The notes beneath the pieces are model-generated. The model did no database searches. It saw only the letters and a list, made by a program, of their open reading frames with translations, and had not been told where the DNA came from. Shown in pieces: positions 1 to 64,000 of a stretch of DNA of 64,000 nt. The translations under genes were made by a program, and so were the position numbers. The stretch lies in the sequence record PP400784; one strand, 5' to 3'. The DNA is from Escherichia phage FL38. How positions within the stretch are numbered: position 1 is the first letter of the stretch; each line of letters starts with the position of its first letter.

Positions 1-561
1 CTGGTGTATGCTGTTAAGGTTCCAGAAAACAGATTGAATTATGAAATGGACCGTAACCACAATGCGCCAAACATTCGAATTACCGGACGTGATTTTGATC
101 CGCTTGTGTTGAGCTTTAGAATGGACTCTAGCGCATCAAACTATAGAGCAATGCAGGATTGGGTTAACTCAGTAGAAGACCCCGTTACAGGGCTTCGTGC
201 GCTTCCTGTTGACGTTGAAGCAGATATTCAGGTCAACTTACATAACCGAATGGGAGTCCCTCACACGATCATGATGTTTAATGGTTGTGTTCCTGTTGGT
301 GTGAGTGCACCGGAATTAACCTATGAAAACAACAACGAAATTACAACATTCGATGTTACTTTTGCGTATAGGACTATGCAAACTGGTGCTGTAGGAGAGC
401 AAGCCGCGCGAGAATGGATTGAGGATAAGGCAATAAACGCAATAACAAACACTTTCGGCAATAATTTACTTGATAGTGGGTTATCTGCTGCTGGTAATGC
501 TTTATCTCGTCTAAATGGCGTTGGTGGGCGTGTGGTGAATACTGTCACTAACTGGTTCTGA
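1..561 (+). CDS. 54: Late structural protein, probably baseplate/tail-tube gp54-like, C-terminal part; gene starts upstream of window
   Basis: Open frame runs from window edge to stop at 559-561; position upstream of alt matches T4 order 48-54-alt. No direct motif recognised. Confidence 0.45.
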   Translation: MVYAVKVPENRLNYEMDRNHNAPNIRITGRDFDPLVLSFRMDSSASNYRAMQDWVNSVEDPVTGLRALPVDVEADIQVNLHNRMGVPHTIMMFNGCVPVGVSAPELTYENNNEITTFDVTFAYRTMQTGAVGEQAAREWIEDKAINAITNTFGNNLLDSGLSAAGNALSRLNGVGGRVVNTVTNWF

Positions 562-568
562 TAATCGA

Positions 569-599
569 AAGGCGGGGATAATCCCCGCCTTTTTATTTT
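569..599. terminator. Bidirectional rho-independent terminator between convergent genes
   Basis: GC hairpin GGCGGGG-ataat-CCCCGCC followed by T-run on plus strand; sits between gp54 stop and minus-strand lipoprotein stop. Confidence 0.7.
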
Positions 600-1078
600 G
601 CTAAATCATTGCAATATTTTAGTGCCTTAGTTTGAAATTCTGCGCTGTTAAGTTCTTCATAACGGTCATAATCACCGTTTAATGCTGCCTTTCTTGCTTC
701 TTGCTCTATCTGCATGTCAGACATGATAATACAGCGATCCCGCGCTTTCATCTTCTCAAGTTGTATAGACTCTTCTTTCTGCTTGCGCAATTCTTCTTGA
801 CGCTTCTTTTCTTCTTGTGCTTTCTCTTCCCGCGCTTCTTTGATTGCATCCTTGAACATCTGCGTTTGTGGTGCTAAGCCAACTTTAACGCGATCCACGT
901 CTCGACGTTCCATTTTAGAAATAAAGCATGATTCAATCTGATCATCACTTGCATATGCTGCTTTACATTCACGAAGCAAGAAAACCGGATCTGATTTAGC
1001 ATTCATCATAGCTTCCATGTTGGCACAACCAGTAAGCATGAATGCAGCCGCAAGACCAATCAGTTTAATCATTTTCAT
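593..1078 (-). CDS. Predicted lipoprotein with charged coiled-coil region
   Basis: N-terminal signal peptide with lipobox LTGC (MKMIKLIGLAAAFMLTGC); K/E-rich helical segment. Confidence 0.6.
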   Translation of the reverse strand: MKMIKLIGLAAAFMLTGCANMEAMMNAKSDPVFLLRECKAAYASDDQIESCFISKMERRDVDRVKVGLAPQTQMFKDAIKEAREEKAQEEKKRQEELRKQKEESIQLEKMKARDRCIIMSDMQIEQEARKAALNGDYDRYEELNSAEFQTKALKYCNDLAK

Positions 1079-1899
1079 TTAGTCACCTCACCGAAAATTG
1101 TAAATTGTCTACGATTCTCATCGCCGAAAGATTCTACTACGTCGTTTACCTTGACGCAAGTCCCGCGCGGTAAAATTACTTCACATTCGCAAGGATTCCA
1201 TGCAATGGACCCAACAACAAAACCTTTATGATCTTTTACGTCAATTACCCATGATACATTACAAGAATGTTGCATCTTTCCGGTCATTGATTCATATCGA
1301 TTCTCACAATAAAGGCTAGTGCTGTTTGATAGCCATCCTCCAAAGATGATCGGTGTCATGCTGGTAGATACAAAGTTTTTAAAGGTAAACTCCTTATCTT
1401 CAATGATACGCTCTATTGTCTGAATGTCAAGATGTTGACCGCGATAAAGAGTACCGTTTAACTTTTCGGTTTTATCCATGACACAATCCATCAAATCAAC
1501 AATCTCTGATATCTCATCGGTCATGTCTTCTTCCCCTAAGAGAGCACCATTTACCCATTCGTATTGCTCAGACACATAATCACAGATTGCATTATATTCT
1601 GCTGGTGTTATGTTGTTATGTTTGTAATGTTTGAATACATTATCTCCAAAGTCTTCGGAGTGTACTTCATACATCACATTAATGATTTTCTTGACAAATC
1701 CATAATCTTGTGTCTCACGCTCAAGGAAGCGGATAACCTTCACATAATCATCAAAGTTAATCTGATCGCTGATCATCTCAGTGATCATGTAGCCATTAAT
1801 CCCCTCAATGTCATATGTTTCGATGTAATTATCCATACGTTCCATCATTGATTCGCGTGATTCTTCCGAAAGACGAAAATCCTGTAATTTCTTGAACAT
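1075..1899 (-). CDS. Alt-like ADP-ribosyltransferase paralog
   Basis: R-S-E ART motifs (LYRGQ, FVSTSM, CECEVILPRG) closely parallel the C-terminal domain of the adjacent Alt ORF. Confidence 0.7.
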   Translation of the reverse strand: MFKKLQDFRLSEESRESMMERMDNYIETYDIEGINGYMITEMISDQINFDDYVKVIRFLERETQDYGFVKKIINVMYEVHSEDFGDNVFKHYKHNNITPAEYNAICDYVSEQYEWVNGALLGEEDMTDEISEIVDLMDCVMDKTEKLNGTLYRGQHLDIQTIERIIEDKEFTFKNFVSTSMTPIIFGGWLSNSTSLYCENRYESMTGKMQHSCNVSWVIDVKDHKGFVVGSIAWNPCECEVILPRGTCVKVNDVVESFGDENRRQFTIFGEVTK

Positions 1900-1924
1900 T
1901 TTAAACCTCCCATATAACAGAAAA

Positions 1925-1951
1925 CGGGGCTAGTATAAAACTAGTCCCCGT
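1925..1951 (-). terminator. Hairpin/terminator downstream of alt
   Basis: Stem GGGGCTAGT/ACTAGTCCCC with U-rich tract on minus strand. Confidence 0.5.
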
Positions 1952-1977
1952 TTGAGTCAACCATTATTTCTTAAAAA

Positions 1978-4029
1978 TTACATTTTAAATTTATCTGGCA
2001 TTGCGTCTACAGATACCAGATCAGCGATAAGCTGACGTAGAGTTGCCTTATCTGCTTTCTTACGTTCGGTTTTAGCTTCGCTAATGAAGCTGGAGAAAGA
2101 CAGGTCAGAAGCAGGTTTAACAACACCTTCACGGATGAATGCATCACCGTCCGCGATCATCTCGCCAGATTCTTGCAATGCTGCCAGTTCATTTTTGTTC
2201 ATAATATGTGCCTCAATGTAATAAGTTTCTTGTGAATCCGTCGATGCCGTAGCACGAGTTACCGTATCAAAGGATAACACAACACCGCGAGGAAGTAAAA
2301 TCTCGCATTCTTTGTAAGCAAATGCTTTGTTACCTACTGGCAAGACAGGGATGTTTTCCGCGCCAGCAATGGAGAAAGCAACATTAGCGCCACCTTCACC
2401 GCGAGAGCCAGCCATAGAATCAACACCAGCAACGGCACTAGCCACGTTTGCATTCCAGCCGCCAAAAATGTTAGGTGCAAGGGAAGTGCTCACATAGTTT
2501 TTAAAGTAAAACGCTTTTTGCTTACGTGCAGTTTCCCACATTTGCGACCGGAAGTCCATACCACGATACAGAATAGTACCCGGATCAAGTTTAACGCCAT
2601 AGTTGGAGAAGGCATTATCCAGTGCATCGCACATCTTGACCAATTCTTCTGGATCTGAGATGCCTTCAAACTCTTCCAGCTTACGGTCGGTTAGGAAGTT
2701 GTTCATATTGATGTATGCTGCATCGGCATATTCGCTCAACACAAAACCTTCCGCGCCTGGCAGATCAAGATCAATATCTGCCATCATTTCACCCATGTTG
2801 CTAGCAATTGCTTCAAACATACCGGAAGCAACATTACGTAGGGCATCGGTTTTGATCTGGGTGATATGACTACGCAGCATTTCAGCTTTTACATCTGCTG
2901 GCATAGACTGGTCTACTCGATCCATTGCCAGGGCGGTGATCTTGTTTTCGAATACTTCCTCGCTCATGATTTCTTTTAAGCGTTTGATTGATGCTGCGAT
3001 AACTTCCGCAGACAACGGATCATATTGATCCTGAACTTTTACCAGTTCGCTTACTGCGTATTTTGCATCGGCTTCGCTTTCAAAAATAGTACGCATGAAA
3101 CCATAGCGAGTGATAATATCACTTGTCCATTCATTCAGAGAACGGGCGGTTGAACGTTCTAAGGCTTGACGATCAATCAGAGTATTAAACTGTTTCTTAG
3201 GTTCGGCTTCGGTGATATCTTCTTCCGGTTTAAGATTAATTTTTTCTGGATGATTCACATAGTCGCTGTTATAGGTCGCTTGAGTTTTCAGCATTTCTTC
3301 TTTAGTCAAACGAGATTTAGCCGCTACGCGTTGTTCTGCTTCCGCGTTTCGTTCTTCTTCTGACACAAGACTGGCCGCATATGCCTCATCTTTAGTCAGA
3401 GATTCACCAGTAGCCTTAGATACCCAGCGATCACCTAAATCACTTTCTACTTTAGTGAACAAGGATTCATCAAGTTTAATCCCTTTAATCTTATCAATCG
3501 CCATCCCGCGACGCTTGACAACAACTAAAGCGATCTTTTTGCTGGTCATTACTTCCTGCTGGAATACTTCAAACTTCGGTGTACGACGCACCAAACGCTC
3601 TATAACGCGCTTAACCAGTTCGGTCTTACCTTTCATGCGGGATACGTTAAAACGGAACATAACAGCGTCTAATTGCGCTTTACGGGCTGTTTCCATAACC
3701 ACATCAAAAGCACTTGACATAACTGCAATCGGGTTATCGCCTAGACCATTTTTAAGCTGTACAATACGACCGCTTTTGTTCATTTCGCACAGTACAACAT
3801 GTGCGGTCTTGTCACCCATACGAATGATTTTAGGTGTTTTGTTGGTGAAGTTACAAAGACGGACAATCACATCTTTATCGCGTGTCTGTACTGCAAAAAG
3901 CTGTTTAGGATTCTGCTTAGGCTTTAAGCACTGTACCGGAGCAATACTGCCAAAGTTTTCTTCCTCTTCCGTCAACAGCCATTTCTCGAAAGATTCAATC
4001 ATTAGATCGTCGATTTCTAAGTTAAACAT
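1978..4029 (-). CDS. alt: Alt, packaged ADP-ribosyltransferase acting on host RNA polymerase
   Basis: 683 aa (T4 Alt 682 aa); ART motifs YRGMDF / YVSTSL / ECEILLPRG; position between gp54 and DNA ligase region. Confidence 0.85.
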   Translation of the reverse strand: MFNLEIDDLMIESFEKWLLTEEEENFGSIAPVQCLKPKQNPKQLFAVQTRDKDVIVRLCNFTNKTPKIIRMGDKTAHVVLCEMNKSGRIVQLKNGLGDNPIAVMSSAFDVVMETARKAQLDAVMFRFNVSRMKGKTELVKRVIERLVRRTPKFEVFQQEVMTSKKIALVVVKRRGMAIDKIKGIKLDESLFTKVESDLGDRWVSKATGESLTKDEAYAASLVSEEERNAEAEQRVAAKSRLTKEEMLKTQATYNSDYVNHPEKINLKPEEDITEAEPKKQFNTLIDRQALERSTARSLNEWTSDIITRYGFMRTIFESEADAKYAVSELVKVQDQYDPLSAEVIAASIKRLKEIMSEEVFENKITALAMDRVDQSMPADVKAEMLRSHITQIKTDALRNVASGMFEAIASNMGEMMADIDLDLPGAEGFVLSEYADAAYINMNNFLTDRKLEEFEGISDPEELVKMCDALDNAFSNYGVKLDPGTILYRGMDFRSQMWETARKQKAFYFKNYVSTSLAPNIFGGWNANVASAVAGVDSMAGSRGEGGANVAFSIAGAENIPVLPVGNKAFAYKECEILLPRGVVLSFDTVTRATASTDSQETYYIEAHIMNKNELAALQESGEMIADGDAFIREGVVKPASDLSFSSFISEAKTERKKADKATLRQLIADLVSVDAMPDKFKM

Positions 4030-4062
4030 TTTATATCCTCTAGTTGATAACCTATAAACCTA

Positions 4063-4070
4063 TATTTATG
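4063..4070 (-). promoter_or_regulatory. Possible T4-type late promoter for alt (CATAAATA, 7/8 match to TATAAATA)
   Basis: Minus-strand CATAAATA about 35 nt upstream of alt ATG, just downstream of a terminator hairpin. Confidence 0.3.
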
Positions 4071-4073
4071 AAA

Positions 4074-4097
4074 ACGGGGCTTAACGCCCCCTTTTTA
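4074..4097. terminator. Hairpin terminator upstream of alt
   Basis: GGGGC-ttaac-GCCCC stem-loop flanked by T/A-rich tracts on both strands. Confidence 0.55.
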
Positions 4098-4310
4098 TTA
4101 TAATGCACCATCGAGCAATTGCTCTAAGGTGTATCCTGAATAGTCTTTTTCAATCAGGATATATTTTCCTACTCGTTTAATACAACCGCGCATTTCAACG
4201 TATTCTGCGTAGTTGATGGTACGAGTTGTTCCATCTTCCAGTAATGCAGTACCGATTTCGTTAATGCGGTCATAAGTTACGTCGGTAATGATGATTTCGA
4301 TGTTAGCCAT
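4098..4310 (-). CDS. Hypothetical early protein (70 aa)
   Basis: ORF with SD AGGAG and upstream promoter cassette. Confidence 0.6.
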   Translation of the reverse strand: MANIEIIITDVTYDRINEIGTALLEDGTTRTINYAEYVEMRGCIKRVGKYILIEKDYSGYTLEQLLDGAL

Positions 4311-4346
4311 TTGATACTCCTTAGTAGTTCGTTTCGGTATGGGTGT

Positions 4347-4375
4347 ATTATGCTATACACCCTCTGTTATGTCAA
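4347..4375 (-). promoter_or_regulatory. Early sigma70-type promoter cassette (PeSL-like)
   Basis: Minus strand TTGACA-17 bp-CATAAT, A-tract upstream, conserved leader CCATACCGAAACGA then SD. Confidence 0.7.
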
Positions 4376-4381
4376 CAACTT

Positions 4382-4561
4382 TTAGAACATTTTTGAAATT
4401 AATTTTGCTTTGATTTCGCAGAGAACACCTAAAGATTTCTCGTCACCCGCTTTTGCTGCTTCTGATTGCATTTTTGAAATTGCTTCAATGTCAGTGCAAT
4501 TATAAGCCGCTTGAACTTTAGCGATTGCGATGATTGCCGATTCGATGGTTAAGTGTTTCAT
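4382..4561 (-). CDS. Hypothetical small protein (59 aa), not in ORF track
   Basis: ATG with SD AGGAGAA, flanked by promoter cassettes on both sides; translation MKHLTIESAIIAIAKVQAAYNCTD... Confidence 0.5.
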   Translation of the reverse strand: MKHLTIESAIIAIAKVQAAYNCTDIEAISKMQSEAAKAGDEKSLGVLCEIKAKLISKMF

Positions 4562-4593
4562 GTTTGATTCTCCTTTCGTTTCGGTATGTGTGC

Positions 4594-4622
4594 ATTATAG
4601 GGGATCACTGATCCCCTGTCAA
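4594..4622 (-). promoter_or_regulatory. Early promoter cassette with palindromic spacer
   Basis: TTGACA-GGGGATCAGTGATCCCC-TATAAT on minus strand; spacer is a perfect 17-bp palindrome. Confidence 0.7.
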
Positions 4623-4633
4623 CAACTTTTTAG

Positions 4634-5149
4634 TTATTTTTTTAATTGCTCATCTTGCAATAGGGCAATCACATGCTGGCGATGTTCTTCCGATTGAGGA
4701 ACACCGAAAAAGTTTGTTTTGTAGAAATACTCTAATCGGTCTTCTCGTGTGCTCTCTTCCATCATGATCGCGGGTAGTCCGAGATTTCGGAAACGTCGCT
4801 TTTCTGCTGGCGTAAAATCACTGTAATACAACATAGAATCATCATTACCAGCAATGCTAAACTCATCTTTCATGAAGGAGAATATTGCGTTTAAACGCTG
4901 TTTACCGTCCACGATTTCGATCTCATAGCGAGAGCCATCATCAATCTTAGCCATTGCGATAGCACCAACAGGAAAATCATTAATCATGTTTTCGATAAAC
5001 ATACGTTTGTTTTCGGTGTCCCATACCAAAGGACGCTGATAATCTGGGTTCATGTTGATAAAGCCATCTTCTAACCACGCCTCATAAACAGAGATGACAA
5101 AGTTTTTAGTATTGGTATAGTAACGGCGTTTAGGCGTTAAACGGTTCAT
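4634..5149 (-). CDS. DUF262 / ParB-like nuclease-domain protein (171 aa)
   Basis: Motifs DYQRPLVWD and IVDGKQRLNAI typical of DUF262 (GmrSD N-terminal, ParB/Srx fold); start trimmed to ATG with SD AGGAGA abutting upstream stop. Confidence 0.55.
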   Translation of the reverse strand: MNRLTPKRRYYTNTKNFVISVYEAWLEDGFINMNPDYQRPLVWDTENKRMFIENMINDFPVGAIAMAKIDDGSRYEIEIVDGKQRLNAIFSFMKDEFSIAGNDDSMLYYSDFTPAEKRRFRNLGLPAIMMEESTREDRLEYFYKTNFFGVPQSEEHRQHVIALLQDEQLKK

Positions 5150-5150
5150 G

Positions 5151-5480
5151 TTATAGTCTCCTGAATGGATCATCACGTAAATCAATATCTTTTAAGAACT
5201 CATCCCATGAATGGCGGATATTGTTCTCAATTCTCCAGATAAGCGCAGGGATTGAACGTTCTCCCATCTGGAAGTAAGGATCATATGATCCATATGCCCA
5301 ATATGCTACGACAATTCCACAATCAGCGCAATAATATTCTATTTCACTTGCTGGCGACCAAAGTCCATCAATATGATCAGTGATCTTGCTTTCGATGTTA
5401 TGGCTATGGCAATCAGGGCAACGGATGCAATGACCTTGTTTATCGTAATTTGACGTTAGAGAATACTTAAACAATCTCAT
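5151..5480 (-). CDS. Zinc-ribbon protein (109 aa)
   Basis: Cys clusters C-IRC-PDC and YCADCG; TAATG stop/start overlap with upstream gene. Confidence 0.5.
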   Translation of the reverse strand: MRLFKYSLTSNYDKQGHCIRCPDCHSHNIESKITDHIDGLWSPASEIEYYCADCGIVVAYWAYGSYDPYFQMGERSIPALIWRIENNIRHSWDEFLKDIDLRDDPFRRL

Positions 5481-6196
5481 TATAGATCCTTATTGGCTTC
5501 AAATACTGCCTTTGCGAATCCTCGCGGCGTAAGTGACCTGATAGTCTTTGTTTTCGTTCCTTTCCCGCCTAGCTTAGAATGCTGTTTACTGTACCCTTTA
5601 TTAATCTGCAAAGGTTTCTTTTCTGGCATTATAAAGCCTTGTCCGGTCCATAAGCAAGTCTTTTTCGGGTACATATCACGGGCGGCAATATACTCAGGAA
5701 ACGTAGGATGTTTGTCATCTTCCGGCAAATAACCGCCATATTCCCACGGATGGAACATGTAATCAGGCTTACGCCACATACTAGAGATAACGCTTACAGG
5801 ATTCTCTATCATGTAGGGAACTCCTAGCCATTCACCCAAATAAGCGGTTATTTTAGCTGCCCGTACATCATGAACTTGAATCAATGGTCCTTGTTCTCGT
5901 TTCTTTCGTTCAAAGTGCGCAGCGCCACTAACAGCTAAATTGGTGCACGGTGGGAATGCAAAGATAATATCCGGTTTCCCCCATTCAAGGTCCATTGCTC
6001 TTTCCAGCCAGTTCAAATCAATCCAGGTGTTTACATAGGTAATGTTTGGATGTTCAAATCTGGTATTATACTTTTTGTATGTACCGTGGTCGGCGTCATC
6101 CGCATTAAAGCAGACTACATTATGACCTGCTTTAGCCCATTCTAGCCCCATTATCCCCGATCCGTCAAAGTTGCAGAATATTAATTTTTGTTTCAT
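5480..6196 (-). CDS. SAM-dependent methyltransferase-like protein with C5-cytosine MTase-type motifs (238 aa)
   Basis: FCNFDGSG (motif I-like), FAFPPCTNLAVSGA (PC catalytic motif IV-like), VPYMIENP (ENV motif VI-like); no obvious target-recognition domain. Confidence 0.4.
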   Translation of the reverse strand: MKQKLIFCNFDGSGIMGLEWAKAGHNVVCFNADDADHGTYKKYNTRFEHPNITYVNTWIDLNWLERAMDLEWGKPDIIFAFPPCTNLAVSGAAHFERKKREQGPLIQVHDVRAAKITAYLGEWLGVPYMIENPVSVISSMWRKPDYMFHPWEYGGYLPEDDKHPTFPEYIAARDMYPKKTCLWTGQGFIMPEKKPLQINKGYSKQHSKLGGKGTKTKTIRSLTPRGFAKAVFEANKDL

Positions 6197-6438
6197 ATAC
6201 GACCCTTTAACCCAGTACAGATTTTAGTCGGTTCTTTACCGTGCCACATTAAGTAAAGTCCGTTAATGCGACCTTGTTTTGTGTGTGATTCTTTTCTGAT
6301 CTTCTTATAGTGTCGTGCTTCCTCAACCGATTGTTTAGAATACCAATCATAAAGGAATAGGCACAAAGGCCAACCATTAGCGGCCTTAATGCAGTTATTA
6401 AGAAATTCCTTATTGCGTTTAATTAATTTTCTTTTCAC
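6193..6438 (-). CDS. Hypothetical protein (81 aa), apparent GTG start
   Basis: ORF overlaps neighbours by 4 nt at both ends (GTGA / ATGA), suggesting translational coupling. Confidence 0.4.
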   Translation of the reverse strand: MKRKLIKRNKEFLNNCIKAANGWPLCLFLYDWYSKQSVEEARHYKKIRKESHTKQGRINGLYLMWHGKEPTKICTGLKGRI

Positions 6439-6686
6439 GCTGCCCCCATTGGTTTGATAGTAACAGAATCTAAAAGACCTTTGTTAGCCAGTTCGCGGCA
6501 AGTTTTCAGATCCGCAACTTCCCAGCCAGCCGCAATCAGGTTATCAATGAGGCTGTTAGCAACTTCTTCGCTCATGAAAGAGCACTGTTTGCCTATGGTG
6601 TAGCGTACACGCTGTAATTTCAGTTTACGGAAGCCTTTAACGTTCAGGTCTTTAGCGATTTTCTTTGCGGTTTCGATGTTAGCCAT
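6435..6686 (-). CDS. Hypothetical protein (83 aa), first gene of coupled cassette
   Basis: ATG with SD AGGAGAATCA directly downstream of promoter cassette. Confidence 0.6.
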   Translation of the reverse strand: MANIETAKKIAKDLNVKGFRKLKLQRVRYTIGKQCSFMSEEVANSLIDNLIAAGWEVADLKTCRELANKGLLDSVTIKPMGAA

Positions 6687-6726
6687 TGTTTGATTCTCCT
6701 AAGTGGTATCTCGTCTTGATGGTTGT

Positions 6727-6756
6727 ATTGTAGGGGATCTCCCGATCCCCTGTCAA
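6727..6756 (-). promoter_or_regulatory. Early promoter cassette
   Basis: TTGACA-18 bp (GGGGATCGGGAGATCCCC)-TACAAT on minus strand. Confidence 0.65.
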
Positions 6757-6770
6757 CACTTTTTATAAAA

Positions 6771-6938
6771 TTATTTGTTAATTTCTGGTGCGTTGCTAGG
6801 ATAGTAACCTTCTTTAACACCCAGGTATTTCGCAACCATCCCTACAATCTTCTGTGCTACTACAATGTCAAATTTCAGATAATCTTCGCCGTGGGTTTCA
6901 ATGATATATGCTTCACATGCTGCTTTAGTCTCGAACAT
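6771..6938 (-). CDS. Small protein (55 aa), copy A of duplicated gene
   Basis: MFETKAACEAYIIETHGEDYLKFDIVVAQKIVGMVAKYLGVKEGYYPSNAPEINK; near-identical second copy at 10581..10748. Confidence 0.65.
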   Translation of the reverse strand: MFETKAACEAYIIETHGEDYLKFDIVVAQKIVGMVAKYLGVKEGYYPSNAPEINK

Positions 6939-6971
6939 TTTGATTCTCCTATTTCGTTTCGTTATGTGTGT

Positions 6972-7000
6972 ATTATAGGGGATCTCCCGATCCCCGTCAA
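6972..7000 (-). promoter_or_regulatory. Early promoter cassette
   Basis: TTGACG-17 bp-TATAAT with GGGGATC...GATCCCC arms in spacer. Confidence 0.7.
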
Positions 7001-7013
7001 CAACTTTTTAAAA

Positions 7014-7487
7014 TTAGTTGCACCAAATTCGAATGATTTCGTCTCGTTCAAATTTTTGCCAGATTACTCGGTCGCCCGCTGCCATAATACTGACAAATCC
7101 AGTTATATTTCCGGTGTACTTGCTTTTAGTTTCTGCATCATATTCAAAGAATGGAGCTTTAAGATCGCTAAACTCATCTTTTCCCACAAACTTCATAACA
7201 TGACGGTGTGCGTAATATTCGCTTCTTAGTGTTGTTGTGATAGTTCCGTCATCATTTGATTTCAGATGCAATTCGGCATCTTCATAAAGACTTGCATCTC
7301 GTTGTTTACTTTCGATACCATCATTATATGTTGATTTGGTTGCACTCCAACATTGATATGTCTTATCTACATTTTCGATCTTTTCCTGTGTCATGTCAAA
7401 AAGCGGCGCAACCTTTTTCTTAGCCGCGTGCGCAACGTTGGTCATAGACAGTGCCGCAACAACCACAATCGCAATAATTTTCTTCAT
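7014..7487 (-). CDS. Predicted secreted/periplasmic protein (157 aa)
   Basis: N-terminal signal peptide MKKIIAIVVVAALSMTNVAHA with AHA-A cleavage site. Confidence 0.6.
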   Translation of the reverse strand: MKKIIAIVVVAALSMTNVAHAAKKKVAPLFDMTQEKIENVDKTYQCWSATKSTYNDGIESKQRDASLYEDAELHLKSNDDGTITTTLRSEYYAHRHVMKFVGKDEFSDLKAPFFEYDAETKSKYTGNITGFVSIMAAGDRVIWQKFERDEIIRIWCN

Positions 7488-7548
7488 AATATCATCTCCT
7501 TTGGTTTATATGGCGGGAGTATCTTAGCAATACTCCCTTAATACTATA

Positions 7549-7830
7549 TTATTCGTGATTAGTTTCGATGTTGTGCATTTTGCACCAGTTCAGCCAATCG
7601 CCCAGATCTTGATAGTTGATGCTTTTATCTGCTGCCATCGTTTTTGTCTTGATACCCATATGTGCGTTATGAGTAAGCATTTTTACAGTGAACTCAATTT
7701 TATCGCCTTTAGCTTTAACATCAACCAGTTTGGTCCACTGGCTACCAGCGCCGCGAATGTTCATGCCAACGATGTTTCCGATGTATGCTTCTTTGTTTTT
7801 CAGGATTTCGGTTGCTTTGATGAATTTCAT
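7549..7830 (-). CDS. Hypothetical protein (93 aa)
   Basis: ORF with SD and upstream promoter cassette. Confidence 0.55.
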   Translation of the reverse strand: MKFIKATEILKNKEAYIGNIVGMNIRGAGSQWTKLVDVKAKGDKIEFTVKMLTHNAHMGIKTKTMAADKSINYQDLGDWLNWCKMHNIETNHE

Positions 7831-7863
7831 TTTTGATTCTCCAGTTCGTTTCGGTATGGGTGT

Positions 7864-7892
7864 ATTATGCTATGTTCTTACTTTGGTGTCAA
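7864..7892 (-). promoter_or_regulatory. Early promoter cassette
   Basis: TTGACA-17 bp-CATAAT on minus strand with conserved leader. Confidence 0.7.
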
Positions 7893-7902
7893 CAACTTTT
7901 TT

Positions 7903-8172
7903 TTAGATATTTTCAGAAATAAATTTTAAAACTTGACGTAAATGTTTCTCATCTTTGATGGTCGCCGGAAGTTCTTCTTTTACTTCCTGTGCAAGATAGA
8001 TATTTCCGTTCCAAGTGAAAGATCCGTCTTCGTTTACGCGATAGCTGAACATCCACTCGCAATCATTTTCGATTTCATATACACACAGAAGGGTGTAATC
8101 GTTAAAGCTATTGATTTCAATGTCGAAGCCGTGACGTTTTGCAAAGTTGGTAGTGGTTTTAGTCAGTGCCAT
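7903..8172 (-). CDS. Hypothetical protein (89 aa)
   Basis: ORF with SD AGGAGAATCA and promoter cassette. Confidence 0.55.
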   Translation of the reverse strand: MALTKTTTNFAKRHGFDIEINSFNDYTLLCVYEIENDCEWMFSYRVNEDGSFTWNGNIYLAQEVKEELPATIKDEKHLRQVLKFISENI

Positions 8173-8212
8173 TGTTTGATTCTCCTAAGTGGTATCTCGT
8201 TTCGATGGGTGT

Positions 8213-8241
8213 ATTATGCTATAGGCGTGGTCTGGTGTCAA
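8213..8241 (-). promoter_or_regulatory. Early promoter cassette
   Basis: TTGACA-17 bp-CATAAT on minus strand. Confidence 0.7.
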
Positions 8242-8261
8242 TTCTTTTTTTAATTTTATGC

Positions 8262-8292
8262 AATAAAAAAAGCCGACGCTAAGGTCGGCTAA
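8262..8292 (-). terminator. Rho-independent terminator
   Basis: GCCGAC-gctaag-GTCGGC hairpin followed by U7 on minus strand, downstream of 8298..8606. Confidence 0.7.
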
Positions 8293-8297
8293 TAAAA

Positions 8298-8606
8298 TCA
8301 TTTAGACAAATAATCATTCAGTGCAATCCGGTCGGCGTATGCTGGTGTTACGTCAATCACAATCACTTTAACGCGTGCTTTCTTGCGACCTGGGTTTTCA
8401 CGTAACCAGTGCTCATGACCGTGAACATTTTTATACTGCGATGCTTCTTCGAAGGTACGGATCGGACCTGGGTAATCAGCGTAAAGGATCTCTAGATCTT
8501 CGGTGATGTAAAAATATACATCATAATTACTGTTCTCTAGTTTAAGCAGAGACTTTCGGAACATTGGGAGATTTTCGCGGGTAAATTCAAAGATATTATC
8601 TTTCAT
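8298..8606 (-). CDS. H-x-H-W family small protein, member 1 (102 aa)
   Basis: Shares Y-I-x-D ... H-x-H-W ... V-x-V-x-V pattern (VHGHEHW) with five paralogs nearby. Confidence 0.55.
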   Translation of the reverse strand: MKDNIFEFTRENLPMFRKSLLKLENSNYDVYFYITEDLEILYADYPGPIRTFEEASQYKNVHGHEHWLRENPGRKKARVKVIVIDVTPAYADRIALNDYLSK

Positions 8607-8656
8607 AGTATTATCCTCAATAGTTGGATGAAAAGGGGCGTTAACGCCCCCATATA

Positions 8657-8944
8657 TTAAAACAGTCCTTCCTGTACACCGTAGTAGAGTTCGTCGCTGA
8701 TAATTTCATTAATGCGACGGTGTGCATATTCCTGATTTGCGAAGTTGTCAGCAAGTTCTACTTTAGTTTCGCCGTCATGTGTCCATTTAGTGATAACTTT
8801 ACCATCTGCAAATTTGAAGTTGAACTCTTTAGCTACTGCATCGCGTACCAGACGTGCAAACTTATTGTTGCGGATTGCATTGTCGGTTTCGTGTGCAGCG
8901 TGAGCAAATTTGTTAACTTTCAGAGTGATAGTGATGTATGCCAT
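8657..8944 (-). CDS. Hypothetical protein (95 aa), paralog of 11984..12295
   Basis: Shared segment R..VR.A.AKEFN.K with 11984..12295 product. Confidence 0.55.
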   Translation of the reverse strand: MAYITITLKVNKFAHAAHETDNAIRNNKFARLVRDAVAKEFNFKFADGKVITKWTHDGETKVELADNFANQEYAHRRINEIISDELYYGVQEGLF

Positions 8945-8990
8945 AATTTGATTCTCCTAGTTAGAAAGTGTATCTCGTTTCGATGGGGAT

Positions 8991-9019
8991 ATTATGCTAT
9001 ATCCCCGATCCGGTGTCAA
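8991..9019 (-). promoter_or_regulatory. Early promoter cassette
   Basis: TTGACA-17 bp-CATAAT on minus strand. Confidence 0.7.
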
Positions 9020-9025
9020 CACTTT

Positions 9026-9304
9026 TTATAAAATAATTTTTTGATATTTTTCTATGATGTTCGTGTAAGTCACCTCAACCGCTAGCACCGTTGCTTCGAA
9101 TCCACCGTTTAGCCAATGGCTATGATCATGATCGTGAAAGAAACCAAGACCAGTACGAAGACCTTCTTTATATTCGGCGCGTACATTTAGATCATCATCG
9201 ATAAACAGATAAAACCATGAATTTTTACTAGGATTGATGATACAACCTTTCAGATTAGGGAGAATATCACGACTAAGAATAAACTTATCACCTACTTTGA
9301 ACAT
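9026..9304 (-). CDS. H-x-H-W family small protein, member 2 (92 aa)
   Basis: FHDHDHSHW motif; start trimmed to ATG (MFKVGDKF) preceded by SD GTGAGGA. Confidence 0.55.
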   Translation of the reverse strand: MFKVGDKFILSRDILPNLKGCIINPSKNSWFYLFIDDDLNVRAEYKEGLRTGLGFFHDHDHSHWLNGGFEATVLAVEVTYTNIIEKYQKIIL

Positions 9305-9308
9305 AATA

Positions 9309-9629
9309 TTAGTCCTCACTTATAAGGTCAAACCAATTGTTTTTCGCATAATGCTTAATGCGTGCTTGATCTGCTTCCGCTGGTGATAGATTCCATGCAA
9401 CCACTACAACTTCTGACGCATCGTCATCCGTTTCTGATACCCAGTGATTGTGATTCATACAGTTATTTGCTATCGAGTGAGCAAATGATTTCATCACTGG
9501 AGACGTATAATCATAGTAACGGATTTTCAGATTTTCATCAACATACAAATAGATCGTATAAGGTTTATATTCAGTAACCAGTAACAGACAGTTACGCAAT
9601 TCTGGGAAAATCTTTTTAGTTAATTTCAT
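9309..9629 (-). CDS. H-x-H-W family small protein, member 3 (106 aa)
   Basis: MNHNHW motif and family pattern. Confidence 0.55.
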   Translation of the reverse strand: MKLTKKIFPELRNCLLLVTEYKPYTIYLYVDENLKIRYYDYTSPVMKSFAHSIANNCMNHNHWVSETDDDASEVVVVAWNLSPAEADQARIKHYAKNNWFDLISED

Positions 9630-9843
9630 ATTCTAGTTCTCCGTAATACACGGTAATCCATTTTTCTTCATATTTTGTATCTTTCCAGCACACAATACCG
9701 TTTACTGTGCAATCTTTGGAATTGACGAATGATTCATATTGTTCCGCATCTTCCATCATTTCATGAGCGGTCTTTTCATCGAATATATCGCAGATCGCTT
9801 TATATGCTCGATAATCTTTAAATTTGCTCATAATTAACACCAC
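9616..9843 (-). CDS. Hypothetical protein (75 aa), tandem paralog of 9834..10043
   Basis: Both begin MSKFKDY(R/K)AY and share W(K/E)(D/E)T.Y motif. Confidence 0.5.
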   Translation of the reverse strand: MVLIMSKFKDYRAYKAICDIFDEKTAHEMMEDAEQYESFVNSKDCTVNGIVCWKDTKYEEKWITVYYGELEYEIN

Positions 9844-10043
9844 TCAAGAGTTTTTGAAAACACATCTATCCATTGTTGAGTATATGCGGTTTCTTTCCAT
9901 GATACAATACCAGTCGAATAATGGTTTTTGTTTCCAGAAAAGGACGGGCATTTTGATGCATCTTCCATCATCTTTTCGGCGAACTCTGGTGCGTATACTC
10001 GCAAAATCTGTTGATATGCTTTATAATCTTTAAACTTACTCAT
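9834..10043 (-). CDS. Hypothetical protein (69 aa), tandem paralog of 9616..9843
   Basis: N-terminal MSKFKDYKAY shared with neighbour. Confidence 0.5.
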   Translation of the reverse strand: MSKFKDYKAYQQILRVYAPEFAEKMMEDASKCPSFSGNKNHYSTGIVSWKETAYTQQWIDVFSKTLEWC

Positions 10044-10324
10044 AACAACACCACCGATACATCGTAATCATTCGCGGCCTTATCGGCTTCTTCAACCGAC
10101 ATAATACCTTCTGCGACAATTGGCATAGGGTGATCGTGATTCCACCAATGGTCATGTATATCAATTTCAGTTTTGCCGGAAAATGAATCATGTTTGACGT
10201 TTTTCACTTTATACCCGATGTGACCGTCGTGGTCAATAAAGATATAGTTTCCGAAAATCGGTGTCTGTAAAATCATACCGAAAAATTTTTCTTTGTTGTT
10301 CGGGTCGAGTGTAATCATTTTCAT
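10040..10324 (-). CDS. H-x-H-W family small protein, member 4 (94 aa)
   Basis: IFIDHDG ... IHDHWWNHDH motif. Confidence 0.55.
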   Translation of the reverse strand: MKMITLDPNNKEKFFGMILQTPIFGNYIFIDHDGHIGYKVKNVKHDSFSGKTEIDIHDHWWNHDHPMPIVAEGIMSVEEADKAANDYDVSVVLL

Positions 10325-10336
10325 AATATATTCCTC

Positions 10337-10516
10337 TTAGAAAGGGATGGTCATTTCTTGAGCTTGTACATTCTCATTAGGATTAAACTTAATCCAACCG
10401 ATATTGTCTACCAGCATATGCACATTTTTATCATATCCTACGTGAGTAGTCAACACTAAATGTGCTTTACCTTCAACGATGATTTCCATGTACTTCTGAA
10501 CTTCGATAGCTTTCAT
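10337..10516 (-). CDS. Hypothetical small protein (59 aa), not in ORF track
   Basis: ATG with SD GGAGAATCA directly downstream of promoter cassette; MKAIEVQKYMEIIVEGKAHLVL... Confidence 0.45.
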   Translation of the reverse strand: MKAIEVQKYMEIIVEGKAHLVLTTHVGYDKNVHMLVDNIGWIKFNPNENVQAQEMTIPF

Positions 10517-10548
10517 TTTGATTCTCCGTTTGTTGTCTTGATGGGAGT

Positions 10549-10577
10549 ATCTTACTACTCCCTTTAATCATTGTCAA
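10549..10577 (-). promoter_or_regulatory. Early promoter cassette
   Basis: TTGACA-17 bp-TAAGAT within GGGAGTAGTAAGATACTCCC inverted repeat. Confidence 0.6.
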
Positions 10578-10580
10578 CTA

Positions 10581-10748
10581 TTATTTGTTAATTTCCGGTG
10601 CGTTGCTTGGATAGTAACCTTCTTTAACACCCAGATATTTTGCAACCATTCCGGTGATCTTCTGTGCTACTACGATATCGAATTTCAGGTAGTCTTCACC
10701 GTGGTTTGCTACAATGTATGCTTCGCATTCTGCTTTAGTCTGGAACAT
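10581..10748 (-). CDS. Small protein (55 aa), copy B of duplicated gene
   Basis: MFQTKAECEAYIVANHGEDYLKFDIVVAQKITGMVAKYLGVKEGYYPSNAPEINK; ORF-track start 10814 is an extension through the promoter. Confidence 0.65.
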   Translation of the reverse strand: MFQTKAECEAYIVANHGEDYLKFDIVVAQKITGMVAKYLGVKEGYYPSNAPEINK

Positions 10749-10782
10749 TTTTGATTCTCCTATATCTCGTTGGTATGTGTGT

Positions 10783-10811
10783 AGTATAGGGGATCTCCCG
10801 ATCCCCGTCAA
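10783..10811 (-). promoter_or_regulatory. Early promoter cassette
   Basis: TTGACG-17 bp-TATACT; near-copy of cassette at 6972..7000. Confidence 0.6.
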
Positions 10812-10819
10812 CAACTTTT

Positions 10820-11128
10820 TTATTCTTCATCTTCATTTTTATCTTTATATGCGTACTTCATAAATTTGTCTGCTACTTTGTCCGCGTTTTCAGGTTCTAC
10901 GTCTGACGCTAGGACAACAGCTAGTTCGGTTTTGTCGTTTCCATCATACCAATGATTATGAGTGTCGTTTTCTTCGATATAAAACGAATCATTTGGAGTT
11001 GTGCGACAATATACGTCTAAATTCCCATCGATATAAAAGATCCAATCCGAATACAAAATGATTGCTTTAGCCAGATTTTTATTGTCTCTTACAAAAGGTT
11101 CCGCGACAAATAGCTTAGTTTGTTCCAT
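10820..11128 (-). CDS. H-x-H-W family small protein, member 5 (about 102 aa)
   Basis: WIFYIDGNLDVY ... THNHW motif; start trimmed to MEQTKLF with SD GAGGAAA. Confidence 0.5.
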   Translation of the reverse strand: MEQTKLFVAEPFVRDNKNLAKAIILYSDWIFYIDGNLDVYCRTTPNDSFYIEENDTHNHWYDGNDKTELAVVLASDVEPENADKVADKFMKYAYKDKNEDEE

Positions 11129-11144
11129 AATATTTTCCTCAAAA

Positions 11145-11336
11145 TTATACAGCTTCGTAAACTTCCCAATGTCCAACACCAGCACGCTTAACGAAAAGGT
11201 TTTCTTTGATGTTATTCATAAACGTCTGGATAGATTTAATGCGGTTTGAAGGTTTCCATTCTTCGTTGGCATTGCGTCGATACATCATAACATTACCAGT
11301 TCGCTTATATTCAGCAACCATTTTAAGACCACACAT
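11145..11336 (-). CDS. Hypothetical protein (63 aa)
   Basis: ORF with SD GAGGA upstream of ATG. Confidence 0.45.
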   Translation of the reverse strand: MCGLKMVAEYKRTGNVMMYRRNANEEWKPSNRIKSIQTFMNNIKENLFVKRAGVGHWEVYEAV

Positions 11337-11393
11337 AATATTATCCTCAATTTGTGGGAGAGTATTACCCCTCCCAATGATTGTTATGTTATA

Positions 11394-11714
11394 TCACACA
11401 AAATGGCGTGTCAATGCTTCTTTTGCGGTTCCGCTAAGACTTTCGATCTCGCCTGGCATAACATCAACCGCCAGAACTTCTACAACATCCTCGGACCCTA
11501 ACCAGTGAGTATGGCCTTTGTAGAACTTGATAACCAGACTACCTTCCTCATCCCATTTAACGCTATCGCTAGCCCACCACACATCACCGTCGATAAAGTT
11601 GATGTAAAGCACACTACGCCACATTGAATTAATTACTTTCAATACTGCGCCTTTCATCTCTTCCACGGTATGGTCTTCCATTTTGAAGACCTCACCTACC
11701 TGAACTTTTGCCAT
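11394..11714 (-). CDS. H-x-H-W family small protein, member 6 (106 aa)
   Basis: LYINFIDGDVWW ... KGHTHW ... VVEVLAVDV pattern. Confidence 0.55.
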   Translation of the reverse strand: MAKVQVGEVFKMEDHTVEEMKGAVLKVINSMWRSVLYINFIDGDVWWASDSVKWDEEGSLVIKFYKGHTHWLGSEDVVEVLAVDVMPGEIESLSGTAKEALTRHFV

Positions 11715-11731
11715 TTAGTCACCTCTCTTTA

Positions 11732-11911
11732 TTACATAACAATCACGCCAGCCGTTGAAAGTTGATGTTTCAACTGAGCATTTTCTGCTACCGTCAAATC
11801 AATGATTTCTTGTGACGCTGCAATCATATATCCATTGGTGATATTGTTTTGCATCAGTTCAATGGTTTCTTCGTTGTAGCGGATTTTAGCGATGATTTCG
11901 TTGAAGTTCAT
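11732..11911 (-). CDS. Hypothetical small protein (about 59 aa), not in ORF track
   Basis: ATG with SD AGGAGAATCA downstream of promoter cassette; boundaries approximate. Confidence 0.35.
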   Translation of the reverse strand: MNFNEIIAKIRYNEETIELMQNNITNGYMIAASQEIIDLTVAENAQLKHQLSTAGVIVM

Positions 11912-11945
11912 AATTGATTCTCCTAGTTCGTTTCGGTATGTGTGT

Positions 11946-11975
11946 ATTATAGGGGAGTTTAACCTCCCTTGTCAA
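11946..11975 (-). promoter_or_regulatory. Early promoter cassette
   Basis: TTGACA-18 bp-TATAAT on minus strand. Confidence 0.65.
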
Positions 11976-11983
11976 CAACTTTT

Positions 11984-12295
11984 TTAAAGTTTTTCCATGA
12001 TAACGGTCATAATTACATCTTCTGCGCGAGCGGTCAGATTATCAGCGTCAGCATGTGGGCGGTTGGTTGTTACAGAGATAACACCGTTGCGCACTGGTTT
12101 GATATTGATATCAAGATGATCCGCGAAACGTTCGCCAGTTACAGAATGAATTTTGGTGTTAAATTCTTTTGCCAGTGCCTTGCGAACTTCACGAATCAGG
12201 GTAGCGTTTTTCAGTTGGTTCTCCGCGCTCATGGTCTTCTGGGTGTTCATGGTTCCGTCGAAGTCAATCATTGGCAGCGTTACGATGTATTTCAT
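11984..12295 (-). CDS. Hypothetical protein (103 aa), paralog of 8657..8944
   Basis: Shared REVRKALAKEFNTK segment; SD and promoter cassette upstream. Confidence 0.55.
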   Translation of the reverse strand: MKYIVTLPMIDFDGTMNTQKTMSAENQLKNATLIREVRKALAKEFNTKIHSVTGERFADHLDINIKPVRNGVISVTTNRPHADADNLTARAEDVIMTVIMEKL

Positions 12296-12340
12296 TTTTG
12301 ATTCTCCGTTTAAGAAAGTGTGTTTCGTTTTGATGTGTGT

Positions 12341-12369
12341 AGTATAGGGGATACGTGATCCCCTGTCAA
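12341..12369 (-). promoter_or_regulatory. Early promoter cassette
   Basis: TTGACA-GGGGATCACGTATCCCC-TATACT on minus strand. Confidence 0.65.
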
Positions 12370-12382
12370 CAACTTTTTTGAA

Positions 12383-12859
12383 TTATTTTTCTTGATGCTC
12401 GCGCTCGTACTTTTCGAAATAAAATTCTACTGGCTGGTCATGAATTGACAGCAAGCCAAAGCGTTTAGCCGCTCGCAATCCCATATTGCGCTGAATGTAC
12501 TTCTGGAAGTTCTCGCGTATACACTTACGCCAGTATTCTAAGCCCATACAGCTTTTATAAAGGTTGCATTGCACACACGCCGGATTCATGTTATCAAGTA
12601 TATCATGTTCCGGTTTATGCATTCCTACAACCTTATACTTCCACGATCCATCATCATTACGGGCAATTCGTCCATTTTCATCATAGACTACCTTTGATCG
12701 TCGCAATACTGGTTTGATATGGTCTGCGTGCCAGCGATCCCCTAGTTCCTCGCCACAATAGGCACAACGTCCACCGTATTTCATTTTCAGGATCTGGCGT
12801 TGCTCTTTCTTTGACAATTTTTTAGGTTTAGGGGCTTTCGCCCCTTCATTATCACACAT
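12383..12859 (-). CDS. HNH endonuclease (158 aa)
   Basis: CAYCGEEL ... WHADHIKP ... NPACVQCN: HNH/zinc-finger signature; overlaps ligase stop by 8 nt. Confidence 0.7.
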   Translation of the reverse strand: MCDNEGAKAPKPKKLSKKEQRQILKMKYGGRCAYCGEELGDRWHADHIKPVLRRSKVVYDENGRIARNDDGSWKYKVVGMHKPEHDILDNMNPACVQCNLYKSCMGLEYWRKCIRENFQKYIQRNMGLRAAKRFGLLSIHDQPVEFYFEKYEREHQEK

Positions 12860-14354
12860 CGAATACCTCTTTTACTGTATTTGCAGTGGTCTTGTCGTAG
12901 CGAATACGTTTGATGATTGGGAGAAATAAAGAGAACTCCGGTTCATCTTCTTTACGTGATTTGCTGCGGATATACCCGTTGCATGTCATCTCAATAACTT
13001 TTCCAATCAGGTTATGACGGTCAGCCCATAACATTTCTCGGTCGAGTTCATTTCGACGATCGAACGGAATTACACGTTCAGTACCATCATCACCTTTTTC
13101 GGTTGTAGTGTCGGTTAATCCCGATCCGGTGTTAGTCATCATTCGTCCGCACGCACTACGGACAGTAAAACCGCCTACCTTATTGGGGTCTTTACTATGC
13201 GGATATACATCAACAATTTCCGCGTCGAAGTCAATCACTTCTTTAAATTTAACCTGATCTTTACTACGGCGATCTTCAAATACACCATGTAAATTTTTAA
13301 GGATAATACCTTCTAAGCCCATGTTGACATAACGATGATATACTTCGCGAGCTTCATCGATATTGTTAACTACAGTGTTTTCGATGATCTGAACACGAGG
13401 ATCGTTAAGTTCTTCAACAATCTGTTTTAGTTCTTCGAATCGATCTTTATATTGCTTCGTTGCTTTCTCGTTTCCGTAATACACATCACGGTCGATAACA
13501 TCCCAGACAGTGTAAACAATACATTGGGCTTCTTCTTTTGGAATAGTTCCTTTAAGTGATTTGTTGAGGATACCATTTCCGGTCTGACGATCTGCAACAA
13601 CGGATTCTTTCACTGCTTCCGCTACTGGCGTTAATGGCATTTCCTCTTCTTCAAATATCCATGACAGAGTACCATCATAAACGCTTTCAACGAAGTTCTG
13701 CGCTGGTGTTTGCGAAAGGGTAGGCATATATACCAATTCGCCATCTAGAACAATTCCACGGCCTCGTAGACGCTCTAAAACCGCAAACAAATCATCAAGC
13801 CCTTGATAGGTATTACCTGAGCGGGTATAGATTGCTAATGTTTCCCCGTCAATATCAGCCATACCACGAGCGCCATCGCTTTTAAGTTGTGCATACGCCG
13901 GATACTTGATATTAGCAATAGTCTTATCAGAACATGACGATGCAAGGTGGCACGGCTGCTGGGGGATCAGTTTCTTCCATACCTTGTTTGCAGTGGTAGC
14001 GGAACAACCACATTCCAGGTCACGATTCAGGACCATCATTGCAACTTTAGCATCATCCTCTGACAAGCAAGTCAGAGTATCGGTAACTAGCTGTAATGCT
14101 GCATTACCAGTTACTTGACGAGTGGCAAGTTTATTTTTAAAGACCTGTAATGCACCGGATAAAGACAATACAGACGAATAACGCGATGGTTTATCGTATT
14201 TCTTTACGCCAAACGTAACCTGTTTGCAATATGCCAGATAAAAGCATTCTTTCAGCGTTTCATTGCTCGCGGATTCTTTCAGAATCTTTTCTTTCAGCGA
14301 TGTTTTGTCTGTTGCTGCAAGCTGATTAATGATATTAAGAATTGACATTTTCAC
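12852..14354 (-). CDS. 30: ATP-dependent DNA ligase
   Basis: 500 aa; adenylation motif YAQLKSDGARG (KxDG), EGIILKN, GIANKSLKGTI closely parallel T4 gp30. Confidence 0.92.
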   Translation of the reverse strand: MKMSILNIINQLAATDKTSLKEKILKESASNETLKECFYLAYCKQVTFGVKKYDKPSRYSSVLSLSGALQVFKNKLATRQVTGNAALQLVTDTLTCLSEDDAKVAMMVLNRDLECGCSATTANKVWKKLIPQQPCHLASSCSDKTIANIKYPAYAQLKSDGARGMADIDGETLAIYTRSGNTYQGLDDLFAVLERLRGRGIVLDGELVYMPTLSQTPAQNFVESVYDGTLSWIFEEEEMPLTPVAEAVKESVVADRQTGNGILNKSLKGTIPKEEAQCIVYTVWDVIDRDVYYGNEKATKQYKDRFEELKQIVEELNDPRVQIIENTVVNNIDEAREVYHRYVNMGLEGIILKNLHGVFEDRRSKDQVKFKEVIDFDAEIVDVYPHSKDPNKVGGFTVRSACGRMMTNTGSGLTDTTTEKGDDGTERVIPFDRRNELDREMLWADRHNLIGKVIEMTCNGYIRSKSRKEDEPEFSLFLPIIKRIRYDKTTANTVKEVFDV

Positions 14355-14814
14355 CTCGTTTTGTTAAACGTTCACGAATATCATTGAGGATACTACAAAA
14401 TTCCGATTCAGTCAATATAGTCTTTAACGGATCAGTTCCACCTATGCTATGACGTAATTTCTTATTTCCGGTAGAGAGTAATGCTTTACAAAATTCTGGG
14501 TTATTCCGTGCCATCGTAACAAATGCCAGATGTACCAGTCTGTAATAATGCTCACTCATTCGATGAATCGGGCGACCCTGAAAATATAACATGTGATTCT
14601 CAATCTTTTCAGTTCTTCCGGTTCTTTTTGCTTTGCCACCGTGCATCAAAAAGATTTCTCTTTGTCTCTGAGGGTTCTTAAATCTTAGCCCCTGTAAAAA
14701 TCCTTCTGTGCTGTTAATATCGCAACCAAATAGACGGAATGGTCTTTTATTGAAATTACTCAATTCACCCGATGGATAAGGTCCACCCGCATAGATATCA
14801 ATTTCAGAAGTCAT
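14335..14814 (-). CDS. NADAR-like (YbiA/DUF1768) protein, putative ADP-ribose-processing enzyme
   Basis: IDIYAGGPY..GELSNF, EGFLQGLRF, AKRTGR, ALLSTGNKKLRHSIGGTDP resemble NADAR conserved blocks. Confidence 0.55.
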   Translation of the reverse strand: MTSEIDIYAGGPYPSGELSNFNKRPFRLFGCDINSTEGFLQGLRFKNPQRQREIFLMHGGKAKRTGRTEKIENHMLYFQGRPIHRMSEHYYRLVHLAFVTMARNNPEFCKALLSTGNKKLRHSIGGTDPLKTILTESEFCSILNDIRERLTKRGENVNS

Positions 14815-15019
14815 TGAAACTAATCTCGCTAATCAGAGAGAACGGATCATAATCGTCATTAGGAATATCGATAGTAATCGAATGAGGGTTTACCCATACA
14901 CCAAACTGGTCTTCTTCGGTGAATACTTCGGTATGGATTTCGTGGATGTTTACATTCATAGTTTTCATAATAAAATTTCCTTAATAATCAATAACTTACA
15001 AAATCATATAGCCAAAATA

Positions 15020-15042
15020 TAGGCGGGATTATTTCCCGCCGT
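15020..15042 (-). terminator. Rho-independent terminator downstream of gene 31
   Basis: GGCGGGA-ttatt-TCCCGCC hairpin followed by U-rich tract on minus strand. Confidence 0.65.
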
Positions 15043-15051
15043 TTAAAATCA

Positions 15052-15375
15052 TTAACCGTAAACTACCACAATATTCTGTTTGTGCGTTACAGTCCATTTC
15101 AGGTCGATCTCTTCTTCCTTCTTAACGCCGTTAATAACGTCTGGATGAGGAACTTTATTCATCTTGCCATGTGGCAGTAAAACAGTTTTACCCAGCAATT
15201 CTTTATCTACCGTTTCACCGATATCAATAATCTTACCTACCAGCGGAATCTCGCCCATAGTGCGCTTTTGCTCAATAATGATCCCCATAGAGCTTTTTAC
15301 TTCTGTCCCTGCGCTTTCTGCTTTAGCTTCAATAATCACATAGTCACCAAGTGCTTTAGGAGTTTTAACGGTCAT
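15052..15375 (-). CDS. 31: Co-chaperonin gp31 (GroES analogue)
   Basis: 107 aa; GDYVII, mobile-loop-like region, LPHGK, VPHP parallel T4 gp31; T4 position. Confidence 0.75.
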   Translation of the reverse strand: MTVKTPKALGDYVIIEAKAESAGTEVKSSMGIIIEQKRTMGEIPLVGKIIDIGETVDKELLGKTVLLPHGKMNKVPHPDVINGVKKEEEIDLKWTVTHKQNIVVVYG

Positions 15376-15416
15376 AATTTTATTACCTCTTCAAATCAAT
15401 ACAGTTTAATGATGAA

Positions 15417-15737
15417 TTATTTATAAATTTCGACGATCTGCGCTGGAGTCAGCCCGTCTACATTAATCAGACTATCAAGCCCAAAACTACGGAAACCTTC
15501 AACTGCAATTTCATATACTGGCAAAGATGTTTCTGATTCTTTACGCGGTTTTTCAACATTAGGAACTAACCACTTTTCGTATGTTTCGAAAGGCATCAGT
15601 GCCGGATCTCGCGTGGCGATCATCTCACGGACAGTACCATCTTTCTTAGTAAACTGCAAAGAGTGAGTACCGACCGAAAACATTTTCTTTAGTGCTTCAC
15701 GAAGTGCGATATTATCAACTTGTTCAGTCATTATCAA
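15417..15737 (-). CDS. Hypothetical protein (106 aa)
   Basis: ORF between gene 31 and cd (T4 31.x position). Confidence 0.5.
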   Translation of the reverse strand: MIMTEQVDNIALREALKKMFSVGTHSLQFTKKDGTVREMIATRDPALMPFETYEKWLVPNVEKPRKESETSLPVYEIAVEGFRSFGLDSLINVDGLTPAQIVEIYK

Positions 15738-16230
15738 TACCCTTCAAATCAGTCAATAATGCTTTTGGAATACGCGTGATTGTAATATCTGCATTATTCA
15801 GAATATCAGCCCAATCACGCCCACCATTTCGATCATATGTGTCGCAATAGTATAGATGTTTAATACCACTGTTTGCAATTGCTTTAGCGCAATCTGGACA
15901 CGGTGAAGCAGTACACCACATACTAGCGCCTTCAATCGATACACCGCTACGGGCAGCAAACAAAATAGCATTTAATTCAGCATGGATCTCGTTTTTCTGT
16001 GACCATGCACTATGCTCTGGTCGTTTTTCTGGGATCATTTTGCCGTCATCATCCAGCCAACCGTTTTTATGTGCATGACAGCTACAATTTACTTGCCCTG
16101 CTGGAGTTCCGTTAAATCCAGTAGAAATGATTCGCCCGTCTTTTTCGATCAGTGCGCCTACCTTCCACGAAACGCATTTAGAGTTCTTTGCGATTAGATA
16201 GGCGATCTGCATGTAAGTTTGTGACAACAT
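15724..16230 (-). CDS. cd: dCMP deaminase
   Basis: Zinc-binding cytidine/dCMP deaminase motifs HAELNAI and PCPDCAKAI; N-terminus parallels T4 Cd. Confidence 0.9.
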   Translation of the reverse strand: MLSQTYMQIAYLIAKNSKCVSWKVGALIEKDGRIISTGFNGTPAGQVNCSCHAHKNGWLDDDGKMIPEKRPEHSAWSQKNEIHAELNAILFAARSGVSIEGASMWCTASPCPDCAKAIANSGIKHLYYCDTYDRNGGRDWADILNNADITITRIPKALLTDLKGIDND

Positions 16231-16251
16231 AATATAATCCTCACATAGTAA

Positions 16252-16455
16252 TTAACCGTATACGCGAAAGTATTCTACTGATCCGTCGCTATACTGTTTT
16301 ACATTGAATGTATTCACACCATGATTATTTCTCATGATGACATATACACTGCGACGTTCATCGCTAAACGGCATAACTGGCGCTGGTTCAATATCAACAC
16401 TAAAACCACGTTTAGCAAGTGCTTCGCCTAATTGCTTGAGTTTATCGGTAAACAT
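16252..16455 (-). CDS. Hypothetical protein (67 aa)
   Basis: ORF between cd and pseT. Confidence 0.45.
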   Translation of the reverse strand: MFTDKLKQLGEALAKRGFSVDIEPAPVMPFSDERRSVYVIMRNNHGVNTFNVKQYSDGSVEYFRVYG

Positions 16456-17333
16456 TAAAAGTCTCCGTAGTTAACCTGAAAACATTCTACACCAATTGAG
16501 CGGTACATGTCAACCACTTGATCACGGTCATCTACCGCCAACACAACATGATAACGCGGTGCAATTTCAGAGAAGAAGATCTCTTTCTTCACTTCATGAT
16601 CAGGACGACGATCATTAGTTTCACGTTGAAAGTGATCACTAGGTTCAATACCCTGTTCACGCAGCCATTGCAGAGTATCTTCTTCGCAAACATCCTCACG
16701 CCCTGAGCATGTAATGATACGATAACCATTATCACGATACAGTTTAAGCATTTCGATCACTTGCGGACGCGGTTTATCTTCTTTGACCTTTGTCCAGTCA
16801 AACGGATGACGACCGCCCTTATCCGCTAATGTTCCATCAATATCAAAGATCACTGCCTTCGGCAGCATGGTATTCGGTTTGTATACTTCTTGACCCATAT
16901 ATTCCTGCATCAGATAAAATTGGTTGCGCAAATTAGAAAGTGGAATTGCTTTCTCTCCGCGATAGAAATTACGTTTCTTTAGTGTCTCAAATGATTCATT
17001 GAACACTTGTTCAGTATACACCGCGTTAAATTCTTTTGCAAGTTCTTTGTAGAATACACGATGTTTTTCTTTCAGGTTGGTATCGGAGATAATGATACTC
17101 AATCCGCGTGATAGAGTCTCACGAGCAATCATTCTCTGAATAGACTCTACCAGCTTTTCTTTTTCCTTAGTATACTTGTATTTCAAATGTGAGTCAACAC
17201 CAAACAACATAAGACGAAGATCATCACGATTCACATTACGATAATTACTAAACCGTTTACATGTTTCCATCGCCCATGTAGTTTTACCGGACCCAGAACA
17301 ACCAACGGTTAAAATCACTTCACATTTCGGCAT
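16455..17333 (-). CDS. pseT: Polynucleotide 5'-kinase/3'-phosphatase
   Basis: P-loop GCSGSGKTTWA and HAD phosphatase motif VIFDIDGTL; start trimmed to MPKCEVILTVG aligning with T4 Pnk N-terminus. Confidence 0.9.
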   Translation of the reverse strand: MPKCEVILTVGCSGSGKTTWAMETCKRFSNYRNVNRDDLRLMLFGVDSHLKYKYTKEKEKLVESIQRMIARETLSRGLSIIISDTNLKEKHRVFYKELAKEFNAVYTEQVFNESFETLKKRNFYRGEKAIPLSNLRNQFYLMQEYMGQEVYKPNTMLPKAVIFDIDGTLADKGGRHPFDWTKVKEDKPRPQVIEMLKLYRDNGYRIITCSGREDVCEEDTLQWLREQGIEPSDHFQRETNDRRPDHEVKKEIFFSEIAPRYHVVLAVDDRDQVVDMYRSIGVECFQVNYGDF

Positions 17334-17785
17334 TATTTCTCCTTCGGTTTGCACCGTTCCTCATTAAGTTCTTTTCGATAATAACACATGATCAACTTAC
17401 TTTCAAGTGTATATCTCTTAATATCCGCAAGCCAGACTCTGAATTTTTGGGAGTCCTCCCACGACATAGAAACTCTAGGTTTACCGTCTATTGTATCCAC
17501 TTTCAGGTCAATGTCAACTTTTTCTATTGGTGCTGGTAGTGGAGGATGTAATTTCGGTTCCTGTGAATAATGGTCCATTGTACACGAAGAAAGCGCAAAT
17601 ACAATAGGCAAAGCGAAGACATGGATTATGGAGGTCTGAAAATTCTTATGTGCTTTCTTAAACATCCAGTGTATCACGAAAATTGAAAACACCATCAGGA
17701 TAATAATGCTTGCACCTATCCACAGATAATCAACCAGATTAAAATTGCTTATCTGCTCTTGTGTAGGCAATATTTCTATGCTCAT
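17333..17785 (-). CDS. Predicted membrane protein (150 aa)
   Basis: Hydrophobic segments WIGASIIILMVFSIFVIHWMF and IIHVFALPIVFAL. Confidence 0.5.
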   Translation of the reverse strand: MSIEILPTQEQISNFNLVDYLWIGASIIILMVFSIFVIHWMFKKAHKNFQTSIIHVFALPIVFALSSCTMDHYSQEPKLHPPLPAPIEKVDIDLKVDTIDGKPRVSMSWEDSQKFRVWLADIKRYTLESKLIMCYYRKELNEERCKPKEK

Positions 17786-18108
17786 TTAGTAGCCTCCTTT
17801 AATTCTTCGGTAAACTCCTTAAATGAGTCATTAAGCTGTTTCTCTACCAACTTGGGTTTTTGTGCTACTACATAGCCTCGTGTAGCGTCTTTCATTGCTT
17901 TGTTTTGTTCTTCCGCAAACTTAGTTCTTATTCCATACATCTCCTTTTGTAGTGAGTCTACGACCTTCATCTTTTCATCGGTCTTTTTCTTATACTCTGT
18001 AAATTCCTGATTCAGTCGATCTACCTCCTTTTTATTTTCCCACCACATATTGCCACCTACCCCCAGCAACACAGATATGATAACAATGTATATCAGCTTT
18101 GACATATT
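17782..18108 (-). CDS. Predicted single-pass membrane protein with coiled coil (about 108 aa)
   Basis: TM segment LIYIVIISVLLGVGG; ORF-track start trimmed because the terminator hairpin lies in the extension. Confidence 0.5.
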   Translation of the reverse strand, partial: NMSKLIYIVIISVLLGVGGNMWWENKKEVDRLNQEFTEYKKKTDEKMKVVDSLQKEMYGIRTKFAEEQNKAMKDATRGYVVAQKPKLVEKQLNDSFKEFTEELKEATK

Positions 18109-18123
18109 ACCCCCAACGACAAA

Positions 18124-18145
18124 AGGCGGGGAACTAGCCCCGCTT
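18124..18145 (-). terminator. Rho-independent terminator after rnlA
   Basis: GCGGGG-aactag-CCCCGC hairpin with U-tract on minus strand. Confidence 0.65.
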
Positions 18146-18149
18146 ATTA

Positions 18150-19319
18150 TTACCAATCAATCTTATCAGCCGGAATAAGTTTCTTATAATTCCGTAGATA
18201 GTAAGTTTTCATTGAATCCAGAATACGGTCATAATCAAGACCATCAAATGCAATCATCAGACACATGAAAATATATGCTTGTGCATCACCATGTTTACGT
18301 GATTCGATAGTCGCATTGGATGCATATGTCTTTCTGTCTTCTCCTGCGTGTGCGTTATAAAATTCTGTTGCTGTCGTGAAGGCATTGCGAAGAATAGACC
18401 TGAATGCTTCCTCGAATAGCTCGATTCGTTCCAGTGCTTCCGGTTCGCCTTCATATGCAGCACGCAAATCATCGGTTTCGCTTTCTACGACATAGTAGAT
18501 CAGGTTATTAGGAAACATCGATGTGTTTTTAATGTTATGCACACCAATATACCATTCACTCTTCACTTTGAACATTTGACCGTCTTTAGTGCGTGCAACA
18601 ATTCCTTCGATACCTTCTGCGGTCCGAACTTCATCAAGAATATTGCTAAAACGCGCTGAATCAACCTGTAACGCATTTACCAGATGAGGACGTAGGATTG
18701 CGTCAGCAAATAGCATTTGATGCGGTACGTACTCTCCTGTGACGTTATGGCGTACATTCAGAAGTGTTAGCGACGGTTCAGAATATTCTACAACAATTCG
18801 GTTGCTGGGCGCTGTATATTCAAAGTTGAAAGTATAATCAGACCCAATATCAGCAATCTTAGCGCGTAGATCCGCATACTTCTCTGAATACAGAAGACCG
18901 TTTGCTCTCTCTGCCTGGCTTGAGTACAAGGCCGCTTTAGACTTCAACTGAACATAGCCGTTATCAATGTATGTGCTTACTAGACTACCGTCCATTTTGT
19001 CCATGACCATTTCCACATCTTCCGGCTTAAAGCGAGCGCGATCATTCTCACCCAAATTAAAAAACTTCTCCATAGGACGAGATGCGATGCGGACCGGACG
19101 ACCTTTATCGTCAATTTCAAACATGATCCCGCGACACTCTAACGCATCTGGTTTATTCCACATTTCCGGTTTGCTCAAGTACAGATAGCTAAAAATGCGC
19201 ATACGGGTTTGCATCGCCGTAATTTCATCTTTGTAATAGAACGTATCAGATCCGTCACATAGTGCCATCAGATTTTTGAACAATGCTAAAACTTTTTTGT
19301 TGTTTTCTTTTGTTAACAT
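18150..19319 (-). CDS. rnlA: RNA ligase 1
   Basis: RIFSYLYLS, PDALECRGIMFE, PVRIASRPMEKFFNL, ligase motif I KMDGSLV parallel T4 Rnl1; true start may be the ATG at about 19268, which removes the overlap with denA. Confidence 0.9.
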   Translation of the reverse strand: MLTKENNKKVLALFKNLMALCDGSDTFYYKDEITAMQTRMRIFSYLYLSKPEMWNKPDALECRGIMFEIDDKGRPVRIASRPMEKFFNLGENDRARFKPEDVEMVMDKMDGSLVSTYIDNGYVQLKSKAALYSSQAERANGLLYSEKYADLRAKIADIGSDYTFNFEYTAPSNRIVVEYSEPSLTLLNVRHNVTGEYVPHQMLFADAILRPHLVNALQVDSARFSNILDEVRTAEGIEGIVARTKDGQMFKVKSEWYIGVHNIKNTSMFPNNLIYYVVESETDDLRAAYEGEPEALERIELFEEAFRSILRNAFTTATEFYNAHAGEDRKTYASNATIESRKHGDAQAYIFMCLMIAFDGLDYDRILDSMKTYYLRNYKKLIPADKIDW

Positions 19320-19716
19320 AATTTGTGTTCCATTCTGGTTTAAATTTGGTGATCAAAACAGGTTCTTCGATATCGGCAGTGCTTATAATATCCTTACCCG
19401 TTGGATTCTCAATATATAACTCAAAGCACTGACGGTAATAGAATGTTACTGTCTTACCTTCCTCTAGCGCCTTATGAATATTCTTACTCTTGCGAGTATC
19501 CGCTGTTGGTGTTTGTCTGTTAATGCTAGTCCGGTAATAATTGATCCGCTTTCTGAGATTGACAGTCTGTCCAATATATACCAGTTCATCATCAACAACA
19601 ATAGCGTAAAGAACATTTAAACGGTTCTTCTGAGGCGGTAGAATCACATCACCATCTTTACACTCTAAACATGAATATTTAACGAATCCATAGTTTTCTA
19701 TTAGCTCATTAATCAT
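19255..19716 (-). CDS. denA: Endonuclease II (GIY-YIG family)
   Basis: NVLYAIVVDDELVYIGQTVNLRKRINYYRTSINR parallels T4 DenA GIY-YIG core. Confidence 0.85.
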   Translation of the reverse strand: MINELIENYGFVKYSCLECKDGDVILPPQKNRLNVLYAIVVDDELVYIGQTVNLRKRINYYRTSINRQTPTADTRKSKNIHKALEEGKTVTFYYRQCFELYIENPTGKDIISTADIEEPVLITKFKPEWNTNYVNKRKQQKSFSIVQKSDGTM

Positions 19717-19739
19717 TATCCTTTCCTCACGTCACAACA

Positions 19740-19762
19740 AAGGCGGGATTTCTCCCGCCCAC
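19740..19762 (-). terminator. Rho-independent terminator
   Basis: GGCGGGA-tttc-TCCCGCC hairpin downstream of 19767..20165. Confidence 0.6.
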
Positions 19763-19766
19763 CTTA

Positions 19767-20165
19767 TTAACTTTCCAGAATATCGCGAGCTTCGTTACGC
19801 TCCTTGATGATTTTCAGGACAAATTCCAGTTTTTCTTTGTTCAGCGTTCCATTTTCCATTGCTTCTTTGACGGTAAACACTCCGCCACCTTGCCCGTATA
19901 CAGTGACAGTGATTTCACCTAACATCGTGGTGTGAAAACCGCCAATTTTCGGTGATTCGAAAGAAACAATTACCTCGCGAACAGTATTACCGTCGTTGAT
20001 TTCTGAGAGGGTAATGTCGTTTTTGTAGGCGGTTGCTTTAACCATACGGATCAGCATAGTCTGATCTGGGGAGATGGTCATTTTGTCCATTGCATGTTGC
20101 AATGCAGCGTAACCGAAAACTTTAACGAAGTCCAGAACGTCTTTGCGAGTTTGAAATTTAATCAT
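19767..20165 (-). CDS. Hypothetical protein (132 aa)
   Basis: ORF with SD AGGAGTATCA and promoter cassette upstream. Confidence 0.55.
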   Translation of the reverse strand: MIKFQTRKDVLDFVKVFGYAALQHAMDKMTISPDQTMLIRMVKATAYKNDITLSEINDGNTVREVIVSFESPKIGGFHTTMLGEITVTVYGQGGGVFTVKEAMENGTLNKEKLEFVLKIIKERNEARDILES

Positions 20166-20198
20166 CTTGATACTCCTTAGTTGTTTTGGTATGGGAGT

Positions 20199-20228
20199 AT
20201 CTTACTACTCCCGTGATATGCTGTCAAC
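20199..20228 (-). promoter_or_regulatory. Early promoter cassette
   Basis: TTGACA-18 bp-TAAGAT within GGGAGTAGTAAGATACTCCC inverted repeat. Confidence 0.6.
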
Positions 20229-20235
20229 TGCTTTT

Positions 20236-20385
20236 TTATGCAACCGCAAACATCAACATTTGAACATTCTTGGCTGTCTGGCTTTCAAAGTTCTGACATT
20301 CTTTGATAATGTCCTCTACTTTCTCGCCGGAGATCTCCGCGTAAGTTTCGATTGCCATTTTCAGTACCGCGTCAAAGTTGTTCAT
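20236..20385 (-). CDS. Hypothetical small protein (49 aa), not in ORF track
   Basis: MNNFDAVLKMAIETYAEISGEKVEDIIKECQNFESQ...; SD AAGGAGAATCA; promoter cassettes both sides. Confidence 0.45.
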   Translation of the reverse strand: MNNFDAVLKMAIETYAEISGEKVEDIIKECQNFESQTAKNVQMLMFAVA

Positions 20386-20423
20386 TTGATTCTCCTTAAA
20401 GTTTATTTCGTTTCGATGGGGGT

Positions 20424-20452
20424 ATATTAATACCCCCGTTATTCAGTGTCAA
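20424..20452 (-). promoter_or_regulatory. Early promoter cassette
   Basis: TTGACA-17 bp-TAATAT inside GGGGGTATTAATATACCCCC palindrome. Confidence 0.65.
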
Positions 20453-20671
20453 CTACTTTTTAATGACAATTTCGAATTTTGCTACCTTGCGTCCTCGTTT
20501 ATTGAAAGCAACCCACGGACGGTTTTCAATATAGAACAATTCTTCGCCAATAATGAATACTGGCTGATTGTAAAGGCGACCCATCAGGTCACGCTGGCGA
20601 ATGGTAGTAGATTCGTATACTTCGCCTACTACAAAGTGTTTGCTGATAGAGTCGGTGCAAGTAAATTTCAT
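20453..20671 (-). CDS. Hypothetical protein (72 aa)
   Basis: ORF with SD AGGAGAATCA after promoter cassette. Confidence 0.55.
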   Translation of the reverse strand: MKFTCTDSISKHFVVGEVYESTTIRQRDLMGRLYNQPVFIIGEELFYIENRPWVAFNKRGRKVAKFEIVIKK

Positions 20672-20704
20672 TTTGATTCTCCTTTGTTTCGTTTCGATGG
20701 GAGT

Positions 20705-20733
20705 ATCTTACTACCCCCGTTATTCAGTGTCAA
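20705..20733 (-). promoter_or_regulatory. Early promoter cassette
   Basis: TTGACA-17 bp-TAAGAT. Confidence 0.6.
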
Positions 20734-20740
20734 CTACTTT

Positions 20741-20959
20741 TTACTTGTTGTATTCATTCCACCATTGGGTGAGCTTATCAATTATTTTTGTGTTTCTATC
20801 CAACTTATCCCACCGTTTTCTAGGGTTTATCAACCGGAATAGGTAAGGTGTACTTGTTAAGTGAACTCGGTCAATGTAGTGATTGATGTACTGCTTTTCG
20901 ATTCTAAGTTTCATCTTTTTACGATGAAAATATGCAATGACTTGTTCTTCTGTTTCCAT
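20741..20959 (-). CDS. Hypothetical protein (72 aa)
   Basis: ORF with SD GGAGGAACAT after promoter cassette. Confidence 0.55.
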   Translation of the reverse strand: METEEQVIAYFHRKKMKLRIEKQYINHYIDRVHLTSTPYLFRLINPRKRWDKLDRNTKIIDKLTQWWNEYNK

Positions 20960-20983
20960 ATGTTCCTCCGTTTCGATGGGTGC

Positions 20984-21012
20984 ATTATGTTATACCCCGA
21001 TCCGATTGTCAA
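20984..21012 (-). promoter_or_regulatory. Early promoter cassette
   Basis: TTGACA-17 bp-CATAAT. Confidence 0.65.
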
Positions 21013-21059
21013 CACCCAATAACAAAAAAGTCGCCACTATGGGCGACTTTGAACAAACA

Positions 21060-21536
21060 TTAATCATGACCGTGATTTGCAATATCCGCTCGCGTCTTAT
21101 CTTTGTGATTTCCTACGTCAAAGACACGATAACCATTTTCACGCAAAACTTTAATCACTTCTGGGTTATCCTCAAAGACTCCGACAACTTCATCTTTATC
21201 AAAGGATTTAATTACCTCTAATTTTATGTGATAGTCTTTACGGGAATCGGTACGGCCTCTCATAAAGATTTTATCAAAACACACCCCGTTAGAAATTAAC
21301 CAATCAATTGTTTCCATGTAAGCATGTGAACTTCGTCCGGTGAGGATGTAAATCAAATGCCCGTTGTCGGAAAGAGCATTAATAACACGAATTACATCGT
21401 AAATGGGGGAATCACCCCCACATGCCTTGTTATATTCGATCCATGACTCGACTTTATCAAGATTTTCAGTTGGCATCTTTGCTAGTCGATGCGTTGGATC
21501 TGTGATCGTAAAATCTAAATCGACAAAATATATCAT
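21060..21536 (-). CDS. HAD-superfamily phosphatase, probable nucleotidase (158 aa)
   Basis: HAD motif I FVDLDFTIT (DxDxT), motif II ILTGR, motif IV FEDNPE. Confidence 0.6.
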   Translation of the reverse strand: MIYFVDLDFTITDPTHRLAKMPTENLDKVESWIEYNKACGGDSPIYDVIRVINALSDNGHLIYILTGRSSHAYMETIDWLISNGVCFDKIFMRGRTDSRKDYHIKLEVIKSFDKDEVVGVFEDNPEVIKVLRENGYRVFDVGNHKDKTRADIANHGHD

Positions 21537-22693
21537 AGATATTTCCCGAATCGGTTGTAGTCATCGTCTGTTAAATCGGTATTAACCTGAGATACCAGAT
21601 ACATAATCTCTACTTCTTGCGCCGCGTTTTGAACTTCGTCAGAGTTCAACCATTTACGCATCCACGGTAACGGATGACGACGAACACTAAACGGGCTTTT
21701 CAGTCCGGCAGCGCGCATACGGGAATCTGCCAGGTATTCTACATAGGTTTTCAGAATTTCCGGTGACAGGTTAGGAATTGCCCCCATTGCGAATAGGTGG
21801 TCTACCCATTCTTTTTCTTGCTCGACAACATCCAGAAAGATTTTCGTTGCTTCGCCTTCAAGTTCTTCCGCAATCTGTTTCCACTCATCACCATCAACCC
21901 CCGTTTGCCATTGACGAATAATGTATTGTGTTCCTTTTAAGTGAAGTTGTTCATCACGCGCAATAAATTTCATGATCTTCGCGTTACCTTCCAGTAAACC
22001 ACGTTCGGCAAAGCTGAAAGTACATGCAAAGGACACATAAAAACGGATTGCTTCCAGTGCATTTACGCAGTGTGCACACAGATAAATCGAAGCCATCAGA
22101 TCTCGTTTTGTATCTTCAAAAAATCTTCTTGCATCATCTAATGCTGTCTGGTCGTCTCGTTCTTCCCAATAGCGGAGATCTTCTTTTGCATTCTCATACT
22201 TACGAATCCAATAAAGAACATCATCATAATATTTCCCGATAGATTCCGCTCGCTTCATGATAGCAGGGTTATCGATGATCTGGTCGAACTCACTAGCCGG
22301 ATCAATGAAACAGTTACGCATAATGTGTGTATAGCTTCGGCTATGAATCGTTTCGCTGAATGTCCATGTTTGCAACCATGTATCGAGAGTTGGATCAGAT
22401 ACAATTGGACCAAATGCTGCGGACGGTGCGCGACCTTGAATAGAATCAAGTAATGTCTGATACTTCAAGTTTTCAGTAAAGAAACGCTTTTCAACGTCAC
22501 CCATATTAAGATATTGAATGCGGTCGGTTGCAAGTGAAATTTCTTCTGGACGCCAGAAAAATGACAATTGCTTTTCGATCAGTTCTTCAAATACTTGATG
22601 ACGCTGAATATCATAGCGAGCGATACCCAACCCACTACCCAGAAACATTGGTTCGTTCATAATATCAACATGTTCGCGGTTAAATACGCTCAT
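21533..22693 (-). CDS. nrdB: Ribonucleotide reductase small subunit (class Ia, beta)
   Basis: 386 aa, uninterrupted; ferritin-like R2 features (FFWRPEEI ... ) and T4 position next to nrdA. Confidence 0.9.
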   Translation of the reverse strand: MSVFNREHVDIMNEPMFLGSGLGIARYDIQRHQVFEELIEKQLSFFWRPEEISLATDRIQYLNMGDVEKRFFTENLKYQTLLDSIQGRAPSAAFGPIVSDPTLDTWLQTWTFSETIHSRSYTHIMRNCFIDPASEFDQIIDNPAIMKRAESIGKYYDDVLYWIRKYENAKEDLRYWEERDDQTALDDARRFFEDTKRDLMASIYLCAHCVNALEAIRFYVSFACTFSFAERGLLEGNAKIMKFIARDEQLHLKGTQYIIRQWQTGVDGDEWKQIAEELEGEATKIFLDVVEQEKEWVDHLFAMGAIPNLSPEILKTYVEYLADSRMRAAGLKSPFSVRRHPLPWMRKWLNSDEVQNAAQEVEIMYLVSQVNTDLTDDDYNRFGKYL

Positions 22694-22708
22694 TAATTCA
22701 CCTCACTA

Positions 22709-22876
22709 TCACTTTTTAACACAAAAGAACTTAGTATTTCTGTTTATTTCGTTATCCTGTTGCAATTCCTGCACGGCTTCAAAACAGCTTTGATGTGATG
22801 AAAACTCCACGCTGGTAACAGTTCCTTTATTATATGAGCCTACGCTAACGGAAAGCAATAACCATAATGTAGCCAT
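22709..22876 (-). CDS. Small protein (55 aa), tandem paralog 1, hydrophobic N-terminus
   Basis: MATLWLLLSVSVGSYNKGTVTSVEFSSHQSCFEAVQELQQDNEINRNTKFFCVKK; SD AAGGTG; not in ORF track. Confidence 0.55.
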   Translation of the reverse strand: MATLWLLLSVSVGSYNKGTVTSVEFSSHQSCFEAVQELQQDNEINRNTKFFCVKK

Positions 22877-23049
22877 TAGTTCACCTTTTGTTTTTCAACG
22901 CAATATAGATTCATAAAGCGTTTATTGTCTTCGCGGATAATCTCGCGAGCTTTAACGCAATCCTGCTTTGTTGCAAATTCAATGCTTGACATATTTCCGT
23001 AATTATACATTGAATTGCTGATTGCAATCAATAACCATACAGTAGCCAT
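22876..23049 (-). CDS. Small protein (57 aa), tandem paralog 2
   Basis: MATVWLLIAISNSMYNYGNMSSIEFATKQDCVKAREIIREDNKRFMNLYCVEKQKVN; TAATG overlap with paralog 1; SD GAGGTTG. Confidence 0.55.
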   Translation of the reverse strand: MATVWLLIAISNSMYNYGNMSSIEFATKQDCVKAREIIREDNKRFMNLYCVEKQKVN

Positions 23050-23217
23050 TATCCGACAACCTCAAAACATTTATCATCAGGAAGAATCGCCCATTCTACA
23101 CCATATTCATCCTCGACGTAGTAGCAAGTCCCATCATGTCGAGCATCATATTCATCACCAACAACAAAGCTATCAGCTAGTTCAAAAATCTACAGCAACA
23201 CATTTTAATTTGGTCAT
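23049..23217 (-). pseudogene. Small ORF interrupted by a frameshift in an A5/T5 homopolymer (about 56 aa if one T removed)
   Basis: ATG with SD GTGAGGA after promoter gives MTKLKCVAVDF then stop; the +1 frame continues 45 codons and ends in a TAATG overlap with the next gene. Confidence 0.4.
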
Positions 23218-23248
23218 AATAAAATCCTCACTTGTTTTTGATGGTTGT

Positions 23249-23277
23249 ATTATAGCGGGGATTTCTCCCCGCGTCAA
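23249..23277 (-). promoter_or_regulatory. Early promoter cassette
   Basis: TTGACG-17 bp (CGGGGAGAAATCCCCGC)-TATAAT. Confidence 0.65.
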
Positions 23278-23285
23278 CACTTATT

Positions 23286-25529
23286 TTACAGCTTGCAAGA
23301 TGAGCACTCGCTAGCGTCTTCCGTACCATCTGCACCGTCGCGAACGTTCGCATAATACAGGGTTTTCAGACCGTAATATTGAGCAAACAGCATATCATCT
23401 AACACATCAGCAATATCGACTTTACCAGTCTTATAAGTGCTTGGATCGTATGATGTATTGGAACTAATCGCCTGATCCACAAACTTCTGCATGATCGCTG
23501 CCAGTGTCAGATAAGGCTTGTTACCTTTCTTGATCAGTGTCCAAAGCAGGTCAATAACATCAGCATTATTCTCTACGTTCGGAATAACCTGATTAAATTG
23601 CCCTTCTTTCGATCCTTTAACCGATACAATCCCGCGAGGCGGTTCAATACCATTTGTGCTGTTAGACACCTGAGAAGATGACTCACAAGGCATCAGCGCC
23701 GAAAGCGTACTGTTACGAATGCCATATTTTTTCAGGTCTTCGCGCAGTTCTTCCCAATCCATCTCATACACCGGATCAACCAGTTCATCTACTGTCTTTT
23801 TGTACCAGTCGATAGGCAGTTCACCGCGACCATAACGTGTTTCATGCATCAGTTCGCAAGCACCCTTCTCTTTAGCCAGTTGCACACTAGCCTTAATCAG
23901 AGCATATTGCAAGCGTTCAAACGTTTTATGCGTAAACTCGTTAGCATCTTCATATGTGAAGAAATTATCTGCTAGATATGATGCAAAGTTAGTAACACCA
24001 ACACCCAGAGAGCGACGTTTTTTGGCTGTCAGTGCTTGTTCTACAGGATAATCCTGATAATCTAACAGGTTGTCAAGTGCACGCACCATAACCATAGCAA
24101 TGCGTTCTACTTCTTCCATATTTTCGATATCGAAATTACCTAAAACATATGCTGCCAAAGTACATAGGCTAATTTCTGAATCATCACGACCCATCGGTTT
24201 TGTTGGCAGAGCAATTTCACAACACAGGTTAGATTGTTTAATCGGTGCTACATTACGAATAAACGCCCCGTGATTGTTCATGTTGTCTGTGAACGTTGGG
24301 TAGATTCGACCAGTGTTAAAACGTTCAATTGCCACCGCTAAAAACAGGTCTTCGGCTTTAACACGAGTTTTACGAACACTCGGATCTTTTTCCAGTTTTT
24401 CGTAAAGTTGGCGGAAACCTTCCTCGTCTCGGAAGTACAGATCCCACAACAAGCCACCCGCAACATCTGGACTAAACAGAGTAATGTAATCCCGTTTAAG
24501 GAATCGCTCTACCATCAGGTTATTAATCTGTACGCCGTAGTCAAGATGGCGAATGCGGTTATCTTCCACGCCCTTATTGTTCTTTAACACAATCAGACTT
24601 TCAAACTCTAAATGCCACATTGGGTAATAGAGTGTCGCTGCCCCGCCACGAATACCGCCTTGTGAGCATGACTTAACGGCAGTCTGAAAATGTTTCCAGA
24701 ATGGGATAACTCCAGTATGACGAACTTCACCATGCCCGATCTTAGATCCTTCCGCGCGAATCATGCCAGCGTTGATACCGATACCAGCACGCTTGCTAAT
24801 ATACTTGATGATTGCATTTGCGGTTTCATTAATACCCTGCAATGAGTCATCACTTTCAATCACCACACACGAACTAAATTGGCGTGTTGGGGTACGCACA
24901 CCTGCCATAATCGGAGTAGGCAGAGAGATTTGCTTATTCGCAACCGCATTATAAAAATCAATCACATGTTCAAGTCGATTTTCTGTCTCTTCTTGATGCA
25001 AGCACATACCGATCAGCATATACGCAAATTGCGGTGTTTCGATGATTTTCTTAGTGCTGCGATCTTGAACAAGATATTTCTCTTTTAACTGCATCGCACC
25101 AGCATAGGTCATTTTAAAATCAAGTTTATGGTCGATGAATTTCTCCAGATATTCCACTTCTTCACGGGAATACTTTTGCAGAATTTCGCGATCATATTTT
25201 CCGGTTGCAATATTACGCTCAATATGGCTGTAAAAATCAATTGGTTGGAATTGACCGTATACTGATTTGCGAAGCGCGAACATTGCAAGGTTACTTGCTA
25301 CATATTGATAATCGGGTGTTTCTACAGTAATGTTATCTGCTGCGACCTTAATCAATACTTTCTGGATATCGTTGGTAGACATACCTTCTGTCAGAAGTGG
25401 TTCAACCATATCAAACAATTCATATGGATCAACGTTATGACCTTCGGCTGCCGCTTCCAGAATTTTCATTACTTTTTCTTTTTCAAAAGGAACAGTCAGA
25501 CCGGAAGACTTAACAACATTTTTAATCAT
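23286..25529 (-). CDS. nrdA: Ribonucleotide reductase large subunit (class Ia, alpha)
   Basis: 747 aa; C-terminal redox tail ECSSCKL; size and position as in T4. Confidence 0.9.
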   Translation of the reverse strand: MIKNVVKSSGLTVPFEKEKVMKILEAAAEGHNVDPYELFDMVEPLLTEGMSTNDIQKVLIKVAADNITVETPDYQYVASNLAMFALRKSVYGQFQPIDFYSHIERNIATGKYDREILQKYSREEVEYLEKFIDHKLDFKMTYAGAMQLKEKYLVQDRSTKKIIETPQFAYMLIGMCLHQEETENRLEHVIDFYNAVANKQISLPTPIMAGVRTPTRQFSSCVVIESDDSLQGINETANAIIKYISKRAGIGINAGMIRAEGSKIGHGEVRHTGVIPFWKHFQTAVKSCSQGGIRGGAATLYYPMWHLEFESLIVLKNNKGVEDNRIRHLDYGVQINNLMVERFLKRDYITLFSPDVAGGLLWDLYFRDEEGFRQLYEKLEKDPSVRKTRVKAEDLFLAVAIERFNTGRIYPTFTDNMNNHGAFIRNVAPIKQSNLCCEIALPTKPMGRDDSEISLCTLAAYVLGNFDIENMEEVERIAMVMVRALDNLLDYQDYPVEQALTAKKRRSLGVGVTNFASYLADNFFTYEDANEFTHKTFERLQYALIKASVQLAKEKGACELMHETRYGRGELPIDWYKKTVDELVDPVYEMDWEELREDLKKYGIRNSTLSALMPCESSSQVSNSTNGIEPPRGIVSVKGSKEGQFNQVIPNVENNADVIDLLWTLIKKGNKPYLTLAAIMQKFVDQAISSNTSYDPSTYKTGKVDIADVLDDMLFAQYYGLKTLYYANVRDGADGTEDASECSSCKL

Positions 25530-25597
25530 ATTACCTCACTTCATATTTTAGCAGGAACAAGTTTATCCTCCATATTGGGGGCTTTCGCCCCCTTTGT

Positions 25598-26830
25598 TTA
25601 TACTGCCATTTGAGCGGTGATTGCTGGATGGCTTTGATAGTTGTGAATTTTAAAGTCTTTCGGAGTCTTTGTCAATACCTCATCTAAAGATTTAAATTCC
25701 GGCAACTCAATCGTTGGTTTATCAAACGGAACACGGCTTAACTGTTCCATAACTTGATCAAAATGGTTTTTGTAAATGTGAGTATCTCCACCAGAGAAAA
25801 TCAGTTCTCCTACCTCAAGATCACACATTTTCGCTATGATGTGAGTTAACAGCGCATAGCTGGCGACGTTAAAGGGCAAGCCTAAAAAGCTGTCTACGCT
25901 TCTCTGAAACCACATACAAGACAGTTTACCTTCATTGACGTAGAATTGCACGAAAGGATGACATACACCCAATACAGCATTATGTGTTCCTTGTACGTTC
26001 CATGAGTCAATAATGATCCGGCGATCCGTTGGATTGTTTTTAATTTGTTCAATCACGTTTTGTAACTGGTCTTCCCAAATCTTCGGGCGATAGACATATT
26101 CTTCATCGTCTTTAGTGCTCGATGTGTCTACGTCCATACTAGCAAAGATCGTGGTATCTGGTGCTAAAATATCCCCACCCAGATAATCACTATCAAGCAG
26201 ATAACCGAAATAACCATCATCTACCCATTCCTGGAATCCCCACAAGCAATATGCATCATTAACAAAATTAGATTGAGTCTTCCAGTGGTCTGCTACTAAG
26301 AATAGATTATACTCAGAATCAAACTCTTCATAACGCATACCACGCCAGATAGCACATAAACGGTCTTCTGTTTCATTGGTTGGCGTAAAGTCTTCTACCC
26401 ACGGGTGCTTAAATGTATGTGCATATTTGCTCTTAACGCGCTTAATTTTGATTTCACCGTGTGGATGGATCGGTTTGCGTCGCCATGCCATACCATACAT
26501 ATTGCCGACATTATAACCATTGAATCGCAAAGGATTCTTTTCTTTCATATCAAGGCAGTTGCCGCGCCAAATGTCGAAGGCTTCTTCGTCAAACTTACCG
26601 CGTGTAATTTCCTGTAAGCGACGGCGGTCAAGTGATCCCTCCATAAACCATAGCAACTCGCCAATTACAGAGGCTGTAGCCATCTTTTTAGTGGTCAGTA
26701 ATGGGAAACCCTTGCTTAAATCAATTCGCATCTCTGCGCCGAATTTAGATAGCGTACCTACCCCCGTGCGGTCTTCACGAGGCCAACCATTATCAAGAAC
26801 ATCACGCAACAGTTTCAAATATTCTTTCAT
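25598..26830 (-). CDS. td: Thymidylate synthase with about 125-aa internal insertion
   Basis: Conserved TS blocks DRTGVGT, RRIIIDSWN, CHPFVQFYV, FQRSVDSFLGLPFNVASYALL, SGGDTHIYKNH, C-terminal QMAV; 410 aa vs about 286 in T4. Confidence 0.85.
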   Translation of the reverse strand: MKEYLKLLRDVLDNGWPREDRTGVGTLSKFGAEMRIDLSKGFPLLTTKKMATASVIGELLWFMEGSLDRRRLQEITRGKFDEEAFDIWRGNCLDMKEKNPLRFNGYNVGNMYGMAWRRKPIHPHGEIKIKRVKSKYAHTFKHPWVEDFTPTNETEDRLCAIWRGMRYEEFDSEYNLFLVADHWKTQSNFVNDAYCLWGFQEWVDDGYFGYLLDSDYLGGDILAPDTTIFASMDVDTSSTKDDEEYVYRPKIWEDQLQNVIEQIKNNPTDRRIIIDSWNVQGTHNAVLGVCHPFVQFYVNEGKLSCMWFQRSVDSFLGLPFNVASYALLTHIIAKMCDLEVGELIFSGGDTHIYKNHFDQVMEQLSRVPFDKPTIELPEFKSLDEVLTKTPKDFKIHNYQSHPAITAQMAV

Positions 26831-27071
26831 CCCACATCACCTTTTTCTTGTTGATTGCTTTCTTACGCAGTTTTGCTACTGTCTCGTCAATATCGATAAA
26901 GACAACGCCACGGTCGAATATAGTAGCAGGTCTTGAGATATCGCTATTTTCTTGCACAGGAAGCCATGATGCGCTCGCTTCATCATAGAGATATTGTAAA
27001 CCGTAATAATCTACGGCTACTGCGTAGTTTTCACTGGTAGCCGTCCATAATTGAATAATACCGACTTTCAT
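26802..27071 (-). CDS. Hypothetical protein (about 89 aa)
   Basis: ORF overlapping td start; start trimmed to MKVGIIQLW. Confidence 0.4.
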   Translation of the reverse strand: MKVGIIQLWTATSENYAVAVDYYGLQYLYDEASASWLPVQENSDISRPATIFDRGVVFIDIDETVAKLRKKAINKKKVMWDERIFETVA

Positions 27072-27164
27072 TATTGTTCCCGTCCGCAATGTAAGCACCG
27101 ACTACCAGCAAACATCAAAGATTCACCACAATGTTTGCACTCATAATCTGTCAGAATTTTCATG

Positions 27165-27734
27165 TTACGCCTTCTTACGTTCTAAAATTTGTTCGCTGAT
27201 CAGGTAATCATCAAGGAAGTAATTATGTTCTTCTTTTGTTGCAAAGTCAAAATATAATTCCTGAATCATTTCCTTAGAGATACCAACATCATATTCGAAC
27301 GGATCATTAATTCCTGCTCGTTGAACATATGTTAACACAATACGATCCGCAAAGTCAACCGCTTTTTCAATCAGGGAAGGTCCACCGATAACACTTACCA
27401 AACCTTGCGTTTTCTCCAGGACTTTTAACAGATCCTTTAATTCAATTCCAGTATACACATTAGGCTGGTCGCCGTTTTTGGCTTTCGGTGTCGGCTTGCT
27501 GGCATCGGTACTAATAACCACATTAAGACGACCTTCCAGTGCTTTAGGCAGACTTTCAAAGGTATTACGTCCCATTACAACCGCCGCAAGTTCAACATCT
27601 CCCATAGTGCGCATTTTAAAGTTTTCCATGTCCTTTTTGATTGGACGACCCCACGGTAAACCGCCTTTAAAACCAAAAGCCCAATTTTCATCTGACATTT
27701 TAGTGTCACCAATCGCAAATACACATTGAATCAT
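27165..27734 (-). CDS. frd: Dihydrofolate reductase
   Basis: 189 aa; DHFR motifs GGLPWG, VVMGRNTFESLP; T4 position after td. Confidence 0.85.
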   Translation of the reverse strand: MIQCVFAIGDTKMSDENWAFGFKGGLPWGRPIKKDMENFKMRTMGDVELAAVVMGRNTFESLPKALEGRLNVVISTDASKPTPKAKNGDQPNVYTGIELKDLLKVLEKTQGLVSVIGGPSLIEKAVDFADRIVLTYVQRAGINDPFEYDVGISKEMIQELYFDFATKEEHNYFLDDYLISEQILERKKA

Positions 27735-27749
27735 AATATAAATCTCCCA

Positions 27750-28079
27750 TCAAATCAGTTTGAAATAGTTTTCGTTTACATTTTCTTCTGTGATTGCTGT
27801 CTTAAATTCAGTCCCATCATCAGGCGAAACATAATAGTGTTCGGAATAATCACGCCACTTTTTCAGTAAGCTGACACCAATATTAACACCATTTTCCCAG
27901 AAACGGAAGACAATTTTATCGGCAGTGTAACGATAATCACTTTGAATCAAGCTACTGTCACCGCGTCGTGTTTCGTAAATTGTAATACAATCGCGATTGG
28001 CTACTTTTAGGCATGTTTCAATAGTCCCACATGCGATAATTTCGAACGAATCGTTAACTTCTTTTTCTACGGTCCACAT
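27750..28079 (-). CDS. Hypothetical protein (about 109 aa)
   Basis: Start trimmed to MWTVEKEV with SD GAGAGGA; ORF-track start lies in the promoter -10. Confidence 0.5.
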   Translation of the reverse strand: MWTVEKEVNDSFEIIACGTIETCLKVANRDCITIYETRRGDSSLIQSDYRYTADKIVFRFWENGVNIGVSLLKKWRDYSEHYYVSPDDGTEFKTAITEENVNENYFKLI

Positions 28080-28112
28080 AATATAATCCTCTCTTTGTTT
28101 CGATGTATGTGT

Positions 28113-28140
28113 ATTATACACTACTGCGTTACACTGTCAA
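28113..28140 (-). promoter_or_regulatory. Early promoter cassette
   Basis: TTGACA-16 bp-TATAAT overlapping the 3' end of upstream gene. Confidence 0.6.
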
Positions 28141-29511
28141 CTCTTTTTCAAAAGATTTTACGATATACATGATAGTGCTCAATTCTGACGGCGCTACTGT
28201 CTCTGTGTAGCCATCCGGCATATCTTCTTTTGAGATATAGGAAGTTTTACCTTTCATCGCTTCCTTGATCGTGTTCTCTAATTCTAAGATCTTTTGACCG
28301 TCTTGTAAAGTCAATTCATAAAAGATCTCGTGGTCGAACTTAGAAACACGAGATTGGTTTTTCATTCGTTCTTGTGTTGTTAAATTGGTTATTCCAAACT
28401 TAACTGCCGTTAACGATTTATGTTTGTTTAGTTTCTGTACATAAAATGTTCCCGGTTTTATAGGTTGATAGCCCATTTTAGAACATTTTCTGCATCTTGT
28501 CCCAGATTGTACAAATTTACTATATGTTGGTGTATACTCATGACCCATTTCACATGTAATTTTTAATCTTGTTTCGACCCCAGAATAGCTACCTCCACAA
28601 AATCCGTGAAATTTATTATTACCCAACACGGAAATTATATTTTTTATTGCATCGTCTTCGTTCCTGCGACCACTACATACTCCACATCTATATCCACCAT
28701 GAAAAAAATCACTAAACGCAATATTGTACTCATGTCCATTATTACACGTCATATTAAGTCTCGTCCTTATATTTTCGTATTTTCCACCAACAAATCCATT
28801 GAAAATATGGTCTCCTTTGACCGAATTAATTCTATCTAACGCGGTAGTTTCTGTTAAACGCTTTGTCCCGCAGCATTCCGGGCATCTAGTTCCTTGAATA
28901 AAATGACCATACGTTGGTTGATATATGTGTCCATTATTACACTCTATTATTAACTTTGTTTTATGTGCACCAATGTAAGCACCACCAACAAATCCATGAA
29001 ATTTTTCATCGACCAGTGCGTTGATGATATTTTGTATAGCTTCATCATTCGATTTTTTGTGTTTATTATTGCAAATTGGACATGTATTGACACCACCAAT
29101 TATGCTGGAATAACATCTATGGTATTCGTGACCGTGTTCTTTACATTTTAATATAATTTTAGATGTCGATACATTTTTAAACTCTTCTGTCGTGAAACCC
29201 ATAAACTCGCTATCTGTTAATGAAGATTTTATATCATCAATAACTTGTTCGGTTGATTTCTTTGCATTGGGTGCGCATAAACCACATTTGGTTTTTCTTC
29301 CAACTAGTGTTTTAATAGTTTTTGTGTGTGTTGTGTGTCCTTTATCGCACATTATACATACCCTTGTATCACATCCTTTCCAATCATCAACAAACCCGAG
29401 AAATTTGTAATTTATAGAGTGACAATATTCGCGTACTGTATTCTCGTGAATTGTCGGTTGTTTTTGTCTCTTACCAACGCAAATGTCCTTAGCAAAGTAT
29501 GTTTTCAACAT
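28129..29511 (-). CDS. Multi-zinc-ribbon repeat protein with C-terminal GIY-YIG-like (T5orf172-type) domain
   Basis: Five repeats of about 65 aa (GF.GG.Y ... C..GHEY ... C..C); C-terminus GTFYVQKL ... KFGIT ... DGYTETV; start trimmed to MLKTYF with SD GGAGGA. Confidence 0.55.
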   Translation of the reverse strand: MLKTYFAKDICVGKRQKQPTIHENTVREYCHSINYKFLGFVDDWKGCDTRVCIMCDKGHTTHTKTIKTLVGRKTKCGLCAPNAKKSTEQVIDDIKSSLTDSEFMGFTTEEFKNVSTSKIILKCKEHGHEYHRCYSSIIGGVNTCPICNNKHKKSNDEAIQNIINALVDEKFHGFVGGAYIGAHKTKLIIECNNGHIYQPTYGHFIQGTRCPECCGTKRLTETTALDRINSVKGDHIFNGFVGGKYENIRTRLNMTCNNGHEYNIAFSDFFHGGYRCGVCSGRRNEDDAIKNIISVLGNNKFHGFCGGSYSGVETRLKITCEMGHEYTPTYSKFVQSGTRCRKCSKMGYQPIKPGTFYVQKLNKHKSLTAVKFGITNLTTQERMKNQSRVSKFDHEIFYELTLQDGQKILELENTIKEAMKGKTSYISKEDMPDGYTETVAPSELSTIMYIVKSFEKELTV

Positions 29512-29539
29512 TTTTATCCTCCGTTGTTTCGATGTGTGC

Positions 29540-29567
29540 ATTATACATTACCACATAAGCATGTCAA
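29540..29567 (-). promoter_or_regulatory. Early promoter cassette
   Basis: TTGACA-16 bp-TATAAT followed by conserved leader ACACATCGAAACAA. Confidence 0.65.
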
Positions 29568-29592
29568 CACCTTTTTTCATAAAATTTTAGAC

Positions 29593-29620
29593 AATAAAAA
29601 AGCCTCCCCGAAGGGAGGCT
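29593..29620 (-). terminator. Rho-independent terminator after gene 32
   Basis: GCCTCCC-cgaa-GGGAGGC hairpin followed by U6 on minus strand. Confidence 0.75.
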
Positions 29621-29630
29621 GTAAAATTCA

Positions 29631-30599
29631 TTACATCGCTAACAGAGAGTCCAGGTCATCCAGATCAGAAGCTGAGGAAGTACCGCCACCCAGATCCAGA
29701 GATGCCATCAGGTCATCAGCGGAAGAATCTAACGCCGTGCTAGCTGCGTTAATACCAACTACAGTGCTAGCTGTGGTAGTACCAGCGTCGAATGCATTCA
29801 TCTGTGCGTCAAAATCATCAAGCTGGCTGTTAATCGCTGCCGCAGCACTGGAAGCCGCAGCACCAGCTACCATAGAAACGCCCATAGTTTTCTTAAATTT
29901 GGTTTCCAGTTCATCGAACGGTTTAAACTGACTAGGCGCTACAATCTCACTCAGATCAACCATGTTTTCCATCAGATATTTCTGATATGCTTCGTCTTCA
30001 ATTTTCGGAAGCTGTGATTGCTGCATGAAACGAGAATCATCATAGTTCTGGTGTTTATCAACCTTCTTAGCTTTCAGGAGGAAGTTAGCACCGGAGAACA
30101 CACAAGTTACATCTACCGGAACTTCGCCCATGTCGGTATTCACGTTCACCATTGCAACGATCTTATCATAAATTTTCTGACCGAAGCGGAATTTGAATAC
30201 CTTACCTTCATTTTCTGGTGCTTGAGGATCTTTCAGTACCAGAATATTTGCGTAGTAAGACGCTTTACGCTTAATCAGTTGCCATTCGGTTTTATCGGTA
30301 TTGTATAGGTCTTTTTCGTTAATATATTTGCACACAGGGCAAGAATCAAAATCACCGTGGGTGCTTGAGCAGTTTTCCCAATACCATTTACCATTAACTT
30401 TGAAGGAATGGTTTACCAGTTTCACAATCGGCAGACCGTCTTCTGTCTTAGACGGCAGGAAGCGAATCAGGGCTTCACCGTTACCTGCTGCATCAGTCTT
30501 AATCTTCCACTCTTTCGGATCTTCTTTGGAGAAACCGTTGCCACCTTTCAGTGCGGCCAGTTGAGCTTGCAGTTTGGAAGAATCTTGGCGTTTAAACAT
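29631..30599 (-). CDS. 32: Single-stranded DNA-binding protein gp32
   Basis: [27 protein letters not shown], zinc-site [12 protein letters not shown], acidic C-terminal tail parallel T4 gp32; start set at ATG matching T4 N-terminus. Confidence 0.93.
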
Positions 30600-30635
30600 A
30601 TTCACTATTCCTTCTTTTGATTAATTTACTAGACT

Positions 30636-30663
30636 ATTATACAGATTTAAATTTACTTGTCAA
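30636..30663 (-). promoter_or_regulatory. Promoter for gene 32 with A/U-rich leader
   Basis: TTGACA-16 bp-TATAAT on minus strand overlapping gp59 stop; unstructured A/U-rich 5' UTR. Confidence 0.55.
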
Positions 30664-31340
30664 CTATTTGTTTCGGCTTTTAATTGAGATATTTCTTTAC
30701 ACTCTTTAACTACTTTAACAAATAATGCTCTTGCTTTTGCGGCGTCAATAACAAGTAGTTTCTTGTACGCCTTCATTTTAACACTATAAGTTTGCCAAAT
30801 CAAGTCTTTGGCTACCTTGTCGTGTTCGTCGATTATATTTAGAAAGCTATCTAACAACATAAACGACTCAAACGATATAATCCGATTTTGCAGTAGTTTA
30901 AATATACCGCTAGTTTCGGTTGCGGGATTGTATGTAATTAGCTCTTTAAGAGTAACCCCGCGTTTCTCGGAGAAGTATACCAGACTTTTAATGTCATCGT
31001 CAAATCGTGTTGCTGCATCGGTTATCTTTCCTATGTATTCCATATAAAAGCCGTATGCGTCAACATCAGTGATTTCACCTACCCATGCATCGGTATTAGC
31101 TACCAGATTGCTTAGGAATAGGAAGTATAATTCTCTTAGATTGTACTTTTCCGCTAATTTTGCGAAATAATACTTATCTCTGCGTTTATTGAATGCGGCA
31201 TCAGATAACCGCATCCTCCAATTGTATTTTACGCAATCATAACGCCCGTTCATGTGAGCTTTCATCATGCAATATAACATATACACAGATTTAGCATTAA
31301 TTCGCATATCTGGATCTGGAGGAAGACGGTTTCTGATCAT
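30660..31340 (-). CDS. 59: Helicase loader gp59
   Basis: 226 aa; GKSVYMLY, HMNGRYD..KYNW, LVANTDAW, NIIDEHD parallel T4 gp59. Confidence 0.9.
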   Translation of the reverse strand: MIRNRLPPDPDMRINAKSVYMLYCMMKAHMNGRYDCVKYNWRMRLSDAAFNKRRDKYYFAKLAEKYNLRELYFLFLSNLVANTDAWVGEITDVDAYGFYMEYIGKITDAATRFDDDIKSLVYFSEKRGVTLKELITYNPATETSGIFKLLQNRIISFESFMLLDSFLNIIDEHDKVAKDLIWQTYSVKMKAYKKLLVIDAAKARALFVKVVKECKEISQLKAETNS

Positions 31341-31349
31341 ACATACCCC

Positions 31350-31619
31350 TTAAATATCGAGAGTGTTGGTCGGTTCGTCGATCACTCCCTTCCTGAGCGT
31401 TCTATTTACTATACATTCTTGTGTGATCTTGTCAATAATGGACACCGGAATATACTTCTGATAGTGACCATATTCTATAGAGTTTTCCTCTACAAACTGA
31501 GTTGTCGCTTCAAGATAAGTCAATCCCTCTTCAACAACCAGTTTTTCGATTGCAAGACCGTTTGCTGTTTTATTCGCGGCTTTTACCGCATGTTCATTAA
31601 GCATTGAACACCCGATCAT
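31350..31619 (-). CDS. 33: Late transcription co-activator gp33
   Basis: EKLVVEEGLTYLEATTQFVEENSI parallels T4 gp33 core; true start uncertain. Confidence 0.75.
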   Translation of the reverse strand: MIGCSMLNEHAVKAANKTANGLAIEKLVVEEGLTYLEATTQFVEENSIEYGHYQKYIPVSIIDKITQECIVNRTLRKGVIDEPTNTLDI

Positions 31620-31872
31620 AGAGTTCTACCGCTTCATCGCGTTCTGCTTCGAAGGTTTCGCGCTGTTGCTGGTGATACAGTTTAAACAGAATGCCCCACA
31701 TTTTACCATCTACGCCTAATTCTTCTTTAGCACGCTGTTTGATCTCTTTGATCTTATCGCCATATGCTTCTTGAATGGTTTTCTGATCGCTGGCTTCTTT
31801 AATCAGTTGTGCCAGGGTATTTCCGTGCACTGCTTCGTCAAATACTACTTTTTCTTTTTTCTGTTCAGTCAT
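31597..31872 (-). CDS. dsbA: dsDNA-binding protein DsbA
   Basis: 91 aa; N-terminal MTEQKK and FEAERDEAVELYD pattern and T4 position. Confidence 0.65.
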   Translation of the reverse strand: MTEQKKEKVVFDEAVHGNTLAQLIKEASDQKTIQEAYGDKIKEIKQRAKEELGVDGKMWGILFKLYHQQQRETFEAERDEAVELYDRVFNA

Positions 31873-31876
31873 AATA

Positions 31877-32476
31877 TTAACCCTCTTTAGTCATTAATTG
31901 AAAACCACGTTCAGATTTTGAGATTTCGCTAGGACGTAAATCGTCACCAACATATTCTAGCATCATTTCTCGGATAATGTCAAGTGCTTTTTCATCACCT
32001 GATTTTAACTCGAACTCAAGTTCATAATGAGCAGTGTCGCCCAATCCTTCTCCTACTTTGCCATAATAGAAAGTGTCTTTGCACATTTCCACTATACCGC
32101 AACCCATATCTAGAGTCAATGACTTGCGATATGTCATTACTTGCATTATTGTAGTGATATAGTCGGAGTTTACCCCTAGACTATCAATAAAATGGACGAA
32201 CTCATCCCAATTTGAAAATGTCATTTCCTCGCGGTTGAATAGTCCAGATTCATTATCACCCATTTTGACCATGATCTCTGATTTTCTACAGTCAAGTCGT
32301 GCATAAATTCCTTTTTGACGTAGCGCATGATCTTCGGTATCATAATAAAATTCGTGTTTTAATATGTTATCTCGATCGACGATATTATAACCGTCATACA
32401 TTGCCACCCACAAATCACAGATGGTTTCGACGCCAATTTGTGAGTGTGCATAGTATTTTAACTCAAGTTCTTTCAT
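31877..32476 (-). CDS. CYTH-domain protein (triphosphate tunnel metalloenzyme family)
   Basis: N-terminal ELELKYY (ExExK), EFYYDTEDHALRQKGIYARL, YRKSLTLDMGCGIVEM, C-terminal HYELEFELK: CYTH signature blocks. Confidence 0.6.
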   Translation of the reverse strand: MKELELKYYAHSQIGVETICDLWVAMYDGYNIVDRDNILKHEFYYDTEDHALRQKGIYARLDCRKSEIMVKMGDNESGLFNREEMTFSNWDEFVHFIDSLGVNSDYITTIMQVMTYRKSLTLDMGCGIVEMCKDTFYYGKVGEGLGDTAHYELEFELKSGDEKALDIIREMMLEYVGDDLRPSEISKSERGFQLMTKEG

Positions 32477-32486
32477 GTGTCAACCC

Positions 32487-33434
32487 TTAGAACTCACCAA
32501 TTTTCTGCAACATTTTAACTAACGCATTTGTTACAAAATAGTTATAAATTTTACCGCGTGGTGCTGGTTTAGATTTCTCCCATGCTAACAAAATTTCATA
32601 TTCGATGTTATCAGGAATAAATTCAAAATCAATAAGTTCGCGGTTTTCGTCAAAGCGTCGTGCTTCTTCCTCTGTCATCAAAGACTTTGGATCTTCGGCA
32701 TCGAAAATTTGCTCTAACCATTTGGTTGCAATTGGTTTAGCTCGTTCTCCTTCCAGTCGTGAGATAATGAAATCACTACGGCACTTGATAGAAGCTACAC
32801 CGTCTTTTGCGTCACCCTTAACACATTTTACCATAAGGTCTTTGTAAGGGCTACCATATTTGCATTTCTTCCACGCTTTCTGTACTGGCGACCACTGTTT
32901 CACGTTTTTGTATTTGTGCAACTGTGTGTAGTCACCATCGCCTGAGTTGATCAGCACCTGGCGACCTTCGACAGAAAACTTTTTAGTTAACACAGCGATT
33001 ATATCATCCGCTTCAACTTTGTCAACCTTAATAACGTGATAAGGCATGTTCTCTTTAAACTCTTCGGTGATCTTATTGATCGCAGCAAAGATCATCTCCC
33101 AATCACGCGGATCTGCGTCTCGTTTTTCCTTACGGTTGCGTTTATAGTAAGGGGCGATATCACGTCGCCAGTAACCTTTACTTGAATCAAAGGCAAGTAC
33201 CGTAATTGGGTATTGCTCTTTGAATTTTGTCATATTATAACGCATGGTGTCAAGAATAAGATGACGAATCATGCCTTCATTAATAGGATCTTCCGGTTTA
33301 AAGGTATGCGAGATAGTAGCAATCATAAGCTGCGACATATCAATCAAATGCACACCTTCCGGCAGTTTATCTTCTGGATCATCGAAGAAATCATTAAGTG
33401 TAGCGGTAGTTTTTGTAAACGGGTTATACGTCAT
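32487..33434 (-). CDS. rnh: RNase H / FEN-family 5'-3' exonuclease
   Basis: 315 aa; N-terminal LIDMSQLMIATI block parallels T4 RNase H; position before gene 34. Confidence 0.8.
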   Translation of the reverse strand: MTYNPFTKTTATLNDFFDDPEDKLPEGVHLIDMSQLMIATISHTFKPEDPINEGMIRHLILDTMRYNMTKFKEQYPITVLAFDSSKGYWRRDIAPYYKRNRKEKRDADPRDWEMIFAAINKITEEFKENMPYHVIKVDKVEADDIIAVLTKKFSVEGRQVLINSGDGDYTQLHKYKNVKQWSPVQKAWKKCKYGSPYKDLMVKCVKGDAKDGVASIKCRSDFIISRLEGERAKPIATKWLEQIFDAEDPKSLMTEEEARRFDENRELIDFEFIPDNIEYEILLAWEKSKPAPRGKIYNYFVTNALVKMLQKIGEF

Positions 33435-33436
33435 AA

Positions 33437-33622
33437 TTAAGTTCTCTCCACTCTCACAACAACATATTCGCCAAACGAGTTAGATACTTCACGATCATAC
33501 CCGTACTTCTCCATAACTCGCAGAATTGCATTGTTTAATTCAGCACGGAAATAATTATAATCCTTATCAGGGATTCTGTCAACTACCCATTTTGCACCTT
33601 CTGACAAATCAACTTTAACCAT
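33437..33622 (-). CDS. Hypothetical protein (61 aa)
   Basis: ORF between rnh and gene 34 late promoter. Confidence 0.4.
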   Translation of the reverse strand: MVKVDLSEGAKWVVDRIPDKDYNYFRAELNNAILRVMEKYGYDREVSNSFGEYVVVRVERT

Positions 33623-33660
33623 AATATATCATCCTCTTTTGTTTCTATCAAGCCTCATTT

Positions 33661-33668
33661 TATAAATA
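33661..33668 (+). promoter_or_regulatory. T4-type late promoter (TATAAATA) for gene 34
   Basis: Exact TATAAATA about 30 nt upstream of gp34 ATG, followed by SD AAGGAG. Confidence 0.8.
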
Positions 33669-33696
33669 TGAACATACTATAAAAGGAGACCCAATA

Positions 33697-36600
33697 ATGG
33701 CAGATTTTTCTCAACATTTCAAGGCCACATTTGGCTTTGACGCTGGTAATGAAAAGGTCGTCAATGTAGCATTGGCTGATAAGAATGTCAACACCGATGC
33801 GATCAACGTTGAATTTTTCAATTACCATAATGGTATTACTCAGTATGACACAACTCGCGGTTATGATCAATACGGAACTACAATCTATCAAAACCGTCCG
33901 TATTATGCAAAAGAAGATATCACAAAACCAGCAGGTGATTTTGACCCGACTAAATGGCAAGCACTGCGCACGGACCCACGTTGGGATTATATTGCAGCAA
34001 CTTCCGGTGATACTCCTTTACAGTCTGGTGATTATATCGCAGCAGATGGTCAATTTGCAAACTTGACTTTCTCTATGCCAACTAAGCCAGCAGAGGGAGA
34101 CACTATAACAGTAAAAGATATCGGTGGCAAGTGTGGTGTTAACGAATTATCGTTCTTGAGTACAGGACATGAGTTTTACCATAACGGTAATGTGTATAAC
34201 CGAAAATGGTATTGCACTACCCCGTATGCAATGAACTATTTCATCTTTGTTCGTAATCGTTGGCATGTTTATCAGACAGGAACAGAGCCACGCGGTGTGT
34301 ACGCACAGCCAGCGATTGATGCTATTCAAATGCAGAATGGTGATCAGGTATTTCGTCGTAGTTCGTTGGGTAATATTACCTTAGTGCTTCCTAAGTTTGC
34401 CAACAATGGCGACATGATCCAGACTACAGACCTTGACGGATTAACCGCAACCAACCACGTTACGGTTAAAGTTCATGAGCACGCAGAAGAACAATCAATT
34501 GGCACGTCCGGTCTAAAAGAGATTATCGGTAAGCGTAGCGGTCATGGTGTATTCATCTTTGACAAGACGGAAAACTTATGGCGTTTGTGGGATGGTGATC
34601 AGTCTGTTCGTCTTAAACCGATCATCGATGACACTCGCTTGCAACCTAATAGCTATGTTGCTGTATTTGGTGATCGTGATGTTACTCTGACGCTGCCGAC
34701 CAATATCGAGCCGGGTGATCGTATTCAAGTTTCTATGCAGTATATGAACGGAAACCAGAATTGCCGTATTATCACCGCCACAGAGGATACAAAAATCCTT
34801 ATGCAGAAAAACATGGTTCAGTTTCCTAAGCGTAGCGAGTACCCATTCAATGGGACCGATACATGGACGGGAGTATCTGAATTGTCTTTCAACGCTGCAA
34901 ATGATTATGTACCTTATCTGGAGTTCTCTTATTCAGAAGGTGATGATGGTAAGAAATACTGGTTGGTGGCACATCCTCACCCGATTGTAGAACGAGTAGA
35001 TCCGACTCGTAAAGATCGTGTTGGTGTAATTGCACTGGCTACCCAAACTGAAACGAATAAAAACCATGAAGAGAATCCTAGCGACGAAGTTGCAGTAACA
35101 CCAAAAATGCTGGCTAATAAAACCGCCAACGAAACTCGACGCGGTATTGCTCGCATTGCGACTCAAGCGGAAACGCATCAAGATACTGGTTCCAACTTCC
35201 TGGATGATGTTATCGTTACGCCTAAAAAGTTAAATGACTGTGTTGCTACCGAAGCCCGTCGTGGTGTGATGGAAATTGCAACCCAGCACGAAACCAATGA
35301 AGGTTTAGACGATACCCGCGCTATTACTCCTAAGAAATTAGAAGAACGTCGCGCTTCCGAAGATCTCGCTGGTATTGCTGAAATTGTTCAGGCTGGCGGC
35401 AGTGCTGCCGCTCGACGTGGCGAAGCTGGTACAGGGATCTATAACATCAATGACCATGCTAAAATTGTTACGCCAAAAAACATCAACGAAGTCAAGGCGA
35501 CCGAAACTTCCCGTGGTGTTGGCTATCTGGCAACTGACGCGGAAGTGCAAGGGGCTACAGAATCAACCCCGCAAGATGCTTTACTCATCACGACTCGCAC
35601 GCTAACGAAACGTACTGCTACCGAATCGCGCACTGGTATCGCTGAAATTGCAACTCAGGAAGAAACAAACTTAGGTCAAAGTGATAACCATATCATCACG
35701 CCTAAAAAGTTGCATACTCGCCGCGCAACGGAAACTTTACACGGTTTAGCAGAAATTGCAACTCAGCCGGAGTTTGACGCAGGTCGTGACGATTCTCGCA
35801 TTTCTACCCCATTGAAGATTAAAACCTTCTTTGAGAATGCACAGCGTTTGAAAGTAGATCCGACTCAGGGGCTTAACCTTACTGGTGATTTGTGGCAAGG
35901 TATCATGATCAGCGGTCTGGATGCAACCGAAGACACAAAAGGTGTCGCTAAAGTTGCTACTACTCAGCTTACTGACGCTGGTCAAGATGATACTACAATC
36001 ATCACGCCTAAAAAGCTGCAAGGCAAAAAGGCCACCGAAGGTAAAGAAGGCATTATCCGAGTTGGTACTCAAGCCGAAACCGTGGCTGGTATTATGGACA
36101 ATGTAGCAATTTCTCCGAAGAACTTCAAATATGTTGTTCAGACAGAGGATACATGGAAAGCAACCGAAGCGCGTCGTGGCTTCTTGAAAGTTGCTACTCA
36201 GGAAAACTGTTTTGTTGGTGATAATCTGCAAGGTTCTACTCAAGAACTAGGAAACTACCAGCATGACGGAATTGCTGTTACTCCGAAAGGATTAAACTAC
36301 GCACTTGCTAATTTCTTACCTAAGATGGCAACCGCTCAGAATAGTTTGAAATTGGGTAACGTAGAGGCCGCTAAATGGGCGCGTAGAGACATTGACCAGA
36401 CCATAGAGAGCAATTACACGTTTAATAAAAAAGTTAACGTGAAGGGCGATTTAGAGTGCTTAAAATCAGGTTCCTTTGAAACTCTGTCTGTGACTAAGAA
36501 CTCGACCGATGTTCCGAGTAATGGTCATCTGGTGTTGGGTGAGCGTGGAGTTGACGGTCACACCGGAATTACTCTGCATGGCACAACCGCATCGGAAGGC

Positions 36601-37437
36601 ATGAAAAACTCTTGGTCTATTATCGTTGGTGGTACTGGAACAGCGCAAGTTGTTGATAGTGATGCTATCGCTTTCGGTAAAATCAATGATGGTGGAGTCG
36701 TTGAGCATTACGCCTTTGCTATGAAACACAATGGCGACGCGACAGCATATCGAGACTTTATTGCAGGTCGTAACCTGTATGCGAAACAAGGCGGTTTATA
36801 CATTGTTGACCAGTCTAATCCGGCAATGACTCGTTCCCCAGATGGTATGCTGAATATCGGTCACGGTGGAAGTGTTAACATCAAGGCAGGGCATCAAACG
36901 TTAACTACAGAGATCGCCGGACAGAAGTATCAGATCGTACATGCAGGAAACGCTGACGAAGTTCTTAACCGTCAGTTTGTTAAGAATGCTGGCGATACAA
37001 TGGTCGGTAAGCTGACTATGGATAATGCGCCTATTGTTTCTGTTAAGCATGAAGCTAGCGCGGCAACCGCTCCGGCAATCGGTAACATCGGTTTCTGGAA
37101 TATGCGAGTTACTACCCAGAACATCAAAGAAACTTATCCAGAGAAGAAAAACGGTACTCTGATGCAATGGGGTACTGACGCGGACGGGCTTACCCAGCTT
37201 TGGTCCCCTGATGGTACTCATAAACATTATATCCGTTCCGGTACTGGTGGTCAATGGACCGCATGGGGTGAAATTTACACCAAACAGAACAAGCCTACCG
37301 CTCAGGAAATTGGGGCAGTGGTTGCCGAAGGTGGTTTGATGAACTCTATGACGGTTCGTGATTGGATCAAAGTTGGTAATGTTAAAATCATCGCCAATAA
37401 TCTGACTCGTACCGTAGACTTTATCTGGGAAGACTAA
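33697..37437 (+). CDS. 34: Long tail fibre proximal subunit gp34
   Basis: 1246 aa; TETRRGIARIATQ, ISTPLKIKT, RISTPLK and repeat architecture parallel T4 gp34. Confidence 0.93.
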   Translation: MADFSQHFKATFGFDAGNEKVVNVALADKNVNTDAINVEFFNYHNGITQYDTTRGYDQYGTTIYQNRPYYAKEDITKPAGDFDPTKWQALRTDPRWDYIAATSGDTPLQSGDYIAADGQFANLTFSMPTKPAEGDTITVKDIGGKCGVNELSFLSTGHEFYHNGNVYNRKWYCTTPYAMNYFIFVRNRWHVYQTGTEPRGVYAQPAIDAIQMQNGDQVFRRSSLGNITLVLPKFANNGDMIQTTDLDGLTATNHVTVKVHEHAEEQSIGTSGLKEIIGKRSGHGVFIFDKTENLWRLWDGDQSVRLKPIIDDTRLQPNSYVAVFGDRDVTLTLPTNIEPGDRIQVSMQYMNGNQNCRIITATEDTKILMQKNMVQFPKRSEYPFNGTDTWTGVSELSFNAANDYVPYLEFSYSEGDDGKKYWLVAHPHPIVERVDPTRKDRVGVIALATQTETNKNHEENPSDEVAVTPKMLANKTANETRRGIARIATQAETHQDTGSNFLDDVIVTPKKLNDCVATEARRGVMEIATQHETNEGLDDTRAITPKKLEERRASEDLAGIAEIVQAGGSAAARRGEAGTGIYNINDHAKIVTPKNINEVKATETSRGVGYLATDAEVQGATESTPQDALLITTRTLTKRTATESRTGIAEIATQEETNLGQSDNHIITPKKLHTRRATETLHGLAEIATQPEFDAGRDDSRISTPLKIKTFFENAQRLKVDPTQGLNLTGDLWQGIMISGLDATEDTKGVAKVATTQLTDAGQDDTTIITPKKLQGKKATEGKEGIIRVGTQAETVAGIMDNVAISPKNFKYVVQTEDTWKATEARRGFLKVATQENCFVGDNLQGSTQELGNYQHDGIAVTPKGLNYALANFLPKMATAQNSLKLGNVEAAKWARRDIDQTIESNYTFNKKVNVKGDLECLKSGSFETLSVTKNSTDVPSNGHLVLGERGVDGHTGITLHGTTASEGMKNSWSIIVGGTGTAQVVDSDAIAFGKINDGGVVEHYAFAMKHNGDATAYRDFIAGRNLYAKQGGLYIVDQSNPAMTRSPDGMLNIGHGGSVNIKAGHQTLTTEIAGQKYQIVHAGNADEVLNRQFVKNAGDTMVGKLTMDNAPIVSVKHEASAATAPAIGNIGFWNMRVTTQNIKETYPEKKNGTLMQWGTDADGLTQLWSPDGTHKHYIRSGTGGQWTAWGEIYTKQNKPTAQEIGAVVAEGGLMNSMTVRDWIKVGNVKIIANNLTRTVDFIWED

Positions 37438-37442
37438 TTAAA

Positions 37443-37458
37443 GGGGGCGAAAGCCCCC
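37443..37458 (+). other. GNRA-loop GC hairpin between genes 34 and 35
   Basis: GGGGGC-GAAA-GCCCCC; the C-tract could alternatively pair with the GGGG Shine-Dalgarno of gene 35. Confidence 0.5.
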
Positions 37459-37470
37459 TATGGGGTTATT

Positions 37471-38610
37471 ATGACACAAGATATAGAATTACGCAATACT
37501 GGAATTAGGTTTGCGCATTTCGACGAAGACTCTGCGACATTTACCAGCATTTCAGAAAATAACTCTGTGATGTATAAGCTGGAAGTGCGCGGATCTAATG
37601 CGGATTCTACCAAACCAGCAAGGATTAGATTTAATGGAGTGGAGATCGTTGGCACTGGCTATGAAAATGGCCTAAATTTTAAAGTTCTTACTCCAACTGG
37701 ACAACTACACGAAGAAAAGGTATTCTATGGTCGCGGTGCTGTTTTGGCAATGCGTGATTATCTTTCTTTGCTGAAAGGTGACTATATCATTGCGATGGCA
37801 ACGCATGGAGAATTGTTTGCAGATCCGATCAGTGATGGTGTATTCTCTAAGCTGGGATCTGTATCATTCCCGAATCACATTTTGCTACAGCAAATGCCTC
37901 GTGTATCCTATGCAGCAATTTATTCTACTAAAATGGGTAAAATTGTGTGCGAAGGGATGCAAGCAACTCACGGGGAAGGACAAGATTCATCTATACAAAT
38001 TGAGAAAGTCTATGATACTATAGATGATCTTGCTATAACAGGAACACCACAACGATTTTTAGATTATCCGGTTGAGTATGTTAGCGAAGATTCCGAACAT
38101 TTCGAGCTAATACAATGGCCTCGTGATGAGACCAGCGCCCCACTTGAGGATTTTAACATAAAGGCAGGTGACAAACTATCAATATCCTTTGAATTGTTCC
38201 GTGATAGTGCCGCAGCCGCAGCCAACGTAACAGCGCGTTTCTATCACAACTACTTCACCGATGGACAATATCAAACTGGTGTTCGATACAATGCCAGCAA
38301 AAAAGACCAATGGGAAAAGTTTGAAGCCGTCTATACCGTACCGGAAGGAGTTGATAGTGTAGTAACTGGTTGTATCAGATATCCAACCAACTCCAATGAA
38401 GGTATTGTTAAAATTAGAAACATACTAATAACGCCGATCAGTGGAGTCGTCAAAACTACTGGTCCTACTTCATTTGGTGTTAATGGTGTTAGAACAACTC
38501 ATATTCAGGATAACGGTGATTTTACTAACCCTGTAATGAGTCTTCTTAAACTACCCAGAGATAATAAACACATCACATCCAACAACTTTAAAGAGTTCGA
38601 TGTTGATTAA
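37471..38610 (+). CDS. 35: Long tail fibre hinge connector gp35
   Basis: 379 aa (T4 372 aa); position between 34 and 36. Confidence 0.8.
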   Translation: MTQDIELRNTGIRFAHFDEDSATFTSISENNSVMYKLEVRGSNADSTKPARIRFNGVEIVGTGYENGLNFKVLTPTGQLHEEKVFYGRGAVLAMRDYLSLLKGDYIIAMATHGELFADPISDGVFSKLGSVSFPNHILLQQMPRVSYAAIYSTKMGKIVCEGMQATHGEGQDSSIQIEKVYDTIDDLAITGTPQRFLDYPVEYVSEDSEHFELIQWPRDETSAPLEDFNIKAGDKLSISFELFRDSAAAAANVTARFYHNYFTDGQYQTGVRYNASKKDQWEKFEAVYTVPEGVDSVVTGCIRYPTNSNEGIVKIRNILITPISGVVKTTGPTSFGVNGVRTTHIQDNGDFTNPVMSLLKLPRDNKHITSNNFKEFDVD

Positions 38611-38622
38611 CATTTTTTAACA

Positions 38623-38652
38623 AGCCGATCCATGTGGTCGGCTTTATTTTTA
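38623..38652 (+). terminator. Rho-independent terminator after gene 35
   Basis: AGCCGATCC-atg-GGTCGGCT hairpin followed by TTATTTTTAT. Confidence 0.7.
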
Positions 38653-38773
38653 TACAGTTGGTTAAAATGTAACCAAAACGAAGAAAGATCTTTAGAATAA
38701 TAGAAAATTTGTTTCGGTTAAAAATTAGTCAGTGCCTACGGCACGTCGCGAAGCGATATTTTTGTTAACATTC

Positions 38774-38781
38774 TATAAATA
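38774..38781 (+). promoter_or_regulatory. T4-type late promoter (TATAAATA) for gene 36
   Basis: Exact TATAAATA about 35 nt upstream of gp36 ATG. Confidence 0.8.
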
Positions 38782-38815
38782 CTCGGAACTATAACTAATT
38801 TTTTGAGGTTACTTT

Positions 38816-40306
38816 ATGGCAGATTTGAAATATGGATCTACTGTAGGTGGATCTCCCATTTGGACGCAAGGAAACTTGACGATCCAGCCAGCGGGGGATC
38901 AGCTTTTCTACAAAGGTCATAAAATCTATACCGCTTTTGATAGACCTTCGGCTACCGATTTTGATGCTGTTAGTGCATCCGAAGGTGGCACATTTCAAAA
39001 GCAAGTTCATTTCGAGGAAGGTTTAAGCGTAGGTAGCGCATCGGCTGGAGAAACCAAAAAGAATGGTATCTTTAAAGGTCAGAGCGACGCTGCTAATTTT
39101 GACGGCGTAAGCTGGGGTTTGCATTCATGGAAGTCAATCGGCTTTGTTAATGCCCGTGATGGCGTTATTATGGCGTATATTGACACCACAACGGGCGAAT
39201 TTAAGTCTAAAGGGACTATCGAAGGGACAACCATTAAAGACACAGGTCAACGCGTCTATAGCCCTGTTAATAAACCAACGAATAATGATTTAGATTTGGT
39301 GTCTCGTCGCGGTGATACCCTCACAGGAACATATAATTTAAACACTGTCACTGTTAAACTATCGGTTGATTCGAAATTAATTGCAAGGGAACGTGATTTA
39401 ATTAATTTTGATGCGACTAAGATCTATTATGGTAACGTTCTTGACACGTTGGTCTTCCGAAGTAAAGATGAGCCTACCATTTTTGTTAATGACAGAGAAG
39501 GTCGTTTTTATCACACCAACAATAAACCAACTAAAGCCGATGTTGGACTAGGCAATGTCACCAATGATGCACAGGTTAAACGTGCTGGTGATATTATGGA
39601 AGGTAACTTGCAAGCGCCTAGAATGTTGGCGACAAACGATCCTGCTGGTCCTAATGAATTGGTTCGTTTGAGCTACTTTGAGAGAAAATCAATGGTAGCA
39701 AATCCAACCATCATTGGAAACGTTGATTGGAACACTCTTATTAATCGCGGTATCTATCGTGTGGAAAATGCTGGATCAGGTACTAATAAACCGTCTGATA
39801 GCTATTATAACGGCGTTTTGATGGTATATCGCCCAGAAGATGCTGTTGGTACTCGTCGAATTGTTCAGGTGTATTATCCTGAATCTATTGACCATCCGAT
39901 GTGCTGGCGTTCGTGTTCTAATGAATCATGGACTGCATGGAACTATGTAGATCACCGTAAATTGGCTGATATTCTCTATGTTAACGTCACTGGCGATACC
40001 ATGACAGGACCGTTAACTGTTCCGGCTGCAAACGGTGTTAGAACAGCTAAAACTAACTATAACGGGGATAACTGTTATGCGGCGTTAAGCGGTGCTGATG
40101 GTACTGCTATGATTCACCGCATTAGTGATATTAAAGGGACCGAAAAGCTGGGGATCACCCACGACTCAAAGGTCGTGTTTTTCCGTTCTCGAAACAATAC
40201 TCAAACCGTGGACCGCTATCAGCTTTATCATGAAGGTAATAAACCTACTCCGGCTGATGTTGGAGCGGTTCCACTTAATGCGGTGATTGATTTTGGTACT
40301 TTCTAA
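38816..40306 (+). CDS. 36: Long tail fibre distal connector gp36 (extended, 496 aa)
   Basis: N-terminus MADLKYGSTVGGSPIWTQGN parallels T4 gp36 MADLKVGSTTGGSVIWHQGN. Confidence 0.8.
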   Translation: MADLKYGSTVGGSPIWTQGNLTIQPAGDQLFYKGHKIYTAFDRPSATDFDAVSASEGGTFQKQVHFEEGLSVGSASAGETKKNGIFKGQSDAANFDGVSWGLHSWKSIGFVNARDGVIMAYIDTTTGEFKSKGTIEGTTIKDTGQRVYSPVNKPTNNDLDLVSRRGDTLTGTYNLNTVTVKLSVDSKLIARERDLINFDATKIYYGNVLDTLVFRSKDEPTIFVNDREGRFYHTNNKPTKADVGLGNVTNDAQVKRAGDIMEGNLQAPRMLATNDPAGPNELVRLSYFERKSMVANPTIIGNVDWNTLINRGIYRVENAGSGTNKPSDSYYNGVLMVYRPEDAVGTRRIVQVYYPESIDHPMCWRSCSNESWTAWNYVDHRKLADILYVNVTGDTMTGPLTVPAANGVRTAKTNYNGDNCYAALSGADGTAMIHRISDIKGTEKLGITHDSKVVFFRSRNNTQTVDRYQLYHEGNKPTPADVGAVPLNAVIDFGTF

Positions 40307-40310
40307 TTTT

Positions 40311-40336
40311 AGCGGGGATTATCTCCCCGCTTTTCT
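40311..40336 (+). terminator. Hairpin/terminator after gene 36
   Basis: GCGGGGA-ttatc-TCCCCGC followed by TTTTCT. Confidence 0.6.
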
Positions 40337-40376
40337 AAATAATATTATTCTAATAACCGTTTAAGGATTTTATAAA

Positions 40377-43166
40377 ATGGCAGATTTAAGCAGAATCCAA
40401 TTTAAACGCACTAGCACTAAAGGTCGTAAACCTGATGCTAGTACGATGAATCCGGGGGAATTGGCAATCAACCTTGCGGATCAATATCTTCTTACTAAAA
40501 ATGATTCCGGTGCTATTATCAATTTAAGTTGTCCTCCTGTTTATGACCGCGATGTTACAATGGCGGGTAAGGTTAAAGGTAATAATTATATCTTAAGTAA
40601 AACCGCTAACTATCTGGAAGATCAGACCGCACGAGATCTTAATTACTTTGGTGCTTTCCGAACTAATGGACAAGATGGTCTTTTAGATCTAACTCTTAAT
40701 GTTCCTCATTCTGCTGGCATTAATCATGGTCGAGGATTTACTTTCCGTTATGCGACTGGCGGATCTCGTGTTGAAACCTATGGGTATAATGCACAGGGAC
40801 AAAAAGCATTTAGCTATAAAATGTATCACGAAGGTGATAAACCAACTCCAGGAGAATTGAACGTCTATAGCAAACAAGAAATTGACCGGATGTTTGTTAA
40901 GAACGTTAAAATGGTTGTTCCTTCTGGTGGTACAAACCGTGGTTATTTTAAAATTGCATCCGCAATGATCCCGCAGAGTGGTCGGATGGCGTTTCTGCGA
41001 ATCTATGGTGGTAATGGATATAATGTAAACTCATATGACCAAGTTGATTTTCTTGAAATTGTTATTCGTAGTGGTAATAATAACCCTAAAGGCGTTAGTA
41101 TTGCTGCATATCGTCGAAATTCTTTGAACGTCCATGAAGTATTTGCAATTAATACTTCCGGTGATAGCTATGACATTTATGTTAACTATGGTCGTTACAC
41201 TGATAACGTTATTGTAGAGTTTGGAAAAACTGTTGACGTCGCATTGACTGTTCATGATGTTCCTGAATTTTCGGCGACTAAACCAGAAACCGGAACTAAA
41301 TTTGATGCTCGTGTTATTACGATGTTCAACACCGAAAACAAAGCCGGAACATTGATGTTTGATAATAACAATCAGTTAACCTATGATATTGTTAGCCTTA
41401 GCAATGGTCCTGATGATGTTAGAAATTATCTGCGTAAATTCCGAAGTAAAGCGGGTGAAATGATTTGGCATGAAACCGTTCAGGGTGCTGTATATCGTCT
41501 TGCTACTGGAACTACTGATTCTACGGAAGTTCTTAGAGTTGATTCTAACAGTGCTCTCCCGGGTAGCTATAAAGGATATGTAATTACTGGTAAAATGGAA
41601 TTGCACGGTAGCGGTAGTGCGATGAATTTACACCGCCAGACTGGTCAAGCTGCATATATGGCGTGGTGGGATCGTCGTGATGGTAAAAACCAACGTAGTG
41701 GTTATATCGGCCATGCGGATGGTACTACTGATGGTTTTGTGTGGCGTAATGATGTTGGTGCGAACTCATTTGATTTGGAAAGTAGTGGACAAGTAAATTT
41801 GACTACAGGAAAAACAAAAATTGTATATACCAACGGACAATATTATTCCGCTAACTCTGATGCATTCCGTATGATTTACGGCAATTATGGCGCATTCTGG
41901 CGTAATGACGGCACTAAAGTTTATCTTCTTTCTACTGCCGAAAATGATCGTTTTGGTGGATGGAACGGCAACCGACCATTCATTTACGATTTGACTTCCG
42001 GTAACGTTCAATTAGGCGGTGACGGTAACGAAGCTGCATTAACGTTAGAACGTGCAAGCAAAGCCGCTCGTTTTACGGGTGATGTTTATGTAGAAAAAGG
42101 TTTCCTTCATTTCTCTAGTGGACGATTAGGATCTCGTGATTTCTTTAAAATCAACCATTGGGGTGATAGCAATAACGGTCGTGATAACATTTTGCAGTTT
42201 GAAGACAATAGCGGTGCACACTTCACAACTGAACGTAAAATGGCAACCGGTGAAATTACTGCGCGATTTAAAGGATTTGTGCGTGTAGAATCTGGCGAAA
42301 TTACATTCCATGCTAACCGTGGTTCTTCTTCGCAATTTAGTCTCAATACATGGGGTAATGAATCACGAAAACAAGTTTTTGAATGTAAGGATGCAACAAG
42401 TTATCATTGGTATACCGAACGTACTGCGGGTGGAACTGGTCCGGTTAAGTTCTCTGTTGCAGGTTCTTTCTATAGCGGAAGCGATGCTAACGTAGGCGGT
42501 AGTCTGAATTTTGGTAATGCTATTCAACGCGGCGCTAGCGTCATTACTATAGATTCTGGTTCTGCGGGTGCTGGTTCTTTTGCATCTCAACATGATGATA
42601 ACGTCAAAGCACCTATTTTCCAACGTTTAGACCGTGGTGATGCGTCTACATATGTTCCTTTGATCAAGCAACGTTATGTTCAAGGTGCAGTAACATTCTC
42701 GTTGGGTATGCTTCTTAATGAAGGTTCATGGCGAGTTCATGTTAAAGGTTCTGGTGTTGAATCTAATACTACCTTCTATAAAAACGGCGATTTCCAAGCT
42801 GGACGCAATGGTAACTTTAACGACGTTTACATTCGCTCTGATGCTCGCCTTAAAATCAACAAGGAAGAGTATAAGGAGAATGCCACTGATAAAGTTAATC
42901 GCTTGACGGTATACACCTATGACAAGGTTAAATCTTTAACCGACCGTACTGTCATTGCTCATGAAGTTGGTATTATTGCTCAGGATCTTGAAAAAGAATT
43001 ACCGGAAGCAGTAACAACTTCTAACATCGGCGATCCCGATAAGCCAGAAGAGATCTTAACAATTTCTAACTCTGCTGTCAACGCTCTTTTAATTAAGGCG
43101 TTTCAGGAAATGAGCGAAGAATTGAATGCCGTTAAAGCTGAACTAGCGGAACTTAAAAAGAATTAA
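40377..43166 (+). CDS. 37: Long tail fibre distal subunit gp37 with C-terminal intramolecular chaperone-like domain
   Basis: N-terminus MADLSRIQFKRTSTKGRKPDAS, AGAGSFASQ, YVPLIKQRYVQGA parallel T4 gp37; C-terminus SDARLKINKEEY ... AHEVGIIAQDLEKELPEAV resembles S74-type autocleaving chaperone. Confidence 0.88.
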   Translation: MADLSRIQFKRTSTKGRKPDASTMNPGELAINLADQYLLTKNDSGAIINLSCPPVYDRDVTMAGKVKGNNYILSKTANYLEDQTARDLNYFGAFRTNGQDGLLDLTLNVPHSAGINHGRGFTFRYATGGSRVETYGYNAQGQKAFSYKMYHEGDKPTPGELNVYSKQEIDRMFVKNVKMVVPSGGTNRGYFKIASAMIPQSGRMAFLRIYGGNGYNVNSYDQVDFLEIVIRSGNNNPKGVSIAAYRRNSLNVHEVFAINTSGDSYDIYVNYGRYTDNVIVEFGKTVDVALTVHDVPEFSATKPETGTKFDARVITMFNTENKAGTLMFDNNNQLTYDIVSLSNGPDDVRNYLRKFRSKAGEMIWHETVQGAVYRLATGTTDSTEVLRVDSNSALPGSYKGYVITGKMELHGSGSAMNLHRQTGQAAYMAWWDRRDGKNQRSGYIGHADGTTDGFVWRNDVGANSFDLESSGQVNLTTGKTKIVYTNGQYYSANSDAFRMIYGNYGAFWRNDGTKVYLLSTAENDRFGGWNGNRPFIYDLTSGNVQLGGDGNEAALTLERASKAARFTGDVYVEKGFLHFSSGRLGSRDFFKINHWGDSNNGRDNILQFEDNSGAHFTTERKMATGEITARFKGFVRVESGEITFHANRGSSSQFSLNTWGNESRKQVFECKDATSYHWYTERTAGGTGPVKFSVAGSFYSGSDANVGGSLNFGNAIQRGASVITIDSGSAGAGSFASQHDDNVKAPIFQRLDRGDASTYVPLIKQRYVQGAVTFSLGMLLNEGSWRVHVKGSGVESNTTFYKNGDFQAGRNGNFNDVYIRSDARLKINKEEYKENATDKVNRLTVYTYDKVKSLTDRTVIAHEVGIIAQDLEKELPEAVTTSNIGDPDKPEEILTISNSAVNALLIKAFQEMSEELNAVKAELAELKKN

Positions 43167-43206
43167 GGAAACTCCCAGGGAAGGGAACTACTAAGGAGAA
43201 ACGGCT

Positions 43207-43446
43207 ATGGTCTATAATATCGTCATTGGTGCTTTGTCTAATTTCGGAATGAAATTATTGTCAAAGTTAATTAGTGAAAAGATGCTCACTAAAATTTTCT
43301 TCTATTGCGCTCGTCGTCTTGCGGATTATACCAATACGCCAATTGATGATCGTTTTGTGGAAGAACTTTATAAGGAGTTTAATAAAGATCAGTCAGAAGA
43401 TAGTAACGAGCAAGATAAACCTAGTGATAGTCAACTACCTAAATAA
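43207..43446 (+). CDS. Small protein with N-terminal hydrophobic segment and acidic tail (79 aa)
   Basis: Occupies the gene-38 position but is not gp38-like; SD AAGGAG. Confidence 0.5.
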   Translation: MVYNIVIGALSNFGMKLLSKLISEKMLTKIFFYCARRLADYTNTPIDDRFVEELYKEFNKDQSEDSNEQDKPSDSQLPK

Positions 43447-43479
43447 GAGTACACTGTCATAGTTATCTTAGGGCATTAT

Positions 43480-44136
43480 ATGCAAGTTTCTGAAAAAGGG
43501 AAAGACTTTGCTATCTCAAATGTCCTGCGCGCTATTTTCACAACTAAAAGCACGGAGTTGCTCGTACTTCGTGTTTTTGCTGCCGTCGTGTTGTCCATAT
43601 TAGCATTTGTCGTTTATAGTAAAAACGAGTTATTTGCGCTTTATAAAGAGACTCGTTATGAGACTTATGCTCACATTCTCCAGGTAGAGAAAGACCGCAA
43701 TTTTGATAATGCAGCACAGGAGCAGTTACAGATAGTTCATGTGTCGGCTGATGCCGATTTTTCTGCTGTTTTTAGTTTTCGTCCGAAAAACCTAAACTAT
43801 TTTGTTGATTTGGTGGCATATGAAGGAAAGCTACCGCATACAATCGATGAAAAAAATTTAGGTGGATTCCCTATCAATAAAACGAGTGAAGAATATCGTA
43901 GGCATCTTTTAGGTAAATCCTATTTTACCGATAAAGATTTCCAGTATATTCCATCAAGAGAAAAGAAATTAGAGAATATCGATATAGGTTTCATGTATTC
44001 TTGTCCTATATTCAATCTCGATAATGTCTATTCTGGTAGTATCGCCATTTCATGGAAGAATAAACCGGATATTGACATTGAGAATTTAGATACTCTTTGC
44101 AATCAATCTGCCAGAATCCTCGGAAGGATTAGATAA
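43480..44136 (+). CDS. t: Holin T
   Basis: 218 aa; QLQIVHVSADADFSAVFSFRPKNLNYFVDLVAYEGKLP and YSCPIFNLDNVYSG closely parallel T4 holin. Confidence 0.93.
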   Translation: MQVSEKGKDFAISNVLRAIFTTKSTELLVLRVFAAVVLSILAFVVYSKNELFALYKETRYETYAHILQVEKDRNFDNAAQEQLQIVHVSADADFSAVFSFRPKNLNYFVDLVAYEGKLPHTIDEKNLGGFPINKTSEEYRRHLLGKSYFTDKDFQYIPSREKKLENIDIGFMYSCPIFNLDNVYSGSIAISWKNKPDIDIENLDTLCNQSARILGRIR

Positions 44137-44140
44137 CTTA

Positions 44141-44172
44141 AAGGGGAAGCCTTTCGGCCTCCCCTTCTTTTT
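44141..44172. terminator. Bidirectional terminator between t and convergent minus-strand genes
   Basis: GGGGAAGCC-tttc-GGCCTCCCC hairpin followed by TTCTTTTTATT. Confidence 0.7.
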
Positions 44173-44419
44173 ATTGGCGCATAGACGCGCCTGAATCGCA
44201 TTTTGACGCTGTATGATGAAAACAGGTAGCGTACCAGTCATCGGCTTGTTTGTCTTCGTCAGAAAACGCGTAATTGCGTTGTATGCCGTTTTCTACTTTG
44301 ACCAGTGCAATAGCTGTTTCTGGAAGATCAATCAATCGGACAAAATCGCCATCTTCCCATTCTACACGAGCAATATCATAACCCATCTCAAAATAAACAA
44401 TCACTTGCTCTAATCTCAT
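44171..44419 (-). CDS. Hypothetical protein (82 aa)
   Basis: ORF in the region where T4 carries asiA/arn/motA; no similarity recognised. Confidence 0.45.
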   Translation of the reverse strand: MRLEQVIVYFEMGYDIARVEWEDGDFVRLIDLPETAIALVKVENGIQRNYAFSDEDKQADDWYATCFHHTASKCDSGASMRQ

Positions 44420-44763
44420 TCTGGAAACTTCCCGTAAACATTCTCTGCCAACTTACGTGCATCGCTAATAATATCTTTCATGTGATGGTCGTATTGCTTT
44501 GCCATAATAAGAATACAATCAATGAAGAATGAATAACGTCTAGAATTTACTAAAAAGTTTTTACCTAGTGAATCAAACGGATCTGGATCATCAAGTTCGA
44601 TAGATTCTCTAACTTTAGACAATTCTTTCATTACAAGGTTTACATCGTTTATAATATCTTTTGATTTATATGCGCCTTTCTTTAACAATATGGCGGTCAA
44701 TTCTGACGCAGTTTCTTGAAATTCTTTCTGATAAGCTGAGTTTACATCATCGATATTAAACAT
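44416..44763 (-). CDS. Hypothetical protein (115 aa), tandem paralog
   Basis: N-terminus MFNIDDVNSAYQKEF resembles neighbour MFNFDQYESWKATEL. Confidence 0.5.
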   Translation of the reverse strand: MFNIDDVNSAYQKEFQETASELTAILLKKGAYKSKDIINDVNLVMKELSKVRESIELDDPDPFDSLGKNFLVNSRRYSFFIDCILIMAKQYDHHMKDIISDARKLAENVYGKFPE

Positions 44764-44772
44764 AATCGCCTC

Positions 44773-45105
44773 TCAAATATTGCCGTAAATGTTTTCAGTC
44801 ATGGTTCTTGCTTCTTCCAGCATTTTGGTCATGCTCATGGTGTAGTTGTTATCTCGTACAGACTTAATAACGACAAGCAAGGAATCTAGGAAAACTTTAT
44901 ATACTCTCCATTTTACGCTATTGTTGAATAGTTTTATATCTTCTACTTTATCGATCAGATAACCTAAAACAGATAGCGCCTCGTTCACTTCTTCCGTTAC
45001 TTTACTGCCACTAAACCAGATGGGGTAAAGCTGGATTGACAGCGACCGTGCTGCCTCTTTCAGTTCGGTCGCCTTCCATGATTCATATTGATCAAAGTTA
45101 AACAT
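44773..45105 (-). CDS. Hypothetical protein (110 aa), tandem paralog
   Basis: Paralogous to 44416..44763. Confidence 0.5.
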   Translation of the reverse strand: MFNFDQYESWKATELKEAARSLSIQLYPIWFSGSKVTEEVNEALSVLGYLIDKVEDIKLFNNSVKWRVYKVFLDSLLVVIKSVRDNNYTMSMTKMLEEARTMTENIYGNI

Positions 45106-45117
45106 TATAGAATACCA

Positions 45118-45450
45118 TTACAGATGAAAACCTGTTACGATCACCGCATCGATCATACCGCTAGGAATAAACGGTTCGCCCTCTTTTATTTCAACTTTGA
45201 ATTGATGCCATTTCGCTAATACTTCTTCCGGTACACCCAGCGATTTGGCGTCTGCTTTAGTTTCATCCATAATCCAACTAGGCTGCATGAGAGCATAGTT
45301 TACATAGTCCATTTCTGGGGTCATGTCATCAATGTTAATATATTTGCAGTTGACGCGTTTCAGAATTTCAAATTCTTTATTGTCAACCTGTACCATGTAT
45401 AATTCAGTAGTTTCTGGAATCAGTTCCCACACAACCAGTACATTTTTCAT
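45118..45450 (-). CDS. Hypothetical protein (110 aa)
   Basis: ORF in early small-gene block. Confidence 0.45.
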   Translation of the reverse strand: MKNVLVVWELIPETTELYMVQVDNKEFEILKRVNCKYINIDDMTPEMDYVNYALMQPSWIMDETKADAKSLGVPEEVLAKWHQFKVEIKEGEPFIPSGMIDAVIVTGFHL

Positions 45451-45458
45451 AGTTCACC

Positions 45459-45827
45459 TCACTTAACAAAGATTTTCTTTAATGCTTTCAGGATCGTTGC
45501 TTCCGGTGCTTCTTCCGGTGGAGGAAGCAATTCTACCACTTCCTCTTCCAACTCGATATAGTCTACCAGATATTCTACATAGAATGCAAGTGCTTCCATG
45601 AAATTAGATGCTACATCCGATTCACCACAAGCGCCTACATGCATTGTATAAACATCACTGCGATCAAGTTTGTGGATGCTTCCCAGATAGTTTCGGTTAT
45701 ACCAGACTTCCCACACTTTCAGCTTTCCGGTTTTGGTTGCTGTTTTATAATCGGTTTCGTAATGATGCAATTGACGTTGCAGATCATTGATAATAACACA
45801 TTTTTCGTAATTGTTTTGAATTTCCAT
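45459..45827 (-). CDS. Hypothetical protein (122 aa)
   Basis: ORF in early small-gene block. Confidence 0.45.
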   Translation of the reverse strand: MEIQNNYEKCVIINDLQRQLHHYETDYKTATKTGKLKVWEVWYNRNYLGSIHKLDRSDVYTMHVGACGESDVASNFMEALAFYVEYLVDYIELEEEVVELLPPPEEAPEATILKALKKIFVK

Positions 45828-45837
45828 GATGTAATCC

Positions 45838-46029
45838 TCACTTATCGTTAAGAAGTTCTAAAACTTTCTGTCGTACTTTGTCAATATTAGTTGATTCAAA
45901 AACTGTACGGTATCCCCAGCTTTGACCGTATGAGCGCGAGCAATCCCCATATCCCCATTGTTCAACCTGATAGTATTCAAGGAATGGGTGCTGCCGAACT
46001 ATGATACCATCGCGATTAAAAATTACCAT
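45838..46029 (-). CDS. Hypothetical protein (63 aa)
   Basis: ORF in early small-gene block. Confidence 0.4.
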   Translation of the reverse strand: MVIFNRDGIIVRQHPFLEYYQVEQWGYGDCSRSYGQSWGYRTVFESTNIDKVRQKVLELLNDK

Positions 46030-46052
46030 AATATAATCCTCACGTCAAAAAC

Positions 46053-46340
46053 TTATTTTCGGTTGTGGTCACGATATGTTTTAAAATATCCCTCGTACCA
46101 CGGTAAAATATCTGGATTTTTACCACTATACAGACATTTAACCATCATGTCAATAAGGCCATCTGGTGTTTGATAGTTTCCAGCTTTTATAAGCTCTTTG
46201 ATTAAAATCTCTCTGTATATGTCTTTCGGATCTTCGTAATCAACTTGTATTGTGGTTGTGGTCTCATTCAATTTGGTTTCTGGAGTATCTCGCATTGCAT
46301 CCCACCAATCTTTTGTGACCTTCATGTTATTGAATTGCAT
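46053..46340 (-). CDS. Hypothetical protein (95 aa)
   Basis: ORF in early small-gene block. Confidence 0.45.
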   Translation of the reverse strand: MQFNNMKVTKDWWDAMRDTPETKLNETTTTIQVDYEDPKDIYREILIKELIKAGNYQTPDGLIDMMVKCLYSGKNPDILPWYEGYFKTYRDHNRK

Positions 46341-46351
46341 AATTTAACCTC

Positions 46352-47110
46352 TTACTTGCAAACGTATTGATCTACATCAATTGCGCCACCGAATGTAGGG
46401 TGACGTTTTTCAAATCGAATAGTTCCGTCGTTTGGTTCGAAAACGGAGTATTCATATAGATCTTTCTTGCCAACATTCTTATAAAACCCGCCTTTAGTCA
46501 TAACGGTTTCTTGTACGTTTGCTTTGTGTACGTTGTATTCGTCAATGTATACAAAATCAACCATCTTCCCATTTTTAATGGTTACTTTAAGATCTCCTGG
46601 CTGGTTTCCATATTTTGCATACAGTGGAGCTTCTTTAATTTTGGTGGAAATTCCATCTTTAATACTCCACTCATAACGAACGGTGCATTGATAGGTAAAA
46701 GTTTCGACCTTCGGTTCTTCCACCATTTTTTCTTCCTGTTTCGGTTGTTCTTCTTCAACCTTCGCAGAAGTCTCTGAATCGCTTTCTGACGCGGTTTCTT
46801 CTTTAGGTAATACATTCATCAAGTTTTGGATTTGAGCGTTGTATACAGCCTCCAGTGGCTGAATCTGCCCGATATTGATCATTGTATCACGAACAGTTTT
46901 ATTCCAGTTGAGTTGCTCTTGTTTAAGAGACGGATCAATCTTAACAGCCTTAACATATACTTCATGAAGTTTCGAATCCAGTGCGGAGATTGACTCATTA
47001 GCACAAATAAACTTCTCTGATTTGGTAGTGGCTTTAGCGCAATCAAAGGACGCAGCATTAGCACCGAAAGCAGTAGCGGAAAGAACGATAGCAGCGATAA
47101 TGTTTTTCAT
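46352..47110 (-). CDS. Secreted protein with LprI-like (DUF1311-type) N-terminal domain (252 aa)
   Basis: Signal peptide MKNIIAAIVLSATAFGANA; then C...E.IC...L..LD..L..Y pattern; acidic linker; C-terminal beta-rich domain. Confidence 0.5.
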   Translation of the reverse strand: MKNIIAAIVLSATAFGANAASFDCAKATTKSEKFICANESISALDSKLHEVYVKAVKIDPSLKQEQLNWNKTVRDTMINIGQIQPLEAVYNAQIQNLMNVLPKEETASESDSETSAKVEEEQPKQEEKMVEEPKVETFTYQCTVRYEWSIKDGISTKIKEAPLYAKYGNQPGDLKVTIKNGKMVDFVYIDEYNVHKANVQETVMTKGGFYKNVGKKDLYEYSVFEPNDGTIRFEKRHPTFGGAIDVDQYVCK

Positions 47111-47144
47111 AATATATTCCTCAATGTTTTGTCTTGATGGGAGT

Positions 47145-47173
47145 ATCTTACTACTCCCTTAATCCGGTGTCAA
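47145..47173 (-). promoter_or_regulatory. Early promoter cassette
   Basis: TTGACA-17 bp-TAAGAT. Confidence 0.6.
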
Positions 47174-47179
47174 CTATTT

Positions 47180-47335
47180 TTAAATTTCTTCTACAGTAAA
47201 GTCTTCAATGTTATTGTGCTCGGAGAACGTTGCCAGACCAGCATTCCATGCATCATCCTCAGAGAAGAATACACCGTAACGTTCATATCCTTTAGCGCCT
47301 TCAAATTTAACCATTAATTTGTGAGTATGTTTCAT
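47180..47335 (-). CDS. Hypothetical small protein (about 51 aa)
   Basis: Start trimmed to MKHTHKLMVKF with SD AGGAGAATCA; ORF-track start lies in the promoter -35. Confidence 0.45.
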   Translation of the reverse strand: MKHTHKLMVKFEGAKGYERYGVFFSEDDAWNAGLATFSEHNNIEDFTVEEI

Positions 47336-47366
47336 TTTGATTCTCCTTCGTTGTCTTGATGAGTTC

Positions 47367-47395
47367 ATTGTAGGGGATCGGCGATCCCCTGTCAA
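47367..47395 (-). promoter_or_regulatory. Early promoter cassette with palindromic spacer
   Basis: TTGACA-GGGGATCGCCGATCCCC-TACAAT. Confidence 0.65.
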
Positions 47396-47405
47396 CAACT
47401 ATTTT

Positions 47406-47618
47406 TTAATTTTTACCCGCTCGTGCATTAATACGCATTTTCTGAATAGCCATGATCTGGCTTACTGCTTCTTCTTTACGTTCTTGCGTGATAACGTGAC
47501 CAGATTCCGCAAACTCTCCCGCAACTTCTTCTACGATCTCGCGAACTTGAGAACGTCCAAAGATGCGGTTTCCTTCGTAGCTCATAAACTCGGTTACTAC
47601 TTGCTCGATAGATTTCAT
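47406..47618 (-). CDS. Hypothetical protein (70 aa)
   Basis: ORF with SD AGGAGAATCA after promoter cassette. Confidence 0.5.
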   Translation of the reverse strand: MKSIEQVVTEFMSYEGNRIFGRSQVREIVEEVAGEFAESGHVITQERKEEAVSQIMAIQKMRINARAGKN

Positions 47619-47648
47619 GTGATTCTCCTTTCGTTTCGGTGTGGGAGT

Positions 47649-47677
47649 ATGTTAATACTCCCATTTCTTTACGTCAA
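47649..47677 (-). promoter_or_regulatory. Early promoter cassette
   Basis: TTGACG-17 bp-TAACAT within GGGAGTATTAACATACTCCC inverted repeat. Confidence 0.55.
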
Positions 47678-47684
47678 CCAGTTT

Positions 47685-47927
47685 TTAGAAATTTTTCGCT
47701 TCTTCTTCGGTCATCATCACCGCGCATTCGTGCATAACTTTGAAAACCGGATCAATCATATCGAATGCTTCGCGGGACAGTTTACGAGAAGCGATTTTGA
47801 TTGCTTCTACGTCTTCTACTACAGGAACAAAAACAGTTTTCAGTTCATCGAGAACGGCAGCTTCTTTTTCATTCAGGAAGATACCAGCGTCATACAGTGC
47901 AACTTCGATAACATTAACTTTAACCAT
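47685..47927 (-). CDS. Hypothetical protein (80 aa)
   Basis: ORF with SD GGAGGAAT after promoter cassette. Confidence 0.5.
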   Translation of the reverse strand: MVKVNVIEVALYDAGIFLNEKEAAVLDELKTVFVPVVEDVEAIKIASRKLSREAFDMIDPVFKVMHECAVMMTEEEAKNF

Positions 47928-47960
47928 TTTAATTCCTCCAGTTCGTTTAGGTATGGGAGT

Positions 47961-47989
47961 ATAATACTACCGATGACCTTTGGCGTCAA
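47961..47989 (-). promoter_or_regulatory. Early promoter cassette
   Basis: TTGACG-17 bp-TATTAT; overlaps the 3' end of upstream ORF 47967..48191. Confidence 0.55.
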
Positions 47990-48191
47990 CTGCTTTTTTA
48001 TTATTTTCGTGAAAATTTTTCGTCGCCTCATGTGCTTTTCGCTGGGCTTCTTGTTGTGCTTGCTGGCGTGCTGCCTCTTGTGAAGCCATAACGGAAGCAT
48101 TTGCAGCAGTTACAGCCGCTACCATCGCTGCGGTATTAGCATTTACAGTACATGCACTAGCCAGCAAAGCAATTGCAATCATTTTCTTCAT
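47967..48191 (-). CDS. Small secreted protein (74 aa)
   Basis: Signal peptide MKKMIAIALLASACTVNA; Q/A-rich helical region; C-terminus encoded across downstream promoter. Confidence 0.5.
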   Translation of the reverse strand: MKKMIAIALLASACTVNANTAAMVAAVTAANASVMASQEAARQQAQQEAQRKAHEATKNFHENNKKAVDAKGHR

Positions 48192-48358
48192 AGTTTCCCC
48201 TTTAGGTTATCTTCGACCTTCACCCATTCCGCGTATTCTTGCGCGGCTACTTTCGGATTTAGTCCGTCTTCGTACATTGCTTCAAGTAATGCTTCGTCGG
48301 TGGGCTTATACCCTAGATAAGCCTCCACCTGATTTTTCCAAATTTTATACCAGTTCAT
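48188..48358 (-). CDS. Hypothetical small protein (about 56 aa)
   Basis: Start trimmed to MNWYKIW, 4 nt after upstream stop. Confidence 0.4.
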   Translation of the reverse strand: MNWYKIWKNQVEAYLGYKPTDEALLEAMYEDGLNPKVAAQEYAEWVKVEDNLKGKL

Positions 48359-48362
48359 ATTA

Positions 48363-48635
48363 TCACCAGTCAAGAGCGCGTGTCTCTGCGTCTTCCCATG
48401 CTTGATCCATAACAGCCTTGAAAACATATTCTAAAGTATCATCTTTAGAGAATCCGAAGACCTTAGACGGAATATCTTCAATTGCTACTCCCGCGACTTC
48501 TGCATTACGCGCTTGGCAATAATGCAACTCTAAGTTATCGAGATAGCGACCGCCTAATTTCTCCATATCATCCCAGCATTTCCAGTAACCTACTTTATTT
48601 GCAATCGCTAACACCTTGCTGTTTTCGTTGTTCAT
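48363..48635 (-). CDS. Hypothetical protein (about 90 aa)
   Basis: Start trimmed to MNNENSKVL with SD AAGGAGAATCA; ORF-track start lies in the promoter -35. Confidence 0.5.
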   Translation of the reverse strand: MNNENSKVLAIANKVGYWKCWDDMEKLGGRYLDNLELHYCQARNAEVAGVAIEDIPSKVFGFSKDDTLEYVFKAVMDQAWEDAETRALDW

Positions 48636-48666
48636 CTTTGATTCTCCTTTTGTTTGGTATGTGTGT

Positions 48667-48695
48667 ATTATGCAATGATGGATTTGTGAAGTCAA
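48667..48695 (-). promoter_or_regulatory. Early promoter cassette
   Basis: TTGACT-17 bp-CATAAT. Confidence 0.6.
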
Positions 48696-48707
48696 CAACT
48701 TTTTAAA

Positions 48708-48737
48708 ATAAAAAAGCCGACCACACGGATCGGCTTA
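48708..48737 (-). terminator. Rho-independent terminator
   Basis: GCCGA-ccacacgga-TCGGC hairpin followed by U6AU4 on minus strand. Confidence 0.7.
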
Positions 48738-48745
48738 ATAATCAG

Positions 48746-49141
48746 TTACTTACTAAATTTCTTTTTGGCTTCGTCTACCGCATGAGATGCCAGTACCGCA
48801 GCCGCATGTGCACTTTTATCTGTGTTGCAGAGAACGCCCAGATAAACATCACGCCAAAGTTTAATCATCTCGTAGATCATATCAATATCATTTTCTTGTT
48901 TGTTGGCGATGCTATTCGTCGTTATCTGGTAAGATAACGGCTTGATCTGTACTGGTTCCGCCATCGGGCTAATCGGTTTCGGATCAGTCATAATAGGTGC
49001 TGTTGTGGGTGGTGTTTTCCATACGTCATTATTCCACGGTTTAATCGTTGTATCGTAAAGTTTATAAGGATTTTTGTCTGGATTAACCATCCAGGCATGA
49101 TGAGTACCCAAACCATTTGAAGTGATGCGTCGTTCAGTCAT
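48746..49141 (-). CDS. Hypothetical protein (131 aa)
   Basis: ORF upstream of terminator; no similarity recognised. Confidence 0.45.
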   Translation of the reverse strand: MTERRITSNGLGTHHAWMVNPDKNPYKLYDTTIKPWNNDVWKTPPTTAPIMTDPKPISPMAEPVQIKPLSYQITTNSIANKQENDIDMIYEMIKLWRDVYLGVLCNTDKSAHAAAVLASHAVDEAKKKFSK

Positions 49142-49343
49142 ACTTTCCCTCCAAAAATTCTTTCATCAAATAGTCTATCGTTGCTCTGTGTTCTGGTGTG
49201 TTTGTTATCTCTGCTAACTTATTCAGAGATTCAATAGTGATCCGGTTGGATTCTTCCAGTGTTTCAACGACAATTGGAACAATCTTTTTATTGTTGTACA
49301 CAAATGCAATATAACCGCCTTCTGGATATTCTTTCATAATCAA
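49134..49343 (-). CDS. Hypothetical protein (69 aa)
   Basis: ORF immediately downstream of gene 52, overlapping both neighbours by a few nt. Confidence 0.45.
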   Translation of the reverse strand: MIMKEYPEGGYIAFVYNNKKIVPIVVETLEESNRITIESLNKLAEITNTPEHRATIDYLMKEFLEGKYD

Positions 49344-50701
49344 CCCTTCTTAAGTTCTTTAAGATCTTTCTTATATTCCTTCATTGCGGTCGTCTTTGTC
49401 CAATACTCATATTCACTATGATGTTTATCGGCATCTTTGACCAGTCGATCATACTCTTCTTGAGTAACGCTATACAATGGCATAGAAACTAGCTTATCGG
49501 CGTATGGACGCAGTTTTTCATGTCCATTGATGGATTGCATTACCTCGGCCTTTTTCTTGCCCTGTAGCTCGATTTCGCCCTTAATTACGCGGTCGATAAA
49601 TTCAGCTTTAGCCATTGCATAATTGTATGCTTCCAGTGTTTCCGCTTGCATCAATTCAATGCGTTTATCGACATACCCTAATCGGATTTCGACGAATCGA
49701 CGGATCAGATCGCTCGCTTTCTCGAATACTTCTACTAAACCACGTTCATTAACCACTACGATATTCTGGGCTACTAACTGTGTTAGTTTAAAATCCTTCA
49801 TGATTTGCTCATGTCGAGCGGATTCATCTTCGCTTTTGAAATAATCGCGTTTCAGTGTTACTTCAAATCTGAATCCATCCTTAGAGCAACGGTCATTATA
49901 TGAGACAATCAGATCTTTTTCTTCCAGTGCATCCAGTACCGCTACATATTCTTCACGGTCGAACTTATAAGGAACTTCTGATATTGTCAGTTTAGTCTTG
50001 CCGTTTAGTTCATATGTACCCTCAAGAATCACACCATCGCGATCATCTCGCGGGATAACTTTACCCGTGAATTTCGGGAATTGAACATTAGGTTCTTTAT
50101 CCAGTTTTCCGGCAAGTGCTAGCTCTGTGCATTCAATGAGGCTTTCCAGTGAATGCGGTAAAATGTCAGTTTTATACCCTGAAGCAATACCACTAATACC
50201 ATTAGCCAATACCATTGGCACAACTGGCAAGTAGAACGCTGGCGGGATGTGTTCCAGATCTTCGTGCTTAGGTGCGCAATTCATATCTTTATAGATTTTA
50301 AAGAAGTTTTCATGCACACGAGCAAAGATATAACGTGCCGCTCCTGCTTTCTGGACTAAACGCGATCCGAAGTTACCTTGACCGTCAAGCAGTGGAGTAT
50401 TATTGCTCCATGTATTCGCCATGAGTGATCCGGCTTCTACGGCATTAGTTTCGCCGTGGTGATACCCCAACTCAGCGACACCAGATCCAATATCTGCCAT
50501 CTTACGGAATTTCTTACGGTCGCCTTTACTCTTTTGCAAAGCACATTCCATAACAAAGCGTTGCACTGGTTTAAGCCCATCCACTAATTGAGGAATCCCG
50601 CGTTCCTCGGCAGAATAGATCGCATATTCCTTAGCTTCATTATGTACAATGCTTTCAAGGCTGCGGTAAGTAACTGATTTATTCATCTTCACCTCATACA
50701 C
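49340..50701 (-). CDS. 52: DNA topoisomerase II medium subunit gp52
   Basis: 453 aa; LKPVQRFVM, LGYHHGE, LMANTWSNNTPLLDGQGNFGSR, HIPPAFYLP parallel T4 gp52. Confidence 0.93.
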   Translation of the reverse strand: MYEVKMNKSVTYRSLESIVHNEAKEYAIYSAEERGIPQLVDGLKPVQRFVMECALQKSKGDRKKFRKMADIGSGVAELGYHHGETNAVEAGSLMANTWSNNTPLLDGQGNFGSRLVQKAGAARYIFARVHENFFKIYKDMNCAPKHEDLEHIPPAFYLPVVPMVLANGISGIASGYKTDILPHSLESLIECTELALAGKLDKEPNVQFPKFTGKVIPRDDRDGVILEGTYELNGKTKLTISEVPYKFDREEYVAVLDALEEKDLIVSYNDRCSKDGFRFEVTLKRDYFKSEDESARHEQIMKDFKLTQLVAQNIVVVNERGLVEVFEKASDLIRRFVEIRLGYVDKRIELMQAETLEAYNYAMAKAEFIDRVIKGEIELQGKKKAEVMQSINGHEKLRPYADKLVSMPLYSVTQEEYDRLVKDADKHHSEYEYWTKTTAMKEYKKDLKELKKG

Positions 50702-51056
50702 GCTTACAAATCACATTCTTTACTTTATCAGATTTATCAGCCCAATCCAATAGCCATTTTAACGGAAGGATTGACACAATAAACGGGGCAGCAATCAAAG
50801 CAAACATGATACACCTGATAATCAGGAAAACGCAAGTGACAAAACTAGCGATAGTGATCCCGACAAAACAAAATACCATAGAAAACAGAGTAATGATATA
50901 TAAAGGCCAGAATACCCACTCCCGCATCTTAACGCCTTTGTATTCTCTGAATTGCTTAAAATCTACAAACAACTCTCGGATAGACGCGTACAGGACCGAA
51001 AAATCATCTTTCATTGCTCTGAATGAGCAATCTTCTATTTTAGAATGACCTAGCAT
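50694..51056 (-). CDS. Predicted multi-pass membrane protein (120 aa)
   Basis: Hydrophobic stretches WVFWPLYIITLFSMVFCFVGITIASFVTCVFLII and ALIAAPFIVSILPL. Confidence 0.5.
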   Translation of the reverse strand: MLGHSKIEDCSFRAMKDDFSVLYASIRELFVDFKQFREYKGVKMREWVFWPLYIITLFSMVFCFVGITIASFVTCVFLIIRCIMFALIAAPFIVSILPLKWLLDWADKSDKVKNVICKRV

Positions 51057-51058
51057 TA

Positions 51059-51352
51059 TTAACCGCCTTTAACCATTGATACAGGAATTGTTTTCTGATT
51101 TGTGTATAAGTGGCCTACTTCAATTTTTTCTTGAATCACCACGACGTTACAATATCCACTGTCTTTAAGTTTTCTGATAATGACTCGCTTTTGTTCGTCG
51201 GTGATAGGATTGACTGTTCTCACCAATTCACCGCAAATAATAGCACCATCTTTACAATTACCAGTAACTTTCATGCTACGACCGTGAACAACAACCACGT
51301 CACCGTAAATCACATTTTCGTCGTCGTATTTGGTAATAACCGTGACCGTCAT
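51059..51352 (-). CDS. Hypothetical protein (97 aa)
   Basis: ORF between rIIB and gene 52. Confidence 0.45.
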   Translation of the reverse strand: MTVTVITKYDDENVIYGDVVVVHGRSMKVTGNCKDGAIICGELVRTVNPITDEQKRVIIRKLKDSGYCNVVVIQEKIEVGHLYTNQKTIPVSMVKGG

Positions 51353-51397
51353 AATGTATTCCCTCTAAGAAAGGCCGCGCAAAGCGGCCTATGTTGA

Positions 51398-51724
51398 TTA
51401 TTGTTCTACAGTATAACCGTTGTTTTCAAGCCATGCAATAACAATCTTTTCGCCAATTTCATCGAGCATTTCATCAGCGCCATATTCTTTAATGAAAGTC
51501 GATGGATCATTATTGCTTACTACGTGCTGGATCACAACATGTTCAGGAATTGCGTCTAGTAGTTCGCTATGATCATACTCATTAACGATATCTTCAACAC
51601 TAACATTATTAACCAAATCAACATCATCCATAGTCACAGTAACGCGACCGGACGGACGCAATGAATATTGGCTACTTTCAACTTCAACATGTGCACTTTC
51701 GCAAGTAACTTTCATATCAACCAT
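51398..51724 (-). CDS. Highly acidic small protein (108 aa)
   Basis: D/E-rich throughout (EVESSQYS ... DDVDLVNN ... EDIVNEYDHSELLD ... DEMLDEIGE). Confidence 0.5.
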   Translation of the reverse strand: MVDMKVTCESAHVEVESSQYSLRPSGRVTVTMDDVDLVNNVSVEDIVNEYDHSELLDAIPEHVVIQHVVSNNDPSTFIKEYGADEMLDEIGEKIVIAWLENNGYTVEQ

Positions 51725-51738
51725 AATTAATTCCTCTG

Positions 51739-52740
51739 TTAGTAATGGCTAAAACCTTCGGTTACATCTTCAACCACATAGTAACGATGACAGCGCATTT
51801 TGGCATTCGCATAATCTTTCGGGATACTTACAACGTGACGCGGATCAACTTTACATTTAATGATTCGGCCTCGTCCACCGCCATAGTGCGGAATATAGTG
51901 TTTAGCTGCAACGTGGAGGCCATTAGAGCAAGTGCGATCATCATCTGGGTCCACGTCTTTACGCTTCATTTTAACCGTGCGACCTGGGCTATTATCAAAC
52001 GTATGCGTAAAGAAATCTTTATAATCAACATCAACACGTTTCCATGCATAGAAACAACCATCTTCCACGATCTCAATGTCGTTGTGCTCTAAGAAGTCAA
52101 ATAGACGATCTACGGCCTTACGGCTAGGGTTTTTCTTGCACTTCTCAAAGAAGTTCAGATAGTGCGTATATGGCTTATTCTCTTTAATCGACTCCACAAC
52201 TCGACGAGTCAGATTATTATCAAGAACAATATTATGATAATACACAATACCATTTTCGATACGGAAAGCGCCGTGATAATATACTTCAACCGCTTTCTTA
52301 ATGTCAATCAGCGTAATAGCTTTGATGAAATCATTATGTTTAATCGCTTCCAGTGCTTCATTAAAGTTAACATGCGATGGATCAGCAGTATAAACAATGT
52401 CACCACATGTAATAGTAATAAACTTAGTTGAGGCTATTGCTACGATTTTTGAGGAAGTAGTCACGGGCTTTTTTGCGCGTTCACCGCCTTTTCCTTTACT
52501 GGTTTTACGGCGTGCTTTACGTTTTTCTAGTGCCTTGCGACCTTCCGCTACTGCGTCTTTCTGAATCAGTAATACACGGGAGGCAGTACGACGAGATACC
52601 CCAAATGCTGACGCAAGTGCTTCGCGGGTAGTAAACTTACCTTCGCCCCACTGTTTAGCCAGTTTGATTTGTTTCGCAGAATCCAGGCATTGAACGTTAC
52701 GGTCAGAGCCGGTGATTTTTGCTTTAGTCATAGTATTCAT
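51739..52740 (-). CDS. rIIB: rIIB protein
   Basis: 333 aa; N-terminal HTH-like REALASAFGVSRRTASRVL; conserved C-terminal region; T4 position next to rIIA. Confidence 0.7.
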   Translation of the reverse strand: MNTMTKAKITGSDRNVQCLDSAKQIKLAKQWGEGKFTTREALASAFGVSRRTASRVLLIQKDAVAEGRKALEKRKARRKTSKGKGGERAKKPVTTSSKIVAIASTKFITITCGDIVYTADPSHVNFNEALEAIKHNDFIKAITLIDIKKAVEVYYHGAFRIENGIVYYHNIVLDNNLTRRVVESIKENKPYTHYLNFFEKCKKNPSRKAVDRLFDFLEHNDIEIVEDGCFYAWKRVDVDYKDFFTHTFDNSPGRTVKMKRKDVDPDDDRTCSNGLHVAAKHYIPHYGGGRGRIIKCKVDPRHVVSIPKDYANAKMRCHRYYVVEDVTEGFSHY

Positions 52741-52793
52741 TCCTCTATTAGTTGGGCGACTCTCGCCGCCCGATTCACATCATTATACCAGAA

Positions 52794-52925
52794 TTATTTT
52801 GCTTCTACAACCTTGCGGATTGTGCGGTCTGATACATTATAGATTCGTGCCAGTTCGCCTTTAGTCAAGCCGCGAGCGTATTGTTTACGGATTGTTTCTT
52901 TCTGGATAGCGGTCAGTTTAGTCAT
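52794..52925 (-). CDS. Small HTH protein (43 aa) resembling the rIIB N-terminal domain
   Basis: MTKLTAIQKETIRKQYARGLTKGELARIYNVSDRTIRKVVEAK; SD GAGGTGA; not in ORF track. Confidence 0.4.
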   Translation of the reverse strand: MTKLTAIQKETIRKQYARGLTKGELARIYNVSDRTIRKVVEAK

Positions 52926-52936
52926 AATATCACCTC

Positions 52937-55045
52937 TTAAAATTTAACATTCTTAACCAGTTTCATAAAGTCTTGTGCGCGTTTGTCATTATGCAGAATA
53001 CGATACCAGTTATCTACAATATCATACAGTAACGGGCTATTCTCTTTAAACTTCGCACAAACTGCTTTAATTCGTTCGTTTGCTACCGTGAATTTTTCAT
53101 CACAAATCTTTTTAGTTTCTTCGTCCATAATCCAACGAGTACGAAGGAGTAACTTGGAAACCTCTTTATTATAATGACGACCGTACAGTCTGTCAATAAA
53201 TTCTGGAACACAGCGTTCTAGTTCATCGTCATGAAACAACATAGTGATCACACCCAGATATTCGCCATACCCCAGATGATTGGTCTTAACCTTCTTAGCC
53301 AGACCAGCCAGCTTACCGCGAACAAATTCTAGCGCACATTCCAATTGTTCGTCAACGAGATATTTTTGTGTCTCGTTTCGAGTAATAATATACTTTGTTA
53401 CCCCGAAGTAGTCAAGCGCCGTGTGTAATGTATTTTCACTATGGATCGATTTACGACTACGGCTTTCGAATGAATCACCTACGCGGAACATGTGCAAGCC
53501 TGATAACTCGCGAATCTCTGCCGCTTTCATGTGATGGCTGGTTTTATTCCAACTGTCACCAATCTTTTCCATGATATACACGTTAGGCAGCTTAGGAGTC
53601 GCTTCACGTTGTGTACGCTCGGTCTTCTCCGGTTTAACTGCTTTAGCACGCAGATCATCGGCCTCAGAAACTTTAATCACGGTCATTTCAGAATCATCAT
53701 AATACTGTTTGATGTACTCGAAAGTTTCCATATGTTTTTCGTTGCGCTGACGGAACACCAATACCTTTTTATTGATTCCGTATTCCTGGACCATGCCGTT
53801 AAGAGTCAGTGCACGCAGTTTCGGTTTATCGGTATCATCAATAAGACACGTAATATCTTCTTTATGCATCCATACAAAATGCGTAATGTTGTATTGACTG
53901 CTAACGAAAGCAGGGCGCAATTTACTGATTGTGTTACGAGTACGATATAGAGTATACACCTGACCTTCTACGTCATTTGGCGAATCTTTACCCGCATTCA
54001 CAAACTTATTATAGATTGCTACCGGATCATCCCACTGCCCGATCTTACCCATCTTGCTAATAATATTGCGTTGAGTCGATGAATACTCGCTCATAAATTG
54101 CGCAAGTTTACGCTCTGTTTTAATGTTGGCGATCTTCTCTTTAACCTTTTCCAACATCATTTCATTGATTTCTGCAATACGTTTTTCGATGTTCGCTTTA
54201 GTCTCAATTGACAAGTGAACTTCTTCACGCGATGGCATCAGGTCCAGATCACCCAACTCAAAATTAATGTAAATGGTCTGGTGCTGGCGGTTTACAGCTT
54301 CTAACCATGTTCCGCGAACATATTCATACGGGATCGGATACTGGATCTTACCCATGATTGCATATACTACATAGGAATCGTTATCACGCCCATTACAAAC
54401 ATAATAATTATCAAAGCTAGGGAAATAATTAATTTCGATTGCATTGATATTAGGTTTGTGTTCCCCAAAATGACGCAGTACAAATTGCGCTTCTCGATGC
54501 CATGTCTGAATGTCTTTTTCTTTCACTGGAATAGTGATTTTCAGACCATTGTCTTCATAGGTCGGTTCGTCGAAAATCTGCACCATTTTCGGCATAGAGT
54601 TTTGCACAAATGCCGTAAAGCCATAAGCGCGACCATTGTAATAGTTTACGATTGTAAAGGTGTCAGTGTAGCTATAAGCAGATTTCGCACCTAAACCAAA
54701 AGACCCGATATAGTCATTAGTCTGGTCTTTTGTTGATTCAAAGTAAACCGTAAACAGTTGTTCTAATTCTTTCTTAGACGGAATACCAGTACCATAATCA
54801 CGCACAGAAAAATACGGTTCGATTGCAGTCGGTAAATGAATATCAAACGGACGATCTAAGGTTCCGGCTTCTTTGTGAGTGTCGGTAGCATTGCACGAAT
54901 ACTCACGGACGCAAGCACGCTCACAATATTGATAAGTGTTCTTAGAAAGCACCATAAAAGCCTTGCTACTTGCTTTCAGTGAAAAATCAACCGCACCGCT
55001 CAGGTCACTGCCAAATACTTCTTCATTATCAATATGCATTTTCAT
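52937..55045 (-). CDS. rIIA: rIIA protein (GHKL-type ATPase domain)
   Basis: 702 aa (T4 725 aa); GHKL boxes RDYGTGIP and GSFGLGAKSA; T4 position. Confidence 0.8.
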   Translation of the reverse strand: MKMHIDNEEVFGSDLSGAVDFSLKASSKAFMVLSKNTYQYCERACVREYSCNATDTHKEAGTLDRPFDIHLPTAIEPYFSVRDYGTGIPSKKELEQLFTVYFESTKDQTNDYIGSFGLGAKSAYSYTDTFTIVNYYNGRAYGFTAFVQNSMPKMVQIFDEPTYEDNGLKITIPVKEKDIQTWHREAQFVLRHFGEHKPNINAIEINYFPSFDNYYVCNGRDNDSYVVYAIMGKIQYPIPYEYVRGTWLEAVNRQHQTIYINFELGDLDLMPSREEVHLSIETKANIEKRIAEINEMMLEKVKEKIANIKTERKLAQFMSEYSSTQRNIISKMGKIGQWDDPVAIYNKFVNAGKDSPNDVEGQVYTLYRTRNTISKLRPAFVSSQYNITHFVWMHKEDITCLIDDTDKPKLRALTLNGMVQEYGINKKVLVFRQRNEKHMETFEYIKQYYDDSEMTVIKVSEADDLRAKAVKPEKTERTQREATPKLPNVYIMEKIGDSWNKTSHHMKAAEIRELSGLHMFRVGDSFESRSRKSIHSENTLHTALDYFGVTKYIITRNETQKYLVDEQLECALEFVRGKLAGLAKKVKTNHLGYGEYLGVITMLFHDDELERCVPEFIDRLYGRHYNKEVSKLLLRTRWIMDEETKKICDEKFTVANERIKAVCAKFKENSPLLYDIVDNWYRILHNDKRAQDFMKLVKNVKF

Positions 55046-55059
55046 AATATAATCCTCAC

Positions 55060-55317
55060 TTAATTAAAATCTTCTTTGTCCATCTCTGCGTAGATTACAT
55101 CCCACGCCCATAAATCAATAAACGCATTATATGTCACGGTGCAATCGTTGTCAATCACTTCTTTCGCATATTTCTTGATGTTTTCGTAGGAAACTTGCGG
55201 GTCAATTTTGTGTTTACGAAGGTGCGCATATTCATATCTCAGACATTTCATAAACAGGTCCATCGATTTCTTTTCTCGATGACACTTGGCGATCATAAAA
55301 TCAAAACTTCGACTCAT
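55060..55317 (-). CDS. Hypothetical protein (85 aa)
   Basis: ORF between rIIA and gene 39. Confidence 0.45.
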   Translation of the reverse strand: MSRSFDFMIAKCHREKKSMDLFMKCLRYEYAHLRKHKIDPQVSYENIKKYAKEVIDNDCTVTYNAFIDLWAWDVIYAEMDKEDFN

Positions 55318-55328
55318 TTTTCTACTCC

Positions 55329-55523
55329 TTATACATTTTCAATTACCCATTGCAGATGGGCTTCTGCGTCAACCAGTTCAGCGCGGCTTTTCTCTAAGCA
55401 CTTGCTGTATTCTTTACGTTCCCACTCGGCAATTTCGTTTTTCAGGACTTCTTCATAGTAAGCAATTACGCCTTTCAGGTCTGAAACTTTACGGCTTGCC
55501 AATTCGATGTAATGGTTACGCAT
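55329..55523 (-). CDS. Hypothetical protein (64 aa)
   Basis: Helical/charged small ORF. Confidence 0.4.
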   Translation of the reverse strand: MRNHYIELASRKVSDLKGVIAYYEEVLKNEIAEWERKEYSKCLEKSRAELVDAEAHLQWVIENV

Positions 55524-55710
55524 TTTGATTCTCCTTTGTTACTAGATAACGAATTTGGTCTTGCATTGCGATCAGTTCCCAGCGTGCTACTTTCATCATG
55601 GAAACTGACTCTTTGAACATAATATTAGCTTTTTCCTTCTCCCCTGTCAAGTAGATTTCTGCAATTTTTTCACAAAATTTTTGAGTTTCTTCATTCTTAA
55701 ACGGTTTCAT
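55516..55710 (-). CDS. Hypothetical protein (about 64 aa)
   Basis: Start trimmed to MKPFKNEETQKF; ORF-track start is a TTG in the leader. Confidence 0.4.
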   Translation of the reverse strand: MKPFKNEETQKFCEKIAEIYLTGEKEKANIMFKESVSMMKVARWELIAMQDQIRYLVTKENQNA

Positions 55711-55740
55711 ATAAGTCAACCTTTTGTTTTCGATGGGGAC

Positions 55741-55769
55741 ATTATGATATATCCCCGATCCAGTGTCAA
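55741..55769 (-). promoter_or_regulatory. Early promoter cassette
   Basis: TTGACA-17 bp-CATAAT followed by leader GTCCCCATCGAAAAC. Confidence 0.65.
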
Positions 55770-55776
55770 CAGATTT

Positions 55777-56079
55777 TTAATCTTTTTTCAATGCATCCAT
55801 TACTCGCTCTGCGATCAGTTCTCGTAAGCACTGATAACCATGATATTTGATGGCAATGTCACGCAGATCATTAACCAGTTCCCGTACTTCATGGTCTTTC
55901 AGATCGTCTCTGTATTTCGATTTAACCGTGTCTTTAGGTGGATTGTGGATAACCTGAAAACCTTGTTCTGCAATCACTGCGGCTTCTCGCTGGCGTTCAT
56001 GTTGTACTGTATTTTTGATCAGGTCTACTTCCATGAACTTTGTCATGCTCATCATCATGTTATTCTTTTTGCTCATTAT
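55777..56079 (-). CDS. Hypothetical protein (about 100 aa)
   Basis: Start trimmed to MSKKNNMMMS downstream of promoter at 56111..56138. Confidence 0.45.
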   Translation of the reverse strand: MMSKKNNMMMSMTKFMEVDLIKNTVQHERQREAAVIAEQGFQVIHNPPKDTVKSKYRDDLKDHEVRELVNDLRDIAIKYHGYQCLRELIAERVMDALKKD

Positions 56080-56110
56080 TAAATCCTCATAAACGAAAAG
56101 GGAGACTCCC

Positions 56111-56138
56111 ATTATAGAGAATCTCCCTTGTATGTCAA
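56111..56138 (-). promoter_or_regulatory. Early promoter immediately downstream of gene 39
   Basis: TTGACA-16 bp-TATAAT followed by GGGAGTCTCCC hairpin. Confidence 0.6.
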
Positions 56139-56141
56139 GTG

Positions 56142-57965
56142 TTATGATTGCATCCAAATTTTGCGGCGGTCTGAATCTTCGCTATAGAGCAAATCGAATA
56201 GCTCTTTATAGTTTTCCGGTAACGTGATGATTTCCATTACAGGATCGTTGATCACGCGATGATAATCTGATTCTGTAAGAGATGCTAACCCTTTGATATA
56301 TCGAATGCTATAACCTTTGATATTATCTCGGTCGTTCTCGAAATCTTCTAGGTCATAATACCATCGAACATCATCACCTTTCTTTGGTTCCGCAATGATA
56401 ATAGGTGTTTTGATAAACCGGATTCGTCCATCTTCGAACAATTCAGGCCAACGTGCAAAGAAAGAGATCAGACTAGGTTTAATAGACCCGATCCCGTCAG
56501 TATCAGCGTCTGTCATAATCGCAATATTTTTGTATTGCATAACTTCCAATGCATCAACACCAAATTGCAAACCAGTGATCGCCATGATGTTAAAAATTTC
56601 GGCGTTCTTAACGATCTTTGCCTCCGGTTGTTCCCACGTTGTAAGAGTTTTGCCTCGCAACGGGAAACCTCCATGTAAATCTGGATCACGTACAGAGACC
56701 AGATAGTTGATCGCGGAATCACCTTCCGTCAAAAACAGGGTAGTTTCTGCGTCAGTTCCAATAAGGTTAGCTTTAACGTGTTTTGCTACCTTAGCCCGTT
56801 TCGCTGCTTTGGCTGCCTTAGTCGCTGCCGCTTTATCTGCTGCCTCTTTGCGTGCCAGGACTACAGCAATAATAGGCATGATAATGTTTTCTTTCTTCGC
56901 AATGACTTTAGCCAGCTTTTTAAAATCAAGATCAATATGACGCTTGATATCACCAGTTGGATTAGTCAATCGTTCTTTTGTCTGTGAATCAAAACGAAGG
57001 TTAGGCAATTCACGAACAATAAGAATACAGGTCAATCCAGACTTAACCGCAGCTTTAGTAACATCAACCTTATGTTCTTTCTTGATTCGTTTTACAATCT
57101 CTTCACAAAGATCATCTGTCACGTAGTCTACGTGTGTTCCCCCGTTTTTGGTAAACAGACCATTAGCAAAGGATACTGATTTAAAACCTTCTCCCTCGAC
57201 CGCAGGAACTAGGGCAAGTGAAAAGTTTTTATCTTCAATGACAAACGGATCATCATTGTATAGTTTAGCATAATCCTTGAACTTACTAACAATACGTTTA
57301 CCATTAAACTTAAACGTGATCTTAGGAAAGATTACGCTCAATGATTGCAGACGATCATGAACAATATCTAAAACAGAGTTGTCCATCATATAACCTTCGA
57401 AGTGGTCGAAGTCTGGACAAAATGTAACCTTCGTTCCCTTCAATTTTGATGGTTTTGATGACCATGTGATATTTTCAGCCCCGTTTGTGCATTGAACGGT
57501 CATTTCTGTTTCACCATCACAGGTCACACCAGTAAACCAATCGCTAAAGAAATTTGACAACGACGACCCCACACCGTTCATCCCTTGCGTTAATCGATTG
57601 GTATCATCAAAGTTAGACCCTGCTTTTGTTCGTGTCCATGCGGCTACAGGTTGCGGAATCTGCGTACCCTCTGGGGTAGTAACCATATGTTGAGGAATAC
57701 CGCGACCATTGTCTGTTACCGTAACAATATTGTTTTGGATATCGACGCTAATCACATTGGCAAATTCAAAGTTAGTGCGGATCGCCTCGTCTACAGAGTT
57801 GTCGATGATCTCATCAATGATTTTAACCAGTCCAGGAACATATGAAATTTTTGTCCACTTACCGAACAGGAAACGTTGATGTTCTTCGTAAGTTGTTGAT
57901 CCTATATACATTCCTGCACGCTTAAGGACATGTTCACGATCAGATAAAATGCGAAACTCACTCAT
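56142..57965 (-). CDS. 39: DNA topoisomerase II large subunit (GyrB-like ATPase plus TOPRIM), single uninterrupted gene
   Basis: 607 aa; GHKL/ATPase N-terminus, TOPRIM TLFLTEGDSA, and C-terminal region equivalent to T4 gp60 in one frame. Confidence 0.92.
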   Translation of the reverse strand: MSEFRILSDREHVLKRAGMYIGSTTYEEHQRFLFGKWTKISYVPGLVKIIDEIIDNSVDEAIRTNFEFANVISVDIQNNIVTVTDNGRGIPQHMVTTPEGTQIPQPVAAWTRTKAGSNFDDTNRLTQGMNGVGSSLSNFFSDWFTGVTCDGETEMTVQCTNGAENITWSSKPSKLKGTKVTFCPDFDHFEGYMMDNSVLDIVHDRLQSLSVIFPKITFKFNGKRIVSKFKDYAKLYNDDPFVIEDKNFSLALVPAVEGEGFKSVSFANGLFTKNGGTHVDYVTDDLCEEIVKRIKKEHKVDVTKAAVKSGLTCILIVRELPNLRFDSQTKERLTNPTGDIKRHIDLDFKKLAKVIAKKENIIMPIIAVVLARKEAADKAAATKAAKAAKRAKVAKHVKANLIGTDAETTLFLTEGDSAINYLVSVRDPDLHGGFPLRGKTLTTWEQPEAKIVKNAEIFNIMAITGLQFGVDALEVMQYKNIAIMTDADTDGIGSIKPSLISFFARWPELFEDGRIRFIKTPIIIAEPKKGDDVRWYYDLEDFENDRDNIKGYSIRYIKGLASLTESDYHRVINDPVMEIITLPENYKELFDLLYSEDSDRRKIWMQS

Positions 57966-58064
57966 TATTAAACCTCTTCATAACATAACCATAACTTACT
58001 GCAACCGCCACAAAGACGGCTGCAACAATCATATTAAAAATTGAGTGATTGTCAAGTATATGAC

Positions 58065-58238
58065 TCATGACACGCGCACATTTTTATCATAGTACCCGCC
58101 ATTAATCCCGCGCGGGGCAGTTAATCCCTGTTTGCATTCTTTACCACATTCAGGGCATTCTGCCTTTTCACGTTCGGAAATTTTGCGGATTTTCTGAAAT
58201 TGACCGTGTTCTTCACAAGAATAATCATATAATGGCAT
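58065..58238 (-). CDS. Zinc-ribbon protein (FmdB-like CxxC ... CxxC), about 57 aa
   Basis: MPLYDYSCEEHGQF ... CPECG; start trimmed to MPLYDY. Confidence 0.45.
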   Translation of the reverse strand: MPLYDYSCEEHGQFQKIRKISEREKAECPECGKECKQGLTAPRGINGGYYDKNVRVS

Positions 58239-58239
58239 A

Positions 58240-58908
58240 TTATCCCCTTTGTTTCTTAACTGAATTTGGATCTGGATTTTCTGGTAGGTCTTCCAGACCC
58301 ATAGCATAACGTTGTGCATAGATTAGCATAAGAATATCGCGAGCGCAATCATGAATTGCATCATGTGCGATAAAACCATCTAGCGTACCCATTGGTAACG
58401 GACACTCACACATCCCGCGATGCATCAATGTACGCTCAATGGCGGTGCGAACATCTCGGATATTCCAGAATCGCACAGGTTCAAGGCTGAACGTCTCTCG
58501 TGTATTGTGTGCACGTCGAATCATATCAACTAGTAATGGAATATCAAACGCATTACCGCGTGACCACATTACGGATTTAACCGGATCTACCCCTACGGAT
58601 TCACAGAATGCGTTAAAACGCGCTAAACCTTCTTTAGTTGATACTTCCGTACCATTTGTGATTAATTGCTTTCTCATGCCTTCTGAGGCGGTATTCTTCC
58701 ACCATTCAACCACACCATGATCAAACACCCTTACACCTTTCTGGGAAGGAATATCAAATTTTACCAGAAAGGAATTGTCAACCAGTTCTTTAAATGTAGG
58801 TGGATTGTGCGGATCTTCTTTAAATCCGATTGCCGCCATATTGATAACCGCCCCATCAGGCGGATAACCTAAACTTTCAAAGTCAATCATTAAATCCACT
58901 GGAAGCAT
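58240..58908 (-). CDS. dexA: Exonuclease A (DEDD-family 3'-5' exonuclease)
   Basis: Exo motif I MLPVDLMIDFESLG; size about 222 aa as T4 DexA; start trimmed to MLPVDLM. Confidence 0.75.
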   Translation of the reverse strand: MLPVDLMIDFESLGYPPDGAVINMAAIGFKEDPHNPPTFKELVDNSFLVKFDIPSQKGVRVFDHGVVEWWKNTASEGMRKQLITNGTEVSTKEGLARFNAFCESVGVDPVKSVMWSRGNAFDIPLLVDMIRRAHNTRETFSLEPVRFWNIRDVRTAIERTLMHRGMCECPLPMGTLDGFIAHDAIHDCARDILMLIYAQRYAMGLEDLPENPDPNSVKKQRG

Positions 58909-58909
58909 G

Positions 58910-59152
58910 TTAAATATCCTCCGCGATGTGCCGGAACAACTCCAGATCGTTTTTATCCAGAATGAAACCGCTACAATCAATAATCCCGTTACCGTAATTA
59001 TCGGTTAACAGTCGTTCCGTTGCCATGTATGCGCGTACTTTGTTGTTAAAATTCATTACATGTTGTGCATAGTCACAATGAATCTTTTGACGGTTCCACG
59101 CGACAATTGATTGTAGATGTATTACATTAGCCACATTATTAATAACAACCAT
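58910..59152 (-). CDS. Hypothetical protein (80 aa)
   Basis: Start trimmed to ATG (MVVINNVANV) 1 nt after upstream stop; ORF-track start is GTG. Confidence 0.45.
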   Translation of the reverse strand: MVVINNVANVIHLQSIVAWNRQKIHCDYAQHVMNFNNKVRAYMATERLLTDNYGNGIIDCSGFILDKNDLELFRHIAEDI

Positions 59153-59153
59153 A

Positions 59154-59330
59154 TCAAAACCCTCGCTTAGTGGAATGTTCTGGCATTTTATTGATACATT
59201 CAGCTTGGTAGTCACGAGATTTTTTTGACGAATTAAGAGCTACAGCCAAAAAATCCTGTAACTGTTCGTTTGTCATTTTTGGCTTACACCGCGTATCTAA
59301 ACCCTTCGTTCTTCTAGCTTCATTAGCCAT
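59154..59330 (-). CDS. Small protein (58 aa), tandem paralog
   Basis: Ends YQAECINKMPEHSTKRGF, matching C-terminus of 59332..59499 product; not in ORF track. Confidence 0.45.
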   Translation of the reverse strand: MANEARRTKGLDTRCKPKMTNEQLQDFLAVALNSSKKSRDYQAECINKMPEHSTKRGF

Positions 59331-59331
59331 A

Positions 59332-59499
59332 TCAAAAACCTCGCTTAGTGAAATGCTCGATCATTTTATTGATACATGCAGCTTCACTATCGCCGGACAC
59401 GTTCCAGCCGTATAGACCCCATCTAAAGCACATGGTAACAGTTCCATTGTGACGGCTTACCGTCACATCATTAAATTCTGGGATACTTCGCATAATCAT
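59332..59499 (-). CDS. Small protein (55 aa), tandem paralog
   Basis: Ends EAACINKMIEHFTKRGF; SD GAGGAA; directly downstream of dda. Confidence 0.45.
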   Translation of the reverse strand: MIMRSIPEFNDVTVSRHNGTVTMCFRWGLYGWNVSGDSEAACINKMIEHFTKRGF

Positions 59500-59509
59500 A
59501 ATAATTTCC

Positions 59510-60901
59510 TCAAATATAGTCTACTCGATACCTCGCACGGGTAACACCCACATATAATAACTGCATTGCCAATTCAAAGTCAACATTGTCTGTACACATG
59601 CAAGGAGTATACAGGAACACGCGGTCTACGCTGATCCCTTGTGACTTATGAATGGTGCAAGCTGGTAATGCTTTTACATTCAAGAACATACGCTTCATCG
59701 TCCAGAAGGAATCCCAATCTGGTTTAAATTTTGGATTCTCTTTCTTCATTTCGCGATATTGTCCGGCGACCGTATTCAGATAGATAGAGAAAATGTTCTT
59801 CTGACGTTGTTCTGTCAGAATGTTGATTTCTACTAAATCTGGTTTATCTGTAGTGATTCCGACTGCATCTAAACCGACTTTCTGATTTAGGATTTCTTTG
59901 TCTTCGTCATCATCGACGCTTTCCACTTTCAGAGTATATCCTAAAACTGGTTGCGGATCTACCCCCGTGCAACGTAATGTAAATTCACGCGGGATGACCT
60001 CTTTAACTCGGATCATCTCACCATTGTTAAAAATAACATTGGGAATCTTCTTCCCGCGTTCATCTCGCAGATATTCGATCAATGGTTCCTGAGTAACCAG
60101 AATTTCATCTACAATCACTGGTTCATCGGTGTTATAAACGCGCTTACGTACAATTTCATTGAGTTTTTCGACGCTCTTGTTAGTGTAGGCCAGAATACGG
60201 TTTTCTAGAAGGTCTTCCGGCGTTTTAACGGTTTCGAAATAATGCTTCATAAACTCCGGCAGAGTTGAGCTATGGAATACACCCTCGTTACCGCACTGCT
60301 TTTCGAATACCCATTTACCATTACGGACAGCGGTCGCCACATCAATTATTGGAGCATTAGATCGTTTAATCTCTGTAAGTTCTACATTCTGAAACCTTTC
60401 ATCGGTGAAGAAAGGAGAGATCGACGTTGCACCGCTCGGATCAACTGGTCGTAACTGGTTCAGATCACCCACGGCAATAATAACAATTCGACCGTTGATA
60501 CTCTTCATGAGAATATCAAATAGTTTCTTATCGACCATACTCGCTTCATCAACAATGATGATCTGAACATCATCTAGCTTAGGAGTATCTTTTTGCTCAA
60601 ATACTTGAGTATCTTCATAGTTGGTCGGGTTTAGTCGCAGTAGTGCATGTAAAGTAAATGCTTGACGACCTACCGCTTTACTCAAAACTTTTTTAGCCTG
60701 GTGGGTAGGCGTTGCCAAAACCACACCAGTTACCCCACGACGGACCATTTCCTGAACAATGAATTTCATCATTGCGGTTTTACCAGTACCCGCCGCACCA
60801 CGGACAGTTGTATGCTTCTTTTGTTCAATACGTTTCATTAGAACATCAAAAGCATGTTTTTGCCCGTCTGTTAACATATCGAAAGTTAATACTCTGCTCA
60901 T
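59510..60901 (-). CDS. dda: Dda DNA helicase (SF1B)
   Basis: 463 aa; Walker A GAAGTGKT, LATPTHQAKK, IIVDEASM, HKSQGISVDRVF, YVGVTRAR parallel T4 Dda. Confidence 0.93.
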   Translation of the reverse strand: MSRVLTFDMLTDGQKHAFDVLMKRIEQKKHTTVRGAAGTGKTAMMKFIVQEMVRRGVTGVVLATPTHQAKKVLSKAVGRQAFTLHALLRLNPTNYEDTQVFEQKDTPKLDDVQIIIVDEASMVDKKLFDILMKSINGRIVIIAVGDLNQLRPVDPSGATSISPFFTDERFQNVELTEIKRSNAPIIDVATAVRNGKWVFEKQCGNEGVFHSSTLPEFMKHYFETVKTPEDLLENRILAYTNKSVEKLNEIVRKRVYNTDEPVIVDEILVTQEPLIEYLRDERGKKIPNVIFNNGEMIRVKEVIPREFTLRCTGVDPQPVLGYTLKVESVDDDEDKEILNQKVGLDAVGITTDKPDLVEINILTEQRQKNIFSIYLNTVAGQYREMKKENPKFKPDWDSFWTMKRMFLNVKALPACTIHKSQGISVDRVFLYTPCMCTDNVDFELAMQLLYVGVTRARYRVDYI

Positions 60902-61215
60902 TATCCTAAAATCCTCACCTTGCGAACACAGATAGTATTGAGTTCTCGCCGTACCCGTTCTTTTTCATATTCAGGAATTTTATATTCGATACCATCCCGA
61001 ACAATTTCAGAAGACCGGATTATGCCAAATTTTCGTTTAGGTACAACCTTGTATTTCGGTTCACCCGCCAATAGACTCTCACAATAATCTATCTGATCAC
61101 ACATTGACGCTAACGCAGCATCATGTGTTTCGCAAGTTAGGACGCGACCCTTCGCGTCCACTGAGTATTGAAAGAATCCGTCTTTATCACGATAACATAC
61201 AGCAAATACATGCAT
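60901..61215 (-). CDS. Hypothetical protein (104 aa)
   Basis: ORF with ATGA overlap to dda start. Confidence 0.45.
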   Translation of the reverse strand: MHVFAVCYRDKDGFFQYSVDAKGRVLTCETHDAALASMCDQIDYCESLLAGEPKYKVVPKRKFGIIRSSEIVRDGIEYKIPEYEKERVRRELNTICVRKVRILG

Positions 61216-61970
61216 TATAAACCTACCTTCGCTTTCATCAATTCAATCCACGACGCATCAATCGGAAGCCCGTATTTCACGCGTTCTTTTTGTGCTGGCG
61301 TTAAGTTCTCATACTTAGAAAGAGATTCAATCAAAACGCTGGTATATTTTAGCACGATTTCGGTATTGTTTGCAATAGCCTTAAGTTTTTCTTCTTTCTT
61401 GTTGATTTCGCTAAGTGCTTGCTTGAGATCTGCAATTTTCTGATAACGTTCTTCCATACGGAAGAGAGTATTTTTAATCGCTCGCTCGGCTGCCTCTGCT
61501 TTCTCCGGTTCGTTGTGCTTTTTATGGCGCTCGATTGCTAATTTCTTTTCTTCGATTGCCATTTCCTGATTTTTGATGCGATTCTCGTTAAGTTCGATCC
61601 ACTCGATGTACTTCGCACGTAGGGCAATTTCATCATCAGAAAGTTTACCGTTAGTTCCTAGTTCCTGGATCTCTTTAAGAGATTCGATAGTGTGATTGCC
61701 ACGGAAAGAATTGTATTTCAGTTTAACCGGAATTACATTGCCATCAACATATCCCAGATTGCAATCAATGCGCTCTAAGGAGAGTCCGTCATCACCTTCA
61801 CCGAAAGCCTCACCTGAATAGGCACAATGAGTCTGACGGTAAATGTTACGAACAGTGACTAAGCTCATAGAGAAGTCTTTGTTGCGACGTGAAGCACCAG
61901 CCATGATAGAGTTCAGCCGGAAAACAACCAGCGCCAATTCTTCGTTAGATTTAAAAGCAAACAGTTTCAT
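61215..61970 (-). CDS. Hypothetical protein with possible degenerate HNH-like N-terminus and coiled-coil C-terminus (251 aa)
   Basis: CAYSGEAF ... RIDCNLGYVDGNVIPV then K/E-rich heptad-like region. Confidence 0.4.
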   Translation of the reverse strand: MKLFAFKSNEELALVVFRLNSIMAGASRRNKDFSMSLVTVRNIYRQTHCAYSGEAFGEGDDGLSLERIDCNLGYVDGNVIPVKLKYNSFRGNHTIESLKEIQELGTNGKLSDDEIALRAKYIEWIELNENRIKNQEMAIEEKKLAIERHKKHNEPEKAEAAERAIKNTLFRMEERYQKIADLKQALSEINKKEEKLKAIANNTEIVLKYTSVLIESLSKYENLTPAQKERVKYGLPIDASWIELMKAKVGL

Positions 61971-61999
61971 AATTGATTCTCCTTAGTTGGTATGTGTGT

Positions 62000-62028
62000 A
62001 TTATTGTCTATCTGGTTTGTGCTGTCAA
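62000..62028 (-). promoter_or_regulatory. Early promoter cassette
   Basis: TTGACA-17 bp-AATAAT. Confidence 0.5.
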
Positions 62029-62031
62029 CAC

Positions 62032-62535
62032 TTAAATTAAAGAAAATTTGTAAATCTCTATCCGATCGCCATTACACGCGTAAACTTCCTCGATCTCATC
62101 AAGGATCATGGTCGTCCCTGTCTTGTATATGCACTCGCGCTCATCTGCCAACATAGCATACAAAGACAGTCGAGTAGTCGGATTGTCATACTCTTTAGAC
62201 ACCACTCGGTCAATAGCATGTTCGTAATAATTCATGCAAGGCTTGGTAGGTTTTATTGCAATAATCTTTCCTGTTGCATAAACATCGGTCGCAAAGTCCT
62301 CTGCTGTTGATTGCAGTGGCGTAAAGCTCATAGGACGCTCTACAACGAAAGAATCGCCTACAATTAAGGTATCCAGCTTACGACCTTCTCTTTTGCTCAC
62401 ACCGCGATACAAGGCTTCATGATGCACTAACCGCTCAGTCTTTTCGATCAATCCATTAAGGATCGACATATCGATATTTTCTTTAGAGTTCATCACTTCA
62501 TCAATGATGTTAAGTTCTTCTGGTGTAAATTGCAT
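62032..62535 (-). CDS. Possible Mod-like ADP-ribosyltransferase (167 aa)
   Basis: Candidate R-S-E triad: EALYRGV, MSFTP, ADERECI; T4 position of modA/modB. Confidence 0.35.
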   Translation of the reverse strand: MQFTPEELNIIDEVMNSKENIDMSILNGLIEKTERLVHHEALYRGVSKREGRKLDTLIVGDSFVVERPMSFTPLQSTAEDFATDVYATGKIIAIKPTKPCMNYYEHAIDRVVSKEYDNPTTRLSLYAMLADERECIYKTGTTMILDEIEEVYACNGDRIEIYKFSLI

Positions 62536-62568
62536 AATAAAAAAGCCTCCAATCTTTCGACGGGAGGC

Positions 62569-62597
62569 ATAATAAAACCATTATAGAGTAGTGTCAA
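62569..62597 (-). promoter_or_regulatory. Early promoter cassette with leader hairpin
   Basis: TTGACA-17 bp-TATTAT followed by GCCTCC...GGAGGC hairpin and U-run before ATG. Confidence 0.55.
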
Positions 62598-62604
62598 CTA
62601 ATTT

Positions 62605-63129
62605 TTAGTAGCCGCGTTCTTGACGGGCGAAGTTTTCAGCATTTTTCAGATAGTACAGAATAAAGAGTTCTTGAGCGTCAATACCCAGCGGGATCATCTT
62701 TGACAGAATGAAGTGGATCGCGTCCACAAATTCAAATTTCACTTCAAGCTGATCTTCCGGTGACAGTTCAGAGAATTTACGCGCTCGCGCTTCTCCGTGG
62801 TTCTTTTTCCACATTTTCCAGATTGCACTTGCATCTTTACCATTGGACATTCCACCCAGCGATGTGTAAAGCTCTCGTGTTTCGTCTGCGATAGCGTCAT
62901 CCATCCGTTGCATCCAATCCAGCATTTCACCGCAAGTCTCTAGCTTAGTTGGATTTGGGACCCAATCAAATTTTTCGGATAATGCAACCTGCAAACCAGT
63001 TTGCATTTCGAGCATCACCTGAAACGGATCTTTACCTTCTGCAATAGCGTGATGATATGCGGCGATAGCCGCGTTAATATCTTTTTCGTTAACCAGACCA
63101 GCACAAGAATTAAATTCTGACATATTCAC
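62605..63129 (-). CDS. 56: dCTPase/dUTPase gp56 (MazG-like all-alpha NTP pyrophosphatase)
   Basis: 174 aa; DPFQVMLEMQ, SPEDQLEVKFEFVDAIHFIL, LYYLKNAENFARQERGY parallel T4 gp56. Confidence 0.8.
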   Translation of the reverse strand: MNMSEFNSCAGLVNEKDINAAIAAYHHAIAEGKDPFQVMLEMQTGLQVALSEKFDWVPNPTKLETCGEMLDWMQRMDDAIADETRELYTSLGGMSNGKDASAIWKMWKKNHGEARARKFSELSPEDQLEVKFEFVDAIHFILSKMIPLGIDAQELFILYYLKNAENFARQERGY

Positions 63130-63137
63130 CTCATTAA

Positions 63138-64000
63138 TTAAAATTTACAATATTTCATAAACCGCATTTTAGCCATCAGACCTTGTACGGTGTTCTCTTT
63201 GATGTATTCCATGATCTGGTCGCGTGTAGCGCCCTCGTCCTGAATCATGGCGTTAACGTCTTTAGAATGCCACGGGCAACGATCCCACAATACAATCTTT
63301 TCCCCTGCATTGATAAACTTTTCCAGTCGGTGCATTGTATCGGCAGACCGTGGTTCCGCATCAAGTACAAACACTCGCTGGTCTGGGAAAGGGATTTCAT
63401 CTAATCCCAAAGTACCGCCAGTAATTGCACACCCGTTATCAATAAACAATGAATCGATCGGACCTTCTAAGAAATACACTGGTTTACTCGGATCGGCGCG
63501 TTCAAGACCATAGACCTTACTCGCTAACTCGTGAGTTTTAATCGTCATATATTTGGTCTTTCCGTAATCCTTTCTCAATGCTCGCCCCTGAATGGATTCT
63601 ATCTTGTTCTCGCGGTTAAAGATAGGAATCACTAAACGCGGTTCAGGTTGTGGATTCTTGAAAGTATCAGCCTTAATGTGATTTGCTACCTTTTGCCATT
63701 CTCTCGTGAAATACAGAAGATCCCATTTATCGTGAGGAATACAGCGATCACTGACATACTTTATTATAGGATGATTAGCCGGAAGAGTATCTAATCTCTC
63801 GCAGAAAGGCAATGTTTGCACTTTCTTAATCTCCGGCTTTTCTACCTTTTTCAGTGGCTTGAACGTGGTGTTCTTGTGGTCGCCTTGTTCCTTCCGTCGT
63901 TCCATAAGCCATTCCCTGAATAGGTCCGGCTTATACTGTTTGAGAAATTCACCTAACGGCTGATTGTAGTTACAGTTGAAACAGCCGCAACGCAAACTAT
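63138..64000 (-). CDS. 61: DNA primase gp61, C-terminal about 285 aa; gene start lies beyond window end
   Basis: CFNCNYN zinc-site remnant, DHPIIKYV, EPRLVIPI, TOPRIM YFLEGPIDSLFIDNG and VLDAEPR parallel T4 gp61. Confidence 0.9.
   Translation of the reverse strand, partial: SLRCGCFNCNYNQPLGEFLKQYKPDLFREWLMERRKEQGDHKNTTFKPLKKVEKPEIKKVQTLPFCERLDTLPANHPIIKYVSDRCIPHDKWDLLYFTREWQKVANHIKADTFKNPQPEPRLVIPIFNRENKIESIQGRALRKDYGKTKYMTIKTHELASKVYGLERADPSKPVYFLEGPIDSLFIDNGCAITGGTLGLDEIPFPDQRVFVLDAEPRSADTMHRLEKFINAGEKIVLWDRCPWHSKDVNAMIQDEGATRDQIMEYIKENTVQGLMAKMRFMKYCKF

Follow-up and report, generated by a model that had tools for sequence, protein, structure and literature searches.

The five-gene cassette examined here in Escherichia phage FL38 is probably an early Krischvirus transcription unit, a mosaic of accessory genes that includes a compact orphan C5-methylase and does not amount to a dedicated system. 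The window, i.e. the whole stretch of 64,000 nucleotides that was analyzed, belongs to a Krischvirus (an RB49/Phi1-like T4-type coliphage) and is 98.6% identical to phage MIZ6. The cassette recurs at 95-99% identity, with at least 80% of the region covered, in 55 Krischvirus records, a number close to that of the records with the wac/neck region (57). Little about the finding is out of the ordinary: it is a probable early operon, present throughout the genus, and its key gene comes from an orphan methylase family that ranks among the commonest in enterobacterial phages. Its value lies mainly in clarification, since the cassette no longer stands as an unexplained DNA-modification system. A preliminary description of this DNA had regarded it as a module that could not be placed. 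This view does not hold, as the cassette is annotated as 'DNA methyltransferase/Dcm' and hypothetical proteins in the published Krischvirus genomes (about 55) and the methylase belongs to phrog_757, a family of which a member has been studied by experiment.

All five minus-strand reading frames listed in the preliminary description are present and are compiled in Table 1 together with the gene junctions and flanking promoter elements. For each of them a PHROG family was found that matches along all or most of the length (E = 4e-34 to 1e-90), and pN/pS values across seven Krischvirus genomes lie between 0.00 and 0.25. Because of these matches and low ratios, all five are judged from their sequences to be real genes under purifying selection. 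A purine-rich Shine-Dalgarno-like stretch is found 5-12 nt upstream of every start. The stop/start overlaps thought to join all five genes exist at the first three junctions but not at the fourth, where a spacer separates stop and start; the tightly packed genes are probably translationally coupled. A search of NCBIfam was uninformative for all five proteins, and no nuclease family was matched by any cassette gene in Pfam, PHROG, NCBIfam or PADLOC.

Table 1. Genes, gene junctions and flanking promoter elements of the cassette, in the order of transcription.
Feature	Position	Strand	Characteristics
Upstream PeSL	6727..6756	-	TTGACA-18-TACAAT; GGGGATC(GGGA)GATCCCC stem-loop between hexamers; promoter scan 11/12
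orf83, 83 aa	6435..6686	-	phrog_14908, E = 5e-59
orf83/orf81 junction	6435-6438	-	GTGA, 4-nt overlap, GTG start
orf81, 81 aa	6193..6438	-	GTG start overlapping orf83 stop; phrog_7065, E = 5e-38, full length
orf81/238-aa gene junction	6193-6196	-	ATGA, 4-nt overlap
Predicted compact orphan C5-cytosine DNA methyltransferase, 'Dcm-like', 238 aa	5480..6196	-	Cys84, Glu131, SAM motif F10-G12-S13-G14
238-aa gene/zinc-ribbon gene junction	5480	-	TAATG, 1-nt overlap
Four-cysteine zinc-ribbon protein, 109 aa	5151..5480	-	C18-x2-C21 ... C51-x2-C54; phrog_2993, E = 4e-34
Zinc-ribbon gene/DUF262 gene junction	between 5151 and 5149	-	TAAcATG, 1-nt spacer
Stand-alone minimal DUF262 protein (ParB/Srx-fold, NTP-binding type), 171 aa	4634..5149	-	PF03235
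Downstream PeSL	4594..4622	-	TTGACA-17-TATAAT; GGGGATC(AGT)GATCCCC stem-loop; promoter scan 12/12

The cassette had been described as bracketed by promoter elements, and a promoter-early stem-loop (PeSL), with sigma-70 -35 and -10 hexamers and a G/C-rich stem-loop in the spacer, is indeed found on both sides of it. A search for this pattern yielded three matches in the window, compared to none expected, and a promoter equivalent to the upstream PeSL is annotated in phage GEC-3S. Inside the cassette no strong promoter was detected, only weak matches (9-10/12) at chance rate. For PeSLs of RB49 and Phi1, activity both as early promoter and as terminator has been demonstrated (PMC2839356). By analogy, the upstream PeSL is predicted to be the early sigma-70-type promoter driving the cassette, and the downstream one is likely to serve both as an attenuator of the cassette and as the promoter of the next gene (4382-4561). 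Early transcription would thus proceed from the upstream PeSL through the five genes to the stem-loop of the downstream PeSL. The earlier proposal of a single operon agrees with this picture: the tight packing, the flanking PeSLs and the lack of a strong internal promoter make the five genes look like one early transcription unit and suggest their co-transcription.

The third gene encodes a 238-aa protein that matches phrog_757 over residues 1-237 (E = 1.2e-90) and can be classified from its sequence as a member of the common, already studied phage 'Dcm-like' methylase family, with lengths of 219-259 aa among its best 120 relatives. The FxGxG, PPC and ENP motifs noticed before are present and invariant in 24 diverse relatives. 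They represent the SAM-binding motif I (F10, G12, S13, G14), the catalytic Pro-Cys of motif IV (P82-P83-C84-T85) and the ENV-type glutamate of motif VI (E131-N132-P133), and the protein conforms to the catalytic-domain fold of DNA C5-methyltransferases. In the HMM comparison that had been proposed as a check, PF00145 covered residues 10-100 only and stayed below its gathering threshold (15.8 bits vs 22). The same profile was matched by 13 of the 24 relatives at E < 0.1 (best 1.3e-6), and an hhalign comparison with a manually entered M.HhaI sequence gave E = 0.012 with nothing aligned past motif IV. The preliminary statement that the enzyme has no recognisable target-recognition domain (TRD) is too strong: from motif VI to the C-terminus there are about 85 residues of high conservation (W141-R142 ... 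K178 ... KLGGK..TK.IRSLTPRG). This block, which ends in IRSLTPRGFA.AV, may take the place of the TRD and motifs IX/X.

A member of the same family has been characterized in phage K42 (Drexlerviridae). The K42 Dcm (711 bp; C82, E128, K175, K176) produces 5mC on msDNA in vivo, as demonstrated by LC-MS, and is active when expressed by itself, whereas a catalytic mutant with substitutions of C82 and three other residues makes no 5mC; the enzyme triggers the retron Ec86, and a CCTGG site has been implicated (bioRxiv 10.1101/2023.08.16.553469). The FritzSarasin orthologue (Drexlerviridae), which is 54% identical to the 238-aa protein, matches K42 Dcm in gene length and in the named residues. No cognate restriction endonuclease is encoded beside the 238-aa gene, which qualifies it as an orphan, and in other phages 'Dcm-like' genes lie next to helicase or primase genes or small ORFs. 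The Krischvirus methylase would use SAM, bound by motif I, and Cys84 of motif IV to generate 5-methylcytosine on a short CC-containing motif, predicted to be CCWGG or the broader CCNGG. Early in infection, methylation would reach the phage DNA as it replicates and, as a by-product, that of the host. Shelter from EcoRII- or SsoII-type restriction is a probable benefit, and a cost would be that sensors such as retron Ec86 can be triggered by methylation of this kind. One objection is that the host in the retron study was dcm+; it is not obvious how a plain CCWGG enzyme with the same action as host Dcm could then serve as a new signal.

The last gene encodes a true DUF262 protein, which scores well above the gathering threshold of PF03235 (71.9 bits vs 33.2, E = 1e-19) and has a ParB/Srx-type fold. 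The DYQR and DGxQR motifs pointed out earlier are present as D36-Y37-Q38-R39 and D81-G82-K83-Q84-R85, with no variation in Y37-Q38-R39 and D81-G82-x-Q84-R85 across 28 sequences. The likeness to GmrSD-type enzymes ends there: the protein stops with the DUF262 domain at residue 171, its PHROG match comprises the first 180 of 417 profile positions, and a DUF1524/HNH nuclease domain is absent from it, as is any nuclease from the neighboring genes. Word-indexed homologue searches gave five matches for this protein and one for the zinc-ribbon protein; an exhaustive HMM search revealed a large DUF262 subfamily. Longer relatives carry N-terminal extensions of about 130 aa, which were considered as a functional clue and discarded, as they have no Pfam match. 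Most likely, the 171-aa protein would work alone as an accessory factor that binds DNA or protein in an NTP-dependent manner.

It is conceivable, albeit unlikely, that the DUF262-only protein is instead an anti-defence factor, a mimic lacking the nuclease that would bind or poison enzymes of the GmrSD/BrxU/SspE type or soak up their nucleotide signal, and that would form with the methylase a pair that modifies the DNA and shields it from Type IV restriction. Co-occurrence of the genes lends no support to this idea, and the full conservation of the NTP-binding motifs suggests an active enzyme or switch over a passive decoy. The BrxU resistance of the Krischvirus TB34 is explained more simply by almost unmodified DNA, and the Krischvirus SAP is BrxU-sensitive despite the same gene.

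The accessory-gene mosaic is best appreciated from the distribution of the individual genes. orf83 (pN/pS 0-0.15) is confined to 56 Krischvirus records, all with at least 95% identity in tblastn, and shows a weak PADLOC match to the C-terminal part of RT_UG35 (E = 2.6e-5). Relatives of orf81 (pN/pS 0.12-0.25) occur in 171 phage records, including T5-like phages, Dhakavirus and Karamvirus, and none of those sampled adjoins a dcm gene. The 'Dcm-like' family (roughly 230 aa) is present in 1521 phage records and relatives of the DUF262 protein in 301. The zinc-ribbon protein, whose match to Zn_Ribbon_TF is weak and below cut-off (E = 5e-4), has relatives in 90 records, with about 43% identity in 9g-like Nonagvirus phages; in the FritzHoffmann (Nonagvirus) locus examined, neither a methylase nor a DUF262 gene lies beside it. 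No pair of the five genes was found together in 11 non-Krischvirus loci, so that the co-occurrence across unrelated genomes that would mark a multi-gene modification or anti-restriction system was not seen. Because methylase, zinc-ribbon and DUF262 genes are found in different phage groups and are never neighbors in these loci, the earlier suggestion that they constitute such a system is unsupported. The unit would be composed of independently acquired accessory genes without a dedicated multi-protein system.

The tight coupling and the gene order kept in all Krischvirus genomes are compatible with a functional link, and the missing linkage in other phage groups leaves room for one. Such a link could mean that the TRD-poor methylase needs the zinc-ribbon and/or DUF262 protein for DNA targeting or regulation, reminiscent of the ParB-like domains fused to DNA methyltransferases that are known from phages and plasmids. 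The stop/start overlaps, the maintenance of gene order in about 55 genomes and the short region where canonical enzymes hold a large TRD all speak for a functional module of this kind. We nevertheless regard it as decidedly unlikely. Members of the methylase family occur without a DUF262 or zinc-ribbon neighbor in Drexlerviridae, Vequintavirinae and two metagenomic phage contigs, and the K42 enzyme needs no partner to be active. No methylase lies alongside the short DUF262 genes of RB43, Slopekvirus, ST64B and three metagenomic contigs, or alongside the zinc-ribbon relative in the Nonagvirus locus examined. In kaaroe and FL04, an additional 59-aa ORF separates the zinc-ribbon and DUF262 genes, resulting in a six-gene cassette.

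The preferred reading, a mosaic with an orphan methylase, has to accommodate the scarcity of candidate target sites. In the window, no pentamer of its class is avoided more strongly than CCNGG: 28 CCWGG sites were observed versus about 65 expected, and 7 CCSGG sites versus about 30. This avoidance counts against the main reading, because it is unexpected if the sites are fully protected. Deamination decay was considered as its origin and rejected; since CTNGG and CCNAG, to which the site would decay, are not enriched (0.72 and 0.62 of expectation, respectively), selection against the CCNGG site is more likely.

SAP and TB34 are near-identical Krischvirus records, and all 14 base substitutions between them fall on the central base of CCSGG. 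Within a 5.7-kb region, SAP carries a 79-bp PeSL duplication downstream of the DUF262 gene, and the two records otherwise differ by four single-base spacer indels and by two bases where the compared stretch ends. The cassette coding sequence is identical, which disposes of a coding difference in the cassette as the cause of 'modified' SAP versus TB34. OZ035808, a second RB49 record tried as an independent CCSGG test, proved uninformative, as it represents a different strain with CCCGG at both sites checked. The restriction of the SAP/TB34 differences to CCSGG is a hint that the phage may methylate DNA at CCNGG-type sites. TB34, which carries the cassette, has no modified nucleosides detectable by HPLC-MS (PMC13390438), and RB49-type phages have no genes for non-canonical bases (PMC12115623); both observations fit sparse, site-specific methylation. 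For SAP, hmC/glucosyl-hmC has been reported, i.e. T4-type cytosine modifications without genes to make them. Should the CCSGG differences reflect phage-directed methylation, they would help to sort out this report from a single Krischvirus isolate.

A very improbable extension is that the Krischvirus enzyme is a CCNGG-type or broader methylase that marks sites beyond those of host Dcm, while the co-transcribed nuclease-less DUF262 protein shields the 5mC genome from GmrSD/BrxU. If true, this would be a two-part strategy to modify the genome and disarm the modification-dependent nuclease, and the CCSGG-only differences would be a methylation footprint. That the 238-aa protein is no DNA 5mC methylase at all, and rather an RNA m5C methyltransferase (Dnmt2-like) or an enzyme of carboxymethyl or hydroxymethyl transfer, the latter perhaps tied to the hmC/glucosyl-hmC of SAP, is hardly credible, as the family member with 54% identity makes 5mC on DNA, TB34 cytosines are canonical despite the coding sequence shared with SAP, a post-replicative site-specific enzyme cannot achieve complete cytosine replacement, and the cassette contains no TET/JBP or glycosyltransferase partner by Pfam and PHROG. 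With the orphan 5mC methylase as the preferred assignment, how a 230-residue enzyme without a classical TRD chooses its sites, and which ones, matters for the triggering of retron Ec86 and for the way in which therapeutic coliphages escape restriction.

The arrangement resembles the PeSL ORFan cassettes of RB49 and Phi1 (Arbiol et al., 2010, PMC2839356; PMC4122927) in its consensus hexamers, the G/C-rich palindrome between them and the AT-rich upstream stretch, and in flanking small early genes in the hyperplastic region downstream of alt. Those cassettes mostly contain one or two ORFans, whereas here five coupled genes are stable across the genus. Compared to GmrSD, BrxU, SspE and DndI, the DUF262 protein shares the Pfam domain (GmrSD_N) above cut-off, the ParB/Srx fold and the YQR and DG(Q/K)QR nucleotide-binding motifs, but consists of the domain alone, without the DUF1524/HNH nuclease half, and comes from a phage genome instead of a host defence island. 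Canonical C5-methyltransferases (PF00145: M.HhaI, E. coli Dcm, the DNMT3 catalytic domain) differ from the 238-aa protein, which is about 90-150 residues shorter, shows sub-threshold similarity confined to motifs I-IV, has neither a large TRD nor a clear QxRxR or GNxV motif, and contains the family-specific block WRKP...YPKKTCLW...KLGGK..TK.IRSLTPRG. The closest parallel is the Dcm of K42/KarlJaspers (phrog_757), which falls in the same length class (236 vs 238 aa), shares the residues that were mutated in it (C82/E128/K175/K176, equivalent to C84/E131/K178/K179 here) and is likewise an orphan without cognate nuclease in an early or replication-region gene cluster. The Krischvirus enzyme belongs to another phage family, the Straboviridae, and differs in its setting, a PeSL cassette in which its gene is coupled to four other small genes.

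All five minus-strand reading frames were found at exactly the coordinates that the preliminary description had given (see table), and the promoter cassettes said to bracket them are two copies of a composite promoter/palindrome element, one per side. These are promoter-early stem-loops (PeSLs) as described for RB49 and Phi1, where they act as strong early promoters and terminators and flank shuffled ORFans (PMC2839356). A promoter scan inside the cassette returned only weak promoter-like matches at about the chance rate. In the minus-strand sequence, a purine-rich ribosome-binding stretch lies upstream of all five starts. The GTGA (a GTG start overlapping the preceding stop), ATGA and TAATG overlaps exist as proposed; the fourth junction is not an overlap and reads TAAcATG with a 1-nt spacer. 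The Alt-like gene and the single-gene cassettes that follow it form the typical hyperplastic-region arrangement of RB49-type phages. The second single-gene cassette begins at the downstream PeSL of the five-gene cassette, and a promoter-like site of a different form belongs to the first.

Coordinates of the cassette, its surroundings and the compared sites (window positions unless a record or a stretch of a comparison record is named)
Feature	Position	Strand	Description
orf83	6435-6686	-	83 aa
orf81	6193-6438	-	cassette ORF
Methylase gene	5480-6196	-	238 aa
Zinc-ribbon gene	5151-5480	-	109 aa
DUF262 gene	4634-5149	-	171 aa
3' end of DUF262 gene	4634-4660	-	homopolymer A run
Upstream PeSL	6756..6727	-	TTGACA-18-TACAAT, GGGGATC...GATCCCC palindrome between hexamers
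Downstream PeSL	4622..4594	-	TTGACA-17-TATAAT, GGGGATC...GATCCCC palindrome between hexamers
Alt-like RNA polymerase ADP-ribosyltransferase	1978-4029	-	683 aa
Two single-gene cassettes	4098-4561	-	70 aa, 59 aa; after Alt-like gene
Promoter-like site, first single-gene cassette	4375..4347		different form
Extra ORF, kaaroe	L012:1149-1328		59 aa; window equivalent ~5150
Extra ORF, FL04	L014:1148-1327		59 aa; window equivalent ~5150
PeSL duplication, SAP	L003:1767-1845		79 bp, vs TB34 L002:1766; window equivalent ~4565-4633
Substitution sites, SAP/TB34	L015:2830, 5316, 11508, 15164, 19368, 21108, 31223, 32862		central base of CCSGG
Substitution sites, further	SAP 108135, 125060, 127945, 140012, 151262, 164969		central base of CCSGG

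Pfam PF00145 matches the 238-aa protein with 15.8 bits, under the cut-off of 22, and over residues 10-100 only; phrog_757 ('DNA methyltransferase') covers nearly its whole length (E = 1.2e-90). The protein database holds 7314 relatives, the best 120 of which are 219-259 aa long, and 1521 phage records contain a member of the family, among them Drexlerviridae, Vequintavirinae, Klebsiella siphoviruses and phAPEC8-like phages. Across 24 diverse relatives, F-x-G-S-G (motif I), P-P-C-T (motif IV) and E-N-P (motif VI) are invariant, as is a family-specific C-terminal block, W-R ... K-x-T ... L-G-G ... T-K-x-I-R-S-L-x-x-R, and PF00145 is the sole Pfam family that recurs among them (13/24, best E = 1.3e-6). 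Escape mutants of phage K42 (Drexlerviridae, KarlJaspers-like) selected by retron Ec86 all disrupt a 711-bp 'Dcm-like C5 cytosine methyltransferase' gene, which, expressed alone, led to 5mC on msDNA (LC-MS) and to retron activation; with C82A/E128A/K175A/K176A neither was seen, and the msDNA had to contain a CCTGG site (preprint 10.1101/2023.08.16.553469). In the related phage FritzSarasin, the Dcm-like gene is likewise 711 bp long; its product has cysteine, glutamate, lysine and lysine at exactly positions 82, 128, 175 and 176 and is 54% identical to the 238-aa protein, in which the equivalents are C84, E131, K178 and K179. The 238-aa protein thus belongs to a known family of compact phage enzymes that act by themselves. 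Of the earlier proposal of a C5-methyltransferase core with no recognisable target-recognition domain, the methylase identity stands.

The cassette region is 98.6% identical to that of phage MIZ6, and at least 80% of it is covered at 95-99% identity in 55 Krischvirus (RB49/Phi1/JSE/GEC-3S-type) records. Since the neighbouring conserved wac/neck genes occur in about as many records (57), the cassette, downstream of alt, is a genus-wide feature. The same five genes with the same flanking promoters are already annotated in GenBank records, which name the 238-aa product 'DNA methyltransferase', 'Dcm' or 'putative C-5 cytosine DNA methylase' and, in one case, the final gene 'DUF262 domain protein'. 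Each gene matches a PHROG family (E = 4e-34 to 1e-90) and all five are under purifying selection (pN/pS 0.00-0.25 in seven Krischvirus genomes). In the Krischviruses kaaroe and FL04, a further ORF, also translationally coupled, is inserted between the genes for the zinc ribbon and the DUF262 protein, which gives the cassette a six-gene form besides the five-gene one.

The product of the zinc-ribbon gene (109 aa, four cysteines, phrog_2993) has relatives at ~43% identity in 9g-like Nonagvirus phages; relatives of orf81 occur in T5-like phages, Dhakavirus and Karamvirus, and orf83 is confined to Krischvirus. Residues 12-75 of orf83 weakly match positions 722-785 of the PADLOC model of the defence reverse transcriptase RT_UG35 (E = 2.6e-5), which may reflect a shared small domain or chance. 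Most simply read, the early operon is a mosaic whose accessory genes are independent of each other and do not make up a methylase/zinc-ribbon/DUF262 machine. A functional link would fit the tight coupling and the genus-wide conservation, but the number of phage records differs from gene to gene (orf83 56, orf81 171, methylase 1521, zinc ribbon 90, DUF262 301) and none of 11 non-Krischvirus loci examined (four methylase, one zinc ribbon, six short DUF262) has a second cassette gene within 2.5-4 kb, which makes such a link improbable.

In the mosaic operon, host RNA polymerase would initiate at the upstream PeSL early in infection to transcribe all five genes, and the hairpin of the downstream PeSL would attenuate read-through. 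By analogy with its tested relative, the methylase would transfer a methyl group from SAM to cytosine C5 within a short motif of replicating phage DNA, with Cys84 as the catalytic residue. Krischviruses lack genes for hmC (PMC12115623), and modified nucleosides were undetectable by HPLC-MS in the cassette-carrying Krischvirus TB34 (OX001802) (PMC13390438), so any such methylation must be sparse and site-specific and cannot be a wholesale replacement of a base. The phage depends on restriction-site avoidance as well. GAATTC, GGATCC and CTGCAG are each absent from the window (a Markov model predicts 6-16 and base composition 9-20), and GGCC occurs 29 times against 70 expected. CCNGG is the most depleted among all 16 xxNxx palindromes (35 observed, 98.6 expected, 0.35), with 28 CCWGG against ~65 and 7 CCSGG against ~30 expected; GATC (341 observed, 336 expected) is not avoided.

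A 2026 paper on the Durham collection describes TB34 and SAP (OZ034687) as Krischviruses with 99.96% identity; SAP reportedly contains hmC and alpha-glucosyl-hmC and TB34 canonical cytosine, and no genetic explanation was found (PMC13390438). The SAP chemistry is puzzling in a Krischvirus without hmC-synthase and glucosyltransferase genes that is near-identical to the unmodified TB34. SAP shares its modifications with Tequatrovirus TB37 of that collection, and BrxU cut SAP DNA least (PMC13390438), so that a mixed phage lysate as the SAP stock would be worth excluding. Within the 5.7-kb cassette region, the only differences between the two phages are the duplication of a 79-bp PeSL and four single-base indels, which lie in spacers, three of them in T-runs. 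The tandem duplication, the only multi-base difference there, lies directly downstream of the DUF262 gene and is spanned by an annotated 117-nt ORF.

All 14 SAP/TB34 single-base substitutions (Table S5 of PMC13390438) affect the central base of CCSGG, with CC[C]GG or CC[G]GG in SAP and CCTGG or CCAGG in TB34; the first 35 kb contain 16 CCSGG sites, of which 8 are affected. The examined passages of the paper's main text make no mention of this pattern. At 2830 and 5316, the two sites that were compared, RB49 (a Sanger record) matches SAP, which makes TB34 the odd one out. TB34 looks like a long-read assembly, judged by its many single-base indels, the checked ones mostly in T-runs. On one of two readings, the substitutions are nanopore consensus miscalls in which C(5mC)SGG was taken for Dcm-type C(5mC)WGG; phage DNA would then be methylated where host Dcm cannot act, which points to the phage enzyme and to CCNGG-type specificity. 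On the other, they are real C-to-T changes at a methylation/deamination hotspot. Under both readings the CCSGG signal is far beyond chance and relevant to the target motif, and both point to, but do not prove, cytosine methylation in a CCNGG-type context beyond host Dcm.

The assignment of the last gene to DUF262 holds. Its product has the nucleotide-binding signatures YQR..VW and DGxQR, which do not vary among 28 relatives, nor do Asn146 and His156 of the C-terminal N..G..Q...H block. An A7 run at the 3' end of the gene, A6 in six other Krischviruses, changes the C-terminus from ...LKNN* (172 aa) to ...LKK* (171 aa) and is either a harmless variation in homopolymer length or a sequencing error. 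An exhaustive HMM search recovered a sizeable subfamily of proteins that are stand-alone (160-190 aa) or ~280 aa long, the longer ones carrying an N-terminal extension without any Pfam match. The contexts examined were all phage or prophage (RB43, Slopekvirus, ST64B, metagenomic contigs). The 171-aa protein consists of the DUF262 domain only; with no DUF1524/HNH nuclease in it or nearby, it differs from GmrSD-type enzymes, which carry a nuclease domain, and is not one of them. The view of the cassette as a module without a place among described functions fails: it has been sequenced and annotated many times, and its methylase adds one more member to a known family already probed experimentally.

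Follow-up and report, generated by a model that had tools for sequence, protein, structure and literature searches.

How did two nearly identical 55-codon genes come to lie 3.8 kb apart in Escherichia phage FL38, and how long have they been there? Within the 64,000-nucleotide stretch of record PP400784 analyzed here (the window), the ORF list, BLASTP of each copy against the other, synteny and matches to phrog_8009 define copy A (6771..6938) and copy B (10581..10748), both on the minus strand, each starting with ATG, preceded at 7-8 nt by an AGGAG SD, and unbroken over its 55 codons. A preliminary description had presented the pair as a recent duplication with intact frames and SDs, about 47 of 55 residues identical and DNA about 85 percent identical. 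The ORFs, their frames and their SDs are as described, and alignment of the coding sequences agrees on the DNA (144/168 nucleotides, 85.7%), while the proteins are closer than was stated, with 49/55 identical residues (BLASTP E 1e-37). The similarity extends beyond the promoter, with homology covering ~241 bp of promoter, UTR and CDS. These repeat units, A (6770..7010, minus strand) and B (10580..10820, minus strand), are delimited by alignment, by repeat family D7 and by the deletion junctions of two relatives, Cognac and FL04, where the overlap is 242 nt in unit A. They are direct repeats with a start-to-start spacing of 3,810 bp, whose homology begins in the AT-rich tract just before the -35 box (~7010 and ~10820) and ends directly after the stop codon (6770 and 10580).

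The window is that of a Krischvirus, an RB49/phi1-like T4-type coliphage, and by synteny and identity copies A and B are RB49/phi1 ORF191 and ORF205 (RB49p191/p205, phi1p191/p205). They lie in the hyperplastic region of the T4-type genome, between equivalents of the ORF189 methyltransferase and of ORF212 HNH / gp30 ligase. The pair sits in hyperplastic region 3, and ORFan192, the neighbor of copy A, has been assigned to HPR3 and served as the showcase indel of Arbiol et al. 2010 (PMC2839356). In the window the ORFan192 orthologue (7014..7487, minus strand; 157 aa with a signal-peptide-like N-terminus) is a cassette flanked by PeSL promoter elements directly upstream of copy A, and it is missing from phi1 and GEC-3S. 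The interval between the copies (7011..10579, minus strand) holds the ORF192 to ORF204 equivalents, 12 ORFs in the window. Other, older paralogue sets are found nearby (8298-8606 with 9309-9629; 9026-9319 with 9309-9629 and 11394-11714), as is an older tandem pair (9616-9843 with 9834-10043). Two candidate ORFs were dismissed, namely a 77-aa TTG-started frame at 10581..10814 that reads through the promoter and an antisense 168-aa frame at 6723..7229 (plus strand) that has no support.

Each copy is a self-contained predicted early expression cassette consisting of an AT-rich tract, a sigma-70 promoter with a hairpin, a 5'UTR, an SD and the ORF. Upstream of copy A, PeSL192/191 (6939..7013, minus strand) comprises an AT-rich tract, -35 TTGACG (7000-6995), the hairpin GGGGATCGGGAGATCCCC (6995-6978), -10 TATAAT (6977-6972) and a 5'UTR followed by the AGGAG SD (6950-6946); the promoter scan scores it at 11/12 consensus positions (TTGACG-17-TATAAT) and its hairpin folds at -14.9 kcal/mol (z -2.9). 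Its counterpart at copy B, PeSL206/205 (10749..10819, minus strand), combines -35 TTGACG (10811-10806) and an A-type hairpin (10806-10789) with a B-type -10 TATACT (10788-10783) and a B-type 5'UTR, ACCAACGAGATAT, before the AGGAG SD (10761-10757), and scores 10/12 (TTGACG-17-TATACT). The published PeSL206/205 drove lacZ expression to about 13,000 Miller units, and terminator activity was reported for the stem-loop of PeSL211/210 (PMC2839356). Directly downstream of copy A lies PeSL191/190 (6687..6770, minus strand), with -35 TTGACA (6756-6751), a hairpin (6750-6733; -20.7 kcal/mol, z -5.4) and -10 TACAAT (6732-6727) in the arrangement TTGACA-18-TACAAT. Downstream of copy B, PeSL205/204 (10517..10580, minus strand) forms the 3' border of the B unit, with -35 TTGACA (10577-10572) and a hairpin GGGAGTA...TACTCCC (-15.2 kcal/mol, z -5.0) that overlaps the -10 TAAGAT (10554-10549).

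These elements display the features of PeSLs: a near-consensus sigma-70 promoter, a G/C stem-loop, an AT-rich tract, an SD and ORFan at the 3' end, and a hyperplastic location. The hairpin GGGGATC-GGGA-GATCCCC occupies the 17-nt promoter spacer, the hairpins tested have MFEs of -14.5 to -20.7 kcal/mol (z -2.2 to -5.4), and the AT-rich tracts, as read from the sequence, abut the stop codon of the upstream gene (TAATTTTAAAAAGTTG... and GAATAAAAAAGTTG...). Promoter stretches 6972..7000 and 10783..10811 match at all but one of their 29 positions (TATAAT versus TATACT), and the 25-nt promoter core TTGACGGGGATCGGGAGATCCCCTA occurs exactly 2 times against 0 expected in shuffles, with a third copy carrying a 1-nt insertion at 6735-6756. 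The 5'UTR consensus ACACACATACCGAAACGAAA recurs at an unrelated PeSL (4560-4631). Because PeSLs are generally alike, the upstream homology of A and B is inseparable from family resemblance.

In the window, 24 of the 168 coding nucleotides differ between A and B, with 17 of these changes in third codon position, giving pS 0.50, dS 0.83 and dN/dS 0.067, and in codons 1-33 pS rises to 0.64 and dS to ~1.5, near synonymous saturation. A dN/dS of ~0.07 indicates purifying selection on both copies. The copy-number survey of relatives that had been proposed as a check returned two copies in 51/58 Krischvirus records and one copy in 7/58. Across 15 Krischvirus loci, mean pS is 0.077 for A-A, 0.091 for B-B and 0.498 for A-B comparisons (0-6, 0-10 and 15-28 nucleotide differences, respectively), and the orthologues group by position, with A and B each separate and tight. 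A recent duplicate should show neither such high synonymous divergence nor a second copy in close relatives. The duplication is real, but these comparisons suggest that it is ancient and predates the split of the sampled Krischvirus lineages. The proposed cassette duplication within the hyperplastic region is thus borne out as regards true paralogues in PeSL-bounded promoter and ORF cassettes, but "recent" has to be withdrawn.

Divergence between the groups is not spread evenly along the gene. All 17 fixed A/B differences fall in nt 7-96 and 0 in the 66-nt stretch of nt 100-165 (Fisher p = 0.0013), and polymorphic columns number 7 in nt 1-99 and 7 in nt 100-165. Compared with the 5' part of the CDS, the 3' part has higher pS within groups (0.14-0.18 vs 0.008-0.056) and lower pS between them, and polymorphic columns 117, 141 and 153 are common to both groups. 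Some copies carry states typical of the other group: the B copy of Brandy has A-type states at nt 51-75, the A copy of G2494 has B-typical states and the B copy of MIZ4 has A-typical states. Fixed differences in a mosaic, polymorphisms common to both groups and recognizable converted tracts together make the pair fit concerted evolution, and comparison of the groups indicates homogenization of the 3' third of the CDS by short-patch gene conversion. Nucleotide-level constraint might instead keep this third uniform, for example if it overlapped the downstream promoter's UP-element or AT-rich tract. The -35 box of that promoter follows the stop codon after only 5 nt in copy B and 17 nt in copy A, so near that UP-element positions would overlap the last codons. 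We regard constraint as improbable, given that the 3' part is the more polymorphic one within orthologue groups, that the same three columns vary in both groups, and that the G2494 and MIZ4 copies carry states typical of the other group.

Exchange between the copies has also deleted genes. Cognac and FL04 each possess one chimeric copy and lack window positions 7011-10820, with crossover points that differ between them by BLASTN collinearity, and the comparison indicates that both lost the 3.8-kb interval through A x B crossovers. It is unlikely that these single copies are assembly collapses, given the 14% A/B divergence and the two distinct junctions. The promoters, in turn, trade hairpins. 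The loops of PeSL192/191 and PeSL206/205 are unlike in most relatives; in the window the A-type hairpin is present in PeSL206/205 and PeSL191/190 as well, making three identical 18-nt hairpins, and the PeSL191/190 hairpin, here identical to that of the copy A promoter, is GGGGAGGATAACTCCCC in most relatives. Such swaps are patchy, being found in the window, E26, MIZ6 and JSE. The two promoters look near-identical in this phage because conversion moves hairpin cores between cassettes; their identity, although it does extend the similarity upstream as first described, mostly reflects later hairpin exchange secondary to the duplication.

A broader and rather doubtful proposal is that the 18-nt PeSL hairpin cores are mobile units, swapped or inverted between promoters independently of the flanking genes by a structure-directed short-patch process, for instance strand switching templated by hairpins or cruciforms in replication-coupled recombination. 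The loops ACC and GGT, carried on stems of the same palindromic sequence, are candidates for such an inversion. If the proposal is true, hairpin exchange would keep recreating long identical repeats, and would thereby determine the next cassettes to undergo duplication, excision or deletion as well as the promoters that have strength and termination properties in common.

The encoded protein matches phrog_8009, a phage protein family without assigned function, over residues 1-55 of the 55-position profile (E 6.8e-38 for A and 1.2e-38 for B), and has no match in Pfam or NCBIfam, nor a PDB profile match at E <= 10. A word-indexed homologue search found only 4 clusters and an exhaustive representative search of 1.84 billion proteins found 5, including 1 spurious repeat protein and 1 chimeric ORF; the family is thus tiny and without an annotated relative. 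A first AlphaFold model, made with 6 near-identical sequences, was set aside at pLDDT 61, and a second with two more distant homologues added reached 78.9, predicting helices at residues 5-16 and 18-39 plus a tail. As Foldseek searches of PDB and BFVD with the model gave nothing below E = 3, the fold gives no function. With low confidence, we infer a small two-helix, early-expressed factor acting on the host, to which a second copy might add dosage or a slightly different specificity. Family members also occur, always as a single copy, in the unrelated siphoviruses swi2, SeSz-2, D10, Bas81 and Aeromonas phage Avpd1, and on metagenomic Logan contig P0003 in an unrelated genomic context. The swi2 homologue occupies its own opposite-strand promoter-terminator unit, which argues that the 55-aa gene does travel as a cassette.

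Several origins could be considered for such a pair. A duplication within this genome shortly before sampling would account for the near-identical promoter cores and the three identical hairpins, but it is scarcely credible: the synonymous divergence and the presence of both copies in most Krischvirus records speak against it, the separate orthologue groups refute it, and the promoter identity is attributable to secondary hairpin exchange that most relatives lack. Alternatively, the copies may be xenologues, with a diverged allele from another phage, carried for instance by an encapsidated PeSL mini-circle, having inserted at a second PeSL. Mini-circles have been proposed as HGT vectors (PMC2839356), the single-copy homologues in siphoviruses and on the metagenomic contig and the swi2 unit show that the gene occurs and moves elsewhere, the 5' part of the CDS is near saturation, and a captured diverged allele would leave an identical footprint. 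Independent acquisition is nevertheless rather unlikely, as A and B are mutually closest among all known homologues (89% vs 83% or less), share a C-terminal APEINK tail and, in all genomes, the PeSL stem GGGGATC/GATCCCC, and no donor lineage is known in Straboviridae outside Krischvirus. Segmental tandem duplication, in which PeSL unequal crossing-over on two genome copies doubled a multi-gene block that later diverged or was lost except for ORF191 and ORF205, would fit a region that holds other, older paralogue sets. These sets are, however, not collinear with the A/B pair, homology ends sharply at the cassette borders, and the flanking genes have no BLASTP similarity (ORF192/193 vs ORF206; ORF190 vs ORF204), making a segmental event very improbable.

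We therefore favor, at a probability of about three in four for the whole explanation, an ancient paralogous pair that arose by PeSL-route copying and has continued to recombine. PeSL elements mediate excision and shuffling (Arbiol et al. 2010, PMC2839356), and sequencing from RB49 infections recovered an ORF191-194 mini-circle that had formed by crossover between two PeSLs (PMC2839356). Before the sampled Krischvirus lineages split, one cassette would have been copied to a second PeSL site via homologous recombination inside PeSL sequence, likely by way of an excised PeSL mini-circle that re-inserted at a different PeSL. Both copies have since been kept by strong purifying selection, as their substitution pattern shows. 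The phage is highly recombinogenic, and comparison of relatives shows that its two direct repeats, separated by 3.8 kb, go on interacting: short tracts and hairpin cores pass between cassettes by conversion, and in some relatives reciprocal A x B crossovers have removed the 12-14 genes in between.

The phage group, the hyperplastic region and the elements PeSL192/191, PeSL191/190 and PeSL206/205 are all identical to those of PeSL shuffling in RB49/phi1 (PMC2839356; PMC4122927), where cassettes likewise consist of an AT-rich tract, a sigma-70 promoter, a G/C hairpin between -35 and -10, an SD and an ORFan (PMC2839356). Whereas the PeSL papers compare phages in pairs and describe what was inserted, deleted or replaced, the retained duplicate here is itself a recombination substrate, and the accessible text of both papers (PMC2839356; Comeau et al. 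2014, PMC4122927) makes no mention of ORF191/ORF205 paralogy, inter-cassette gene conversion or hairpin-core swapping. A literature search by locus tags gave no match, and a broad one on Krischvirus gene duplication gave irrelevant papers only. Morons of lambdoid and sipho-phages are likewise small accessory genes with their own promoter and terminator set between other genes, exactly the layout of the swi2 homologue. They are usually prophage-expressed and have no flanking repeated recombinogenic promoter family; the PeSL promoter here, in contrast, is predicted to be early lytic and is itself the recombination site. Integron cassettes, an analogy only, are likewise small single ORFs that leave as circles and enter again at a recurrent site, building accessory arrays, but PeSL cassettes have no integrase, attC or attI, each has its own promoter, and within their promoter repeats homologous recombination of the phage UvsX/UvsY type is presumed. 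Ectopic gene conversion in bacterial tuf or rrn likewise produces mosaic divergence, shared polymorphisms and converted tracts of tens of nucleotides, as well as deletions by crossover between direct repeats, although the present case plays out on a much smaller scale (a 168-bp gene, tracts of ~10-70 nt) and in a virulent phage whose recombination is coupled to replication.

The pair is a good example of the known PeSL shuffling mechanism; it adds little that is new and raises no new question. For annotation, ORF191 and ORF205 are best handled as one family, and for the engineering of RB49-like therapeutic phages, the 3.8-kb interval is naturally dispensable, as in Cognac and FL04, and its flanking repeats form a built-in deletion substrate. 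The locus documents a case in which PeSL-type shuffling yields, beyond indels, a retained gene duplicate, and natural genomes show the aftermath of that duplicate in partial concerted evolution, promoter hairpin exchange and loss of a 12-14-gene block.

The ORFs at 6771..6938 (copy A) and 10581..10748 (copy B), both on the minus strand, each begin with ATG, encode 55 residues and carry an AGGAG Shine-Dalgarno sequence 7-8 nt before the start, with both frames intact as first described. Their coding sequences are identical at 144 of 168 positions (85.7%), in keeping with the roughly 85 percent given in the preliminary description, which was also right about the high protein identity but not about its exact extent, estimated there as about 47 of 55 residues and found by BLASTP to be 49/55 (E 1e-37). 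Pairwise alignment with flanks places the 5' limit of homology in an AT-rich tract, AAAAAGTTGTTGAC, just before the -35 box (~7010 and ~10820), and the 3' limit directly past the stop codon (6770 and 10580), which therefore defines a repeated unit of ~241 bp. The similarity thus reaches into the upstream promoter, as had been proposed, and continues through the entire coding sequence. The two units are in direct orientation with starts 3,810 bp apart. There are exactly two occurrences of the 25-nt promoter core TTGACGGGGATCGGGAGATCCCCTA (0 expected in shuffles), and a third core that is one base longer follows copy A directly, at 6735-6756.

Megablast places positions 6400-11200 in Krischvirus, the RB49-like T4-type coliphages, with phi1 and GEC-3S as best matches (97.7% over 89% of the query), and comparison of gene order with annotated RB49 and phi1 identifies copy A as ORF191 and copy B as ORF205. 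The region containing both copies is part of the hyperplastic region 3 described by Arbiol et al. 2010 (PMC2839356) and is bounded by the ORF189 methyltransferase on one side and the ORF212 HNH endonuclease/gp30 ligase on the other. The 11% of the query absent from phi1 and GEC-3S is accounted for, by synteny, by a 157-aa minus-strand ORF at 7014..7487, the orthologue of RB49 ORFan192, which is found in FL38, RB49, G2494 and MIZ6 but not in phi1, GEC-3S and many others. ORFan192 is the indel, flanked by promoter-early stem-loop (PeSL) cassettes, by which Arbiol et al. demonstrated mini-circles (PMC2839356). The N-terminus of the FL38 protein is signal-peptide-like (MKKIIAIVVVAALSMTNVAHA), and its only NCBIfam matches are weak ones to the signal-peptide regions of Asr and HdeA.

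Both copies are preceded by near-consensus sigma-70 promoters, TTGACG-17-TATAAT for copy A and TTGACG-17-TATACT for copy B, in which the hairpin GGGGATC-GGGA-GATCCCC (MFE ~ -15 kcal/mol) occupies the 17-nt spacer, while the AT-rich tract adjoins the stop codon of the preceding gene. Every feature that defines a PeSL cassette and is visible in the sequence is present in both units, and these elements are PeSL192/191 and PeSL206/205 of Arbiol et al., who measured ~13,000 Miller units of lacZ from PeSL206/205 and found one PeSL stem-loop to be a transcription terminator as good as rrnB T1 (PMC2839356). From both RB49 infections and phage stocks, the same authors sequenced circular DNA carrying ORFs 191-194, joined by a PeSL191/190 x PeSL195/194 crossover (PMC2839356); copy A is therefore known from experiment to occur on a mobile PeSL mini-circle. 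Elsewhere in the region, a 79-nt direct repeat (6651-6729 and 8137-8215; 77% identity) spans the 5'UTR, Shine-Dalgarno sequence and first codons of ORF190 (6435-6686) and ORF194 (7903-8172), where PeSL-type homology extends into N-terminal coding sequence.

The duplication had been called recent, a dating that the divergence of the copies contradicts. Copies A and B differ at 24 nucleotides, 17 of them at third codon positions, and Nei-Gojobori estimates (pS 0.50, dS 0.83, pN 0.053, dN/dS 0.067) show purifying selection on both copies since the duplication. When both copies were compared across 15 Krischvirus loci and the window, orthologues differed by 0-6 nt for copy A (mean pS 0.077) and 0-10 nt for copy B (mean pS 0.091), and A-B pairs by 15-28 nt (mean pS 0.498). 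Copies group by genomic position and not by genome, and therefore the duplication is older than the divergence of all sampled Krischvirus. By tblastn the gene is present at 116 places in 65 phage records, a count that fits two copies in 51 Krischvirus records and one copy in 7 others and in 7 non-Krischvirus records.

The repeated unit is bounded 5' by PeSL sequence and 3' by a stop codon, after which comes the next PeSL. These edges, together with the lack of similarity between flanking genes (ORF190 versus ORF204, ORF192/193 versus ORF206), fit the copying of a single cassette and fit less well a multi-gene tandem duplication. Most likely, a PeSL x PeSL crossover would have excised the cassette as a mini-circle, which would then have re-inserted at another PeSL to give the second copy, a route that Arbiol et al. 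proposed and in part demonstrated (PMC2839356). The preliminary description, which invoked cassette-mediated duplication inside the hyperplastic region, was correct about location, and its mechanism corresponds to the published PeSL one, with the copying itself deduced from the unit's edges and flanks.

A second copy might instead have been captured as a diverged allele from another phage, as single-copy members of the family are also known from the unrelated siphoviruses swi2, SeSz-2, D10, Bas81 and Aeromonas phage Avpd1. In swi2 the homologue (2170-2600 of the vB_EcoS_swi2 locus, gp36-gp35; 72% aa identity) and a second small gene are encoded on the strand opposite to all their neighbours, close to the genes for the portal and large terminase, in a moron-like unit with its own TTGAAG-17-TAGAAT promoter and downstream intrinsic terminator. 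The closest relative of each copy is nevertheless the other one (89% versus <=83%), and their PeSL stems are the same in every genome, so that we consider capture unlikely and favor copying of the cassette within the lineage.

Comparison of the genomes shows that the two copies have continued to exchange sequence. Leaving aside the copy in Brandy described below, all 17 fixed A/B differences fall within coding nt 7-96, and nt 100-165 contain none, yet are polymorphic within both groups; each part has 7 polymorphic columns (Fisher p = 0.0013 for the split of fixed differences). In nt 1-99, pS is 0.008 among A copies, 0.056 among B copies and 0.625 between them (dS ~1.5 for the window pair), and the corresponding values in nt 100-165 are 0.18, 0.14 and 0.31. 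Higher diversity within groups combined with lower divergence between them is characteristic of paralogues that exchange sequence, and not of added constraint. Individual genomes agree: in copy A of G2494, nt 141 and 153 are in the B-typical state, and copy B of MIZ4 in turn shows A-typical states. Brandy, which no longer has copy A, carries a copy B with A-type synonymous states at nt 51-75 on a background that is B elsewhere, a pattern that marks this stretch as a converted tract.

Hairpins have also been exchanged between promoters. Most relatives have ACC or GGT as the PeSL206/205 loop and GGGGAGGATAACTCCCC as the hairpin of PeSL191/190, the cassette after copy A, whereas FL38 has the A-type hairpin GGGGATCGGGAGATCCCC in both, giving three identical copies, even though its copy B promoter is still B-type at the -10 box (TATACT), 5'UTR and upstream flank. 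E26 carries the A-type loop in PeSL206/205 alone, MIZ6 carries it in PeSL191/190 alone, and JSE has a B-type loop in the copy A promoter. Given this patchy distribution, the identity of the A and B promoters is largely the product of later short-patch exchange (< ~25 nt) and no relic of the duplication. At PeSL206/205 (10789-10806), seven related loci have the loop GGT and eight have ACC, reverse complements on the identical palindromic stem GGGGATC/GATCCCC, and it seems that the entire hairpin has been flipped, or exchanged for an inverted copy, more than once.

Crossover between the copies also accounts for two natural deletions. Cognac and FL04 lack 7011-10820 and retain a single chimeric copy, their collinear BLAST segments overlapping by 242 nt, the repeat unit. 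In Cognac the crossover falls between the B-type 5'UTR and coding nt 7; in FL04 it falls after the B-type -35 box (TTGACA) and before the A-type loop, indicating two independent deletions of the intervening 12-14 genes; as a chimera of two already diverged types, the single copy is derived, so these are losses and not ancestral states. Other deletions remove copy A: JK32 and Brandy lack 6779-7547 (ORF191 and ORF192), with junctions in PeSLs, and MIZ4 lacks a 3.2-kb block, 4352-7547. This block comprises the ORF187-189 region (DNA methyltransferase), ORF190, copy A and ORF192, and its loss brings an Alt-like ADP-ribosyltransferase gene close to ORF193.

Other paralogues are found in the window. 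A family of minus-strand ORFs of 95-120 aa is marked by an H-x-H-W motif (for example HGHEHWL, HDHSHWL, NHNHWV, GHTHWL); BLASTP joins four of them (8298-8606, 9026-9319, 9309-9629, 11394-11714) at 27-31% identity, with possible further members, by eye, at 10040-10324 and 10820-11185. The adjacent, slightly overlapping minus-strand ORFs 9616-9843 and 9834-10043 (75 and 69 aa) are tandem paralogues that both start with MSKFKDY (46% identity, E 1e-19). Repeats at 8819-8855, 12158-12194 and 17025-17061 (68-78% identity, around A(K/R)EFN), inside ORF198-like, ORF210-like and a third ORF, hint at another dispersed family; BLASTP at E <= 1e-3 gave no link between 8657-8944 and 11984-12295.

Both copies of the 55-aa protein are full-length matches to phrog_8009 (unknown function); sequence searches of Pfam, NCBIfam and PDB gave no match, and an exhaustive search of 1.84 billion representatives returned only five clusters. 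An AlphaFold model from the most diverse alignment to hand (pLDDT 78.9) predicts two helices, at residues 5-16 and 18-39, together with an extended tail, and Foldseek returned no significant match to it from PDB or BFVD. Among the conserved residues are C8, Y11, G17, Y20 and a G-Y-x-x-S-N motif, present as GYYPSN in all homologues but one, and the six A/B substitutions cluster in residues 3-15 and 32. Small T4-type early proteins include host-directed binding factors, and by this analogy we suggest, with low confidence, that the protein is probably such a factor, whose early promoter is very strong; having two copies may, equally tentatively, provide more product or a slightly different specificity.

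The searchable text of PMC2839356 and of its 2014 sequel (PMC4122927) mentions neither the paralogy of ORF191 and ORF205 nor "duplication" or "paralog" with reference to genes. The present analysis explicitly recognises ORF191/ORF205 as a genus-wide paralogous cassette pair, and adds evidence that part of the gene and the hairpins have evolved in concert, as well as natural deletion variants produced by crossover between the copies. It would be no surprise to a specialist, and provides a well-documented example of an already known kind of event.

Follow-up and report, generated by a model that had tools for sequence, protein, structure and literature searches.

Hundreds of early “ORFan” genes, mostly of unknown role, are found in T4-type phages, and host-takeover and anti-defence factors have come from regions of this kind. 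The closest described counterpart of the locus studied here is the set of PeSL-flanked ORFan cassettes in hyperplastic region HPR3 of RB49 and phi1 (Arbiol et al. 2010, PMC2839356), where PeSLs were found to act as early promoters and as recombination sites. The novel ORFs of RB49 have likewise been judged early (PMC1524935). Our locus lies in the same region and carries the same promoter/stem-loop repeats, and its genes correspond to the “hypothetical” ORFs 197c–208c of HPR3 (PMC2839356).

The DNA stretch that we analyzed (the window, 64 kb) represents a Krischvirus of the RB49/Phi1/GEC-3S type; its identity with both Phi1 and GEC-3S is 97.9%. Six genes, here called A–F, lie in a hyperplastic region between alt (1978-4029), which is adjoined by a second ADP-ribosyltransferase gene, and the DNA ligase gene (12852-14354). 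All six ORFs and the motifs quoted for them in the original prediction were found in the sequence (Table 1), and each is preceded by a Shine-Dalgarno sequence of the GAGG/GGAG type, 6–9 nt ahead of the ATG.

Table 1. Features of the six-gene region, in the direction of the minus strand (window coordinates; residue motifs are those of the encoded proteins)
Feature	Position	Strand	Description
First PeSL-type early promoter	11912..11983	(-)	stem-loop in spacer; repeat family D1; TTGACA-18-TATAAT, 12/12
Member F	11394-11714	(-)	106 aa; RB49 ORF208c type; phrog_16486; HTHW
Member E	10820-11128	(-)	102 aa; Phi1/GEC-3S allele of RB49 ORF206c; phrog_15965; HNHW
Second PeSL-type early promoter	10749..10820	(-)	directly after E
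Member D	10040-10324	(-)	94 aa; Phi1/GEC-3S allele of RB49 ORF203c; phrog_15972; HDHW
Two paralogous S genes	9616..10043	(-)	9834-10043 and 9616-9831, between D and C
Member C	9309-9629	(-)	106 aa; RB49 ORF200c type; phrog_9345; HNHW
Member B	9026-9304	(-)	92 aa; RB49 ORF199c type; phrog_17255; HSHW
Third PeSL-type early promoter	8947..9040	(-)	over 3' end of B; GEC-3S annotation
Member A	8298-8606	(-)	102 aa; RB49 ORF197c type; phrog_9345; HGHEHW
Intrinsic-terminator-like hairpin and T-run	8271..8290	(-)	just past A; terminator in GEC-3S annotation

The region has the makeup of a PeSL-cassette region, being hyperplastic and studded with repeats that combine a sigma-70 promoter with a stem-loop. 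Eight PeSL-like repeats are found between 6693 and 12378, and three of them delimit the units in which the six genes lie, in agreement with the GEC-3S annotation. The first promoter in Table 1 probably drives a 59-aa ORF, F, a 63-aa ORF, and E. The second, together with a promoter-like site at 10577-10549, would drive M2, a 59-aa ORF, D, S2, S1, C, and B, whereas the third is predicted to serve K1 (8657-8944) and A. The genes had been proposed to be early, and all six indeed sit behind apparent sigma-70-type early promoters; against the eight PeSL early-promoter repeats stands not a single late-promoter motif. Within the second unit, D-S2-S1-C-B are tightly packed and overlapping, the start of C reaching 14 nt into the end of S1. 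Three other loci (L003 and L016 among them) likewise have an S gene ahead of a C-type member, and in L014 S is fused to the C-type member in an S+S+C-type protein of 260 aa. A second fusion joins a B-type to an E-type member (P0087); each fusion was seen once, on a short metagenomic contig. A fixed pairing of a K gene with a family member was rejected, as order and adjacency differ in L004.

The family proteins are acidic (pI 4.4–6.3) and about 90–110 aa long. The family sequences have neither a conserved Cys nor an N-terminal hydrophobic leader, and nothing in their matches or invariant residues amounts to an enzyme signature. We regard the proteins as small, cytoplasmic, and single-domain.

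To examine homology among the six members, we used the complete set of 630 stop-to-stop ORFs in the window as the database. In pairwise phmmer searches, they form a single connected graph at E ≤ 7e-4 in this database (A-C 2e-12, B-C 7e-5, D-E 1e-4, C-E 2e-4, A-B 3.5e-4, and B-F 7e-4). In leave-one-out profile searches, the left-out member was the top non-training match each time (E 1.4e-14 to 4e-4), and the following ORF appeared only at E > 0.05. The H.HW motif occurs six times in the 53,160 residues of the six-frame ORFs, once per family gene, compared with 0.6 occurrences expected by composition. The mutual homology of all six ORFs is significant, and the connected graph and leave-one-out profiles confirm the six-copy paralogous family, and with it the marked local expansion, that had been proposed. 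A profile search of the 630 ORFs found no seventh member; a candidate at the left edge of the window (1-135) lies in a non-coding frame and is noise. Each of the six window proteins has a match at E 1e-48 to 1e-72 to its own PHROG (9345, 17255, 15972, 15965, or 16486, all of “unknown function”). Cross-hits and the leave-one-out profiles show that these five groups are one superfamily.

Scans of up to 39 members with Pfam, NCBIfam, and PADLOC gave no consistent match. Weak similarities to PROCT, Cupin_2, T4_Y03C, and Imm19 were limited to one or two members each and stayed under the cut-offs, and PADLOC returned no defence-component match besides a stray BrxL hit (E 0.012) for a single one of the 39 members. 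A sequence-profile search of the PDB gave nothing below E 0.35, one top match being due to a His-tag. The family, which the original prediction could not assign to a known fold, has no match in the Pfam, NCBIfam, PADLOC, and PDB sequence searches. A word-index search for homologs retrieved orthologs only. One database record labels a B ortholog “KOW2-KOW3 of Spt5,” a name that would go with a KOW sequence motif and the five-stranded small barrel of KOW/Sm/SH3-like proteins. An exhaustive profile search of 1.84e9 representative proteins gave 21 matches. Apart from a 1034-aa repeat protein (P0095), all belong to Krischvirus or to uncultured T4-like relatives. We rejected P0095 as a spurious match: each of its seven stretches scores only -1.6 to 7 bits, and the same repeat inflation lets it “match” seven unrelated Pfam families. 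A second iteration with a broader profile added nothing new, and an IMG/VR scan with an E-type alignment found two Krischvirus-like contigs only. In T4, no counterpart is present in the syntenic 23 kb, where alt.1 alone lies between gene 30 and alt, and our literature search found no description of the family. It is, across these searches, a real and undescribed family that is restricted to one phage lineage.

The family is present in every one of the 58 Krischvirus records, 43 of which have all six members in one block, a result that follows up the proposed comparison of copy number across relatives. At the other extreme, Cognac keeps only F and E, and both Cognac and FL04 are without D, S2, S1, C, B, and A. 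Furthermore, phages kvi and JSE have a frameshift in A, and L007 has a truncated B. The array is thus accessory, as four of the six members are missing in natural isolates. Across all six genes, dN/dS is 0.05–0.31, which indicates that purifying selection maintains every paralog type. B, C, and F show 97–100% identity across the genus (counted singly, 97–99% for full-length copies of B and 92–100% for F), whereas D reaches only 55–58% identity with the RB49-type allele, dS being saturated, and E is 68–79% identical to other alleles. The divergence of D and E comes with saturated synonymous change within near-identical flanks, which points to allele replacement by recombination rather than to rapid change in place; D and E are exchanged between phages as cassettes. 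Each paralog type has distant orthologs in uncultured relatives, likewise between ligase and alt, so that the expansion is old. The characterization of the family as fast-diverging is therefore not supported; it is an old and conserved family.

AlphaFold2 (AF2) models were obtained with a pLDDT of 89.7 and a pTM of 0.84 for B and with a pLDDT of 80.5 and a pTM of 0.75 for C, and in both the confidence drops only in a variable loop. The confidently predicted common domain is a compact beta-alpha-beta3-loop-alpha-beta-alpha arrangement with no known relative. Conservation is mostly found in the hydrophobic core and in a His-Trp pair (H63 and W64, numbered here and below after member B), the only invariant positions (35 of 35 members). 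The proposed conserved His-x-His-Trp motif therefore stands for its second half, whereas the first His (H61) is found in only 32 of 35 members. In the models, His-Trp starts a short helix right after the single long loop, which is variable in length and of lower model confidence.

We consider the six proteins to be putative non-enzymatic early binding proteins with paralog-specific targets, belonging to an old, lineage-restricted family, and assign this reading a probability of roughly 0.4. The proteins would be made early in infection from the ligase-alt hyperplastic region and would act as binding modules with an inhibiting or modulating role, each paralog having its own target among host, defence, or competitor factors. 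Scaffold and His-Trp anchor, both conserved, would serve all members as the platform for binding, whereas specificity would come from the variable loop next to it, and some members may form complexes with one another or with S proteins, as hinted by the two gene fusions in relatives. A role in host takeover or anti-defence, as originally suggested, is a reasonable guess. A point against the binding-protein reading is that B, C, and F are so strongly conserved throughout the genus, which would be less expected of inhibitors in an arms race. It is unlikely, in our estimate, that the family is a new fold of early anti-defence proteins, with each paralog neutralizing its own E. coli immune component or signal through the His-Trp platform and variable loop and the swapping of D and E being a trace of matching host defence repertoires.

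The tight packing of D-S2-S1-C-B, the recurrence of S ahead of C-type members, the two fusions, and the high conservation of B, C, and F would also suit accessory subunits for the phage's own early replication, recombination, or transcription start-up, working as hetero-oligomers of paralogs and S proteins. However, Cognac and FL04 are viable isolates without the entire D-to-A set, and T4 manages with alt.1 alone in this interval, so we judge such a function to be improbable.

Somewhat less probable still are metal-binding proteins or metalloenzymes, in which H-x-H would chelate Zn, Fe, or Mn together with D36 (after strand 3) and D77 (after strand 5), and each paralog would catalyze or sense something metal-dependent. 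Besides the two histidines, D36 (27 of 35 members) and D/N77 (29 of 35) are indeed frequent, and there are weak matches to Cupin_2 for E (E 0.19) and to PROCT/MPN for the B-type (E 0.0034). However, the first His is replaced by Ser (SNHW) in the E allele of RB49 and most Krischviruses, the commonest one, and by Asp in P0091; every A-type member has Thr in place of D36; and position 77 is Asn in the C-type and Gly in the D of the window and the RB49-type E. All lineages with replaced ligands have a dN/dS well below 1. Because the candidate ligands are thus substituted in whole subfamilies under purifying selection, the metal site that had been read from supposedly invariant histidines is unsupported, although the conserved D36, H61, H63, and D/N77 could together make up a metal or active site in some members. 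The Cupin_2 and PROCT matches lie under the gathering scores in 1–2 of 39 members. For Cupin_2, the cut-off is 27.2 bits, and the single member with a match reaches 11.9; the models show 4–5 short strands and helices in place of a double-stranded beta-helix, and neither G-x5-H-x-H-x3,4-E-x6-G nor the second His motif of cupins was found. Likewise, the E...H-x-H-x7-S-xx-D zinc site in an MPN fold that defines JAMM/MPN metalloproteases was not found.

The genes might also be selectively near-neutral ORFan cargo, which PeSL-mediated recombination simply copies and shuffles, with the motif reflecting common descent only. The array does lie among PeSL repeats, a 3.8-kb block between 172-nt direct repeats is deleted in some phages, and shuffling through PeSL mini-circles was shown in the same RB49 region (PMC2839356). 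This explanation is very unlikely in view of the low dN/dS, the retention of all six genes in at least 43 of 58 genomes, the persistence of each subtype in distant uncultured relatives, and the confident fold prediction. The least probable are sponges for immune signaling nucleotides like Tad1, Tad2, or Acb2, one signal per paralog, with Trp stacking on the base and His contacting phosphate or ribose: two invariant polar/aromatic residues on an otherwise divergent small scaffold and early, accessory genes would fit, but the similarities are not significant, Pfam gave no match to DUF2829 or another sponge family, and known sponges occur in many phage groups, in contrast to the single lineage of this family. 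Tad2 (DUF2829) itself is marked by the DUF2829 profile, the Tad2 fold, and a ligand-binding oligomer; the family does not match this set, having no DUF2829 hit in Pfam.

If the six proteins are, as we favor, inhibitors with paralog-specific targets, they would be a compact case of a lytic phage diversifying one scaffold; if not, they are an ordinary lineage-restricted accessory family. The structural model, the His-Trp anchor, the deletion variants Cognac and FL04, and the allele swaps of D and E offer experimental handles. Among the nearest known systems are small proteins of anti-defence or immunity type, namely AcrIIA7, Tad2/DUF2829, and the T6SS immunity protein Tis1. In T4-type phages, early non-essential genes from this part of the genome are also known to be locally duplicated, as with alt/alt.-1/alt.-2 and modA/modB (PMC1524935). 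The alt and modA/modB duplicates, however, are enzymes of known function, whereas the six-member family has no known relative and nothing homologous in the T4 interval. Unlike the HPR3 cassettes, most of its members are not singly flanked by PeSLs but lie inside multi-gene early units. Cassette replacement and repeat-mediated deletion as observed here fit the shuffling model proposed for HPR3 (PMC2839356). Whereas the PHROG classification splits the family in five, we join these function-unknown groups into one family of six paralogs. The HPR3 study treated the ORFs as unrelated ORFans, term searches of the paper finding neither “paralog” nor “gene family” (PMC2839356), whereas the six members described here turn out to be one old family.

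All six ORFs named in the original prediction (A–F) are present on the minus strand, and each is preceded by a good ribosome-binding site. Their pairwise identity is just 23–31%. When each member was searched against the window's 630 stop-to-stop ORFs, however, its best non-self match was another member, and matches with E ≤ 7e-4 join all six. When leave-one-out profiles were used, the omitted member was the top non-training match every time (E 1.4e-14 to 4e-4), whereas the best unrelated ORF had E > 0.05. Six H.HW motifs are present among the 53,160 residues of the six-frame ORFs (0.6 expected), all of them in A–F. Together with weak cross-hits between the five function-unknown PHROGs groups over which A–F are spread, these links confirm a six-member paralogous family, which is broader than current classifications recognise.

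Positions of the family genes and surrounding features (PeSL, early promoter with a stem-loop in the spacer; transcription units are inferred from positions)
Feature	Position	Strand	RB49 counterpart	dN/dS
Second ADP-ribosyltransferase gene	1075-1899			
Alt ADP-ribosyltransferase	1978-4029	minus		
GmrSD_N-domain gene	4634-5185	minus		
172-nt direct repeat, copy 1	6770-6941			
55-aa gene, copy 1	6771-6938	minus		
157-aa ORF	7014-7487	minus		
A	8298-8606	minus	ORF197c	0.31
K1	8657-8944	minus		
B	9026-9304	minus	ORF199c	0.05
C	9309-9629	minus	ORF200c	0.16
S1	9616-9831	minus		
S2	9834-10043	minus		
D	10040-10324	minus	ORF203c	0.09
172-nt direct repeat, copy 2	10580-10751			
55-aa gene, copy 2	10581-10748	minus		
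E	10820-11128	minus	ORF206c	0.18
F	11394-11714	minus	ORF208c	0.11
Second K gene	11984-12295	minus	ORF210	
HNH protein, next after ligase	12383-12859	minus		
DNA ligase (gene 30)	12852-14354	minus		
Unit: 59-aa ORF, F, 63-aa ORF, E	PeSL 11912-11983	minus		
Unit: M2, 59-aa ORF, D, S2, S1, C, B	PeSL 10749-10820 and promoter-like site 10577-10549	minus		
Unit: K1, A, then terminator hairpin	PeSL 8947-9040; hairpin 8271-8290	minus		

Members are 84–114 aa long, fusions excepted, and mostly acidic (pI 4.4–6.3 for the window proteins); their sequences show neither a conserved cysteine nor an N-terminal hydrophobic leader. We modeled B (pLDDT 89.7, pTM 0.84; 35-sequence alignment) and C (pLDDT 80.5, pTM 0.75; 25-sequence alignment) with AlphaFold2. 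In the B model, whose numbering is used here, strand 7-9 and helix 12-18 are followed by strands 21-24, 31-35, and 41-45, a long loop (46-60), a short helix (62-67) that opens with His-Trp, strand 70-75, and helix 83-91. The loop before His-Trp is the most length-variable part and the least confident in both models. Conserved columns belong mainly to the hydrophobic core. H63 and W64 are found in 35/35 members; the other conserved polar or aromatic columns are D36 (27/35), D/N38, F55 (30/35), H61 (32/35), D/N/G77, and A83-D84. Sequence libraries gave no family match for the members, a BFVD search returned family members only, and no KOW profile match lies behind the label “KOW2-KOW3 of Spt5” that one database record gives to a B ortholog. 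The fold is therefore without an assigned family and may be new or a divergent small α/β or barrel-like domain.

A metal site with shared histidines had been suggested for the family. H63 is the one putative ligand kept throughout; each of the others has given way to another residue in one or more subfamilies under purifying selection, which weakens the idea, and a shared two-histidine site is not supported. In the E allele carried by RB49 and most of the genus, Ser takes the place of the first histidine; A has Thr instead of D36, and position 77 is Asn in C but Gly in both D and RB49-type E.

We compared identity and dN/dS (Nei-Gojobori, summed over pairs) across nine Krischvirus loci. Full-length copies of B, C, and F are 97–100% identical, except for F in ELT4 and C in L007 (both 92%), and A is 89–99% identical. 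D falls into two allele classes (∼56% identical) and E into at least three (68–79%). Whereas dS between D or E allele classes ranges from 0.9 to saturated, flanking genes on both sides have dS of 0.03–0.1, indicating that these alleles were replaced by recombination with a diverged donor rather than by rapid evolution in place.

The family occurs in 58/58 Krischvirus records, with all six members in one block in 43 (concatenated query). L007 has a truncated B, kvi and JSE have a frameshifted A, and phage Cognac retains F and E only. In the window, the two 172-nt direct repeats (86% identical) each cover a 55-aa gene, the proteins matching at E 5e-34. A PeSL adjoins each gene copy immediately downstream, those at 6693-6764 and 10749-10820 lying on either side. 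In Cognac, a single 55-aa M gene comes next after E, then the homolog of 6435-6686, and the 3.8 kb between the repeats, including D, C, B, and A, is missing. This arrangement is what a crossover between the direct repeats would leave. FL04 has coverage of the same two family genes and is apparently in the same one-copy state lacking the 3.8 kb. From these losses, the frameshifts, the truncation, and the dN/dS values, A–F are accessory, yet kept by selection where present.

Searching 5.8 billion proteins with a word-index profile method gave 86 clusters, each at least 69% identical to one of A–F; the long contigs among them have the size of Krischvirus genomes. When 1.84 billion representatives were searched exhaustively with an HMMER profile, 21 proteins matched in total. 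The new, more distant matches (P0087–P0102) come from uncultured T4-like phages; by tblastn against 50,697 phage genomes, these distant members match Krischvirus only. A second profile iteration found nothing further, and the sole non-phage match, P0095, was rejected as an artefact of internal repeats. Proteins identical or near-identical to F and RB49-type D (D′) are deposited as hypothetical proteins of “Bacillus atrophaeus” and “Escherichia coli”; they sit on ∼163–166-kb contigs and are most likely phage contamination of bacterial assemblies.

Among the uncultured relatives, a 20-kb contig (L004) carries two E-type members, again between ligase and alt, and a 168.9-kb Krischvirus-like genome (L016) carries F, E, D′, two C-type variants, and A. 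In L016, the 59-aa gene and F are separated by an 88-aa ORF (5918-6184) whose match to the family profile is weak (E 0.013) and which reads GNGHLIN in place of His-Trp; this may be a seventh member in that phage, either degenerate or very divergent. The 2.1-kb contig L002 has F-like, fused B-like/E-like, D-like, and C-like genes in a row. When all were aligned jointly, the distant proteins fell in with particular paralog types, so that the six types predate the split of Krischvirus from these relatives. The family is thus older and, with dN/dS of 0.05–0.31, more conserved than its earlier description as fast-diverging implied.

The B-like/E-like gene of L002 (823-1434) encodes a 203-aa tandem fusion (P0087), seen once. 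A second fusion involves the S genes, a pair of paralogs (69–71 aa, E 1e-18) between D and C. In L003 and L016, an S gene (95-331 and 7789-7998, respectively) stands immediately before a C-type member; in L014 (318-1100), two S domains and a C-type domain are joined in a single ORF of 260 aa, a hint that S and C-type proteins cooperate. The K genes (95 and 103 aa) form a third, weakly matching pair (E ∼1e-4 among 20 proteins); one of them is the counterpart of RB49 ORF210, whose PeSL mini-circles Arbiol et al. (PMC2839356) demonstrated.

Eight copies of a ∼72–94-nt repeat lie between 6693 and 12378, each reading TTGACA, a GC-rich hairpin in the spacer, TATAAT, and a Shine-Dalgarno sequence. 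They agree with the PeSL elements of the literature, for which roles in early promotion, termination, and recombination have been shown (PMC2839356). The T4-type late promoter motif (TATAAATA) is absent between 6 and 13 kb. From the promoter type, this absence, and published work on RB49 novel ORFs (PMC1524935), we infer that A–F are expressed early.

The most likely reading, to which we assign a probability of about 0.4, is that A–F are non-enzymatic binding proteins, each paralog with its own target in the infected cell. The proteins share a conserved scaffold with the invariant His-Trp adjoining the variable loop. Each might bind a factor of host takeover, of defence, or of a competitor, and complexes may be the working form of some members. 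Beside this reading stand the acidic, early, and dispensable character of the proteins, the individual conservation of the types, the D/E cassette exchange, and the two fusions in relatives. Less probable alternatives are that the proteins have a metal-dependent function, are sponges for nucleotide signals, or are cofactors of the phage's own processes. Near-neutral shuffled cargo would suit the exchange and the losses but sits poorly with selection on A–F where present.

The surrounding region holds further genes. Directly after alt, on its downstream side, stands the second ADP-ribosyltransferase gene (ADPrib_exo_Tox, E 4e-16), a pairing also found in L004 and L016. The early hyperplastic region that contains A–F also encodes a phage protein whose GmrSD_N (DUF262-type) domain was recognised by Pfam (E 1.2e-19); the GmrSD family consists of type IV restriction enzymes of the host. 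The 157-aa ORF, with PeSLs on both flanks and an N-terminal signal-peptide-like segment (MKKIIAIVVVAALSMTNVAHA), takes the position of RB49 ORFan192, a classic PeSL insertion/deletion cassette. It has no counterpart at ≥60% identity among eight other Krischvirus loci, and a diverged homolog appears in one locus at a lower threshold (dN 0.37).

By megablast, 8200-11800 matches 58 phage records, every one from Krischvirus, a group of RB49-like T4-type coliphages; Phi1 and GEC-3S are closest (97.9% identity), and proteins A and B have exact counterparts in Escherichia phage FL38. The protein family is real, narrow, and previously undescribed, and it lies in a well-known type of phage region. The interval between ligase and alt comprises ∼8.8 kb of small ORFs, all on the minus strand, whereas that of T4 holds one 62-aa ORF only, alt.1; the counterpart in RB49 is HPR3, with “eight PeSLs in an ∼5-kb area” (Arbiol et al., PMC2839356).
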